A DNA stretch of 64,000 nucleotides from Calcarisporiella thermophila CBS 279.70 (lineage: Eukaryota > Fungi > Calcarisporiellomycota): positions 1-64,000 of the forward strand of contig NW_027192215.1 of NCBI RefSeq assembly GCF_041956535.1. The letters run 5' to 3'. A program made the position numbers and the translations under genes. Under the pieces are notes generated by a model. It was not told the DNA's origin and searched no databases. It saw only the letters and a program-made list of their open reading frames with translations. This document shows positions 1 to 64,000 of the stretch, piece by piece; position 1 is the stretch's first letter, and each line of letters starts with the position of its first letter.

Positions 1-1212
1 TTACTAGTGGAGCCAATTTATAAATTATTTCTACGAAACTTATAGAGTTAAGAAGCAGCATACCTTAATTGGTTTCAAAATCTATAAACACAAAAGTAAA
101 ATCTGATAATACTTTATATATATCGTACATTAAAAGCGTTTTCAAGTTGCGCGATTTATACCTAATTATTTGGCTTACTGTAGGTCAATCGGAGTGAAAT
201 AATTATGGTTCAAATGATTCATCATTTTGGATCGGAGTATTACCAATATAATCCTAAATTTTCACTATAAATTTGCATTTCCTTATGATATGCTGATTCT
301 ATAAAGAAAAGATTTAGAAAGTGCTCAACATCATCTGAATTGTGCAATTATACTGCAAAACTCCAATTCCTGAGAAATTGGACACTTGGGATTGGGATTG
401 AACTTGGGTACGCTGTCAACAACAAATGGTGTATGTTCATTTAATAATAGAACAAATACATAAGAAGCTATGCATTAATACAAAATGAAACATAGATTAT
501 GCTTGGAAATTTCGCTGAGATAAAATAAAATTTCCAATAGAATTTTAAAAGCTTTGCGTAGCTTCTATCAATAAGCTGAAGCATTAATTTACAGTCTGAT
601 ATTTCCATGTTTTCATATTTTGGAAAAATTTCATTTTAATTTGAAAAGCTATCTTGGGGTTATTTCAATTTTTTTGTCGCTAAAGGTACTGTATATTTAA
701 TATCAGCATTTACCCTACCAATTCCTACCAATTACTCGAAGAATAACTTCAATTATGCGCATCGATATCTAAAAGCCATAATTGTAAATAACAGCACAAC
801 GTAGTCGAAATATGCTGCAAAATCATCGAAGATCCTATGAGAAGCAGCTGCAGCTAAACTTCGTTGAAATCTTATAGAACTATTTGTAGAATGATAGGAT
901 TTTGAGTGCTGCTAAGCAAAATTACATAAAAAAAATCCTTAGAAATATTCATCATAAAATTCAAAGTTTAAAGGTAGCTTTATTTTTTCATTTCTCGCTT
1001 GGATTCATACACAGACTGGTACATTATCTCATGCTTTTAGGACGTCTAGTTGCATACTAGATAACAGAGAGGAGGGGAATTGCCTATTTCGAAAGAGTAC
1101 ACGAAGAATGATTCAAATAGAAAGCTTCCAGGGTTATTCGAACAGATTAAGGAATAATGATGTCACAAGTAGTCACATATAAGAACTATCTAAAACTAAC
1201 AAAATAATAATA

Positions 1213-1395
1213 TCCGAAAATCCAACCAAGCCACCCAGGATACATCGGTCAAGTTTCAAAACTGACGCTCACACAACATCATTGGCTGCAAATACCGATT
1301 TGCCCAAAAATCGGCAAGGTCGGTATTCGGGTAACAAAATTAGTGATTATTTCCGATTAAGGACCAAGATCGGAAGAAAATATAGCTATATAAAT
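1213..1395 (+). promoter_or_regulatory. CCD promoter with clustered ATCGG/CCGAT motifs and a TATA box
   Basis: ATCGG or CCGAT at 1244, 1295, 1310, 1353 and 1369, plus further TCGG at about 1320 and 1327. TATATAAA at about 1387, roughly 100 bp upstream of the ATG. Confidence 0.4.
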
Positions 1396-1493
1396 GGAAG
1401 TGTACGAAATGTATATGAAATGAAAATACATACAATATACTAATTGATCAGCTTACTTTTCCTTGAGTTAAATAATAACAATACGCAAAAACA

Positions 1494-3138
1494 ATGAAGG
1501 CATTCAGCAATTGTTTGGAGGTATCTCAGCAAATTACTTTGCGTGTGGTGGGTAACCTCCCGTCCTGGGTGAGTGGTGTACTTTATCGGATGGGCACCGG
1601 CGTCTTTCACCTTGCCTCACCCGACGGCACACGTGAGTTCACTGTGAATCATCCCTTTGATGCATTTCCTGTCGCACATCGTTTCGAATTTTCAGATGGA
1701 AAAGTTCGCTACTCAAATCGTCGGACTGCACGTGCAGTTGAAGAGTGTATTTTGAACGGTGAATACAAAATAACATTTGGTAGAGATCCCTGCAAAACCA
1801 TTTTCCAGCGCCTGCAGTCTTTGTACAGAAGTGTCATGGCAGATGAGAATGGTAACGAAATGGGACAAGACCCGAACAACACATTCGTTAATGTGACGAT
1901 AACACCTAACTTCCCGCTCGGAGAGAAGATGGCACTAGTCGCCAAAACTGACACTAATAAATTGCAGCAGCTTGATCCCGTGACCCTAGAGCCAATCAAA
2001 ACTTTCAATTATAGTTTATTTGACGAAAGACTCGATGGTAGACTCAGCGCCGCGCATCATCAGGAGGACGAGAAGGAATTCGTCAATTTTGTTTTCAAAT
2101 TTGGTCGTGATATGTGTTTTCGGCTATTCAGCCTATCTAAAGATGGCGAGGTGCGCCTGCTTGGAGACGTATCCAAAGATTTATCTAGTGGAAAGCAGGT
2201 TCTCTCTTCGTATATCCACTCCTTCTCCATGACCAATAAATACATCGTTCTGCCCAATTACCCCCTTTACTATGTGAGTAGCTCCTAATAACTTCTCCAA
2301 TAATCTCGTCTTAATCACAATAATCACTTTATCTCTGCAGAGCTGGGGAGGTCTCTCCAATCTTTACTATGGAAATGCAATTGATGCTATGCGCTGGGAT
2401 GAAAAACACCCTACGCTCTATCATGTCATAGATCGCGTCTCTGGAGGTCACATAGCCACTTATGAAGGACCACCATGCTTTGCTTTCCATACACTCAATG
2501 CTTGGGATGAAGGCGATGATATAGTATTCGACGCAAGTGCATACGATGATGCGGAAATTATTTGGAGGTCGTACGAGTTTGGAAGAAAGTTGGGCGAGGC
2601 TCTTCCGGCTGGATATTATAACCCACCGGAACATAAAGAAAAACCTTCAGCTATGGTACGAAGATATCGCCTGCGGAATATTAGGGAAGTTGCACGTCAA
2701 CAAAGTGAGCAAAAATTTAAGGCTAAAATCGAAGTGCACGACACAAATATAAAGCTTGAACTCGCACGCATTAATTCTAACTTTGAACGCCGTCGAAATC
2801 GATATGTGTATGGTGTGACAGTTGCAAATGTGACGGAACCGGGTTTATTCAGTGGACTGGGTAAAGGAGATCTTGAGAAGGGCACTATCATGCTTTGGGA
2901 AGAACACGGTCATTCATGCTCAGAGCCCATTTTCATTCCACGCCCAGGTGCGATTGAAGAAGATGACGGTGTGGCAATAAGTGTAGTGAATTCTACGAGA
3001 TCGGAAGAGTGTTTCCTTTTGGTACTAGATGGGAAAAAGTTTACGGAGATAGCACGTGCCAAGGTGGGCGAGTTCACAATGCTCTCTCTTCACGGGAGCT
3101 TTGTTGATTCGCAAGGGAAAAGTGTAACTATCAATTAA
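1494..3138 (+). CDS. Carotenoid cleavage dioxygenase (RPE65/CCD family), 2 exons
   Basis: ORFs 1494-2288 and 2389-3138 join in frame through intron 2274-2340 (gtgagt...ctgcag). Four Fe-ligand His motifs are present: SAAHH, YIHSF, FHTLNAW, LHGSF. Also has G.LPSWVSGVLYR, HPFD and SEPIFIPRPGA.EEDDG. Confidence 0.92.
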
Positions 3139-3309
3139 ATTCTATAATTCAACAGTAGCTATTATAACATTTTTATTCATCATTTGCCTACACACCGACA
3201 ATATTGCCTCAAATATATATATTTTTGCAATAAATTCTATGGCGAATAATTTTTGTGGCAGTATAAAAGATTGGTATTGTAAAATATTGGCTCTATTCAT
3301 ATATGATCT

Positions 3310-4190
3310 TTGCCGAGGACATTCACTGACCCGCGAATATATGCGGTCAATCGGAGCGGGATCTATTGGATACGTGCGCAAAAACTCCGTTAATTATTAA
3401 GGCATCTCGTTTTGGTCTCTCGGCAGAACTAACACCCCACGTAAAGGCATTATTGACATTTTTCCAAGAGCGTTGTAGTAGGGAAGTTTACGGTGTATGT
3501 TTTGATTGGATAGACCATGTTGACAGAAGCGATGCCAGTGGTTCTTGTATCTGTATACGATATCATAATCGATTTTTCAACATTAGGGAAACGTATCATT
3601 TATATAAGACGCAAAGACAGGGACCTATATCACAATGGGAAAGAGGACATATGAATGACTAAATGTGAAAAACCAATTGTGGCCCTTTAGTATAAAATAC
3701 ATGAAAGTAGCTACGGGAATTGTTGGCAACGCAAAGCATGAGTGAGATTTTGAAGATGTAAGTGGTCAGGTAGAGAGTCTGCTCAATGATTTCCCTTAAG
3801 TTTTCGCGGAAAACCAAAGGAAACCGGAGAGTACAGATGTCATTCGTCGTGAAATTAATATGAGCACGTCATAATTTATCAATCTTTACCTGTGTCGATT
3901 ATCACCTATTTTCCTAGAGTCAGTTATTGAAGATTTGAAACAAGTGGTTGACAACGGGGTAGTCCGGCCGTTTAAGAGACCGTAGTCTGCACTGTTGAAC
4001 CATGGGAGAAAGAGAAACGAGACTATCAGGATGGCTGTTGGCTATCGCTGTTTGAATGAAGTGATGAATGCGAGTTAATATTCTTTGTCGAATCCGCAGG
4101 ATTACTATTCACATTTGAGAGGCGCTAAAATGTTCTCGATTATTGACTTAGCATCAGGGGTTTTGGCAGATTGGCTATGGAGATCAGTAA
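3310..4190 (+). mobile_element. Degraded Ty3/Gypsy pol relic (protease plus N-terminal reverse transcriptase)
   Basis: Translation across stops and frameshifts gives ICGQSERDLLDTCA (decayed retropepsin LLDTGA), QVESLLNDFP*VFAE, VVRPFKRP*S, TIRMAVGYRCLNEV and HLRGAKMFSIIDLASG/FWQI. These match Gypsy RT motifs RMCVDYRALN and LRGAKYFSKIDLASGYWQI. Confidence 0.85.
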
Positions 4191-4805
4191 AGATTGTAAT
4201 CAAAAGTTTATATCGTTGCATTATCAAGCTAATTGTGAATACCCATTAATCAATTGAATATATATTCATTTGATGAATGGATCACTTGAGCTTCAACTTG
4301 GTGAGATCTGTTTTTAGGTAACTTTTTAATTAGCTTATGCTTTTACAACGCCTTAATACTTGACATAATAGACATTACGTCTATCATAGGAGATTGAAAT
4401 ATTAATTTTTTAATGTAAGATTAAACTTATACCAATTGCGATTTAATTAAGTTTGCCAATAATAATGATTTCTAAAGAATAAGATCTCGATTGCAAAGAT
4501 ATGCACTGTCATCTGAGTTGTGTCGAATTCCAAAACTGGAAATTTATATTGCTATAAGGAAATTGCCGTAATCGTATGACGTCCTGAGTTGGAGTAGAAA
4601 CTTGAGTGATTGGTTTATAGCTTATTATTAATAAGAGCTTAGCAATGAACCTTTCGCTCTATTTTCTCCACCTATCCTTTATGGAATATATTTCTTGGTC
4701 AACCCAATAAGTGGTTTCTTGAAAACACGATCTCCTGAGAATCGCGTAGTGTCGCTTACAAATTGCTAGCAACATCGCCGGAGAAGCAAATAAACGTGAA
4801 AGCCA

Positions 4806-5057
4806 CCCTATAAGAAGTGGGCATAGGGAAAACATAGGGAAATATTATGGAACACATGCGGAACACATGCGGAACACCTCATTTTCCCTATAATTTCCCT
4901 ATAATTTCCTTTTATTTCATCTAATTTTTCTATAAATTCCAAATACTTACCCATATAAAAATCCATACAAAATCCATTAAAAATTATAGGAAATATCAGG
5001 AAATCATACGGAGAGTGAAATGTTCCCTATTTTTTCCCTATGTGACTTCCTATAGGG
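4806..5057. mobile_element. MITE / non-autonomous DNA transposon with CCC...GGG termini (CMC/EnSpm-like)
   Basis: Imperfect ~40-bp terminal inverted repeats: ccctataagaagtgggcatagggaaaacatagggaa versus the reverse complement of the right end, ccctataggaagtcacatagggaaaaaatagggaa. Flanked by a CCA duplication (4803-4805, 5058-5060). Internal tandem repeats ggaacacatgc, ttccctataa and aaaatccat. Confidence 0.8.
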
Positions 5058-5197
5058 CCAAAGCAACAAAGTATATATAGCCTCAATAAAATTCACATTC
5101 TTGTTTACTTATTCCTTGTGATTGCTTATTTAGACCTTACATTATTTATTAGCATTAGCCACTCAATATTAAAGATTTCAATTTTTCTTCATAAAAC

Positions 5198-5704
5198 ATG
5201 AACAAACCTCTACATTTCTTCAAATTTACTTTGATTTTTGTTATATGTCTTGCTCCATTCATGGCACTTTCCGAGGCTAGACCTCTCAAAGGCAATGAAA
5301 CAGATGACTCTGGGACATCTTCTTCTATTGAACAACGCAACCTCGACACTGTCCTCCAATTTTATAACTTGGCATTTAATCAGCATCAGCCTCGACTTGC
5401 AGCCGAAAAGTTTATTGGTCAAACTTACACCCAACACAATCCTCTAGTAGGTGATGGAGCCGATGCCTTTGTAGGATATTTCGAACCGCTGTTTGAGCAG
5501 AACCCAAATGCTAGTGTCAGCTTTAAGCATCAATCTGCTCAAGATGATCTAGTGTGGCTACATTTGAACTTGAAAATGAACTCGACAGACAGAGGGCTTG
5601 CTATTATTGACCTCTTTAGACTTGAAGATGGAAAGATTGTGGAGCACTGGGATGTGATCCAAACAGTTCCCGAACAGGCAGCAAATAACAATACTATGTT
5701 TTAG
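5198..5704 (+). CDS. Secreted SnoaL-like / NTF2-fold protein, bacterial-like
   Basis: Intronless, with a hydrophobic signal peptide. Motifs YTQHNPLVGDG..AF, DDLVWLH and IIDLFRLEDGKIVEHWDVIQ.VP....N.NTMF. Confidence 0.85.
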   Translation: MNKPLHFFKFTLIFVICLAPFMALSEARPLKGNETDDSGTSSSIEQRNLDTVLQFYNLAFNQHQPRLAAEKFIGQTYTQHNPLVGDGADAFVGYFEPLFEQNPNASVSFKHQSAQDDLVWLHLNLKMNSTDRGLAIIDLFRLEDGKIVEHWDVIQTVPEQAANNNTMF

Positions 5705-6271
5705 GATAGATATATCTTTTTTAATTAATTATTAAGTACTTTTTAATATTGAGATCTTACTAAGCTAAATATCAGTAGGTATACATTTTTGTTCAAAAAA
5801 GTGCAGTTAGAAAAGAAATAATATAAAAAATAAATAGCAAATACAAAAGCTATCTTATTCCCTAAATATGATCAATTTCAATTCTTAGGTCTTTACTGCA
5901 TACTTTAAGCACTCATGATTTTCAATCAAAAAATTAGTAACAATAGCATTCAATTAATTTAATATTGCAATGAATAAGTTTGCTTAACAAGCAAGCAAAG
6001 AATGCTTTGATTCTCCATAATCGTACACATGTTGACAATTACACCAAATCTAACTCTGTATAATCACAAATAATAATTGATATCTCCATTATACCTAAAT
6101 CAGTATATTAACGAATCCTTCTTATGCGTGGATATCCATTGAGTGCACCCGAAACTTTATAAATTACGGACGCTCTGCGCCAATTAAGCATTGATTATAT
6201 CAGACCATATTGGCGCGCAATAATGACTACCGCCACATATTGCTCCTAAACTTAAAGTGAATGCACAACCA

Positions 6272-7246
6272 TTATACGAAGCCTGATTCTCCGGGCACAC
6301 GCACTACAAGCTCTTTGTCATATTCCTCAGTTTTCTTGGGTACATCGCCAACCTTTAACTTATTTCTCCTTGGCCACCACGAAAACCGCTTCAGCGCACG
6401 GTGGAGTGCAGGGTTGAGAAGGAATACAAGGAAATTGAGTATCCCGATGGATCCTTGCAAGATATTATCTACTTCTCTAGCTTTGCTCAGTATATGGAAA
6501 TTGGGGTCGGTCGTCGTCAGAGTTACCCACTCCAAGACTATTCCGGAAGGTAAAGTAATAATATGGACGACTGGATATAGCATAATACGCAACACCGAGT
6601 TGATTAATTGCATTTCCTCCGCCCGAACTTCCTCGCTGATATTAAGAGTTCTTTTCAAATTACGAGTCGCCTGGAGTGCTCGAATCAACACCATAATTAC
6701 AACAACAATAGAGTACAATACGCTTAAACTCATCCACAAAGTCATACACAGCGCTTTAGTGAGGATAAGATTTAATGGCGACGCGTTCGAAATGAATTGA
6801 AACTTAACGTTATCATACATCACTTTGTTCCTCGTTAGATAGATCAGCGTAACGAGAAAGGTGAAGATAAACATGCCGGGGATATACCAGCGTTGTATGC
6901 GTTTCATATCCTTGCGATGATGTATGAAGGAGAGCTGCAGATCAATGGCGATGCAAATGGTCGGCAGAACGGCCCACAGCCGGAGAAAACTAATCACCCA
7001 GAGAAAGAGATGGGCAACCCAGTGATCGCGGCCAGCTATTGGGTTGAGAAGCTCATCCGACTTCGAGATAATAAATTCAGTACGCCAAAGCATATCCACG
7101 AGCCCAATCCAGAAGCTGAGCTTGAAGGAGATGGTATTGGCTACATCGGGTTGAGTACGACGGAGCCATACGACTATAACCATCATGAGAAACCCACAGA
7201 TGGCCGAAAGTATGTTAATTGTCAAATCACCAGGTGAAAGAAGCAT
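6272..7246 (-). CDS. Seven-transmembrane GPCR-like protein (Git3/cAMP-receptor-like)
   Basis: 324-aa intronless ORF with about 7 hydrophobic segments. Motifs ISFKLSFWIGLVD, CIAIDLQL, VLRIMLYPVV and GILNFLVFLLNPAL. Confidence 0.75.
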   Translation of the reverse strand: MLLSPGDLTINILSAICGFLMMVIVVWLRRTQPDVANTISFKLSFWIGLVDMLWRTEFIISKSDELLNPIAGRDHWVAHLFLWVISFLRLWAVLPTICIAIDLQLSFIHHRKDMKRIQRWYIPGMFIFTFLVTLIYLTRNKVMYDNVKFQFISNASPLNLILTKALCMTLWMSLSVLYSIVVVIMVLIRALQATRNLKRTLNISEEVRAEEMQLINSVLRIMLYPVVHIITLPSGIVLEWVTLTTTDPNFHILSKAREVDNILQGSIGILNFLVFLLNPALHRALKRFSWWPRRNKLKVGDVPKKTEEYDKELVVRVPGESGFV

Positions 7247-8665
7247 GATGCTCTATGCTCGAACTATGTTTGACTAAGCTAGAGGAGGTAGCGTGTTAGT
7301 ATATTCAGAGAATTGCACAGTTCAATTGGGGTTGTTACCTATAATAGTTGCAGAAAAAATATAGATTCAGTACCTGTTACGCGTCAATGCCAACTCATGA
7401 GTGGATTTATATAAAGATGTGTAAGTGAAGGAGACACACGGCAACTCTTTAAATGGAAATGTATGCATATAAAACTTAGGTTAATATTAAAATTCACGAG
7501 GATAAACACTAGGCACGAACGGAAGAGTGAGTACATAAGGGGTGAAACCGTGGGCAACAAAGAGAGGTGGCTTCTCTCTAAAATGCATCCAAGCCATAAA
7601 TCCAACTTACTTGCATCAAAGAAGATCGCATTTTTTTAAGTGGCTTGCCCATGGTATCCAGAATAATTAACCTCAATCCCCCATGCAAGCTAAGCGTTGT
7701 TTAATTGAGAGAAAAGTGCAGGAAAAAACCAAGCTCTTCAATTACCTGTGGTAGCGCTATTCTGAGTATCTATCCTCTGGTTGCTAGCAATCTGAGGAAA
7801 TGCAGAAATACGATGGGCCATGAGTACACTATGTGTGGGTTTGGTGGGAACCTGTTTCATGGCAGCACTGCTATCTTCGAGACCGCCCTCGAGAATCCCC
7901 AACGAATGGAATTTAAATGCCCTGTCTATGAGACATTAGCGCATTCAATAAGAAGCTGTGATCGCAGCTATTTTTTTAAAGGCTGGGAAACGAGGCTATT
8001 TGTTATGGTTGTTAAAGATACATGATAGGTACAAATCAATTATCCACCTTCTTAATAGGTTTCAATAGCGCCACCAGGCATCAAATGGTATGAGTTTCAG
8101 ATAATTTCGCCCTCCAATCAGCGCAACCTGCTCACCCAGGGGAGGTTAATTTTTATGCATTGGCGTCATAGAGCAGAGTGAGGGTATTAAAAGCACATGT
8201 CTTAATCAGCATGTTTTCTCCTTGTGATCTGGATACAGCGCATTGAGAAGTTATAGGCTGCATTGAGTAATTATGGGATTTTACTGTATTCTCGTACCTG
8301 GCAGCGATTGGGTTTCTCAAAAGATAAAAATTCAATCTGCCCAAGAGATAATATCCTTTCATTAGTTTATGGCATTTCACAATTTTGGGGTGGCGGTGTG
8401 CATGAAGTGAAATTGAGAGTATTGTCTGCATAGTAGTCGGAGGATACAATAAAGTATAGATGGAGTGTATTAAGATTAACAATGGTGGCAATATACAATC
8501 GGAATATACGGATTTCATCATATAACTAATGGACTACTTGATTGCGTCATCATTCTTATATGGTTGGATGAAGCAAAGGCAAGGGTTATTTTGGGCGAAT
8601 ATCACTTCTTCTCTATATAATATCTCGAAACACTGGGTGGAGAATCAGTACACACGAATCCGAAA

Positions 8666-9463
8666 ATGTCTTTCGAACATGATACAGCAGATTATGAGGA
8701 ATTTGTAACTTTTGATCTAAGTGATATTCGACCATTTAATGGAGTGACTCAGTATGATGCGCGTGAATGGCTTGAGGAACTCGAATTCGCGGCATTCCTA
8801 CAAAACTGGTCGGACAGGTTGAAGATACGCGCACTCGCACGAAATTTAAGAAATGATGCCATAGTATGGTTTCGTAACCTTCCAGCTGAGAAGAGATCCA
8901 GTTGGCTGGAATTAAGAGAAGCGTTTGATATGAAATACTCCCACAACCAGCCTATACGCTCATATCTCCTCGAGCTAACCAGCTTAAAACAACATGACGG
9001 AGAGCATGTTGCAGTTGTATGCACTGAACTCGAGAATCTCCTGCGTCGACGTGATATTATATTAACAGAGCACGACAAGGTTAACCTTCTGAGATCAGCT
9101 ATTCGAGAATCGCTTACTAGGTATATTAACTGGGATAGATGTAATAATCTCGATAATGCAATAAAGGAAGCACACCGAGCGGAGAATCTGCACCGTACCT
9201 ATGAAAAAAAGTCCTTAGGTCCGGTGACCAGGTGCGCTACCACTTTGGATGAGAATTCCAAACCATGGTCGAGTAGAGGCTATTCGAATCGAGATGGTGG
9301 CTCAGATGACCATCGCAAGGGTGCGAAGGACAATAAAAGCGGGAAGTCACGAAAGAAACCAAAAGATGCTAAAGATGCAAAGGGATCGAAAAGATGCTAT
9401 GTATGTGGGGATCCAAATCACGTAGCCCTTAACTGTCCAAGGAAATTTGTAACGACCTCCTAA
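8666..9463 (+). CDS. gag: Ty3/Gypsy-type Gag protein (capsid plus CCHC zinc knuckle), intact ORF
   Basis: PFNG...AREWL, L.NDA..WF..LP....SSW.EL..AF, MHR-like LKQHDGEHV, and the knuckle CYVCGDPNHVALNC. Start context aaaATGtct; TATA-like sequence at about 8613. Confidence 0.9.
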   Translation: MSFEHDTADYEEFVTFDLSDIRPFNGVTQYDAREWLEELEFAAFLQNWSDRLKIRALARNLRNDAIVWFRNLPAEKRSSWLELREAFDMKYSHNQPIRSYLLELTSLKQHDGEHVAVVCTELENLLRRRDIILTEHDKVNLLRSAIRESLTRYINWDRCNNLDNAIKEAHRAENLHRTYEKKSLGPVTRCATTLDENSKPWSSRGYSNRDGGSDDHRKGAKDNKSGKSRKKPKDAKDAKGSKRCYVCGDPNHVALNCPRKFVTTS

Positions 9464-9910
9464 AACGCTCAGACCGAGGATATTTGTCACCATCCCAGCC
9501 GGTGAGCTTCGGGGATTTGGCGTGGAGGCCACGCTTTCTAGTCAAGCAGTCGCGTCCCGATTTTGAACATTCATTTAACATGAACTGAGCCATGTTAGAT
9601 TAGAAGCAGTTTTGACAGTGCCACAACAAAGAGTCAATCGAGCACGTTAGCCAGTAACTTAGGACTCACTGAATCACTACATCGCTACGGAAAAAAGGGA
9701 CACATTATGTCTACTAATCATCCAAAATTTTGTCCATTTATCTATGGCTATATATAATCGTAAGGGCGGACCAAAGTGCCCTTAAGTAGATTATGGATAC
9801 CTCGGACCAAGTGTTGGACAGTGCAACTATTACTACAGGAGCACCAACCTAAGAACTGAACGCAAGAAGGGCCTAATTACTCAAATATGAATGAACTATC
9901 ACAATCATGG
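9464..9910 (+). pseudogene. Internally deleted and decayed Gypsy pol (protease start joined to RT-RNase H linker and RNase H)
   Basis: Multi-frame translation gives GELRGFGVEA, then TLSSQAV/SRPDFEHSF (cf. ALTSAPVLAHPDF..PF), LEAVLT (GAVLTQ), NHYIATEK (NYSTTEK), IIVRADQSALK*IM (VTDHSALKWL), LLLQEH and YSNMNELSQ (NADALSR). No RT core is present, and there are several stops and frameshifts. Confidence 0.75.
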
Positions 9911-10843
9911 CTTGGTTCTTGAATACCCAAACGGAAAGGACGACATGGAGAGTTCGCTCTGGACTTGAGAGATGAGCCTTGTCTAAGGCAAAGAAAAAAT
10001 CACTGTCCGTAAAGCAATGTTTATATTTTTATATATGCACTTATCAAGACATTAGAAAAAGCATTTAATAGAAGCAAAAAAAAGTTGTAAAATTTGAGAA
10101 ATAGGTAGGGGCAGCAAGTTTCTGTTTTTATCGCGTCTCATTCAACTTTTAGAGTTATTAGAGATTACAAGCAGAAATTACTGGAAAACTTAAATTACAA
10201 TCTAGCACAGCAATAAATTAACTTAAGAAACATAATAGGGATTCTGTTAAGGGAGCAATAATGCAAATACAAGATATTCTTGGTCCAATTCATGCAATAA
10301 GCACATTTTATCACCGGTAATCTATAAAACGAGTTGATATGGGCGCAACTTAGGTGGGTGTATTGTATTTTGATTCCTGCATATTTTTTATTCGCGCAAA
10401 TACGAAGGTCAGTGGATTGGATTCTGTGACTAGGTGTTTATGCTTTTATTAAGAGCACCTATTTAAGCAGGAATAGCTTCTTTGCTTACCGAAATATATA
10501 ATGAAACTTCCCTCAAATGACTTTGTTTAGATACGTTATGTTTTCATCCTAGCTTAAGCCTCTGAAAATCCCAATTTTCTACCGGCAAAGCGAATTCTAG
10601 TATTCTGTGGCAAATTTTACTCGGTTTAAAATCAGTCTCCGATCAAACACATCGAAGAGAGGAGAGATTTTCACTGTTTTAGAATGCAAGCTCCCAAGAA
10701 AATCATTACTATATGCATTTTCTTTACTAATACTTGTAATTTCATATTGGATTAGAAGCAGCGACATGTTCCTATTGTGATCTCTTTTTTAAATCTAATT
10801 TGCATTATTACTAGAATTTAGAGTCGATCTGTTTTGTTTATAC

Positions 10844-12975
10844 ATGCTCAGACTTACACATCACTCATTGAACCGGGTACAAAATCACCCCAAAAAATCT
10901 CGTACCCAGCTCGCGTGTTGTGGATGTCGAGGGAAAAAGCTTAAATGTGATGGTAATCTCAGTGGATGTTCACGTTGCAAATCGCGAAACATTCCGTGCA
11001 TATATCCCCTAACATTAACCCGAAGGGGACGCCCAGCCAACAATTTGGACGGTTGGTCTGGGAGTAAGCTTATCAACTTTAGCTATAGTAAAAAAGAAAG
11101 CTACGGATACATCATCCATTCAACCATGATGCAACTCGATCGAATGCTATTTGGATTAACAGTGAAGTATACAAGTGGAATGTACAATATTTTGTTCCTC
11201 GCTGTTTTAACAAATGCTTCTTTTCACAGCCTGGATTAACACAATCTACTTCCATCCGGCCGATTTGGAATCGTCCATGGGCAAAGTCAATAGAGTTTAA
11301 ACGCTTTCCTGGTTTATACTTTAGCCAAGACGATCACCTGGGTATCCTGATCGAAAAAATGAGTTCCTTATGTGTTGGCGAATCTGTCAAGAAGAGCTTC
11401 CCTCGTTTCGTCGAGAGAGCGGTCAAAATTGAGCAGTCAGCCTCTCTTTTCGCCCGGCGTGATCCTCTAAAATCAATCAATATGTCTCTAGGGATTTCTC
11501 TTATTGACGAGTGGTTTTATAAGCATATTAACCCGCAACCACTGGTGCTCAATCGCACCATCACGATCAAGGAATACTGCGAGCAGCGAATCGATCCGTT
11601 CCTTTATGCGACACTTTTTGGAAAAATACTGGCCGTGAATGAGGATGAACGAACACGCCTCAACGGAGAGATACTCATTGACTATGCATTTTCTATTTTG
11701 GAAACCGAGCCGTACCGTGCTACACTTTCCAGGCTGCAGGGCCTCTACATTCTGGCTGGCCACATGAATTACCTGGGCGATTCTAAAAAATGCTCAGCGC
11801 TTAATAGATTGGCGTTGAGGGTTGCGAAAGACCTACGTATTCCAGAACAAGATTCGAGTGAATTCAATGAGATCCTGGACCCTGCCGAACGCGAACTCCG
11901 CAATAATATCTGGTGGGCGCTACGCAGCGTATTCACATGGGAAGCCTTTCATTTAGGGAATAGTATAGATATGGAGCTCATCACGGCACCGATCCAACTT
12001 CCTGTCAAAAGCGAGAAAGAATCGGTGCTTTTTGCGCTTGACCAGAACAACGGCTATACCCTGTTTCAGCAAGAGCACGCACACATGATCCGCACCTCCT
12101 TCAATTTCGCTTGTCTGAACGTTTTCTTGGCGGAAGTATGGCAATGCATCACCTCGACTCTTTCCACCACTTCTAATTTAGCTACGAACGAATTGACTAG
12201 CGTGAACGAAGCAATTCAACCTCACCACCCCATCTCGCTCTTGTCCTCTCTATTAACGCGATCACTAACGGACTACACTGTCAATTTGGATCCGGAATAT
12301 GCTGCAGAGCAACTTCTCTATCTCTATACACTGATGATCCATGTTCACTTTTTGAAACCCCACCACGACTCCCCCATCTCGCTTAATATCAGCACTGTCA
12401 TCCACTGCACTTTTTACGCGAACGCAGTCGTCAACTTAGCCGAGATTGTGCTTGAGGATCCTGAGAGTTTACCAGCACAACCCGTCGTGGCATTCGGGCT
12501 AAATACATGCGTCTTTTTGTATTCTCTTGTCTTGAAAGCGAAAATTCGCACCCTACGTGATGAGGCCCTACTTAATCTGAACAGAATCCTACAATTCTTC
12601 AGAACCAAGATCGTCGTTTTTAAGGAGGAAGATAGTATGAAAACAATTGAAAACATACTCGCTGACGCTGAGTTGTCTTCACTAGAGGAGCTAAATGAAT
12701 CCTCTACAATAATTCCAATCATGGCTCCAGCAGTGAGTTTGAGACCTCTATCGCCTGTTGAGAGCAGAAATAAAGACGCATCACCACTTTCGACGGTACC
12801 CATTTTTCTGGTACGTGATATAACCGCGCCGGAAGCAGAGGAGGAACTATCGAGACCATCCTTAGCGTGGTCAGACTCCCTGGAACCTCAGCGTGGGAGT
12901 TCAGATGGGAGTATAGGCTTGGATGATATAGCATTGGACTATCTTTTACAGCCACTCCAGCTGGATATCATATAG
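10844..12975 (+). CDS. Zn2Cys6 binuclear-cluster transcription factor with fungal-specific TF domain, 2 exons
   Basis: ACCGCRGKKLKCDGNLSGCSRCKSRNIPC.Y. A predicted intron at 11162-11229 restores frame and lies at the same position as in the paralog at 28778. MHR motif ERELRNNIWW. Confidence 0.88.
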
Positions 12976-13690
12976 CTTTTGTTATTGATACACTGCAGCT
13001 CATATGATTTTCGATTCCGAAGCTCCCCCCTTCCCCCTCTTTGCTGCTAATTCCATTGACATCTACTCCTAAATGGGATTCAATACCCACGATTGTTTTA
13101 AATAGTTTTGAAAGTTCGCCTGGTCGAGCTAGAAAATGGGAACAAGGCAGGGTTGAGTATTATTATGTAAATCCATTTAAAGAGATGCCTAGATATGAGC
13201 GCCATAGGACCTCAAATCACTGCTTCCTTATACAGGCCCCCTGCTTTTAGGATTATGTGCGCGGTTAAATGTTCATTTATCACCAGTTTTTGTATAATTC
13301 TATCCCTTTGTTTCATTTTTTTTTAATGCTGCTAACTTCCACTGTATTTTCATGTTCTATAATATTCTGTGCAAATTAAATCATTGTCTTGTGGACCAGT
13401 TTATTCATGACAATGTCTAATGTTTCGAAATAGGAAATACATGTCAACCAGCACAGGGTACTATTAAGAAAGATATGGCGCTGAATAAATTCACGCTGAA
13501 CTATCTTCTTTTAGAAGAGGCGGAGCTCCCCCGTAGCACTGTGGTTGACTACCAGTGTCTGTTGATCATCCCCACATATTTAGCTGCAATCTAGGGGTGC
13601 TGTTCTCATATAACAATTTCCCCTATTCAAAGCAAGCGAACTATGATATTGGCAACTTTTGTGGTTGATAAGAGCCTGCATCATCTCTCG

Positions 13691-15867
13691 CTAGAAGGGT
13701 TTGAGCGCAAGCCGTCTTAACTTAGGCATTCTCATTAGCTCCAATTCCTCCTTCGAAAACACTCGTGGCCTCATCTCCTCTAATGCCTCTGCAATTCGTT
13801 GGGCTAGCCAGTGTTCAATCACACCCCTATGGGAGAGCGAGAATAGCAATCTGAGAGCCTGAGCGAGCTCCTGAAAAACCCTGCGTCGCACTGGGATACT
13901 TGGATGTTCATGGGATATGAACTTACAATTCTCACATACCAGCTGAGCGCATATAAATGGAGAGCCTTTGCACCAGTTTCTGGCCCGAATGGAACGATGC
14001 AACGACGCGATACAGTGGGAGAGACCCTGTTGAATAAATTCGTAACACCAACAGCAAGAATCCTCTTGCTATGCTTTGTTCCATACCTTGACATACTCGT
14101 CTAGTGCCTTTGCTCGCAGTTGCTGCATCGAGTCCGAATTGAATCTGCTGGGAGGCGCATCGGATTTGATAAATTGCTGCCAAAGGGAGCACCAGTAGAT
14201 CCAAAACGAAAATACAGAGTTAAACGAATAACATTGATCCATAGTATGCTCGTCGCAGTACTGCTTCACCTCGTTCAGATATCTCTGAAGAGAGATTGCG
14301 ATGCTGATGAGCTGCTGGGTGATGGTTAAGTCGGAATTTGACCAATCAAACCCCCTGATCTCATATATTCTGGAGGTGGTTATGATGTGTAGCATCAAGA
14401 GAAGCTATGATTATAGCTTAAGCGTAAAAGAGCGAGATTAGAAATGAACCGGGGTGACATCCATTACCAGCATCAGCTTGTATCGCACGCCGTCATTCGA
14501 GTAGATGGTGGGCTTGGGAGAGTTTTTGATCACATCGAAGCTAACCAATCCTGGTTTGTCAAAATCGAAACTGTACAACAGTTCGCGTTTACAGATAAAG
14601 GCCCTTTGACGATAAAAAAAGCATCGATGGAATTTAACAGTTAAGCTGGTCATGGTAGGTCAATACTTGGTTCTACATTCGCTCACCAGATTCTTCTTTG
14701 AAATTCCCTTTGTTCAGGATCCATTTCCCTTGGCGCGTCCTTATCCATTTGTACCGTGAGAGCCATCAGTACAGCTTGGGTGTGGTATTTGTGCGCATCG
14801 TCAAAACGAGCAAGCCAGACCATACATCTTTCCATGTTGAGGAAAGCGAGCACCGCGTAGAGAGAAGGAGAATCGAAGATGTCCTCTAAGGATTGTCTTG
14901 CTTGTGCAAGTATGCTTCTCATGGAAAGGTGAACTTGACGCATTAGAGGCGACTGCGGATGGGCCAGTACTAAATGAACAGCCGAGCAGGCGATGGCAGT
15001 GTGGATCAGTGCAGGCTCGAGTTCCCCTCGATAGTAACTTTCAAGAAAGGAAATCCGATTCGGGTGCATTGCGAATGTAATGCAGTCGCTCAAGTATATA
15101 TGAAAGAGCCGGTCTGTAAGCTCACGGCTGATTTTGAGAGATTTTGCGGGCCATTGAAGATCTCTATCTTTGATGGGTACCGGAAATGAACATAACACGA
15201 AGATCGGGAGGGATCGAGGAGGATGATTAAAATCGCCAGATGGGGGAATATTGAACTGGAATGGCTGGTCGGGTAGAGAAGAGGCGGCAACCACGAATTG
15301 AGCACTTAGAAGGCGTTGCAGATCAGCTAGAGAATTTAATTGAAGCTGAAAGCGCAGAGCATTAGCAGTCATTAGGAAGCCCCAGGTCTCATTTCGTTCC
15401 CGAGGATGGGTCCCAGATTGCTCAGCATCATTCCCTATAGGCACTGGCAATGGGTAGCGTGCCAGCGCCTCGCAAGGTTGAGGAGGAGCAGAGCATGGAT
15501 CGACGTTGCCATGATGAAATGTTCCCATCCTGATGTCTGAATGTAGAAATATACTACGCAGTGCCTCGCTTGCCTGAAACTCCGAATAAGCGGAGCAACC
15601 TAAAAAATATTCGTGCAATGGGGCTCTTTCAGTTTCCAGGAACAGAAGGGGAAGTGACGTGCCTGTTCCGTTTTGAGCAAATTCTAAATTGGGATTCGCA
15701 GTACTGCACAGAGAGGTGGGGATGCCGGCAAGCTGCAATTCCGGCTCGATGGTTGCCGGCGCATTTCGCTCGAAACCCGGACCACGTGGGGGGCGGAGGC
15801 CAATCGAGCTTGGGCACACCTCAAAATCTCGGCCGATGCCCCTCAGCTTGAGAAGCAGAGCTTGCAT
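13691..15867 (-). CDS. Fungal-specific transcription factor (MHR) domain protein, 4 exons; no recognisable zinc cluster; start codon uncertain
   Basis: Predicted introns at 14686-14604, 14467-14405 and 14086-14027 join the ORF pieces in frame. Motifs FL..YY.G.LEPALIH and A..MA....M.KD....DP..REFQRRIW. Confidence 0.72.
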
Positions 15868-16033
15868 TAGAGTTAAGGCTTCCCGGTTCTCGAACCTCCG
15901 GCTGAGTCATTGGTCATAAGCCACCGATTGGATGAGTAAGGACGCGGGCTGGATCTCGTTTAGCCATATACTTATATACCCAAATGAAGGGGAAGCCTAG
16001 TCTGGAATACAAGGCTACAGCCAGAGGTTCCCA

Positions 16034-17052
16034 ATGCCCAACCCATTAAAGCCTCTTGTAGTAATATGCGGCGCCACCGGTGCTCAAGGCGGCTCTGTCC
16101 TCAATGCTCTTCTTGCATCCCAAAAATATCATTTGCGCGCTCTGACGCGTAACCCTAGCTCTCCAACCGCTAAAGAGCTCGCTTCTCGCGATGTCGAGGT
16201 CAAGGGATGTGATTTCTCCAATCGAAAAGATCTGCAGAATGCTTTTGCGGGCGCATACGCAGTGTTTGCTATGACTAATTACTTCGATCTGGTTCCGAGT
16301 CATTCCGATCCCAAATCCGAGGAAGAACAGGGGAAACAAATGGCAGACGTCGCATTAGAGGTGGGAGTACAACATTACATTTGGAGGTGAGTGGGAAGAG
16401 CTGCAATTATAATTCTACCGACTTAAGGAAGAACACCGGCTGATGTTTTGCTGGCTTGATTGTTAGCTCGCTGGAAGACATTGAAAAAGCATCCAACGGC
16501 AAGTACAAGAATGTGCACCACTTCATTAATAAGGCTCGTGTTGAGGACTATATCAAGCAAACCAAGCTCCCGTATACCGCGATAAAAATAGCATTCTACT
16601 ATGAAAATTTTGTTAAGTTTTTCCCTCCCCAGAGAGCCCAGAACGGCCAGCTTGTTTTATCTAACCCAATGAGGCCCAACGTCAAGCTTCCAATGATCTC
16701 GGCAACCTATGATGTTGGACCTGCGGTGGCTGAGATTCTCGAGGATCGCGATCAGTATCTCGGAAAGGTTCTCGACTTAGCTGGAGAAGCATACACTCTC
16801 GTGGAGATTGCCGAGATCATGTCACGCGTTTCAGGCCAGCAGGTCCATTACAATTATGTGCCTCCAGAAAAACTAGACCAGGAGCTCCCGTATATTGCCT
16901 CGGATCCCAATCTTTATGAGGCATTCGGATTCCACAATGACTTTGGATTTTTTTCTGGCCGTGATTTCAAAAAGTCGCGCATGGTGCGCCACCGATTTCT
17001 AACTTTCCAGGAATATCTTAAAAAGATTGGGTGGACAGGACCCCATCCTTAA
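16034..17052 (+). CDS. NmrA-like (NMRAL1/HSCARG-type) NAD(P)-binding protein, 2 exons
   Basis: GATGAQGGSV, RALTRNPSS, AFAGAYAVFAMT and VHHF.NK. Intron 16387-16466 gives IWSSL across the junction. Confidence 0.92.
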
Positions 17053-17483
17053 TTCAATCCCACTTGTAGAGATAAACTCCATTTTGAAATTTCTGTGTAT
17101 GTATTCTTGACCCTATCTAAGCATTAAATTTTCTTATATGTCTTTGTTATATTTAGAATATCCTACCAGAGATTTCTGGTACCGCGCTGGAAATTTATGG
17201 TAATGGTTATGGTTGAAAATAAACCAACGAACCAAAATTGCTACCTGTGCTGTTGACATTGTGATATATCAGTAAGCTTGATATATTTTAAAACGCAAAT
17301 GTTTTTTTTTGTTGTCGTAGAGATTGGTAATAGCTGCCTCAACACCTCCAATATGATGAGTTGAATAAGATTTACCATTTTATAATTCTATAGTTTGATG
17401 ATGGTCTACGTATGTTTGTAAAATATACTTTAGTATTTATTTATTACCAAATAATCATTACACATTTTCATTATACATGTCAA

Positions 17484-17858
17484 TTAAGAGCATTCAAATA
17501 CTTGTGCACTTGAGCAGGAGCCAATGTCCATGACTCTTGCACTACAAGACTGGTATGGTGAGCAGGGCGTAACTCGACAGTCAGAGTTGTTTATGCAGAT
17601 ATGCCGTGCTACGCCATGTTCAGCGTCACAACTCCTACAACTCTGTCCAGAGGGACACCCTTTGATTTTACAATCATCAATGCATTCGTATTTGTCTGGC
17701 ACTTGGAAAAAAGGTGATTTTTCAGAAGTGTCTTCACAAATTTGTCCGTAGGGGCATCCCGATGTTCTGCAGTCCTTTTTTCCGCTGCAGCTAGTCACTC
17801 CCTTGGAATAGAGGGCGATGGTGAGCAAGGTAATATAGAGCAAAGTAGACTTGTACAT
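17484..17858 (-). CDS. Small secreted cysteine-rich repeat protein (124 aa)
   Basis: Signal peptide MYKSTLLYITLLTIALYSKGVTS. Contains 15 Cys and three DCxxxxCxxxQxC repeats. Confidence 0.75.
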   Translation of the reverse strand: MYKSTLLYITLLTIALYSKGVTSCSGKKDCRTSGCPYGQICEDTSEKSPFFQVPDKYECIDDCKIKGCPSGQSCRSCDAEHGVARHICINNSDCRVTPCSPYQSCSARVMDIGSCSSAQVFECS

Positions 17859-18505
17859 ATTTGCAACGAACAGTAGAATCCAAAAGCAATTTTGTTCGTT
17901 TTTAACAAATAATGCCGGGCTTTTTATCTTGGGGGCATTTAGAGATCCGCGGTTCTTAATAACTGCAAGGGTCATTATTGTAGTCCACGATTTTCACTAG
18001 GTTGAATTTAGTAATTCGTGTAAATGGAATTTTATACTGATCATTGAAGGGTCATGATAGGAGAGAATGCGCCCTCTTCTACAATCTTAACATTCGATGA
18101 AGTCGACTTGCAATTGGCTTAGGGATTGAAAATATGGCTTCGATGATGATAATAAGATATAGGCTCCAGATATGAACTAAATATGAACTAGACACTGACA
18201 AAGTCGAATAAGGATATTACTTGCTGTGTAATACTAAACTCCTCCTGGAGATTATAAAAAAGTACACCCCCTTAATTTGTAAACACTAGAACCTCCTAGT
18301 TCGATAACACTATATGATGTCAGACTAGATGTGTTTTGTGTTCAGAGTTGAAGAAGTCTCTGATCTCAACCTGAAAATCATAAATATGGCTTTAAAGAAA
18401 CATTAAAATTCTCCGGTTCACTGCCAGATTTATTCTTGAATGGAAGTTAGATTAAACCAAGGTTCATCTCAAAAGACGGGAGATAAATCCCCATTGTCAA
18501 AGATA

Positions 18506-20080
18506 TTAATATCGACTGCGGAGTGAATCTAAAAAGGTGCATCGCTCATCCATAATATCGTAAGGATCCGGTTCCAACATAAGCCCAGGCTCTTGAAGCA
18601 CTATGCGCTGATCACTTGAAGCATATTCCGGCCACTGCAGCTGATTTTTGCAGTTGGGGTCGCCGTTTATGGCAAAGCATACCCAATAGTTGACCATTTC
18701 CTTGGACAACTTCAAATCGCTCTTTGAGAAGACGATGGTGTAGGGCGTCTGGGATATACTTCCTGGCCACAGGTATGAATTTTCAAATGCATGACCCGCG
18801 TTGAACGGACGCGGACCCAGTTTCATCAGGATGGTCTTTTGGTTGAATCGATATCGATAACGCTTATTTTTAGCATGCTTCGCCAACAAATACTCTGGGC
18901 ACTTGAACAATACATCACCTATCACGTCCACCGCGCGGGCATACGATGATGTGTAGTCTTTCTCTCGATATATTAGGCCAAGCTGCCTGACATCCTTATC
19001 CTGAATCCCTGGAATCAGCCCGCGAAGAATCTGTGTCCAGTCTCCGAATGGATTGTATACAAAGGTCATGAAAGAGGTGGCCTCATCGGTCGTGACCCCT
19101 GACAGTATGGGTATAGGTGAGATGCTTCCTTCTCTCAACATATCACCTGGATCTTTAGCGATAACTTTGCCATCCACAACGGGGCTAGTTGGAACTAGGT
19201 TAATAAAGAGCTCCACTGGCCCTCGGATGAGTTTATAGGTTGAGAGAAGATATGGCCAAGACACTTTTTGCATGCACTCGATGACTTTGGAAGATTCCCT
19301 GCTGACACACCCCAGCCTATGCACGATTTTATCCAGGGCAACCTGATAATACTTCACATCCCCAATCATGGTGGTTGGTCCAGCAGATTGTAGGATAGCT
19401 TTATGAAAAGGGCGAGCTGTGGAGTTGTGATAATGGAGTAGGTGTAAACCAATGGCTCCAGCTCCGGAAGATACTCCCCATAGAGTTACATCTTCTGGAT
19501 TCCCCCCGAAGAGGCGGATATACTTTTGCACCCACTCGAATGCCAGCCGCTGATCAAGCAATTGTAAATTGGCAGCCCCCTCTTTCATTCCGGCCTCTGT
19601 CGAGAAAAATCCGAAGATATTGAGTCGAAAATTGATACTCACAACAACCACCGAGTTTTCTGCAGCCTTCAAAAAATCCCCTCCGTCGTAGGTGGATGCT
19701 CCGCCAAATTCATAGGTCCCTCCGAAAATCCATAGCATCACGGGGAGCGGTTTATCGGGGTTCATGTTGGGGGTCCATACGTTGACCGTAAGGCAATCCT
19801 CATCCATCAAAAAAGGAACAGGCACTACCTGCGGACACATGGGACCAAACTTAGTTGCGTCAAAAAGTCTGTTTGATTTTGCTGGCGGCTGCGGCGGTCT
19901 GAAGCGAAGGTCCTTAATTGGGGGTTGGGCATATGGTATCCCCAAGAATTGGTACACCCCATCTCTTTCAAGTCCCTTAAATATACCGTTATCAAGCGTC
20001 ACTAGCAATTTCTCTTTTGAATACGCACATTTCGCACCAAGAATAAATAAAATGAGTATATATGTACAAATGGAATACAT
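18506..20080 (-). CDS. Secreted carboxylesterase type B / lipase, tandem copy 1
   Basis: FLGIPYAQPP..DLRFRPP, EDCLTVNVWTP, FGGNPEDVTLWGVSSG, acid residue in TTDEA and His in AGHAFE. Signal peptide; intronless. Confidence 0.93.
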   Translation of the reverse strand: MYSICTYILILFILGAKCAYSKEKLLVTLDNGIFKGLERDGVYQFLGIPYAQPPIKDLRFRPPQPPAKSNRLFDATKFGPMCPQVVPVPFLMDEDCLTVNVWTPNMNPDKPLPVMLWIFGGTYEFGGASTYDGGDFLKAAENSVVVVSINFRLNIFGFFSTEAGMKEGAANLQLLDQRLAFEWVQKYIRLFGGNPEDVTLWGVSSGAGAIGLHLLHYHNSTARPFHKAILQSAGPTTMIGDVKYYQVALDKIVHRLGCVSRESSKVIECMQKVSWPYLLSTYKLIRGPVELFINLVPTSPVVDGKVIAKDPGDMLREGSISPIPILSGVTTDEATSFMTFVYNPFGDWTQILRGLIPGIQDKDVRQLGLIYREKDYTSSYARAVDVIGDVLFKCPEYLLAKHAKNKRYRYRFNQKTILMKLGPRPFNAGHAFENSYLWPGSISQTPYTIVFSKSDLKLSKEMVNYWVCFAINGDPNCKNQLQWPEYASSDQRIVLQEPGLMLEPDPYDIMDERCTFLDSLRSRY

Positions 20081-21153
20081 AACTAAAAATTTATATCATC
20101 GATAAATAATTTCACGCTGTGACAGTTTGTATAGCAATATAATGTCAGAAATTAATGAATATTCGATATTTTCTTATATTGCTATGTTGGACAATAAGGG
20201 CATGGTGGTTAATGAATCTCGAAAATAAAAACTTGCGAATATCTCTGCTAGTTATAAAGAGATCCATGTCACCGAAAAATTATTGATTGGCTATGTATGG
20301 TAGAGAAGACAAGGGTGATGATTCAATGAGCCGACAAACTGTTAAACTACCTAATAATGGACAATCAATTCTAAATTCAATACACCGAGAGACAACCAAA
20401 TTGATCGAAACAAGGGTCGTATATTTGATAATTACGAATAGAGTAATTTTAGGTGAGTTCTGGGAAACAAGTGCAATTATTTTTTATATCTCTCGCATAA
20501 ACTCCATGAATAATTGACGGACTCGTCTTAATATTCTATTCAAGAGATATACTTTTTAATTTTTAAGCTTAACAATATCTCCATACAACCTAATGTATGT
20601 AATGTAATATATGTTTTCTTAATTGAATGATTAGCTATATTAAGCTAGAAATATATTATCTCAACAGATTCCACATACAACACTTATCTCTATATTACCC
20701 TAAAAAAATTAGTTATGATATTTGTTTAGTTTGTTCTTCTCAAACTTTGAAATCTCTTGGCTCAAACTACAGTTCTTCCACTATATCAACCAAAAATGGA
20801 TGGAACTATTAATTCCAAAAGCATCGAAAGCTGAAATTCGAAACTCGAAATATAACAGTGAAAATATCATCATATCATTCTCCATAATATAGTATACGTT
20901 AGTTTTTATATGGTTGCAGTTGGTAACCATTACTGATTCCAAATATATCTTCACGAGCTGAGCTTTCAGGCATTCAGATGAATTTAATGGTTTCAAGAGT
21001 CTTGCTATTTTGAAAATTAAAAAAAAGAAAATGTTGAAATTTTCCAGGAAGTTTATGCAAGAACAACTCGATAAAAGAATATGTAAATGCACCAGTAGCA
21101 GAGATGAAGAAACAGAAATACAAAACAATATTACATTGATAAACGCGAATAGG

Positions 21154-22728
21154 TTAATATTTATTGCGAAGATAATCTAAATAATCACACTTTTCATCCA
21201 TAATATTCACTGGGTCCAGCTCTAAACTGAGGCCCGGTTCTTGAAGTACAATTCGTTTTCGAGTCGTTGTATAATCTGGCCATTCTAACTGATCCTTGCA
21301 GTTTGGATTACCGGTTTTGGCAAAACAAACCCAGTAGTTAATTATCTCTTTAGAGAGAATCCAGTCGCTCTTAGTAAAAACCAATGTCAACGGCTTGACA
21401 GTCAGTGTGTCCGGCCATAGATATGCTATATCCAGTGAATGACCAGCATGTAATGGGCGCGGACCTAACTTCAGAAGCACCGTCTCTTGATTAAACCGAT
21501 AACGATAATGTTTACTTATTGCGTATTTAGCCAATAAGTGTTCCGGACATTTAAACAATATATCGCCCATTAGCTCAACTGCTCGAGTATACCCCGACGA
21601 ATATTGATTCTCCGGATAATATGTACTTAATTTTTTGATATCTTGCTCTTGTATTCCTGGGACTATTCCGCGAAGAATCTGTGTCCAGTCCCTAAATGGA
21701 TTATAGATGATCATCATGAATATAGAGGCCTCATTAGTAGTTATTCCGGATAATATTGGTATGGGTGAAATGAAGCCTTCTTTTAACATATCCCCCGGTT
21801 TCATTGGAAGAAGAACGCCATCGACAATCGGACTGGTGGGAACACTGGATATCAATAACTCTACAGGTCCTCGGATCAGCTTATAAGTGGACAGTAGTAC
21901 GGGCCAAGATATTTTTTGCATGCATTCGATTAACTTTGTAGAATTACTACTTGTACAGCCTAACCTGCGAACTACTTTATCGAGTACGCTCTGATAATAT
22001 CTCGCATCGCCGATCATTGTGGTTGGACCAGCGGACATCATTATTGCCTTATGAAATGGTCGACTTGTCGAGTTGTGATACATGAGAAGATGCAATCCAA
22101 TTGCACCTGCTCCCGAAGATTCACCAAATAATGTGACATCCTTTGGGTTTCCTCCAAATAGGTGAATATTTTTCTGCACCCATTCGAGGGCAAATTGCTG
22201 ATCATTAAGTTGAATATTGGCAGCCCCCTCTTTTATCCCCGCTTCAGTTGCAAAGTAGCCGAAAATATTAGAGCGAAAATTGATACTCACGAGTACAACT
22301 GAGTTTCCTGTTGTTCTCACAAAACCTTCCCCATTATACGAACTTGAATCCCCAAATTCATAAGTTCCACCAAATACCCACACCATCACAGGATATGGAT
22401 GACCAGGCGTCATATCAGGAGTCCATACATTGAGCGTTAGACAATCTTCGTCCATTAGATATGGAATAGGGAGGAACTGAGGGCACATCGGCCCAAACTT
22501 CGTAGCTTCTTTAAGCCGATTAGATCTGGTTGGGGGTTGCGGTGGCCTGAAGCGAAGGTCCTTGACCGGAGGTTCAGCATACGGAACTCCTAAGAATTGG
22601 TACAAACCATTTTTCTTAAATCCCTTGAATACTCCATTTTCGAGCACTACTCTAGCCTCTTCTTGCGCATATGCATATTTCAGGTGGATGTTAAGTAGAA
22701 ATAGAATATAGACACATATGGAATACAT
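21154..22728 (-). CDS. Secreted carboxylesterase type B / lipase, tandem copy 2
   Basis: 524 aa from MYSICV, the same length as copy 1. Motifs EDCLTLNVWTP, GESSG, TTNEA and AGHSLD. Confidence 0.93.
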   Translation of the reverse strand: MYSICVYILFLLNIHLKYAYAQEEARVVLENGVFKGFKKNGLYQFLGVPYAEPPVKDLRFRPPQPPTRSNRLKEATKFGPMCPQFLPIPYLMDEDCLTLNVWTPDMTPGHPYPVMVWVFGGTYEFGDSSSYNGEGFVRTTGNSVVLVSINFRSNIFGYFATEAGIKEGAANIQLNDQQFALEWVQKNIHLFGGNPKDVTLFGESSGAGAIGLHLLMYHNSTSRPFHKAIMMSAGPTTMIGDARYYQSVLDKVVRRLGCTSSNSTKLIECMQKISWPVLLSTYKLIRGPVELLISSVPTSPIVDGVLLPMKPGDMLKEGFISPIPILSGITTNEASIFMMIIYNPFRDWTQILRGIVPGIQEQDIKKLSTYYPENQYSSGYTRAVELMGDILFKCPEHLLAKYAISKHYRYRFNQETVLLKLGPRPLHAGHSLDIAYLWPDTLTVKPLTLVFTKSDWILSKEIINYWVCFAKTGNPNCKDQLEWPDYTTTRKRIVLQEPGLSLELDPVNIMDEKCDYLDYLRNKY

Positions 22729-24982
22729 TTGATAGGACGATACAAGAGGATAAAAAATGCAGCAAGAGAAAGATCCCACATCGCGTTGTTCAACCTAATT
22801 TTGGGTTTTCGGCAAATACGATTTAAGAAAACTGTCTGAGACACAATTTCTAAAATCAATGAAATTGGATCAAAGTACTGGCGTGGCGATTTATGTCGGG
22901 TATACGTCCTGCAAATAAATCGAAACTTTAGAGATTACAAGGGTAAGTTTAGTACTGAACAAACATCTTTTGATATAATGATCTACAGCTGCGGAAATAA
23001 AAAAAAATTATTGTTGGTAGCAAATGCAGGGGTGAGGATTTCAATGGACTGTAAAATCACTTTTATTAAGATTTATATGATTCTTAATTTCCAGCCCGTG
23101 GAAACGGATTATTAGATATTTTGAATTATCGAGTCCAAATTGAAAATAGGTTTCTACGCGATAAAAAATTGTAAGGACAATAAATTGATTGATAGATTTA
23201 ACATTAGCTCTGCCACATGCAATACTTTTATTTCTTTCATGGTATTATAATTGTTAGTCCTCCTTCATCTATAGTTCGATTCAGCATTAAAATGGTGGTT
23301 TTGAAAATGTTATAGATGGAAGAAAACTTTGCTAGCGTTTATGGAAAAAGTATTTAATAATGCTTTGAAGTTCATAGCAGCAACAATAGGAACAGATATG
23401 TCTATTATTAAATTTTAACTTGAAATATGTGACCTATATGTCTCAATATAAGTGATAGTTGAAGCTACAAGCTATTGAGACAAGAATGATACTGTAAAAT
23501 TCAATACGCACTACCTTAGGTCACTAATGTCAAAATTCTATAATATTAAGAGTAGATGCAAGCAAATGATGATGCTATCAAAAACAATTCAAATCAGTGT
23601 TTTTGTGATAGTAGAGTAGCAATCAAATACGTGAAATTAAAGTTTGGCCAAAGCCACCATTTAGATTGGCGCCTCGTATTTTAGGCTCTTTCCGTACCAA
23701 TGCAGAGGTTCAGAATTCTATCCCCATCGTGATCACATTACATTCATACACTCTGCTAAAACGGTTGCTAAAATGAACAAAGAAACTTATTCCTAAATTA
23801 CATTGTATCCTATCGTCACCGAAATATAATGTGCCTGAAACTTATACTTTCCTACTCTTAAAGACAAAGAATAATCTCACTTTTTTGTATTTTACATTAA
23901 AACAATATATTTCATTGTCTCAGACCACTTTTCTCAACCAAACAATACTATTTTTATTTTACTTCAATAAGGAGTGACTTGTTTATAGAAGCTCTTTAAT
24001 TTTCGTATCATTTCAGCCACAGATCTTGTCACAATATATAGAATATATAATATAACCCAAAAATCATGTACAAGCCTTATTGCACCTCAAACTAAGATAT
24101 ATACTGTATATATATAATAATTTGGGTAGGATTTGGATGTGTTTCACCATAACATATCTTCAAGAGAAATTTCTCACAATAATTTTAAATGCACGATAAT
24201 AATATCTGGTGATCCATCAGTATGGTTGTATTATTGATCCAATCTTGTGGTTAAAACCTCTCAAAGAGTTGAAGATACTGCAATAGGTTCACATTATAAG
24301 CCGCTTGACTCCCTTTTACCCGAATGTATTTCATATTCGAACCAAACTATTTGAATGAAAATATCTATATATCTATATCTACGATGGAGGGAATAAGAGT
24401 CGAGTTATATTAACATAGGTGAAGATATCTGAAAGTGGAATGAGATATTGTATTCGCCTTATTAATTGTGAATAACGCAGAATCAATAACGCATAAACAT
24501 AATAACAAAATAGAGCTTCTACTATAGCGGGAAAACTTGTATCTAACAAATAATAGGTGAAATTTCGTTCTGGTGATTTCATTCAAGTCTTGCAGGCTTA
24601 TTGTGCCAAACATTCAAACTTTCATGGATCTAGGTAAATCGTCACATTCTCAAGCGAACAATGTCAAACTGACACATTTATACTGAAGAAACCAGAGAAA
24701 TGATCTTTCGAAAATGTGGCTTTTTTATTTGTTCCCGAATTTTTTTCAAACTATTCACCTCATGCAAATTATACAACGTAGTTCGCGGGTGGTGAAACCA
24801 ACCTTTTATATTAAATACACGAGTGGTGTGTAAAGCCACGATAGTTAACTCGGCGTGTATGCATTTTCGAATCTTCGTCCTTTCGCTCAGTTAAAAGCTC
24901 CTCTCTCTCCACCTTCCGTGCTCACATTATTCTCAATTTCTTCTTTTTTGCTCATAGAGTGTTATATATAGTAATTACACCG

Positions 24983-25873
24983 ATGGCCGCATTTGATCGC
25001 TTTTATATTGGCATTCTTGCTTCTGTCGTTACAATATGTTTGATGAATATCCGCATTCTTCTCGCTCGCCCTCGGCTATTCCTCACCAAGGCTGGAGTCG
25101 CACATTTTCTCTCCAATTTATTTGCAATGTGTGCAGGTCTGGACTTGACCATTAACGAATCTCTGTTGAATTCTATGTGCACGCTAGAACTGGGATTTGG
25201 CTGCGGACTTGTTCATGTATCCAAGTTGCTTAATCACTTGATCCTCTTCTGGCGTTGCAGTGTCGTCACACATCAGCATCCTATATTGAGCTATTCTTTC
25301 TATGGGCTTGTGATTTGCAAAATAACGGCTGTCGCGGCTCATTGCTCTCTCATGAAACCATTCTATGACAGCGTTGCTCGTCTTTGCCTTGATAAGTTAG
25401 AGCCTATATCCACTCTTTCCACTTTTACCCTCGACATGGTCATCGATTTCTCCCTCACCCTCTTATTTATGATCAAAATCTATGACCAAATCCGCAAAAG
25501 TAATCGATACACGTGTGCGCCAGCCGCGAAGATGCAGCGCCTCTTCCGGGAATATGTCTTCGAAGCCATCCCTATGCTGTCTTTATCCATTTGTCTTAAT
25601 GCTATAATTGTGTCTGATGCCCTTGCCGAATATACGCTCATCATTATCTACACCGATCTCATCCTGCAATTGCGCCTTACTAACGATCTCCTTGTTCTTA
25701 ATCGTCTGACCGACAATTCAGTTTCAAGTCCTCAAACTTCCAATGCGAGCCAGGAACAACGCTCAACTCGAAAATTCGACCCTCCGGAGCACTTATCACT
25801 AGAAGAGAATGGCCATCGAGATGATAACCGTCGAGAGGATATTCGTCGGGATACACGACAAGAAATTGTCTGA
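24983..25873 (+). CDS. Multi-pass (about 7 TM) membrane protein, possibly GPCR-like
   Basis: Intronless ORF with repeated hydrophobic helices and a polar C-terminal tail; first ATG at 24983. Confidence 0.65.
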   Translation: MAAFDRFYIGILASVVTICLMNIRILLARPRLFLTKAGVAHFLSNLFAMCAGLDLTINESLLNSMCTLELGFGCGLVHVSKLLNHLILFWRCSVVTHQHPILSYSFYGLVICKITAVAAHCSLMKPFYDSVARLCLDKLEPISTLSTFTLDMVIDFSLTLLFMIKIYDQIRKSNRYTCAPAAKMQRLFREYVFEAIPMLSLSICLNAIIVSDALAEYTLIIIYTDLILQLRLTNDLLVLNRLTDNSVSSPQTSNASQEQRSTRKFDPPEHLSLEENGHRDDNRREDIRRDTRQEIV

Positions 25874-25894
25874 TACTTGCTATTTTACCCACTA

Positions 25895-25938
25895 TTCTTC
25901 TTCTTCTCCTCCTCCTCTTCTTCCTCCTCCTCCTCCTT
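25895..25938. repeat. (TTC)n/(TCC)n microsatellite in the 3' UTR
   Basis: ttcttcttcttctcctcctcctcttcttcctcctcctcctcc directly after the stop codon. Confidence 0.85.
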
Positions 25939-26280
25939 CATGGTTTTTATTCACTTCCAAATTTGCTGGATTTGAATATATATTGAGCTTATTCATTATC
26001 CCTTTTGTGATGCCATGTGGAAATATCAAATATATTGTATTTTGAATTCGCTATTTATGCATTTGTATTTCACGAAAGTTATTTGTTACTAGTTTGATAG
26101 CTAATCAATATATTAACTATAATACATATTAGCCTTTTATGATACAATTGAAATGAATTGTGCGTAGAGTACTGTAGCTACTCCCATAAATAAACTGAAA
26201 ATAGGAGCATCCAGCGCTCTTTAAAATTTATATCATTCTATGAAGCTAATTAAGCTTCAAATCACTCAAACAAAAAACTC

Positions 26281-27252
26281 CTATCCAGTAAGTCGCTGTG
26301 CACCATCGATCCTAATATTTGTACCATTTAAATAGCGATTCTCGATGACATGCAGGACCAATTTTGCGAATTCACTTGGTCTCCCGTAGCGATACGGAAA
26401 CCTTAAGAATTGCTGCATGTATGGAAAAATAACGGGATCTTTTTCCGAGAGCATACCAGTCTCTATATTCGAATATTGTAATTGTCAGTGATTCATTTTT
26501 CGATTGATAAGGCCAAAAATTAGAGAGTAGTAGTATATACCAAATGTTCCCGGAGAAATCGTCATCACACGAACACACTTGTCAGCCAATTCCTTTGCCA
26601 GAACTTGTGTCAACGCGTTGATTGCTGCCTTCGAAGCAGTATATGGCAATGTACCAATCAAATTGTCTTCAGCTGTTATTGAAGAAGTAGTGATCAATAC
26701 GCCTCTTTCGCCTAGAATTATGATTACGTTGTTAGATTTTTTTTTTGGATCGATGTTAACTAGTTTTTACCTTCTTCATCAGGTTCAACTCCTACTAGTT
26801 TAGATGCTGCTATTCGACAAATAATGATAGTTCCCATCAAATTAGTTTCTATGTTCTCCCTAATATACTCCATATCCAGTGTTGTCCCATCATCTTCCAC
26901 CAATTTTCTGCCGTTTGCCGGAATCCCCGCGCAATGTACAACGCCACGAAAGGATCCAAATTTTGATATGCCTTTTTCAAGGGAAGAATTAACATTTTCC
27001 TCGGATTTTATGTCAGTTGGTCCAGGCCAAAAGGATCGAGATCCGAGCTCTCTTTCAAGATTAGAGCCTCGCTCTTGACTGCGACCCATTAGAATCACAT
27101 TAGCCCCATTAGCAACAAGAATTCTAGCAGTTGCCTCTCCCAGGCCTCTTGTTCTATGTTAAAAAGGAGTATGAGTCAGTAAGCGAACTAAACTTAAGTA
27201 CAGAATTTACTAACGCCCCCGTGACAGCAAAGGTATTCCCTTGTATTTTCAT
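26281..27252 (-). CDS. Short-chain dehydrogenase, HSD17B10 / 3-hydroxyacyl-CoA dehydrogenase type II-like, 4 exons
   Basis: Spliced [58 protein letters not shown] and P.R.G.P.EFA.LV.HVIEN.YLNGT.IRIDGA.R. Confidence 0.88.
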
Positions 27253-28777
27253 ATAGAGTAGGTTATTAAAGCACAAATGAATTTCTCACAGAATCCAGAA
27301 AGATTTACGAATGTTACTTAATGTATACTTCATGAGATAATTCTTTTTTCTAATAGTTTCAGCTAGGGTTTAGTCTTAGTCATTAGTCAAATTGCCTAAG
27401 ATGCTTGGACCTGGTGACATGGACCCATGTTTATTACCTCAAGAATATGACTGTGGGGCATATTAGGTTCTGAAAATATTTCCAATTGGTATTTAATCTA
27501 AACAGAGAACACGTTGTATCCATAAAATACGCATATATTCTTTACAGCACCACTTAAGGTTGCTAGTTGGCATAATAGGCACACTTGATGTCCCCAAGAG
27601 AATTACGAGTACTACTCTATATCAGAGGCAGTTCAGTTTTTGAGCTTTTGTGCCATTACTCTCAACAAGGAGCTTAAATTGAGCATTATTAAAGGTGCAA
27701 TCAAACTTATGGACAAAATTGGGCAGATTTAAAGTCTAATATCACCCCTTTCATTCTGATACAAAACTTTGGAGAGTTTCCAGTGCAGACCCTGGTAGGA
27801 TTACTGCCGAGTTCTTCTAGAAACAATCGGGGAACGTGGTAATAACATAGTAAACTTCTAAAGAATGTGGGTGAAAAAAGTAGAGCACTATATTTTATCC
27901 TCCCGAATCAAGCACCTATCGAATGCCAGCAAAAATTAACAAATTAGTAAATTAAGTTATCTGTGGAAGAGGATATTGAATCAAGCTTGCGGAAAATAGA
28001 GACATTTCAAATTAAAAAAGAAAAACCAGTTTAGCCTACATTGTGCCCAGCACTTGACCCGTCGTTAGCAAATAACATAATTCGAAAATTAAAACTAGGC
28101 CGTCGACTCGATTCAATTTATGGAGATAATTATACTAAGTTGGTTTTGTAGTCGTGGCGATCTTTTTCTCTTAATATGTTTGAAAACAAAAAAAAATATC
28201 CTAGAGTTAAACGCTTGAACTTAATGAATTTGGATCAGGGTTGATAGGACTACTCATTGGATTAGGGAAGAGGGAATATTTCACTGGCTCTGTACTATGC
28301 GACACCAATTATAGCATTAACAGGGTAAAAGTGAGGAACTTTTTCAAGATATTAAACCATGCTCGGATAATGCACATGATATTGTCGAAGCACGAGCGAA
28401 TTCTATAGATAGAAACGATCGATCCTCAAAACTGCTCGGTTGAACCAGATGTGGAAATGTAAAACAATGGCAGAGGCATTGAGTTTCGTGCTTGGTCAGC
28501 GGTCTGTGACATTGGGAATGTTACATCGAATGATTCGGATACTCTGGATTCGCATTTAATCAATATCTCCATAACATTTATTGAGTTTCAATTTCAACAA
28601 GCTTTGACACGGGCTGGAATCTTGATTGATATTTGAAGTGAAAATCTAGGTGAAAATCTACTGTAAACCAGTAACGATGTATTTTATTTTCCATTAATAA
28701 TCCCGATTTCATCCATTCGAATTCCCATTTCATATGCGAAAACTATTCTTCTCTTCCACATTTGCAACCGCGTCGAC

Positions 28778-31119
28778 ATGTATTCTGCTACCCCTCACGA
28801 AGGACATTGTACTAGACAAAAGAAAAGAAGATCCCGACAAGCGTGCATTGGTTGTCGTCGGAGAAAACAAAAATGCGATGGCAATCTGAATGGTTGTTCA
28901 CGCTGCCAATTCTATGGTATTGAGTGCGTCTTCGCTATCCCGCTTGTCCGTAGAGGTCGCCCTCGGAACTTGCTATTGCAGAAACACGAAAACATGTTTT
29001 TCTCGTCTGATTCTGGTGAACAATCCCAAGGCGGCGGTCTCGTTCAGAAGGATCCCACTGATTTTGATCGATACTTCATCGGATTGAATGTGAGTCATGT
29101 ATAATGTTACGAGAAATTATCATTTTATCTGATTTTTATTTTTGTACTTTCTCCTAGCTAATACACACATCCTCTTCTGCTTATTTTCCAATATGGAAAG
29201 TCCGCTGGGCTCAAGAGACGCGAGTTGCTCATGCTCCGGCCGCCCATAACTTTAGCAACCATTTTCTCAGCATTCTCATTAAAAAGATGAGCGCCTTGTC
29301 TTTAGATGAAAATCTCTCCAAGCCTATTAACATTATCACCAACGATCCTCCAACTAAAAATGTTGCCGCGGCGATTTTATTTACGCATAGAGATCCGCTT
29401 AAGTCTATCACACTTCCGATGGCATTGAAATTGATTAATGCGTGGTTCTCGAATCATGCATTTCCCTTAATTCTCAACCGCACGCTCATGATTCAGGATT
29501 ATTGCACCAATCGTATTGATCCTTTTTTATATGCAGCAGTTTTTGGTAAAGGATTGAAATTGGATCCAGACCCCAGGTCGTGGGACCAAGGAACTATATT
29601 CTTGGATTACGCTCAAGCATTGTGGGAAAGAGAACCATACTTTCCTTGTTTATCAAGACTGCAAGGTCTCTATATCCTGGGTGGATATATGGCTTCAGCA
29701 GGAGAGTTCCGAAAATCGTTACCCTTCATAGCGGCCGCTCTTACGATGGCCGTAGAATTGCGAATTCATGAGCAAGATTCGGATCAATTTGACCAAATAC
29801 TTGATCCAGTTGAGCGTGAGCTTCGAAATAACATATGGTGGGCGCTACGCATTTCAATGACCTGGGGAGCATTTCAAATCAACTGTGCCTTAAACGGCAA
29901 AATCATGAATGCATCCATAAAACTACCGGTCAAGAATGAAAATGACTCGGCACTTTTCGCGTTGGATAAGCGATATGGTCAACTACTATATGAAACGGAG
30001 CATATTCATTTGATTCGGTCGTTTCACACTTGCGCTTATCTGACTACCATCACATCAAGTATATGGCAGCGAACAGCTACATCATTCCCCTGCCCATTCA
30101 ATATGCTAGGAATTAAAGTTCCTAAGGAGTCGAATGGCGCACCAACACAATCCAACTTTAGCCTAGGAAACATCTCTGACGACTTGAATAAAACGATAAT
30201 GGCACTACCAACCGACCTTGATCCTGTCTATGCTGCAGAGATGTTGCTATTTCTTCATACTCTCAAGATCCACACACTCTTCATAAGCGAAGGCACCTGT
30301 TCAACTCCGATTCTTAATGTGGATACCATCCCAGAGTATTCTACTTCTGCAGATGTAATTGTGAACCTCTCCGAAATACTACTGGAGAATCCAGAGAGTG
30401 TGCATCTGCACCCCATCATGGCCTTTGGGCTGAACACTAGTGCTAGTATTTACTCCATCATTGCAGGGTCCAGAATTCTCAATATGAAAAAAGAAGCCGT
30501 TGCCAATTTACGTAAGACCATAGGTTTACTCAGTAGCCAAAAAATTTTATATCACGATCCAATAATCGTGCAAACAATTGAGCGCATCTTGTTATATGCC
30601 GATAATGAGCAGATGGAGTTGCAAGCACAAACAGAAAATACAATGGAAATGGTCTTAGTTCCGCGCGTAGGGTTAGGCTCGTTGACTAATGTAGAGAGAG
30701 CCGAAGAAGATGCCACTCAAAATTTTACATTGAATGTTTTATTAATTCGCCCACTGGAGCAATCTGCCTTGAGCTGGTCGACTGAAGCTTCCTTCCCCTC
30801 GTTTTTTACACCAGAGCAGCTCCAGAATCCGTCTAGTAACCCACTGAATGACTCGAAAATAATCGTGTCACCCTCACTCCTTTATTCAACCTCCTCCTAT
30901 ACTGCCGGCGAAGAATATAAAGTAAATTCAGAACAACCATACATTTTATCGGCCAACGTTTCTAACCCAGAGCAAGTTCAGGCTATGGAATCGCTGGACT
31001 CCTCTTTATCGGTCTCGCTTGCCTCTCCAGAACAAAATTTGGCTATTAATATTGAAATCCCAACACTTCTCTCAAGTGCAATTCAGGATGCTTTTCTCAA
31101 TTGCTTAACCCCAACGTAG
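28778..31119 (+). CDS. Zn2Cys6 transcription factor, paralog of 10844-12975, 2 exons
   Basis: ACIGCRRRKQKCDGNLNGCSRCQFYGIEC.F. Intron 29090-29157 (gtgagt...ctag) is in frame. Shares RDPLKSI, RIDPFLYA, SRLQGLYIL and ERELRNNIWWALR with the paralog. Confidence 0.92.
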
Positions 31120-32429
31120 ACAACAATACCTTTAAGCTGAAGAAAAATCCATTCCATCTGCTAACATATTATACGGGATTTATGAGATTTGGGCAGAGAC
31201 GAAGCTACTAAGCTGGCTGATAATTGTAGGAAAGGTGTAAACCTCCTAGACAGCCTCTCCCATGAGAATATGGGCACTGGTATGTAGTCTAAAACCAAAA
31301 TACTGGGAGGTATTTAAATGGCTAGCTAGGTTGGATTTCATTAGACGTATTCTTGCACAATAATATATATATAATGAGAAGATTTGCACTGGAATCTCTT
31401 TTCAGGATGCAAAGTTGAGCCTTGTAATTTTCAATTGTAAATTGTGAAATTTTTCTGTAAAGTTTGTGTTCGATCATTTTCCATTTGCTTGTATTTTTTA
31501 ACCATTTATTTAATACTATTAATGAACTCTTAACTTCAGGGGGCAACATTATATTATGAAATGGCTTATCTTTAACAGGTTCGAATTAATCTTTCGTAAT
31601 GCTGGATTTAATGGCTATCTCAGAATGAAGCACTTAGTTTCCAACCTAGTATACAGTATTCTCAAATATGTTTATAACCAATGAAAAAACTTAACTAAGC
31701 GTTACCAATTATTATAGCTAAAGATGATGAAATATTTTATCTACAAAAAAGTTCAGTTTGAATTTATAAGGAATATAAGGAAGGACACTTGGTTTTGCAA
31801 AGAAAAAATAAAGACAAGGTTTATTCTAAAGACAAAAAGGGAAATTGACTAAAGAAAACTAAGGGAAAAGTGACATTGAGTGATTCCTAAAACTAATTCT
31901 GACGAATGATCGTGTGTCTTAAATAATGTAAAAAGGATAAAAGTATAACTAAGCTAAAGTGGGTTTTCATGGGTAAATGCTTGTATTGTTCTTGGCGGAT
32001 GGGTGTTGCTTGGTCTTTGATGGATCAAGGTCGATGCTAAGCAAAGGTTCTAAGGACATTGAACTTGGCTAAGTTCATTTCCTTACAGAATTCACTACAG
32101 AAAAAACCTCTGCATCAAACCTTTTAACAATTAACTGCAAGACTGATAGCTTTTTCATGCAGCTATCTATTAGTTTGAAGTTTATAAATTCAAATAACTT
32201 TAAAAAATATTTTTTGCAAGCTTTCTAAGAATGGTGATGGTTGTAAATTATAGAGTTTAATAGTATCCAATGATTACAAAAAAGTAATTACAACAAAAGA
32301 AAGTGATTACCGAGAGTAAGACTCTCTTTTTTGGAGAAATTAAGAGATTACATAAATTAATATATCTATATGTAATCATAATAAATAGTGGTATACATTA
32401 AATAAATACCGACTTTAGTGGTCGTTAAT

Positions 32430-33962
32430 CTACTCGCGAGCTGGGGCGCAACCGTCACCGCTGTGAGTGTGCTCTTTGTCAGCAGCACGGGCAACAAAAT
32501 CGCGCTTCACCTTGGGATTTCTGACGCTGGAAACATCCTTTTGGTAGTAGGCAATTCCGTGTGCAATAGCCTTGGCATTAGTAATGAATGCTTTCTTGTT
32601 AAGATTCTTGATGTTGTCGCAAGCAGCATGGTAGCACTTGTCATAAGCTTCGCCAGCCTTGCCGCCAAATAGTTTCTCCTCTTCCTTGGACTTCTTGCCC
32701 TCAGCTCCTGTATCAACACCACCAGAGGGAATACCGGCAGCAGCGAAGGGTCCTACATCAGAACGGCTGTAGGGGAATTTGTCGGCAACATAGGCGATCT
32801 TGTTCTTCTTGAAATAGTCCACAAACAATTGAGTCACTTTTTCGGAGCCAGGAGGAAGAGGGGTATTGTCACTATCGCCATTGTACACGTTGATTCTGTA
32901 GTTGGGTGAAGCAATCATATCGAAGTTCAACATCACTGCAATCTTCTTGATTTCTTCCTTGCTTAGTTGTTTGACATAGTGCTCAGAGCCCAAGAGTCCG
33001 AATTCTTCAGCGGAGAACCAGATAAAGCGCACCTTGTTTTTGGGTTTAGCATTGCGCATTTGGTAAGCAACCTCAAGGAGGGCAATAGAACCAGAACCGT
33101 TGTCGTTAAGTCCAGGGCCATCCACAACGGAGTCAGAGTGTGCTCCAACAACTACCACGTTATTCGGGTCACCATGTTTAGTCTCGGCAATGACGTTGTA
33201 GGTCTTGCGGTCCTCGTTGATCTGGACAAGGTTCAAGTTCAATTTCACCTTCTTGGATTTGCTCAACTCGATCAATTGCTTGCCGCTCTCCTGAGTGATA
33301 CCTCCAGTGGGGATCTTGCTAATATTCTCATTACCCAATGTTCCACGAACAGGCTCATTAGGAACATTGTTGAATACTACAACCCCAATAGCTCCATGCT
33401 TGCCGGCAATCAACGACTTGTTGTTGAAAGAACATCCACCACGCTCAATCAAGGCAATCTTACCCTTGACATTCACATCCTTGTAGTCACCATCCTCACA
33501 GCCAGTGGTGCCCTTTTCTCCGGCAACATCAGGAACTACAGCAAATTCAGCAGTGACTCCCTTCTTAGGGGTGCTAGCCGAGTTGGTCATGGCAAATATT
33601 GGGATATCAATGTTCTTTTTTTTATCTCCGAGCACAGTCAGCTTTTGCGAGACGGTGTGCGAGAATCGCGCAGTGAAGGGCTGGAGCTTAACCTTGTAGC
33701 CAGCTTTCTTGGTGATCTCCTGGATGTACTTGATGGTAAGCTTGTGGCCTTCGGTACTGAAGGCACGAGTATTTTGGTGTTTCTTGGCGAAGCCATTCAG
33801 TTTCTCAGCATGCTTCAACAAGTTGTTGAGCTTGATTTTGTCAACGAGCCATTTGGTATTGCCTTGATTATGGTGGAAAGAAGCAACTTCTTTGTGGTTA
33901 TGTTTAGGCTCTGCAGCCACAAGAGTAACAAGGAGGGTAGCAACAAGGAAGGAAACCTTCAT
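32430..33962 (-). CDS. Secreted M28 aminopeptidase with PA domain (aminopeptidase Y-like)
   Basis: Signal peptide; PA domain KGKIALIERGGCSF. Metal ligands and catalytic motifs GAHSDSV, NDNGSG, AEEFGLLGS, NFDMIASPN and CYH.ACD. Confidence 0.95.
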   Translation of the reverse strand: MKVSFLVATLLVTLVAAEPKHNHKEVASFHHNQGNTKWLVDKIKLNNLLKHAEKLNGFAKKHQNTRAFSTEGHKLTIKYIQEITKKAGYKVKLQPFTARFSHTVSQKLTVLGDKKKNIDIPIFAMTNSASTPKKGVTAEFAVVPDVAGEKGTTGCEDGDYKDVNVKGKIALIERGGCSFNNKSLIAGKHGAIGVVVFNNVPNEPVRGTLGNENISKIPTGGITQESGKQLIELSKSKKVKLNLNLVQINEDRKTYNVIAETKHGDPNNVVVVGAHSDSVVDGPGLNDNGSGSIALLEVAYQMRNAKPKNKVRFIWFSAEEFGLLGSEHYVKQLSKEEIKKIAVMLNFDMIASPNYRINVYNGDSDNTPLPPGSEKVTQLFVDYFKKNKIAYVADKFPYSRSDVGPFAAAGIPSGGVDTGAEGKKSKEEEKLFGGKAGEAYDKCYHAACDNIKNLNKKAFITNAKAIAHGIAYYQKDVSSVRNPKVKRDFVARAADKEHTHSGDGCAPARE

Positions 33963-34737
33963 GTTTAGCTAGGTTGAGGAATATTATGAGGAGGGGGGTG
34001 AAAGAAGAATTAAAGAGAAGAGAAAAGGAAGGTAAAGATTAAAACGAAAATAGAAAATCAATTAAAGAGGGAAAGAGAGGAAAGGGAAAATTAGAGAAAA
34101 GAAGGGCAATTAGATGACTAGAGTTGAATAAACTTAGCTGGTAGAGCGCCGAGCTTGATATTTATATGCGTTTTATTTTCCAACTGACTCCAACTGTTCG
34201 ATTATATTTCCTCTCTCTCGATTTTTTTTTCGCAAGTCTGTGCTTCTGTACGACAGTATTCGGTGTTTCTCAATTCAACGCAATTCAAACCTATACTAAC
34301 GTAATTTCTGAGCTCGAAGTTCAGAGTTTGAACATATATACTGATTTTAACAGCATAGAGATATTCAAATCAACTTACTTTTATTGCAATATTCTATTAT
34401 ATTGTCCCGAAGATGTGTTTAATAACCGGTACATGGTTTTACTTCCCTGATTATTAACTGGTTTATTTACTACTTTCCTCGTGATCTTCGAAGCTTTGTC
34501 CCAGTAAGCTGCAAAAGTTTCTCGCAAAGTTTTGGCTAGGTGTAACCTTACACACCAGTCCTCGTGATGACGCGAAAAGCCAGCTAGGAAAAATTGAGCT
34601 AACCGTCAACAAATCTTAGGCTTTTCCATTCCTTGAGGCAACTTGCACAAGATGAAAAGAGCTTAAAGTGTCCGCGCCTCATAATCATTGAAGAACATCA
34701 TAGTTTGGATTGGTAGAAATATTAATGGCTACTAATT

Positions 34738-34775
34738 TTCTATCCCGATTCTATCCCGTTTCTATCCCGTTTCTG
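34738..34775. repeat. 10-bp tandem repeat (ttctatcccg), about 3.5 copies
   Basis: ttctatcccg-a-ttctatcccg-t-ttctatcccg-t-ttctg; unit plus a 1-nt spacer. Confidence 0.7.
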
Positions 34776-36267
34776 TTCTGGTAGAATTGTGCGATTGTAA
34801 GATAAACAATTGCACAATCACGGTGAGCTTGCGTAAATGGATTAAAGATGCCTAGGATGGGCAGATAGAGTACGTTAAATTTAAACCAATAGCTGAAAAC
34901 CTATTAGGATTATCCGCTATTTATGTTGTGTTACTTTTGCGAATGGTATGTTAATTTAGAGTTAATTACGACGAACGAGTAAGCCAACGCTTAGTTCGGT
35001 ATTTCCTTCCCATCGTGTGAAAATTGGATCATCACTTCTCACTCTCTACATATATGATTTTCTGTTACTCTGCGGCGAATACTGAAATCGATAATCCTAA
35101 GAAAGACGCCAGTGAAACAATATCAATTGTTTATTGTATAGTTGTTTAGTTTTAAAGTAGGATCAACAACTTAGATTTAAGCACATTTTTATCTGCTCAG
35201 CCTTCTCCTCGACCTTATTCCATAAAATCTAGCTAAGTTGGAATTCAGCAACTAAAGACTTTTACGTCCTACTCTAGATTTCGGGTTGGGTAGAATAACA
35301 ATTGCCATTATTTGTAAAATAAAATCCACGGTTCTCCTTTTACATTTTGTACACATGACATGTTAACCAAATTCCCATATACATAAAGAATATTCAACGT
35401 GCACATCTCATCTTGAATATTTACAAGCTTTGGGTTACCACTACAATTCGCAAACGTAAAATATCTGCTCGGACAGGAACGTTCTGGAAAAATGATTATC
35501 TCAGAGCTAGAGATAGGGAAAGCTATTCGAAATCTAAGCTTTCTTTACTCTTTTCCGCTATTCCCGTTTTATTTTTTCCACTATCAAAATACCAATGACT
35601 CAATTCACCAGATTGTTCAAGAAAAGATGCTTAAATTTATAGCATTATGCTTTAATTTTATATAATAATAGCACTATGTATAAACCCATTCAATTGATAT
35701 CAAAAGTACATAGCCACATTCCTAAATTTCTTGGCGAGGCCTAGACACTGTTAAAAAATAGATTCAGTAACTGAATAGTCATTGGCTGTAAAGGCGGGTG
35801 CGACTCTCATAAACATTATATAGGCCACATCACCAATAACAAAGCAGTCTAGCTTGTGAGATAGTAAGTAGATATTCCTGGATTTAAAATAATCCCAGAT
35901 GAAATATTAATAGAAATCACATCCCTTAACGAAGTTATAATATACAGTGTCTACAATTTTCTTTTATTTCTTTACTATTGAAGTGTAACGGAAATGTTTC
36001 ATCGAAAACCCTGTTTGCTAAGCTTTTTTTAAATGCCTCTAGAATGCCAAAATATAATGCTATACGTCATACTAAGTTGTTTTCACTATATGGATCGAGA
36101 CATTAGTGAATAAAAATAATACTATCAGTTGTTGGAATAAAGAAATGTTTACATTAAAAGCCATGCCTCGAGTTTGCTAAATATATACTTTTGAATAGAT
36201 TTTGGAGGAATATAAAAATACAAACATCTGTAGCCAGAATTCAGTCATCAATTTCATTATCCTCAGC

Positions 36268-36753
36268 ATGAAATCTACTTCCATTACTAGTTTGATTCTG
36301 TTGGCAATCATTGCCTGCACGCAGGTTCAAGGCGCACCACCTGTCTCTGGAAAAGAGACCCCGGGGAACAAGGCTTGGGCTACAGCTAGTGCAACCAGCA
36401 TCGAAAATTCAGAAACTGCGAGAGTTGAAGTGGGAAACACAACACTTCCCCCTCTATCAGAGTCATCCTCAGATGTTCACATTAAGGAACTCCCTGAACT
36501 TATTCGCAGTAGACTAGACCAGCTGAAAGAGGTTTTCTCTGAAAAAGAGATAATAGAGATTGGGAAGATGTTTAACGACAATAAACATTCTGGGAAAAAA
36601 GGCCAGCCTGCTGCTATTGCTACCGCTAGAGCCAAAAATGCGGCTGATATTGCAGGAACTGATGCTAATGCCATTGCTACTGCGGAAGCTACTGCTGTTG
36701 CCCCTTCCGATGTTTGCAATGAACTTGCGAAAAGGAAATTCAACTGCAAATAA
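36268..36753 (+). CDS. Small secreted Ala/Thr-rich protein of unknown function
   Basis: Signal peptide MKSTSITSLILLAIIACTQVQG. Three AxATAxA motifs and a C-terminal Cys pair. TATAAAA at about 36211. Confidence 0.72.
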   Translation: MKSTSITSLILLAIIACTQVQGAPPVSGKETPGNKAWATASATSIENSETARVEVGNTTLPPLSESSSDVHIKELPELIRSRLDQLKEVFSEKEIIEIGKMFNDNKHSGKKGQPAAIATARAKNAADIAGTDANAIATAEATAVAPSDVCNELAKRKFNCK

Positions 36754-37251
36754 TGCAGTTACACTCAACAAGCTCGATCTTTAATATAACTTTCCAAGTA
36801 GTACGCGCATAAAATATTATACACGTATAAAGTGAGCTTTATGTAAACAGTGTCTATATTAAGCTAAAGGCCTATATAAATCCATCTAAATAAATGAATA
36901 CACATCAATCTATCTCTCCAAGAATCCTGTATACTAATTGGTCGGATTACTTAATTTGACAACATTAATGTATTCTCTCAAGAAAATTCTTAGAGTTTTG
37001 CAACTTCGTGGCAGCTATTAAGGTTGATATGTTTTGTCTTGAAATTTGAGTTTAATTGTGATTTTAATATAATATATTTATGAGATTTTAATAATATTAA
37101 GAAAGACTTGTCAATTATCGGTCCGTATTCCTTTTTTATAGTATGTCAAGTGGATTCTCAGATTTGCAAATAAAGATTATAGTATAATATCTGACATTTA
37201 TTGTATGGTAGCATTAATTACATTGAAAATTTTGTAGAGGCATAAAAAAGG

Positions 37252-38157
37252 TCATTTCTTTCCGTATTTCTTCAGCAAAAAGTCGCTAAGCTTATCCCAT
37301 TTCCATTTGCTCTGCCCCGGATTGAGAACTTCATTATCATTCTCTGAATGATCAAGTGACCCATTTCCCATACAAATGCACAGGTTTTTCTCGAACGAGA
37401 AGTCGGCATTAGTGGCTCGCTCTTGATCTTTTACGGAGACGTATTTTCGTTCAATCTTATCGGAAATAGCCTTTTCAAATAAACTGCACGCTTCGTTGAG
37501 TGTAATATTATCACCAGTGATTACTAGCTCTCGATTTGCAAACTTTGTATGCTGCACAGATTCAGCAACGCAACGGCCTACATCCCGATATGACGTGAAA
37601 CTAACCTTTTGTTCACCATCCCCAACAATGGTCCATTGGCGCGAATCGGTATCAAATCCGAACCATGGACCAAAGCTTTCTTCCATGAAGAGGCCAATGA
37701 AAAAGGCAGTATATTCAATTTTACTCGCTTTTACATCCTCCAAGTGTGCATTCTTGTCATCCCATTCGGTATGTACTGGAATATTGTAACGCAATTTGCC
37801 TGGGCTATGATTCATTCCGAACTCACTTGGGAGATAGCGCTTTACACCAGTTGCTTTTGCTGCTTTCAAGATTTCAGATAATATTTTAGGTGCATCGACA
37901 CTTTTGAAGCCAAGCGTGTTGATCAATACATCGGTATTGGCCAGCGCATTTTGCAATGCATTCTGGTCATTATAATTTTTGATCTCGACAATAGTTGCGC
38001 CAAGCTTCTTCAGCGCCTTAGCTGCCTCAGACTGAGATGACCGTGTTAAAACGCGAACCTCTGAAAATGCTCCTGTGTCGAGAAGTCCTCGAACGATGGC
38101 AGAGCCTAAGCCACCAGTTCCACCAACAACAGTAATATTGCGATAATTGGTTGCCAT
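37252..38157 (-). CDS. Isoflavone-reductase/NmrA-like atypical SDR, copy A (301 aa)
   Basis: GGTGGLGSAIV, AAKATGVKRYLPSEFG, IVGDG.QKVSFTS.RDVG. Confidence 0.92.
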   Translation of the reverse strand: MATNYRNITVVGGTGGLGSAIVRGLLDTGAFSEVRVLTRSSQSEAAKALKKLGATIVEIKNYNDQNALQNALANTDVLINTLGFKSVDAPKILSEILKAAKATGVKRYLPSEFGMNHSPGKLRYNIPVHTEWDDKNAHLEDVKASKIEYTAFFIGLFMEESFGPWFGFDTDSRQWTIVGDGEQKVSFTSYRDVGRCVAESVQHTKFANRELVITGDNITLNEACSLFEKAISDKIERKYVSVKDQERATNADFSFEKNLCICMGNGSLDHSENDNEVLNPGQSKWKWDKLSDFLLKKYGKK

Positions 38158-39320
38158 TGCTAATATAAAGTAAACAGGAGAGAAAGATTCAAAAATCAAT
38201 TGTCCAAGCTTGCTTCAACTTTTTTTTGTCTCTGAGAATGCTCTTAAATACCATCATATATTAATAATGCAAGAATTAATAATGCATTACATTTGAAACA
38301 TCTAAATTTGCGAGGGTTATGGATTGTTAAGGGTATTGTAGAGTTCCAGATATAATATTCCGCAGAGATCACAACGTCTCTAATAAAATGCACCCATTAT
38401 TTTGATAGCAAAGTGTCATTAAGTCATTTCTGCAAAACTGAAAGATATAACCATCGTTATAACTACCGGTTTATAAAATAATTCAATATATAAATATATA
38501 ATTTTAAATTCAACTTCCTGCGAACTACTGATTTTTATCAATAACCTGGTCTTCTTGGCTTCTATTCTAGAAATAAGATGATTGCTTTTTTTCAAAAATA
38601 TCAACACTCCCACGCTCCTTATCTATTGCCTAGAGTGTAAAAACTCTTCGGAGCCAAGAAAAGACCCATGTTGTAGCTCCTATTACGTGGCAATTTGAAA
38701 TCTAATTGAGCCATTTTACTAATCCGGTTCAAACTGTAGATCTGGATTACCCCGCTTCAACCGTTTCTAAAACCGAATACTATTTTCTTTACGTTTAAGA
38801 GGTTCCAAGCAAGGTATATAGGATAGGTTTTCCGTCGCCAAACTCGACCATTTGAGCTTGCCCATGCTACATTTTAAAAAATTAAAAAGAAATATCATTA
38901 AAGAATTTCAGGATAGAATACTGTGGTAATCTTTTGTCAATTACTAGAGTGAATATTTTGAATTCTTTGATTTCGATACTGTAACGTTAACAATGTTCTC
39001 ATATTATGCTTATTAATAACATAAGTCGGCCTTAAATAAATTATATAAAATTTACTATATTGGGTACATGATGTAATCTTCGGATTGCCTATATAAATGA
39101 ACAATAGATATCTTGACATAATCGTAACTTACTCATTTTTATAATGGCAACCAATTATCGCAATATTACTGTTGTTGGTGGAACTGGTGGCTTAGGCTCT
39201 GCCATCGTTCGAGGACTTCTCGACACAGGAGCATTTTCAGAGGTTCGCGTTTTAACACGGTCATCTCAGTCTGAGGCAGCTAAGGCGCTGAAGAAGCTTG
39301 GCGCAACTATTGTCGAGATC
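37981..39320. repeat. Perfect 178-bp inverted repeat (37981-38158 and 39143-39320) with a 984-bp spacer
   Basis: By eye, the reverse complement of 37981-38158 equals 39143-39320 base for base. A second identical 54-bp inverted tract lies at 37615-37668 and 39633-39686. Confidence 0.92.
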
Positions 39321-40049
39321 GAGAACTACTTTAAGCAAGAAGATTTGAAGAGCGCATTGGCGTATTCCGATGTGGTGATCAATACTTTTGGATACAACAG
39401 AGAAGATACACTCAAGGTTGCAAATGAAATTTTGAGAGCTGCAAAGGCAGCTGGAGTGAAGCGCTATATACCAAATGAATTTGGTACTGACCCCCGCCCT
39501 GGGAAATTGCGCTACCAAAATTCGGCGCATCATGAATTGCACGACAAAGAAAAGCATCTCAATTTAGTTAAGGAGAGTGGAATTGAGTATACTACATTCT
39601 ATGTTGGCTTCTTCATGGAGGGGACCTTCGGCCCATGGTTCGGATTTGATACCGATTCGCGCCAATGGACCATTGTTGGGGATGGTAAGCAAAAAGTGAG
39701 TTTCACCTCGCACCGTGACATAGGTCGTTGCGTTGCGGAATCTGTAAAGCATATAAAGTTTGCAAACCGAGAGCTTTCTATCGGAGGCGACACTATTACA
39801 CTTGACGAGGCATGCAGCTATTTTGAGAATGCTATCGCCGATAAAATCGAGCGAAAATACGTCTCCGTGAAAGAGCAGGAGCAAAGTATCGATGAGAGCT
39901 TTTCATTTGAGAAAATGCTATGTTTATTCGCCGGAGACGGGTCGCTCGATCACTGGAAGAATGATAATGAAGAGCTCAATTCGGGAGAGAGCAAATGGAA
40001 ATGGGACAGGCTAATTGATTTTGTTACAAAGTTATATGGACAGGCATAG
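39144..40049 (+). CDS. Isoflavone-reductase/NmrA-like atypical SDR, copy B (301 aa)
   Basis: GGTGGLGSAIV, AAKAAGVKRYIPNEFG. Head-to-head paralog of copy A. Confidence 0.92.
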   Translation: MATNYRNITVVGGTGGLGSAIVRGLLDTGAFSEVRVLTRSSQSEAAKALKKLGATIVEIENYFKQEDLKSALAYSDVVINTFGYNREDTLKVANEILRAAKAAGVKRYIPNEFGTDPRPGKLRYQNSAHHELHDKEKHLNLVKESGIEYTTFYVGFFMEGTFGPWFGFDTDSRQWTIVGDGKQKVSFTSHRDIGRCVAESVKHIKFANRELSIGGDTITLDEACSYFENAIADKIERKYVSVKEQEQSIDESFSFEKMLCLFAGDGSLDHWKNDNEELNSGESKWKWDRLIDFVTKLYGQA

Positions 40050-40311
40050 CCAACATCGCTGGCTCTTTTTTCGCACTCTCCTTTTTGATATACCTATATT
40101 TATTCTTATTTTCGACATGCTAGAGACGTTTCTATTGAATATTTTGTTTATTTTCGGCAAATAATAGAACATGTGATTAGCACTTTGTCCTATCAATCCG
40201 ATCAATATACCTTTCAAATAATTTAAAATTTCCTAAAGGTCTAAGCAGTTTGAACCCAATAAGTCGAGTTTGCCATTTCGTTCCCCACACTAATTGCGGT
40301 TTAATTTAATA

Positions 40312-40815
40312 ATGACACTGCCTACCATCGATCAACTCAATACTCTTCCTATTGAGGATTTCACACGAACCACTTCGCTTCTTTTTGAACCTACGCCTAC
40401 GCTTGCAAATCATCTTTTCGCTCGCCGTCCGTACTCCTCTTACGATGTTTTTCTAAATACCGCAACGGAATTGACCAAAAATCTACCTTTTGATGACCGT
40501 CTGGAAATAATTAATGCACATCCTCGCATAGGTGCTGCAAAACAAGGTCTCTCTGCACTTTCCAAAAAGGAACAGTCAACTGGTGGTGATGATCCGGCTA
40601 CCAATGCTAAACTTCATGATCTGAATGATTTGTATGAGCAAAAGTTCGGCTTCCGATTTGTGGTTTTTGTAGCGGGCAGAGCGCGTAAAGAAATAATACC
40701 CGTGTTGGAGGAAAGACTAAAGAATACTCGGGATGAGGAATTAAATAAAGGACTGGAGGAAATGATGGCGATAGCATGGGACAGGCTTAAAAAACTAACA
40801 GCTGAATCGGAATGA
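40312..40815 (+). CDS. uraD: OHCU decarboxylase (urate catabolism)
   Basis: LFEPTP.LA, RPY.SY, INAHPRIG, LS.LS.KEQ, LN.LYE.KFGFRFVVFV.GR and M..IA.DRL. Confidence 0.9.
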   Translation: MTLPTIDQLNTLPIEDFTRTTSLLFEPTPTLANHLFARRPYSSYDVFLNTATELTKNLPFDDRLEIINAHPRIGAAKQGLSALSKKEQSTGGDDPATNAKLHDLNDLYEQKFGFRFVVFVAGRARKEIIPVLEERLKNTRDEELNKGLEEMMAIAWDRLKKLTAESE

Positions 40816-40970
40816 ATTGAGGTTCAAAATACCTTATCCATTTCAGCAAAATAAAGAATGTTTTATATATTATGAAATCAAATTTATGATAATACAAAGA
40901 GCACAAGACACGTAGTAAATTATGAGTTTTCTCTATAAGAATATTTCATCAATCCCTCCAAAAAAATTGC

Positions 40971-43122
40971 TTATTCACTCTTACCGCTGTTATCCAACCC
41001 GTTGTAAGGTATAGTGATCATGAGTGGCACCGAGTCACTCCGAAGGCGTGAATGGAAAAAGTTAAGCGAATCTACCACCTTATCTATATTCCCGCTTGTT
41101 TCTTCCATTGCACCGTCTACCCTCTTTCCAGCTAGCGTCGCATGATCCCCTCTCCGTTTCCGAATAAGCTTCCATAGTAATGGCGCAGCAATAAGAGTGA
41201 GGGAGGTCACTGCAATCAGCAGATAATAGACTTCTCGCGTGATCACGCCCAGCTGTTTTGCCCGTGATGCCAACACAAATCCGAATTCGCTGATCTGAGC
41301 AAGCCCAATCGCCATAGTGGACGATTGCTGTAGCTCAAACCGGAAGAGGACAAGCACGATTGAGGTAATCATGTATTTGAAACCAATTACCGCTGCAGTC
41401 AAGGTAATAAGCAGTAAACTGGTGTCAACAAGGAAAGATGGGTATACATGCAGTCCTATGGATGCAAAGAAAAGACACGCAAATACGTCGCGTACGGGCT
41501 CCATCATTGATACTGCCACCTCGAAATTGGCACGGCGAGAGCGGAGAATGACACCTGCAACAAAGCATCCAAGCTCCATCCCCACTCCCAAAAGCTCTGA
41601 GATGAGCAACATCGTGAGGCATAGACACAAGTATCCAAGTAACAGGAGCTCGTGGCTTGCATGCAAGCGCTTGAATAATTTTGATACCATAAATAGGCGG
41701 TAGAGAAGATAGCTGACTGCTCCGAAGACCAAGATGGACCCAGCTAGCTTGCCAATGGCAAGAAAGATAGCGAGCCCAGGTTTGGAGAGAGCCGGAGTCA
41801 CTGCCTAAATCAATTAACATTTTCAGTGGTTTCGATATATATATATATATAGTAGGAAATAAGGAGTTACCAGCATTAGCCCCAGCAAAACATCCTGCAT
41901 TACAAGCAAGCCATAGAGCGGTTCCAAATCATCTGCTCGTACCGATTTGACTACCACGGCAGTGCTTGAGAGGGATATACATGCTCCTACGAATACTGCC
42001 TCCTTTAAGCTTGAACCAAGTATCATTCCACCGATGACAAAGCAGGCAATACTGAGAAAGAGAATTAGCAGAGCACCCCCAAGGGCAATGCGCCACATAG
42101 CTCGGATTTTATCAAAGGAGAACTCGAGGCCCAGTACAAATACAATGAGAATAACACCAAGCTGCGCCAGAGATTCCACTTGAATAATCTCTTTGATGAC
42201 ATTGAAGCCAGCGGGTCCAAGAATGCAGCCAGAGAGAATATAACCAAAAAACGCTATAAGTCATGATAGAAAAAGAACAATACACCGAGATGTACCGAAA
42301 TTTACTCGTTATGAAATAATATCGATTAAAGAGAGCCACAACACTGTCATTACCTGGCAACCCAATGGAATGAAACAAACACCCCAGGAAAAAACTCACG
42401 ATAAATATTAAAATTAAATCATGAAGGAAGCGTATATCTATTTGGCACATATTCAGATGACATCATAATAAGCGTATGGATAACCCTATCGAATTGATAG
42501 AACTATAATACCTTCATATATAACAGTGGTATCAAAAGGTCGAGTCAGAATATATTGGTTATTCTCCTGGTCTATAAGTGTTACTACTTTTTTAAGCTTT
42601 TCCTCATCTGTCTCTTCCCTTCGTTTCCCACCCTCAATCCCTTTTTCTGCCTCACTTTCATCAGCATCTTCAGCTTCGTCATCATCAGTAATTTTTACCA
42701 CAGTTTCAAGGACTGGCGAATGAGGACTAGGCAAATGATTGTTTCTCCTCAAATCGTTTTCTAAGCGATCCGCATTATGCCTCACCTCCTCGAGAACATC
42801 AACAACGATGTCGGCGGCAATATTATGGTCTTCAATTGAGGCATCTGATGATGGTGATGGTGTAAGGGTCTGTGGGTTTTCAGGAAGGGGGCTGCGTTTA
42901 TTAAATCGAACAAATTTAACATTTGCAGAATTCTGTTCCAAAATAAAAGTGCGAAATGGAATTAGTTATTTAATAAACTAAGGAGTTTTATATTCAAACA
43001 TAATAGCCAATAGAGAGAGCATAATGTGCAAAGCTTACTGTATCCAATATACTCTCGGACACTACGGTACTGCATAGGGCAGAGAACAGACACAATCCTA
43101 GAAGCCATGATCTATGGAGCAT
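40971..43122 (-). CDS. CPA2-family K+/H+ antiporter (KEA/TMCO3-like), multi-exon
   Basis: Signal-peptide exon MLHRSWLLGLCLFSALC. Motifs LAQLGVILIVFVLGLEFS, SLSSTAVVVK, LVMQDVLLG, ELGCFVAG, EPVRDVFACLFFASIG and LAQISEFGFVLAS. Confidence 0.88.
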
Positions 43123-43537
43123 TTAGGGAACAATTGGACAGCGGCTCTAAAATTAAGGAACTGGAGGGATGAATAAAAAGGGAACAAAAGCAGATTATAA
43201 AGGAAGGAAGAATAACTATCTAAGTGTCTAGATATGAAGTGTTAAAATGATGACAAGAGGAGGTAGCCTAGAGAATCCTATGCTATTTTAATTTCTAGTC
43301 ACACAATTTGCCTTATATTTGCATATGCCTTTCGATCGATTTTTAATAATGTTTTTCCCCTGAAACTCCTGGTTTTCCTTTTTACTCTTGCCCCTGAGAA
43401 TTTTTTTTTTTTCTCTTTAGGCCCTTGAAATATCTAGTTTATATATTGAGTATACGAACATGGTGTGTCTTAATTATTTTTCATTAAAGCCTCCCGAAAA
43501 CTTTTCCCTCTTCTCCATTCCCTCCTTGCTATACATT

Positions 43538-44412
43538 ATGAGACTGCTACTACTTGGCGTAATAGCCTTTTTCGCAACCACTGCTTGCGCGTTCGACCTT
43601 AATCTATGGCTGGCATTGTTAAGGTCACAGCTGACGCTTTTGAATCAACAGGTTTTTCAAGACCGTAGAATACCTGTCGATCTCTTTGTCATGTCAAAAT
43701 GTCCCGATGCTGCGTTGTGTGAGGCAACTTTCTCTAAAGTCATAGAGAGTTCGGATGTTCCGGTAGAGCTTAATCTGCGTTATATCGCGGTGCCCGACGA
43801 AAGCAGGCCATTCGGGGGCGCGTGGTATTTGACATGTTAATTTTGTTGGTATGCACACACCTGCTGGGGCTGAATAAATATTTTCAATCTTAGCTTACAC
43901 GGAGACACAGAGTGTCTGGGCAATATACAAGAGCTGTGCTTTCACGATTCGTGTCCTAAAGCCAACTGGCTTAATTTTGTTAGGTGCATGGTAGTTAGAT
44001 ATGTCTTCTTGTGTGTGCTATCTTGAATAGTCTAGGGTTGACTCTATTCAATTGATCTTAGAATGAGCAGCGTGAATTAATCGGCACGACAGACGAGATT
44101 CCACGCAATTGCTGTAAACCATTCCTTATAGCTTGTTTTACTCCTAATACTTACTTTATATATTTTCCGCTAGCTGAGAGAATGGGTTATTCTTATGGAC
44201 CTGTCCGCGATTGCACTCTCTCTCCACGTGGAAAGGAACTCTTCAAAAAATCCATGCAATTCGTCATTGATAAAGGAGTCCGCTATTCATGCACCGTATT
44301 CATCGACAACGAGTATGACTGCATGGTTGATTCTGGCAAATGGCAAAATTGTCGTGGAGGTTCCACAGTACAAGACTTTGTAGACCGGATTCGCAGAGCT
44401 GCAAGAAAATAA
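43538..44412 (+). CDS. GILT-like (gamma-interferon-inducible lysosomal thiol reductase) protein, multi-exon
   Basis: Signal peptide; VDLFVMSKCPDA; spliced CLHGDTECLGNIQELC; C...GKELF..S and SCTVFID. Confidence 0.82.
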
Positions 44413-44719
44413 GCCCCTGCATATGTTGCTCTATCTGTTGAGCCCTTATTCTCACTCAGACTCCAATTTATATTGTGTATATGTAGATTTATTATCAGCT
44501 TATATAGAATAAATAAGAAAAAACATCTCATATCTAGAAGATAAGGATTTGCCTTCATCTTTCGTTAATATACACATCGATAACAAATGAAAAAAAAAAA
44601 TGAGGGGGGGGATCATGTAGAATATAGTGGAAAAAACAAGAGGAAATAAAGAAAAAGGTATAAAAAAGTGTGAGAAATCTAGCCCGCAATCTCTCCAGTG
44701 CCAAAATATCCAATACGAG

Positions 44720-44947
44720 TTACTGATAATGGTAGTGGTATGGTACTCCGGCATGATGTGGTGGTGCCATCTGCGGTGCATTAGGAGCACCAGTTTGGTG
44801 CCCATTCACTGACTGGTAAATTGGACTGCGATCGTAATCGTTGGCTCCAAAGGTAGAATGAATGCGTTCAAACCGGCTGAATCGTACATTCTTCGCCTGG
44901 CATGGCTGCTTTGACTTATCGAGCCGCTGAGGAAGATAGCCCGACAT
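44720..44947 (-). CDS. 75-aa protein with a spinophilin/Bni4-type PP1-docking motif
   Basis: KNVRFSRFERIHSTFGANDYDRSP matches RVxF...T(Y/F)xxxxYDR. An in-frame TGA lies immediately before the ATG. Confidence 0.55.
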   Translation of the reverse strand: MSGYLPQRLDKSKQPCQAKNVRFSRFERIHSTFGANDYDRSPIYQSVNGHQTGAPNAPQMAPPHHAGVPYHYHYQ

Positions 44948-46096
44948 TCACTTGAGTTGAATTTCAAACTCTAACAAGACAAAAATGGAACGGAAAAAAA
45001 AATCAATGACTACTAAACATCAGCAAAGGATGAGCGAAATTTACAACTATGGAAAATAATGCACCGGATAAGGAATGGAAGGTATTGATGATAAGTACTT
45101 TATAATATACTCGAATATCTAATTTCCTTTGCACTTCGAACTGGAATGATGAAAGGAATAGAAGAGTATTATAGAGAATATAATACAATTCGAGATAAAG
45201 CAAAAAGATGCAAAGGTGGAAAAAGGAGGGCAAAAGCAAGCGTATTCAACCGTCTAATGTATAGTGAGATTCATCGTGAAGAGTTTTCTTTACAGAGAGA
45301 AATTTGAGAAAATTAGAAACAAAAAAATGGTAAACTTTGATAAAGTCAAGAAATTGGGATGTGTTTATATAAAACCGATGATGTCAGACGCAAATTGCTT
45401 ATAGAATAAATCTGAAAATTTTGTCCTCCCAAGAGCTTATTCGAAAGAGGGTTTTTTGATTCTTGTATCTAGTGAGCTACATTTTTCACCCTCTTCACAT
45501 TATCCGCCTTCCTGTCCTCGACCGCACCAGCACAGCCGGTTGAACAGGATCGATTGCTTGTGATCATTCCTCACACTACGCATCTTTATCTCTTTTGATT
45601 TAGCATAGTGGGGGAGATGGAGGGGAAAGACCACGGACAAAAATGGCTTGGCATCTAACTTTTAATTCTTCTGGAATTTCGTTATAATTGTATTTTAGAT
45701 TGCGGGATTTTTCCAGGGAATAATCGACCTGCTTAGGGACCACAGCCATAAATTTGATAACGGATCCTTGGACAAGGCTGTACACGCTGAGCCTTGCAAG
45801 GATAAAAGCAGGCGGAAATAAAAGAGCTGAAAAAAAAGAAAACGTTTTAGTATAAAAAAAAATGAATGCTTCCATAAAACAAAACTGCACCGTTTGTCAG
45901 GCAAAGCAAAACAAACAAACAATGTCTTGTTTTATTAATTAAATACATGCATGTTCCTATATTGATCTGAAACAATTTCGAATCACCTTTGTAACACTGG
46001 ACACACGTCCCTCTCTTTCGTTTTCTTTCTCCTTTTTCTCAATATCGCTTAACCCACACCCGCATTCCAAAGCTCATATAGAACACATCTCGGAGT

Positions 46097-46454
46097 ATGA
46101 CAGCTACGCGAAGAAAACCTGCTATGAACCATGTTTCCGAGAGCAAGTTACGCAAGATGCAGGAGCATATTCAACGGCTGCGAGAATATCACGAGTTACC
46201 ACGGATTCGAGTGTCAGAGGCAAGTGAATCGTAAGTAGAATGCCAATAGTATCCGCGAGAGCTTTAATCCTCGTCACTATTGGTATAAAATGAAACCATG
46301 AGATGTGAGGACTGACATATGATTTATATACAGACTAATAAAGTACTGCAGTTCAACACGCGACCCTCTTGTACCTTCAGTTTGGGGACCACTGGGCCGA
46401 GGCGAGGATCCATTCGTGCCACAGGCTGCTATCGGGTGTTGTGTAGTCACTTGA
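46097..46454 (+). CDS. Heterotrimeric G-protein gamma subunit (Ste18/Gpg1-like), 2 exons; absent from the ORF track
   Basis: Intron 46231-46333. Product MTATRRKPAMNHVSESKLRKMQEHIQRLREYHELPRIRVSEASESLIKYCSSTRDPLVPSVWGPLGRGEDPFVPQAAIGCCVVT has a GGL domain and a CCaaX end. Confidence 0.93.
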
Positions 46455-47458
46455 CAATCGTTATTTCATTATTTACTCGGGTTTATTTTCAAATTCTGTA
46501 ATTTTGCCCCTTCCTTTTCACGCATTTTCCGATTTTCTCCAATACTTCTTAAGATCCAGCAATCTCATCGTTTGATTACGCTACCTTCTTCATAACATAC
46601 CATCTTGATATTTGCAATTTTCACTTGACAGAATAAACATGTCTGGTTTGTAAAATTTCAAACCATTGGCATTCGAAAACGCTCCATAATCAACATGATT
46701 GAGTCGAGATTCACTTATCAGTATATGCATTTATTATTTTGCGAGTTCTGCCATGAAAACAATATTATCTTGCTGGTTGAAACTAAGTTATAGTTAGGTT
46801 ATTTATTTAACTGATATATTGATCCCTTTTCATCATATTTAATAGACACACGCTCCATTACGGCTGGTTTTACCTAACGTATATCAGAAAGATATTATCA
46901 ATATTAAAACATGGTTGTTATTGAGCTAGAAATTTTTTATATACATAGCGATCAGAAGAGAAAATAATCACATGGACTGTCGGAGTATGGAAAAGTGGCT
47001 TGGTTTCATGACGTAATCTTGAATCGTAATTTTTTTCTATTTTTCTTTTTACATTTACACCAACAGAGTCACTTTTAATCTTTTCATCATCCTTGTCTCT
47101 TTCTGTGGCCCGAGCATTCGGACCTACATTAATGAATTTGTTTGCTCTGAATTATAACGATTGAAATTTTACAATTTTTGTGATTCACCAACGTCTTTTT
47201 CATTTTATGAATTTCTTTTATTTTACAAATCAGATCCGGATCTAATATATTTACGATTTGCCATAACTTTTCACTTTCTATTTATCGTGTATATAAAATC
47301 TAAAAAAAAGGATATTAATAACATACTATATATACTCCATATTAACCTTTATTTCTCCCTTCACGTCTATTCTTAATCATATTTCACGCCTCCCACTCAT
47401 TCTTGTCACTAACCTTTCACAAAATCATTTCTCTTCATTCATCCAAAGCATTTTTTAC

Positions 47459-48011
47459 ATGGCTGATATTTATACATCCCTCTCGCCTTGGGGGGCTGAT
47501 TATCTTCTACGCATATCTGAGCAAAAACTCCACGCTTTTGACGAAACCCGCAAATCACAATCGCTACTCCCACGAATGTTTGTTGAACGTGTGGCCTGCT
47601 CCTTGCGCATCTCCTTAAGCAACGGAAGTTCACTTATAGTGCCTGTAATTGAGAGTGAGGATAGAGGCTTAGAGAGTACCGAAAGAGACTCTTTAGTGGT
47701 AGATTGGATGAGTTGTGGCGATGCTAGTAAAGAGTGGGAAGTAGAAAAGAGTTGTGGTGATCAAGAGCCGCCCCAATGGAGTAGTTATGAGGGTGCGCTG
47801 GAAAGTGACGTTGAAACACTAGAACTACTAAGAGAATCACTTGCATTTGAACAGGTATTTTCTCTCGCCCATCTGTGTTTATCTCTTTCTCCTCTCTTAT
47901 TGATATACATTTTCTCATTAGTACCACTACGAGTATAAGGAAGATGTTCTTTTAGCAAGAAAGGAGCGGGACGAAGACTATTTGCCGGGAAGAAAACGTC
48001 AGCGAATTTAA
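47459..48011 (+). CDS. Hypothetical acidic protein with SERTA/IER-like N-terminal helix and C-terminal NLS, 2 exons
   Basis: Intron 47855-47921 gives the in-frame tail YHYEYKEDVLLARKERDEDYLPGRKRQRI*. N-terminal LLRISEQKL. Confidence 0.6.
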
Positions 48012-48234
48012 CTAAACTGTTATTTAAATACTTTTATTTTCGTATATCTTCTATACAGTTATATATATATACTATATTATTACGCTACCTATGATACATT
48101 TTTTTACAAAAAGAGTGCGATTATTTTGCCTTGATTCTGTACATATTATTTGTTTTTGAAGAAAATAACATATTGCTCTTCTACGTGTTCTTATATTTTA
48201 CTTTAAATAAAATGCGAGTCAGATGTGTATTCGA

Positions 48235-49623
48235 TTATATATCGTCATATCGAATGATATTTCTTGATCTTGGGTCAAATGCTTCTCTATTTTTCCCGGG
48301 TATTATTGCGATACCCTCTTCCCGCTTTGCCAATATGCCATCCTCATCTGTCCAAGGGGTGTTTCCAAACCCATTCCGATTGCGCTCCGGAATTTTTGCA
48401 CGATTTACCGCTAATTGCTTTCCACCAAAAACGGTACCATGCATCTGCAAAATTGCTTCTTGGGCTGCTAATTTCGTGCTGAACCTAATAAATCCATATT
48501 TTCCGCTATATCAATGTATGCAAATAGTTCAGAGTTGGAACGAAATGAATAATGGAAGCAAAACAGAGCTAAAAACTTACTCTTTCCCACCAATCACCCG
48601 CACACTCCTTACTTCTCCGAATTGCGAGAATAACTCTTCAAGATCTCGATCGGTGGTGGTGTTTGGAAGGTCACCCACATAAATCTTAGTAGCATGAAAT
48701 TCAACATCCAAATATCTGCTTGCAGCCAGATAAGGCTGGCAATATATATATATAAAATAGAGTAAATGGTTATAAATTAATGATTCTAACCATCAATAAA
48801 CTCGGCATATATTTACATTTTCATCCTGGAAACGACTCTCCTTATCATGTTCACGATGTCTCACCTCTCGAGCTCTGGGCGGAAGATCCCCATAGCTCCG
48901 TTCAGATCTTCGAGGGGAGCGGGAAAGCAGTCTCCTTGATCTCCAGGGAGAGGGAGAGCGTGTTCTTCTCCTGCGAGAGCTCCGAGATGGAGACCTAGAA
49001 CTCGAGCGAGTGCTTGATAGTGATCTAGAACGGGACCGCGAGGAGCTAGCCTCACGTTTATAGTAAGCTGAGAATCTACTACGCCGTCGCACTCGACCAA
49101 ACGAGTCCACACTTGCGTCACTATCATCTTCGGATTCGTTTCTGCTGCGACTGCAACTACGACTCCGAGTTCGTTGATTAAGCTCAGAATGCATGGACGA
49201 GTAAAAACTGCTGGAAAGCCCTTCTCTATCATTCGACACAGGCCTATTTTCGTTCAATAAGACACTATAGAATAAATAGGCTTTACCAGTAAAATACATG
49301 GTCTTAATATGACACTTTTAATACGGAAGTGTGAACTGTACCTTGTTCCTGTAAATGTAGTCACATCGTTCGTTCTTTCTGTCTAATTTGAATGAAACAA
49401 CGATCAAGCTTATGTTTTGTTTAAAAGAGGTCATTCATTTTACCTTTCCAGTAATTATGATTTCTTCATTCTCCTCCACGTACTCCCCGGATTCAAGTTC
49501 CTTTTGCCAATGGTCAAAGTTCAGGCCAATTTGCCAAGGGGAGTAACTCAAAGGGTAAATATACTAAATTACCTTATTACTATTTGGTTGATATCTTAAT
49601 TCTGTATCCGTAATGTTGCTCAT
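48235..49623 (-). CDS. RS-domain and RRM RNA-binding protein, multi-exon (5' exons approximate)
   Basis: RS-rich exon at 48793-49299. RRM motifs KIYVGDLP, LEELFSQFGEV and KYGFIRF.....A.EAI..MHG..FGGKQL.V..AK. Confidence 0.8.
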
Positions 49624-49782
49624 AATGCCATGTCCTCTGTTTGTGCTAACTGACGTTTGAAAAGCAATGACTGAAAAGTCTCGAATATGAAAACATAGAG
49701 CTAGTCACAAAAGAGTCACATTTAAATTAAAATTGCTTTTTAACGGGATAACGCGAAACTCTTATGAACTATAAAGTGAGTA

Positions 49783-50901
49783 ATGGATTTTCGCAGCGAA
49801 AAATATGATGATTGTAAATGAGGTGTGATTTTACCTGTACCAAAATATATATTTAATCAAAAACATTTTCCCTTCCTAATTCTAATAGTTGTACGTAAAC
49901 ACCGGAAGCAAAACCGCGATGTCATAAAGTAAAAGTAGAAAATTTCAATTCGGGAATCGATCTTGCTTGAAACTGATTTCTACCTTTTCAGAGCAAATGC
50001 TTCACTAGCCGACAGGCTTAAGCAAACTGAACAGCGTTGTGCTGCACTTATGCGGGAGAATATAGATTTGAGCGCAGAGATCTCACGACTGAGGGAAGAG
50101 TCTTTGAGAGCTCAGGGGGCAAGGAATGAGGATATGAGAAATATTAACGTAATTTTTTTGTAATTAGTAGTTCGCTGATATTAATTAGACTTCATTATTG
50201 TTCACTTTGCGTCGTTTGTAGGAGATATGTATACATATATCCCAATTGTGCTCTCAGCTTAATTCCATTGCAACATCTCGAACTAAAGCGTCTTCTTTTG
50301 GCGCAACTAATAACTCAATATCTCGAACGGCTGCAGATGTACCTGAGGAGATAAATGGATATATTAACAGAGGTAGGTAGTCGAAACTAGCTTTTATCAA
50401 AACGATTTGCCTTTTATTTTTTTTATTCTATAGTATCTCCGACTTCAATCACAGATCCTCGAAATCGTGATTCAAAATCAACATTATTTGCAATAAGTGA
50501 GGAGGAAGAGCTAAACACAAGAGATGAAGGGAATGAAATTAGAGAGGAAGCTCCGGAAAACCCGCATGAACTCACACGACCTCAATTTTTTGATCAACCC
50601 CCCAATAGATTGGGATCTATGCAAGATATTAGCGATAGAAATGAAAATGAGCAGTCAGGAAGCATCCATAGATCTCGAAGAAAGCCTGCAATTAATTACG
50701 CTTTACCAAACATCCGAAGGTATGGGCACAGTTATCTGTTTTCATGGTTAAAGTCATAACCACCTTTTTAATTGTATCATCAGCAAATTGCGTCAAGGTG
50801 ATCCCTTCACAGATAACTTCGGAATGGAACCTCGAATGGCAAGAAAAGACTATGAAAGGAAGAGGCGAGCTCCTATCCGAGATATCACCAATGTTATATA
50901 A
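49783..50901 (+). CDS. SGO1: Shugoshin, multi-exon
   Basis: Spliced N-terminal coiled coil RKHRKQNRDVIKANASLADRLKQTEQRCAALMRENIDL. C-terminal SGO motif RSRRKPAINYALPNIRSKLRQGDPFTD. Confidence 0.85.
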
Positions 50902-51110
50902 GCATAACTCTTATCCCGTTTCAACATTGTATAATTTACAGAGTATGATCCTTGTATGCAAATTTCAGATGCATTTCAGAATACCGTTTTAGTTTATGAT
51001 TGTAGTTTTTTGCAATATTTTTTTATTCAATTTACGCGTAACTCTTGAACTGACGTCCCGATTCATTTTATAACAAACCCATATCTCATTTTATCACAAA
51101 TTCAAGAATA

Positions 51111-52685
<1,575 letters not shown>

Positions 52686-52922
52686 AATGCTTTATTTTTT
52701 TTTTTGGCTTTTACTTTGAAAGATTCAAAATCAATAATAAATTGTAAAACCCATTTTTTTTATTAAATTCTCGGTCAAATATGGTCAGGATATACGGAGC
52801 AAATAATTAATTTATTATTGTAATATATTTTTGAAAAACGCGAAAGGGGAGCATTATACATTGTTAAGTCATCCTAGAAAGCTATTAAATAGCTTTTATC
52901 AATAAGACCTAAAATTTAGGTC

Positions 52923-54409
52923 TTATTGATAAAATTGCAGCAACAAGGCCAGCAGCACGGCAAGTAGGGTCAAAATGATTAGATAAACACGAGTCTTATC
53001 ATTCGGGAACTCCCTTGGGACCTGCACAACGCAACACTTGCCATCTGCTCCACCACTCACTAGGAGTCTACCGTCTCGACTGAAGCATAGCGATGTAATG
53101 ATGTATGTATGCGCGCGGGGAACTCGCACGAGAGGCCGAAGTGTCTGCGCATCCAGGAGACCAATGGAGTAATCGGCAGTTGCATAGCCGAGAAGCTTTC
53201 CATCATAACTAATAAAATCCAGTATTTAGCATTCTTTTTTGCTAAAGCGGTGTTGATTTCAAGTATTACCTGATAGCAAAGGCAGTAATTGGACCAAGGG
53301 TGCGTTGCTTTACTTTATCCCACTTTTGTGCATCCCATTTGCACACGAAACTCTTGGAATGTCCTTTGTTATATACTACTGTATATAAATAGCCCTCTGT
53401 TTCTCCTCGCCCAAACCTTTAGATAAACAAGTCTTAGTCAGTCAATAGACTCAAGTGGGTCTTAGAAGACATACCGGCATGCGCGAAAATCATAGAGGGT
53501 TGACTTAGCAAGAACTGGTCGCTGTATCGTTTGGAGACTTTCGCCAGTATTAACGTCAAGGATGTTGATTCGTTTTTTAGATGTTGCAGCAAGCTATTTA
53601 AGATAATGAGTCCAAACCTGCCAATATATGAAAGAGAATAAAATAATACTCACCAGTCTATTTGTGTGATCAAAAGATGCATCTATCACACCGTCTTCGT
53701 CAACGAAATCAACAGGGTCAAAAGCACGTTCCAAAGTAGGGTAGTTTAGAACGATTAACTAAGAGAAATATATGTAAAATTAAATATGCAAAATTGCCAC
53801 ACTCCTACATGTATAGCATTACCTTCCCTTCCTTTCCTTCGGAAGTTCCGGTAGCGATCTTTTTTCCATCTCCACTGAACCTCGCGACACGCTGATAATG
53901 CTCTATTTTATTGGACTCGACTGTTTTGCATTTAGTACCAAGAGTTATCCTGAGGATTCAATAGTTTTAATACCCAACAGGTTTCACAAAAAAGAAATAG
54001 AAAATGCGTACTCTGTTTCCCCAATCGCAAATAATTTGCAGTTTTCGTTATCTCCATTCACCACCTGCTTCTCACTCTCGTTAATTCCAGTGATGAATTG
54101 AGGGACATCCGGATGAGTGGCCAGACTATTGGGTGCATCGCCTTGGTAAGAATGCTCATGTGTTTTTTCGCATTCTTTTTCACTGGGCTTAATTTTGTAT
54201 ACAGCCTGGTAATGGTTTTCGGAGAGATGTGAATTCGCGAAATACAAAAGATATAATTAACAAGCCGTGGAGCTAGAACTCACGATTTTGTTCGGAACCC
54301 CCGAGTGTCCATATCCGCCGCCGCCAGCCGCAACCAACTTGTTTTGGTGGGTGAATTCCACCCCATAGACCGGAAAATCGGTCTGAAGGTAAAAAAATGA
54401 TGCCGACAT
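52923..54409 (-). CDS. SEC12: Sec12/PREB, Sar1 guanine nucleotide exchange factor (WD40 plus C-terminal TM), multi-exon
   Basis: N-terminal FPVYGV...LVAAGGGGYGHSGVPNKI (K-loop). C-terminal AH..IITSL.FS.DG.LLVSG.ADG.C and a terminal TM anchor. Confidence 0.88.
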
Positions 54410-54580
54410 AAGTTCGCGCTCGCTGTACTAGGAAAAGCACTAAGACAAATATAAGCGAATAAAGAAACGAAATGTGACGTTTGAAAATCTGACAATCACA
54501 AGAATGCCCTAAATTTCACGCTCGAGTTTTATATCTATTGTCTTTTTTTTACTACCCTTTCCTACTTAACCCGATCCACC

Positions 54581-56249
54581 ATGCATCTCTACTCACTACT
54601 TGCTTCACAACGATGGTGTACAAAAATTCGAAAGCACTATCTACCGCCTCCACAACGCACAATTGTGGGTGCTCTTTGTCTTGTTTCGCCTTTCGTTAAT
54701 GCTTGCTGATGCGGACATTTACCCTCTACTTATTTCTTAATAGTCTACTGGAGGGATCAGAAGATCTCGTACGGCCTTACTCTTTCCAGGTGCCTGTCTC
54801 TGCGCGACTATGAAGATCGGATAGTCATACTAACTTCTTTCTTACTTTTCTCAAACAGGACAAGGAGCACAATATGTCGGCATGGGGAAAGACATTTACG
54901 ACGCGTTCCCGAATTCCGCACGATTGGTCATCGATGAGGCCGACGATGAACTAGAAGGAAGTCTTAAGAAACTGATGTTTGAAGGAGAACAGGTTTATAT
55001 TTTTGAGCGGTAGATTGAATGCATTGAATTTAATAACATCTTGTGTGCGTATATTCCCCATATGCAAATAGGATGAATTAACGCTAACACGTAACGCACA
55101 ACCAGCAATTTTAACAACATCACTTGCAATCCTGAAAGTTTTGGAGGTTTTAAATCCTATATTTCTTGCACATATTATCTTTCCTAAGTATTTTCTATGT
55201 ACTGCGTGATTAGTGTGAATATGGATTTGACGTTGGAAAGTCATGTAAATACGCACTCGGCCACTCGCTTGGAGAGTACACTGCACTTGTTGCCACCAAA
55301 TCGCTTTCTTTAAGAGATGCAGTGAGGCTGGTTGTAAGGCCACTTGTTTGATCCTTATTACTTTGCGAAGTTCCCTATATGCTCAATGTAATGCTCATCT
55401 TTTGCCTTATAGCGTTTGCGAGGGGAGGCGATGCAGAAAACCGTGGAACAATTGGCAAACCCTGTCTCTATGTCTGCGCTTATCGTGCGTGGAAAACAGA
55501 TCGCGGAGATCGAAAGAGAAATCGAAGCGGCACGTAAAGAGTTGCCTGAAGGAGAAGTGGCAGAACTTGCCAATGTGAATAGTGTATGCATTGTATTTTT
55601 CTTAACGTGAAAGAATGTGGTTTCTCAGCTGGTTTGTCCTACCTATTTTTTTATGCCCCTCTCTTATTTAGACTTTCCAAGTGGTGATTAGTGGGACTAG
55701 CAGAGGTGTGGATATTTTGTCGCAGATATTACATCAACGGCAATTTGGAGCAAGAGCTGTCGACCTTCCAGTCTCGTAAACTCTCACTATGTGTCTATGA
55801 TTGATATTTCTAAGCTTACTTAGAGATGCTTCTTATTTAAATATTCTAGTGCACCTTTCCACTGCAGTCTCATGAAGCCTGCCGCTGATGCAATGGAGTA
55901 TGCTCTACGTTCAGTGCGGTTTTCTCTCCCTGTTGTTGAGGTTATCTCCAACGTGGACGCAATGCCATACACCCATGCCACTGATATTGCTGGCAACCTG
56001 TTTCAACAGATTACACGTACGGTTCAATGGCAGCACAGTATTGAATATTGCAAGCAGAATGGGATCAATGAGTTTGTTGCGTTCGGACCCGGCAGAGTGC
56101 TTTCGAATTTGGTAAAGAAACAGTACCCTCTGGATCGTGTTCATTCTGTGGCCACTGTTGCAGACATAGAAGCTCAAGCAAAAGATTTCCAAAAGATTAT
56201 TGATGAGGAGGAGGATGGTGTTGAGTTGAAGGAAAATGGAAAGCTTTAA
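54581..56249 (+). CDS. MCT1: Mitochondrial malonyl-CoA:ACP transacylase, multi-exon
   Basis: ALLFPG/QGAQYVGMG, LT.NAQPAIL, GHSLGEYTAL, RGEAMQ, ANVNS..QVVISG, SAPFHCSLMKPA and FGPGRVLS. Confidence 0.93.
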
Positions 56250-57211
56250 TATCTCTATTTTATTCAGAGGTGAATTATCACGAACTACGGTTTACTTTTT
56301 AGCCTTTGATATACTGCTTCTTATCCTTTAAACTGCTAAATTTCTTCTCGGTAATCGACTTTTTTCTTTGCTTTTTTACTTTCGTGTATTAGTAATTTCA
56401 TTGGGCCCAAGTATCAAATTTTAAATTTTTCTCTTGAATGCGATTCAACTCACGCACTCGTATTATTTATAATACTCTTTCTCCCCTCTTATTTTAATGT
56501 CTTGATGTGCTCCTGCGTATTTAGGTGTTAGTCACATAGGTGTGAAGAAAGTATTCCCAGTTAAGAGTGAAATAGGCGATACATCAGTGATGTCACTTAA
56601 AGGGAGAAATGCAACCTTTTCTATTTCTCTATGCTTTTAATTAGTTGACTTTTCCTCCTTTCCATTAGGCGCTATGATAGAGAATAAAGAATGTAAAATT
56701 CATTTTGTTTTTCTTTTTTATACATTCTTAGATATTGAAAAATACTTCGAGCATAAAAATATCTCTTTATATTTGACATTATATTATTGAAAACAATGTG
56801 AATGTACTTTGTAAACATAATACTTTGTTCCTAATCTCCCTTCGAGTAAGGTTGACAATATAACTAAGGACCTTCTTGATCAGGCAACTATCGATTTGAT
56901 CCACCTTAAATCACGCGAGCTCACGTTACTATTTTCTTTCCAAAGACATCTTATACCATGTACCAAGAAGACTTCAGTGTCCCTCAATAGAGCCAAGTTC
57001 TATTATACTCCTATCCCTCATATTTGTCTATTTTAGCCATCAGTTAACGCACACCTTTATTTTCGGTTCCTCCTTAATCTCACAGCCATTCGCCTCCACC
57101 TGTTCTTCCAAGGCTGCCCATTTACTCATGAGATAGGATCTCCTGGTTTATTTAAAAGAATGCCTTTTCAATTCTATACAAGTATTAATGACACAAAAGC
57201 CCATCTATTTC

Positions 57212-57682
57212 CTAACTCCTCTTTTTCCCCGTCTCTTTCTCAACCTGCGGCCTCTTCCATTCATAGTTCCATCCAGTTGGCGATGGCGTTTCTGTGGCCG
57301 ATTTCAATTGTACTGGGAACACTGCCTGCCGATCTTTCACTAAAGCTCCTCTAAACAGTCGCTCGTCTGTCCGCTCAAGTTCCAGCATAGCCTCCCGTTG
57401 CATGCGAAATTTTCTCTCCAGCTCCATCTGTCGTGCCTCACGGCGTTTAGATTGCACTAGTTTCCATGCGCGCTCAATGGTATCGTGGCGTAGGAGGTCT
57501 TCTTCGGAGAGCTGTAGTGTGGGACGAGGAGGAGCTTCGTATAGTACACGCTGGATAAGATCGTTACGTGAATCGGAGGATTGTTTGTCTTTTGACTGAG
57601 GCTGGGCGGAGTAGGGTCGGGTTAACCTGAGGGTGGATGCAAATGTTGGAGCTCTCCGTGCAAGATGTGTTAGACTTGCCAT
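57212..57682 (-). CDS. MRPL28: Mitochondrial large-subunit ribosomal protein mL40 (yeast MRPL28-like)
   Basis: Arg/Ser/Thr-rich presequence; LRHDTIERAW.L....R....ELER.F..Q.EA..EL...D.RLF and FP..L...TETP. Confidence 0.82.
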   Translation of the reverse strand: MASLTHLARRAPTFASTLRLTRPYSAQPQSKDKQSSDSRNDLIQRVLYEAPPRPTLQLSEEDLLRHDTIERAWKLVQSKRREARQMELERKFRMQREAMLELERTDERLFRGALVKDRQAVFPVQLKSATETPSPTGWNYEWKRPQVEKETGKKRS

Positions 57683-57894
57683 AGTAAATAAGATAGATTA
57701 GAATGATGGGGGCATATACTTTTGTTTACGAGCCTAAATTCCACCATAAATGTATGACGCACGGGAAAAGTAGTCACAAGAGTCTAATACTTATCTTAAA
57801 GGTCTCAAAATGTAAACAGACCCTAAGTCACAAATTATCGGGAAAACTCATTTTTAGCTCCTTAGTCTTTAGTCGAGTTCATCTCAAACGAGAA

Positions 57895-60800
57895 ATGCCG
57901 CCTAAAGAACATCATCACCATCGCCCAACTGGGCTAAAGCAGCAGAATAAACCATTTAAATCACGGCATGCTTCAAAGGGTGCCCTGAAGGATAAGGCCA
58001 AAGGTGGGTGGTGGGATTGAGGTGGCAAACTATATTCTCCATCCATTCGCTCAATCTTGATATATTCGTATTTGTTCTCCCTTCTTCAATAGGCAAAGTG
58101 AACCGCACATCTGTAAAATCCTCTGTGAAAAAGGCCCCCTCCAAATCCGATCGCCGTAACACTGCTCGGCAACTGCAGCAGAACAAGCGTGAACAGTTGC
58201 TTCAGCAGAACCGCTTATTCGATGGACGTCATGGTGCTCCAAAGATTGTGGTATGTAGTATTGATGAGCGACGCCTCAACCCATACAATGGAATCATCAT
58301 TTTGCACTCTTTAGGCAGTAGTACCTCTTTGTCCCGACGTCACCGCATATGGCGCTGTTTCACAGATATTTACGGCCGTTGGGCAGGAGCCCCCTTCCAA
58401 TCAGAAAGGTTCCATTGTATTAAAGTAAAATTTCTTACCTTTCCATTCTCAAGATAATATGTCTTGTTCTATATGCTCAACTTCTTATTTTTATTTGTTT
58501 TTGCAATATTATTATAGAACAGATCGATTCAAGCACAAATTCCAATTTCTCCTTCTCGGTCGCAACTTCTACGATATCCTCGACGCGGTCAAGGTGTCCG
58601 ACTATATCCTGCTTGTCATGTCCGCAGAAGTTGAGGTGGATTCATTCGGAGAGTTGTGTTTGACAGCCATTCAGCAACAGGGCTTCCCAAGTGTTATCCC
58701 CGTGGTTCAGGTAATTTTATACCATGATTAATTTTATTTTGGAATTGTTTTTCATTATATCATATCATTTTATTCTTTTTCAACAGCATTTAAAGAACAT
58801 CCCGATAAAGAAAAAGGGGGATGTAACAAAATCGCTCTTGAGTTTCACTAAGCACTTTTTCCCGCTCGAGGACAAGGTTCTTGCATTAGATAACGAGCAG
58901 GTGAGGAAGTGAACTTTTATTCACTGCCAAATACTTAGTAACTTAATATATATACTAGGAATCGCTCGTAGTACTACGCACTCTTGCATCTCAGTCTCCA
59001 AAGTCAATCACTTGGCGAGATACCCGATCCTATATGCTTGTAGACGAACTCAGTTTCCAGGCTAACGCTGACGAACCCGTAGGCGTTCTTAATAGGACTT
59101 CTCTGCACCCCATTACATTGTTGCCTGATCACTTGCATTTTATTAGGATACTGGAATTCTCCAATTGACTGGCTATGCCCGGGGAGCGCCATTTTCGGCC
59201 GACCGTCTTGTACATCTACCCAACTGGGGCGATTTCCAAATCTCGCAAATCACATCAGCGTCAATTTCAAACTCCCAGAGGGACAGCGACGGAGATGGAA
59301 TGGACACTGGGGGAGAAGTGTTGGATACTCCCACCGAATCGCAAGACGATCTCCAAGCCGAAAATATACCAGATTTAACTTTGAATGAACAAACTTGGCC
59401 TACCGAGGAAGAGTTAGCAGAAGCGGAGGGTATGTATAAGCATTTTTCCTTGATTTTATGGGATTTCTTGCTCACACATCCTATCCTATATTGATTAGAG
59501 CGCATTAAGAACATGAGTGAGGCACCTATGGATGACGATACTGTTGCCTCCACCGATATTAATAATAAATTCGGACGGTCTCTGAAGAAGACAAAACGCG
59601 TCCCCAAAGGAACGTCTGCATACCAGGCCGCGTGGATTGTCGATTCTGAAGATGATGAAGAGGAGTACAGCGATGAATACGAGGAGAGTGATGATGAGGG
59701 AATGTTGACAGATGGGGAGGTGGACGACGACGACAAATTCAACGGTAATGGGGCACATGTCAGCGCTGACGAGGAAGAGGAAGAGGAGTATGAAGAGGTT
59801 GAGCTAGAAGGAAAGAAGGCCGCCGTCAATGAAATCCTCTCCGATGAAGAAGAGAAGCGCCAGTTACAGGCCTACATTGCTCAACAACGCGAGCGCCAAA
59901 ACCGGGAAGATCTCGCCTTCCCCGACGAGGTGGACACCCCACTAGACATACCTGCGCGGATTCGCTTCCAACGGTATCGTGGGATGCAATCCTTCCGTAC
60001 TTCCCCGTGGGATCCCTATGAGAATCTCCCGCTTGATTATGGGCGGATCTTCCAGTTCGAAAACTTTAGACGAACCAAAAGGAGAATGATGTCTGCAGCA
60101 ATACGGGATGGCCGCGTTAAGGCAGGCACAAGGGTGACCCTACATCTACGAGATGTCGCGAAGGAGGTGTCTGAGTGGTGGCAGTCGCATGAGGCCCAGA
60201 GACCCATGGCTGTATTTGGTTTATTACAGCATGAGCATAAGATGACAGCGCTGAACTTTGTCGTGACTCGGAACACTGAATACACTGAACCCGTCAAATC
60301 TAAGGTTTTATCTTGTTTTTACATGCAGCGTACCGGGCCCCGCTAACCGTTCTTACATTCCCCTTGTTTTAGGATCCTCTCATCATCCAATCTGGTTTCC
60401 GTCGCTTCCGTATTCATCCCCTCTTTTCGCAAAATACCCGCGGCGGCACCAACAACGTTCACAAATTCGAACGTTTCTTCAATCCCGGCCAGACCGTCAT
60501 TGCCACCGCCTATGGGCCAGTCCATTTTGGCATCAATATGCCAGTCTTGATGCTTCGAGAATCAAGCGATATTAATACCCCAATCCTAGTTGCAAGTGGA
60601 AGTGTGTTGGACTCCCAGCCGGAGCGCATTATTGCAAAACGGATTGTATTGAGTGGACACCCATTCAAAATCCACAAGAAGTCTGCTGTCGTTCGATACA
60701 TGTTCTTTAATCCCGGTAAGTTCTCTTGGATCCTGCTTCAGACCAGGGTGTGCCAATATTAACCAACCCCATTGGATATCAAATCTGACAGAGGATGTAA

Positions 60801-61048
60801 CTTGGTTCAAACCTGTTCAACTCCACACCAAACATGGCCGCTCTGGTCACATTAAGGAGTCCCTCGGCACCCATGGGTATATGAAATGCATCTTCGACGG
60901 CCCATTGCAACACCAAGATACGGTGTGCATGTATTTGTACAAGCGCGTGTTCCCCAAGTGGAACACGGAGCTCTACCGGGGAGCATTACAAGTAGGCGAT
61001 GTAGCTACCGGAGTAGTGGAGAAGGAGGGAGGAGAGATGGAGCTATAG
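57895..61048 (+). CDS. TSR1: Pre-40S ribosome biogenesis factor Tsr1, multi-exon
   Basis: [53 protein letters not shown]....[24 protein letters not shown] and [17 protein letters not shown]. Confidence 0.95.
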
Positions 61049-61503
61049 AGCGGAGGATGGTGAAATTCTCTGCGAATCAAAACGTTAACTATATCAATAT
61101 ACTTATGCTTTGATCTTTTTATGGATGGAACGGTCGAATCTCCTTTGAAGCGAACGTTTTAAAGCTCTTTTGCAAATGAGAAAATCCTTCCATTCATCCA
61201 GTATAGCTACGGAGGAGAGAGGAGGAACCGATTCCCTTCTTCCAGCTCTCACTAATCTAAAATCAAAAAGGGTCCACATGAAGATATGGATAGATATGTG
61301 GATTTTATGTATTTATATATGGAAGAGGAGGGGGACGGAGAAGGGAAATGAAGAAAAACTCCAGAATACAATAGCTAAAAAGATAACATAGAGTAAAAAG
61401 AAAAAAAATCCCTTACAAACAAAAATCGCATAAAATAAAATAAAAGAGATAATAACATAAGGAAGAATAGTTTTTATATCTCTCCCACATCAAAGCTAAG
61501 AAA

Positions 61504-64000
61504 TTACTCGGAATAGAAGTGCGACAATGCAGTCTTCACCCGGTCTCGCACATCCTGATCAGGATCCGTGACCATGGTCTTCAATCGATCAAGAAATCCA
61601 AGTTGACGGAGGCGTCGTGTTCGCTCCTGGGCACCGGCAAGTAATTCGGCTACAAAAGGGAGCCAAGTTATGAGTATTGTTTGAGCGAAAAAAGTTTGAG
61701 CACAGAGCCGCCTTTAGAACACCTACCATTCTGTTTATCCTCTTGCCATGTCAAATTGATCACACACCACACAGCAGTGACCCGTAGTTGCGGTCGCTCG
61801 TGATTCATGTACTTATAAATACTTTTCACAACGTTGGGCCGGTCCAAAATCGCATTCTTATGCACTTCATTCCCAATTGCCATTCCTACAAGCACGTGCA
61901 AGGCCTGTGTGACGACTTCCTCGTTGCTCCATTCGAGTCGCTCCTCAAGAAGGGACATTAATTGGGCTTGACCAAACCCTTGGAAGACAAATTCGATGTC
62001 TTGTGCACACTAAATACAAGGAGATGGGGGAGGTGACGAACTTAGTATAAGAATTCGAGGCTTTCTATACATTTGAATATTACTCTCTTGTTTTTGCAAC
62101 AAACGAGGTTTCGCAATAAGCTCAGCGCTTCTTCTTGAATTGTATGGTTCGAGTCGTTGATCAAGCTAATAAAAAAAATAAATTATCGATCAAAATTTAA
62201 TTTAGATATATTCACCATCTATTTAAAAAAATATATATGCCTTCTCAAATGTTCAAATGTTAAGTGCTGCATAACCATATTTTTAACTTGAGATTCCGCT
62301 CGGCACAATAGGCTTTTTAAAGCCCACAACGCATTATACCGTAGCATATCGTCTTCCTCATGGACCAAGGATACCAACTTTGGAATGGCTCCGTTTTCGA
62401 GCACAGCCTGTTTCATTGGGGAGAAATCAAGCACAATGTTACTAACAGTTGCAGCCGCCGCCACCTGCACATCGACAGAAGAGTCCGAAAGTAGGCGAAG
62501 GATCGGCATCGCAATGCCGGCATCCAAAAGCGAAGTGCGCAGCTGCTTGACGGAACGGGAGAGGCTACGAGCGCAATGACATGCAGCAGCCCGGACACTC
62601 GCCGAATGATCGCCAAGATTCTGAACAATATGGGGGAGAACATTCGCTTCAATCACCTGCTTGCGGCACTCCTCGGTGAGAGAACTGACGGCAGCAATGG
62701 CAAGGAGAACATTCTACACGAGGGTGAATGTTAGTAGAGGTGCTAGTCGACAGTTGGAGTACCTAGTTACCCTCTTTAGTCGGTCTGCGTACTCCAGTGA
62801 TTTATACATCCCACAATTGTTGTTGATTTGTGATATAATCTCGGCAAGCCGTGGGATAGCATCTGTTTCGGAGGCTGCGTTTTGCATATCCTTACTCTCA
62901 CGCATCAAATCAGCTATCAGGCAAATTGAAGTAAACATGAGTGATCAGCTTACTAACTTGAATAACAATAGGATAATACCAAACACCAGCGGTGCCTTCT
63001 CTTTGACAACCCCAGGCTCATCGAGCAGCTTTATAAGCGTTGGGAGGACAATAAGTATCATATCTTCTCTGTGATTATTGATGACTTGATCGCGAAAGAG
63101 ATTTGTTAATCTGTCAACATCAAACAGTGAGCCGAGGAAAAATAAAAATTTTTTGATAGCAAAAGCGACTTCTTACACGGTAGCGGAGAGAAGTCGCATC
63201 ATAGGATTATCGTCACGGGTCAGCTTCAGAATGATGGAGACAAGCGACTCGCCCGATTCTTGAGCTATTATGCAAATTTTGAATAAGCGCTCAATATGCA
63301 CCGAAATAACGGTTGTAATTATCTGTAATAGCTACCTCGACAGTTAACAAGGCCGGCGCCGATATCCGGGTTTTCATAGCATAAAGAGGCAAGCGCATCC
63401 AATGCAGCTTCTTTCGCCTATTTGAATGACAAGATCATCTTGAAGTCATGATCAGAGATCCCAACCCATACCCACAAATTTACCTTGGCAATGTTACATG
63501 TTAGCAGCCGAATCAAAGGAGGTAGAACACCCATCTGCTCAAACGCCAACTGGTGCTCGGGAAGTTCACAACAACGTGCGATAATGGTTGCAGCGAGTTG
63601 CGCAATTCGTATACAAAGAGTGCTATCCATCATGGCAGGGCTATGAAACGAGACGAGATCAACGAGGACGACCAGGTCGGATATGTGGTGATCTTGCGTG
63701 TGTCCATTGGTCTGCGAATTATAGATTGCCCTTGTTAATAACTGCAAGAATGATGGCAGAAGGGGAGGAAGCAAGAAACTACCTTGAATACATCTAGTTT
63801 TGGACAGTTTGGCGATGAGAATAATGCCTTGATTGCACGCGCAGTCGCCTCGATGAGCTTGAGCGAGTGATTGCTCTCGGCTTGCGCAATCGAAATGTCA
63901 TGTCTCATTGCTAAACAATCGAGTAGAGGTGGGATCACGCCACTGTTGACCAAAGCCTGTACATTCTCATTGTTTCCTAGAGCCGATCAGAAAATTAGAA
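61504..64000 (-). CDS. ARMC8: Armadillo-repeat protein ARMC8/Vid28 (GID/CTLH complex), 5' part outside the window, multi-exon
   Basis: VRAAAC.CARSLSRSVKQLRTSL.DAG, A.A.VSNIVLDFSPMK, LR.NALWALK and AVWCVINLTW. Last exon ends with stop at 61504. Confidence 0.88.

Follow-up and report, generated by a model that had tools for sequence, protein, structure and literature searches.

The window is a stretch of 64,000 nucleotides of a Calcarisporiella thermophila contig (NW_027192215.1, positions 1 to 64,000). It contains two reductase genes that face each other head to head (Table 1). Both coding sequences measure 906 nt and align without a gap, and over the whole genes the encoded proteins are identical in 73% of their amino acids. 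Judged from their sequences, both are predicted atypical short-chain reductases of the PIP/NmrA-like type that use NADPH. The PIP type comprises the pinoresinol-lariciresinol, isoflavone and phenylcoumaran benzylic ether reductases. The NmrA-like domain (PF05368) is recognized in the two proteins with 122.9 and 126.8 bits at a cut-off of 27, and the dinucleotide-binding motif GxxGxxG appears as GGTGGLG at residues 12-18. The best solved relative of the left protein is phenylcoumaran benzylic ether reductase (PCBER, 1qyc, E 2.7e-21), with GGTGGLG, PSEFG and Lys135 aligned; the left VKRYLPSEFG matches VKRFFPSEFG, and Lys135 falls on a lysine of 1qyc. The aligned lysine of plant PCBER/PLR we take to be the catalytic residue. 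Among solved structures, the right protein comes closest to pinoresinol reductase and PCBER; it reads VKRYIPNEFG and has the same lysine in HDK.

Table 1. Positions of the reductase genes, of their identical tracts and of the features between them (numbering of the window; CDS, coding sequence).
Feature	Positions	Strand	Basis
Left reductase gene, 301 codons + stop, intron-less, predicted NmrA-like/PIP type	37252..38157	-	ORF list; Pfam NmrA E 2.7e-35; PCBER 1qyc
Left copy of the 54-nt patch, CDS 490-543, peptide PWFGFDTDSRQWTIVGDG	37615..37668	-	script, shuffles, 16/16 codons
Perfect 178-bp inverted repeat: left arm	37981..38158	-	100% identical to right arm
Unique 984-bp spacer, AT-rich (31% GC), with the 5' leaders of the two genes and presumably their promoters	38159..39142	.	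single genome copy
TATA-like sequence TATTTAAG at 85-92 nt before the left start codon; putative function	38242..38249	-	read from sequence
TATATAAA box at 47-54 nt before the right start codon; putative function	39090..39097	+	read from sequence
Perfect 178-bp inverted repeat: right arm	39143..39320	+	repeat finder, alignment, script, genome copy count
Right reductase gene, 301 codons + stop, intron-less	39144..40049	+	ORF list; Pfam NmrA E 1.7e-36
Right copy of the 54-nt patch	39633..39686	+	script, shuffles, inverted-repeat scan

The 5' ends of the two genes form a perfect inverted repeat of 178 bp, on which a repeat finder, a pairwise alignment and a script agree. Its arms reach from position -1 to codon 59; CDS positions 1-177 together with the nucleotide preceding the ATG match at 100% between left and right. 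The initial annotation had described precisely this identity of 59 codons plus one upstream nucleotide, followed by an abrupt divergence, and both observations are borne out. The earliest mismatches are found at CDS positions 178, 180 and 183, and from codon 60 on the proteins differ (...VEIKNYNDQNALQNA vs ...VEIENYFKQEDLKSA). Beyond what had been noticed then, the genes share a second perfect tract of 54 nt at CDS positions 490-543. A scan of 264 kb of the contig revealed no perfect inverted repeat of at least 30 nt other than the 178-bp and the 54-nt tract, which, thus, are not background noise.

The tracts stand in a pair of genes that is otherwise strongly diverged. Outside the 178-bp repeat the proteins are 66% identical, and the first, second and third codon positions agree at 78%, 82% and 52%, respectively. 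The background identity at the nucleotide level amounts to 71%. The dS outside the tracts is about 1.2-1.9, which implies that the duplication is old. Within the 178-bp tract all 58 of the 58 degenerate codons that specify the same amino acid are identical, as compared to 69 of 138 outside (P ~3e-18); in the 54-nt patch the count is 16 of 16. When the codons were shuffled 20,000 times, the longest identical run was 68 nt versus the 177 nt observed, and an equal number of shuffles of the remaining codons yielded at most 49 nt versus the observed 54 nt. Both runs, therefore, significantly exceed what the background divergence accounts for, and silent sites are identical within the tracts and diverged beyond them, as is expected of gene conversion. 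Next to the tracts no decay gradient of identity is seen. The silent sites adjoining them are at background level (24/47 identical vs 85/177), which defines both tracts as discrete patches. The GC content at third codon positions (GC3) is not elevated in the tracts (31/77 vs 197/448 elsewhere, P = 0.62), so there is no sign of a long-running GC-biased conversion. Purifying selection alone is an insufficient explanation for the 54-nt patch, since only GDG of its peptide PWFGFDTDSRQWTIVGDG is conserved in the PCBER alignment.

The spacer between the arms occurs once in the 28-Mb assembly. Its two leaders are indeed unrelated, as had been claimed: their local alignment score is 13, the mean of shuffled sequences 13.5, and no residual promoter homology is detectable. 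A clear TATATAAA was said to be present on the right side only. There it even has a second copy at 39042-39049, and the left side offers merely the TATTTAAG-like box. The spacer gave no sign of a hidden element: no ORF exceeds 64 amino acids or is otherwise convincing, no tRNA and no Rfam family is matched, and no other genomic copy exists.

The neighbouring genes code for a secreted orphan protein, a peptidase of family M28, an OHCU decarboxylase and a Na+/H+ exchanger, but not for a recombinase. Within about 5 kb of the locus no recombinase is encoded, in line with the initial annotation, and a nuclease gene is likewise missing from the vicinity. The locus lies 37-40 kb from the contig end; at the contig start no telomere repeat is visible. 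Tandem carboxylesterase paralogs in the neighbourhood are similarly diverged, and their longest identical run is 23 nt; conversion as a feature of the entire region was rejected on these grounds. Close relatives of the gene pair did not turn up. A word-indexed protein search returned only the two proteins of the window at E <= 1e-20, and an exhaustive search revealed nothing above 43% identity; neither the protein sets of 5.8 billion and 1.8 billion sequences nor the metagenome contigs contain a closer relative. The best of the distant matches is a metagenome contig of 969 bp, which has no context. A scan of metagenome loci yielded no relative of the pair, and exact look-ups of both proteins no contig of another assembly.

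How can letter-identical patches occur in genes that have drifted so far apart? The patches are probably due to non-reciprocal copying between old inverted reductase paralogs, and the perfect repeat would then be a by-product of this copying and not a dedicated switch. Both genes are old duplicates, inverted relative to each other, of a predicted NADPH reductase of the PIP/NmrA type. One copy may then have overwritten two short stretches of the other and thereby made them identical. One stretch comprises CDS positions 1-177 and codes for the N-terminal, cofactor-binding part with GGTGGLG; the other is the patch in mid-gene. Only the partner copy can have served as donor, since the arm occurs exactly twice in the assembly. 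As to the route, the general machinery of homologous recombination may have brought about ectopic gene conversion, or replication may have switched templates between the nearby inverted repeats. With its inner edge the 178-bp tract ends at the ATG because no homology remains upstream of it. The outer edges, we propose, are sharp because a divergence of about 30% blocks extension. Selection may further oppose homogenising downstream of codon 59, a part of the protein that is taken to be substrate-facing by analogy with solved relatives. The presence of two separate patches in one gene pair speaks for patchy copying and not for one purpose-built arm. Non-crossover gene conversion had been mentioned already in the initial annotation as the simpler alternative; the second, nested patch, the single assembled orientation and the comparison with the literature now favour it. 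Of course, a perfect repeat might occasionally invert the spacer by recombination, which would at most be a rare by-product of the copying.

There are findings that have to be counted against copying: the divergence of about 30%, the unraised GC3 and the carboxylesterases that are devoid of any patch. Homologous recombination between sequences diverged by some 30% is normally strongly suppressed by the anti-recombination activity of mismatch repair. To create the patches requires either islands of identity kept since the duplication or a template switch based on microhomology.

Similar events are documented in other organisms. The arms of the palindromes of the human Y chromosome are, as presumed here, inverted copies on one chromosome that are kept or rendered identical by non-reciprocal copying and enclose a unique spacer; inversion is the rarer outcome of the same intermediates, with 56 conversions versus 3 inversions in palindrome P6 (PMC3723533). 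In contrast to these palindromes, only 178 nt and 54 nt are identical in C. thermophila, tiny sharp tracts in genes of saturated divergence and in an early-diverging fungus. In Saccharomyces cerevisiae, inverted repeats recombine spontaneously, whereby conversion depends on Rad51/Rad52 and inversion on Rad52/Rad59, the latter possibly by replication template switching (PMC8748988). The ade2 assays used there share with the present locus the close spacing of the inverted repeats, and Rad51 and Rad52 are encoded in the C. thermophila genome, too; the ade2 repeats, however, are engineered reporters in a model yeast (PMC8748988).

The initial annotation had put the locus forward as a candidate invertible promoter switch. 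In such a functional cassette, recombination between the arms would turn the 984-bp spacer round often enough to be of biological consequence, by general homologous recombination and free of any recombinase. The TATA-box promoter and the weaker one would thereby be exchanged between the two reductases, which would differ in specificity. This would be phase variation in a eukaryote, and clonal populations would carry two promoter-to-enzyme wirings for the reductase pair. The geometry is exact and has been confirmed: perfect inverted repeats flank a unique segment with two unrelated leaders, together with the 54-nt tract they are without a further counterpart of 30 nt or more in the 264 kb scanned, and a crossover in the arms would flip the spacer and swap the leaders, leaving the proteins unchanged. 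Yet nothing measured requires inversion. The 28-Mb assembly presents the spacer in one orientation only and has no contig with the alternative junction. The nested 54-nt patch is not needed for a switch, and the proteins would become chimeric if a crossover took place in it. In bacterial invertons, a specialized serine or tyrosine recombinase, the gene of which usually lies close by, cuts at short repeats. With these invertons, the locus has in common a short promoter-bearing segment between inverted repeats, the orientation of which would decide which gene is driven; unlike these, it has no such gene in its vicinity, and the host is a eukaryote. To our knowledge, recombinase-free promoter swapping by inversion, acting on metabolic genes, has not been described in fungi. 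A related system is the flip/flop mechanism by which methylotrophic and further budding yeasts switch their mating type; it arose at least 10 times in yeasts (PMC6692504). There, too, general recombination inverts the segment without a site-specific recombinase, and in Ogataea polymorpha, Komagataella phaffii and Ascoidea rubescens the repeats are partly made of gene ends; that of A. rubescens includes the 5' end of MATa1 (PMC6692504). That inverted repeats of yeast yield inversions via Rad52/Rad59 (PMC8748988), and that Rad52 is encoded here, equally speaks for the switch. The flip/flop repeats, however, are about 2 kb long, roughly tenfold longer than the 178-bp arms, and invert 44 kb in A. 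rubescens and 138 kb in K. phaffii as compared to 984 bp; the outcome is set by the silencing that a nearby telomere or centromere exerts and not by a promoter swap, and both orientations have been observed (PMC6692504). No silencing site is known at the reductase locus. A dedicated promoter-swap switch is, thus, geometrically possible, unsupported and unrefuted; we consider it very unlikely.

Two further explanations were considered. The arms could be merely similar in reality and have been made identical by collapse of a de Bruijn bubble or by polishing with multi-mapped reads; likewise, the orientation of the spacer could have been an arbitrary choice of the assembler. The genomes of the project were obtained by 454, Illumina (SOAPdenovo) or PacBio (MaSuRCA) sequencing and polished with Pilon, a description that is general to the project and not specific to the species (PMC11393059). 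These methods would allow for such an artefact, as does the length of the repeat, which exceeds usual k-mers. Against it stand two intact ORFs that stay in frame over the tract borders, an uninterrupted contig that is free of N around the locus, and the abrupt drop from 100% to about 65% identity at two separate patches. An assembler can erase a few SNPs at most; it cannot create identity at a divergence of 30%. We therefore regard an artefact as very improbable. The arms could also be the source of a hairpin RNA. A read-through or antisense transcript over both arms, which are perfectly complementary on one strand, would provide a perfect double-stranded RNA of 178 bp, by which RNA interference might co-silence both paralogs. 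An Argonaute gene (Piwi domain) is present in the genome. The genes, however, are transcribed divergently, and their normal mRNAs have the same sense sequence and never contain both arms. As the second patch is left unexplained as well, a hairpin function is to be considered extremely improbable.

Copying between the paralogs thus remains the preferred reading. The pair offers a clean case of copying over very short stretches with sharp borders, between paralogs that are saturated elsewhere, in a host genome that is poor in repeats and in a phylum, the Calcarisporiellomycota, that is little studied. There, such patches may serve as a marker of ectopic recombination or template switching. If both orientations of the spacer were found, the importance of the locus would rise greatly. 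For studies of expression it is to be kept in mind that the two paralogs can be told apart only by the gene parts beyond the two identical tracts.

A repeat finder run on the window returned the two reductase genes as inverted homologues. Both coding sequences (CDS) comprise 906 nt and align without a gap, as determined by pairwise alignment and script. The initial annotation had described identical 5' ends of 59 codons plus one upstream nucleotide, and indeed CDS 1-177 match fully, as does the nucleotide preceding the ATG. Also the abrupt divergence it had placed at codon 60 is seen: mismatches begin at CDS 178, 180 and 183, and the peptides continue as KNYNDQNALQNA and ENYFKQEDLKSA, respectively. 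The arms (tract 1) face each other across the 984-bp spacer where it had been located. A further perfect run, tract 2, is found in mid-gene. The observation of paired tracts is confirmed, and it is locally striking.

Coordinates of the reductase pair and of other features in the window
Feature	Position	Strand	Remark
Left reductase CDS	37252-38157	minus	
Right reductase CDS	39144-40049	plus	
Left perfect arm	37981-38158		CDS 1-177 + base before ATG
Right perfect arm	39143-39320		CDS 1-177 + base before ATG
Spacer	38159-39142		984 bp
Tract 2	37615-37668 and 39633-39686		perfect 54-nt run, CDS 490-543
TATATAAA box	39090-39097		right leader; second copy 39042-49; read from sequence
TATTTAAG box	-92 to -85 of left leader		only such box there; read from sequence
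RPE65-like fragment	1494-2288		accessory-type part
Retrotransposon gag	8666-9463		accessory-type part
Carboxylesterase paralogues	18506-20080 and 21154-22779	both minus	PF00135, tandem
M28/PA-domain peptidase	32430-33962	minus	

Outside tract 1, identity at codon positions 1, 2 and 3 is 78%, 82% and 52%. Codons for the same degenerate amino acid are identical in all 58 cases in tract 1, in all 16 in tract 2 and in 69 of 138 elsewhere. In 20,000 shuffles of columns or codons the longest identical run was 56-68 nt; with the gene deprived of tract 1, 20,000 shuffles yielded 49 nt. Outside the tracts, dS amounts to 1.7 (NG86) or 1.2 (ML) and dN to about 0.22-0.23. Silent-site identity in the codons flanking tract 2 (24/47) equals that of the far background (85/177), and in the 60 nt just past tract 1 identity is only 62%. 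The genes are, therefore, old duplicates that carry two separate patches with sharp edges.

The assembly (28.2 Mb, 116 contigs) contains exactly two copies of the arm and one of the spacer. Tracts 1 and 2 are the only perfect inverted repeats of at least 30 nt in 264 kb of contiguous sequence, i.e., the window plus C25:64001-264000 of the same contig, 200 kb in which 3,585 bases, withheld or masked, read as N; they are also the sole repeats detected in the window with a 14-nt seed. The next-closest paralogue, on another contig (G000:C9:825602-826348), is 43% identical, and its six-frame match is interrupted by four in-frame stops, as might be seen in a pseudogene or if the gene has introns. 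In protein sets of 5.8 and 1.8 billion sequences and in metagenome contigs, no other protein exceeded 43% identity to the pair, and exact look-ups of the two proteins led to no further assembly. In contrast to the reductases, the tandem carboxylesterases (67% amino-acid identity, same-codon identity 40%) show no identity patch, their longest identical run being 23 nt. The only perfect direct repeat of at least 30 nt across the 264 kb is one of 47 nt (G000:C25:87067-87113 and 87245-87291; start-to-start spacing 178 nt), which adjoins a match to a distant NAD-binding paralogue (C25:86410-86853). For the Ribosomal_S2 family, at least one RPS0 locus is listed in this genome.

Both proteins are NmrA-like (PF05368, 123 and 127 bits). 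Among solved structures they come closest to plant phenylcoumaran benzylic ether, pinoresinol-lariciresinol and isoflavone reductases. Because GGTGGLG, the PSEFG motif and Lys135, whose equivalent we take to be the catalytic lysine, align with PCBER residues, both are probably active NADPH reductases. Tract 1 codes for the N-terminal 59 residues including the cofactor-binding GGTGGLG. In the tract-2 peptide, GDG is the sole part that PCBER conserves, so that purifying selection does not account for the nucleotide identity of this tract.

Silent sites are identical in the patches, divergence is saturated elsewhere, and the genome has no more than two copies; such a pattern is typical of non-reciprocal copying from one paralogue to another. 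The best explanation is that these old inverted duplicates underwent ordinary ectopic conversion or template switching. The genome encodes Rad52, Rad51 and a second RecA-like gene; a Rad52-family gene with two exon matches to PF04098 shares the contig with the reductase pair, at a distance of about 160 kb (G000:C25:200679-201226). Inverted repeats that lie close together undergo spontaneous recombination in budding yeast; conversions depend on Rad51, inversions of the intervening DNA on Rad52/Rad59, the latter possibly via replication template switching (PMC8748988). Palindrome P6 of the human Y chromosome showed 56 conversions and 3 inversions (PMC3723533). The inner edge of tract 1 at ATG-1 is the point where homology stops, the two leaders having nothing in common. 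As to the outer edges, they may reinforce themselves, because a heteroduplex cannot extend into diverged sequence, or selection may maintain them by acting on the diverged part downstream, which, from comparison with solved relatives, is taken to face the substrate. Recombination might plausibly begin in the divergent promoter, where nucleosomes would be sparse, and extend only some 180 nt into the genes; this would fit the 5' polarity.

The patches may be islands maintained since duplication or the products of recent short-patch events. Long-running conversion is disfavoured: silent-site identity in the flanks reveals no decay gradient, and GC3 does not rise in the tracts. Flanks diverged by about 30%, in turn, speak against fresh homologous recombination. 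An assembly artefact that would change the picture is very unlikely. An assembler could at most erase a few SNPs in near-identical arms or choose the spacer orientation arbitrarily, but identity between sequences 30% apart is beyond what it can create; moreover, neither reading frame is broken and the contig runs on without interruption. The C. thermophila protein VTP21DRAFT_8877 matches G000:C41 with 100% identity across its full 478 residues, which identifies the genome as that of C. thermophila (Calcarisporiellomycota). An assembly of strain CBS 279.70, possibly the one analysed here, is described in PMC11393059, where the project's methods across species comprise 454, Illumina/SOAPdenovo or PacBio/MaSuRCA with Pilon polishing.

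A dedicated invertible promoter switch is neither supported nor refuted, and we consider it very unlikely. Its geometry, as initially proposed, is correct: with perfect arms and unrelated leaders, a crossover within the arms would invert the spacer and exchange the leaders, leaving both proteins unchanged. The flip/flop repeats of yeasts, however, measure about 2 kb, enclose 44 and 138 kb in two examples, rely on silencing next to a telomere or a centromere and are observed in both orientations (PMC6692504). Here, 178-bp arms enclose 984 bp, no silencing site is evident at the locus, and the assembly holds a single spacer orientation and no alternative contig. A crossover in the nested second patch would, in addition, produce chimeric enzymes. 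The locus would become of greater interest if reads showed both orientations.

The spacer has a GC content of 31% and contains no ORF above 64 amino acids, no tRNA and no Rfam match. Its halves are unrelated to each other, as the initial annotation had said of the leaders, and it had rightly seen a clear TATATAAA on the right side alone, the left leader carrying just TATTTAAG. Nor is a recombinase encoded nearby, again as stated there: the neighbours comprise an orphan ORF that looks secreted, an M28 peptidase, an OHCU decarboxylase and a Na+/H+ exchanger.

The reductases mark the border of the accessory-type part of the window (1-40100), whose intron-less genes include, besides the RPE65-like fragment and the gag, esterases, a peptidase and orphans. 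Intron-split housekeeping genes occupy 40300-64000 (Na+/H+ exchanger, WD40 protein, MRP-L28 and Tsr1). For the M28/PA-domain peptidase, the best named hits are in Basidiobolus (about 60% identity) and in C. thermophila, and outside the fungi Streptomyces provides the best relatives (45-48% identity); the distribution of its family looks patchy.
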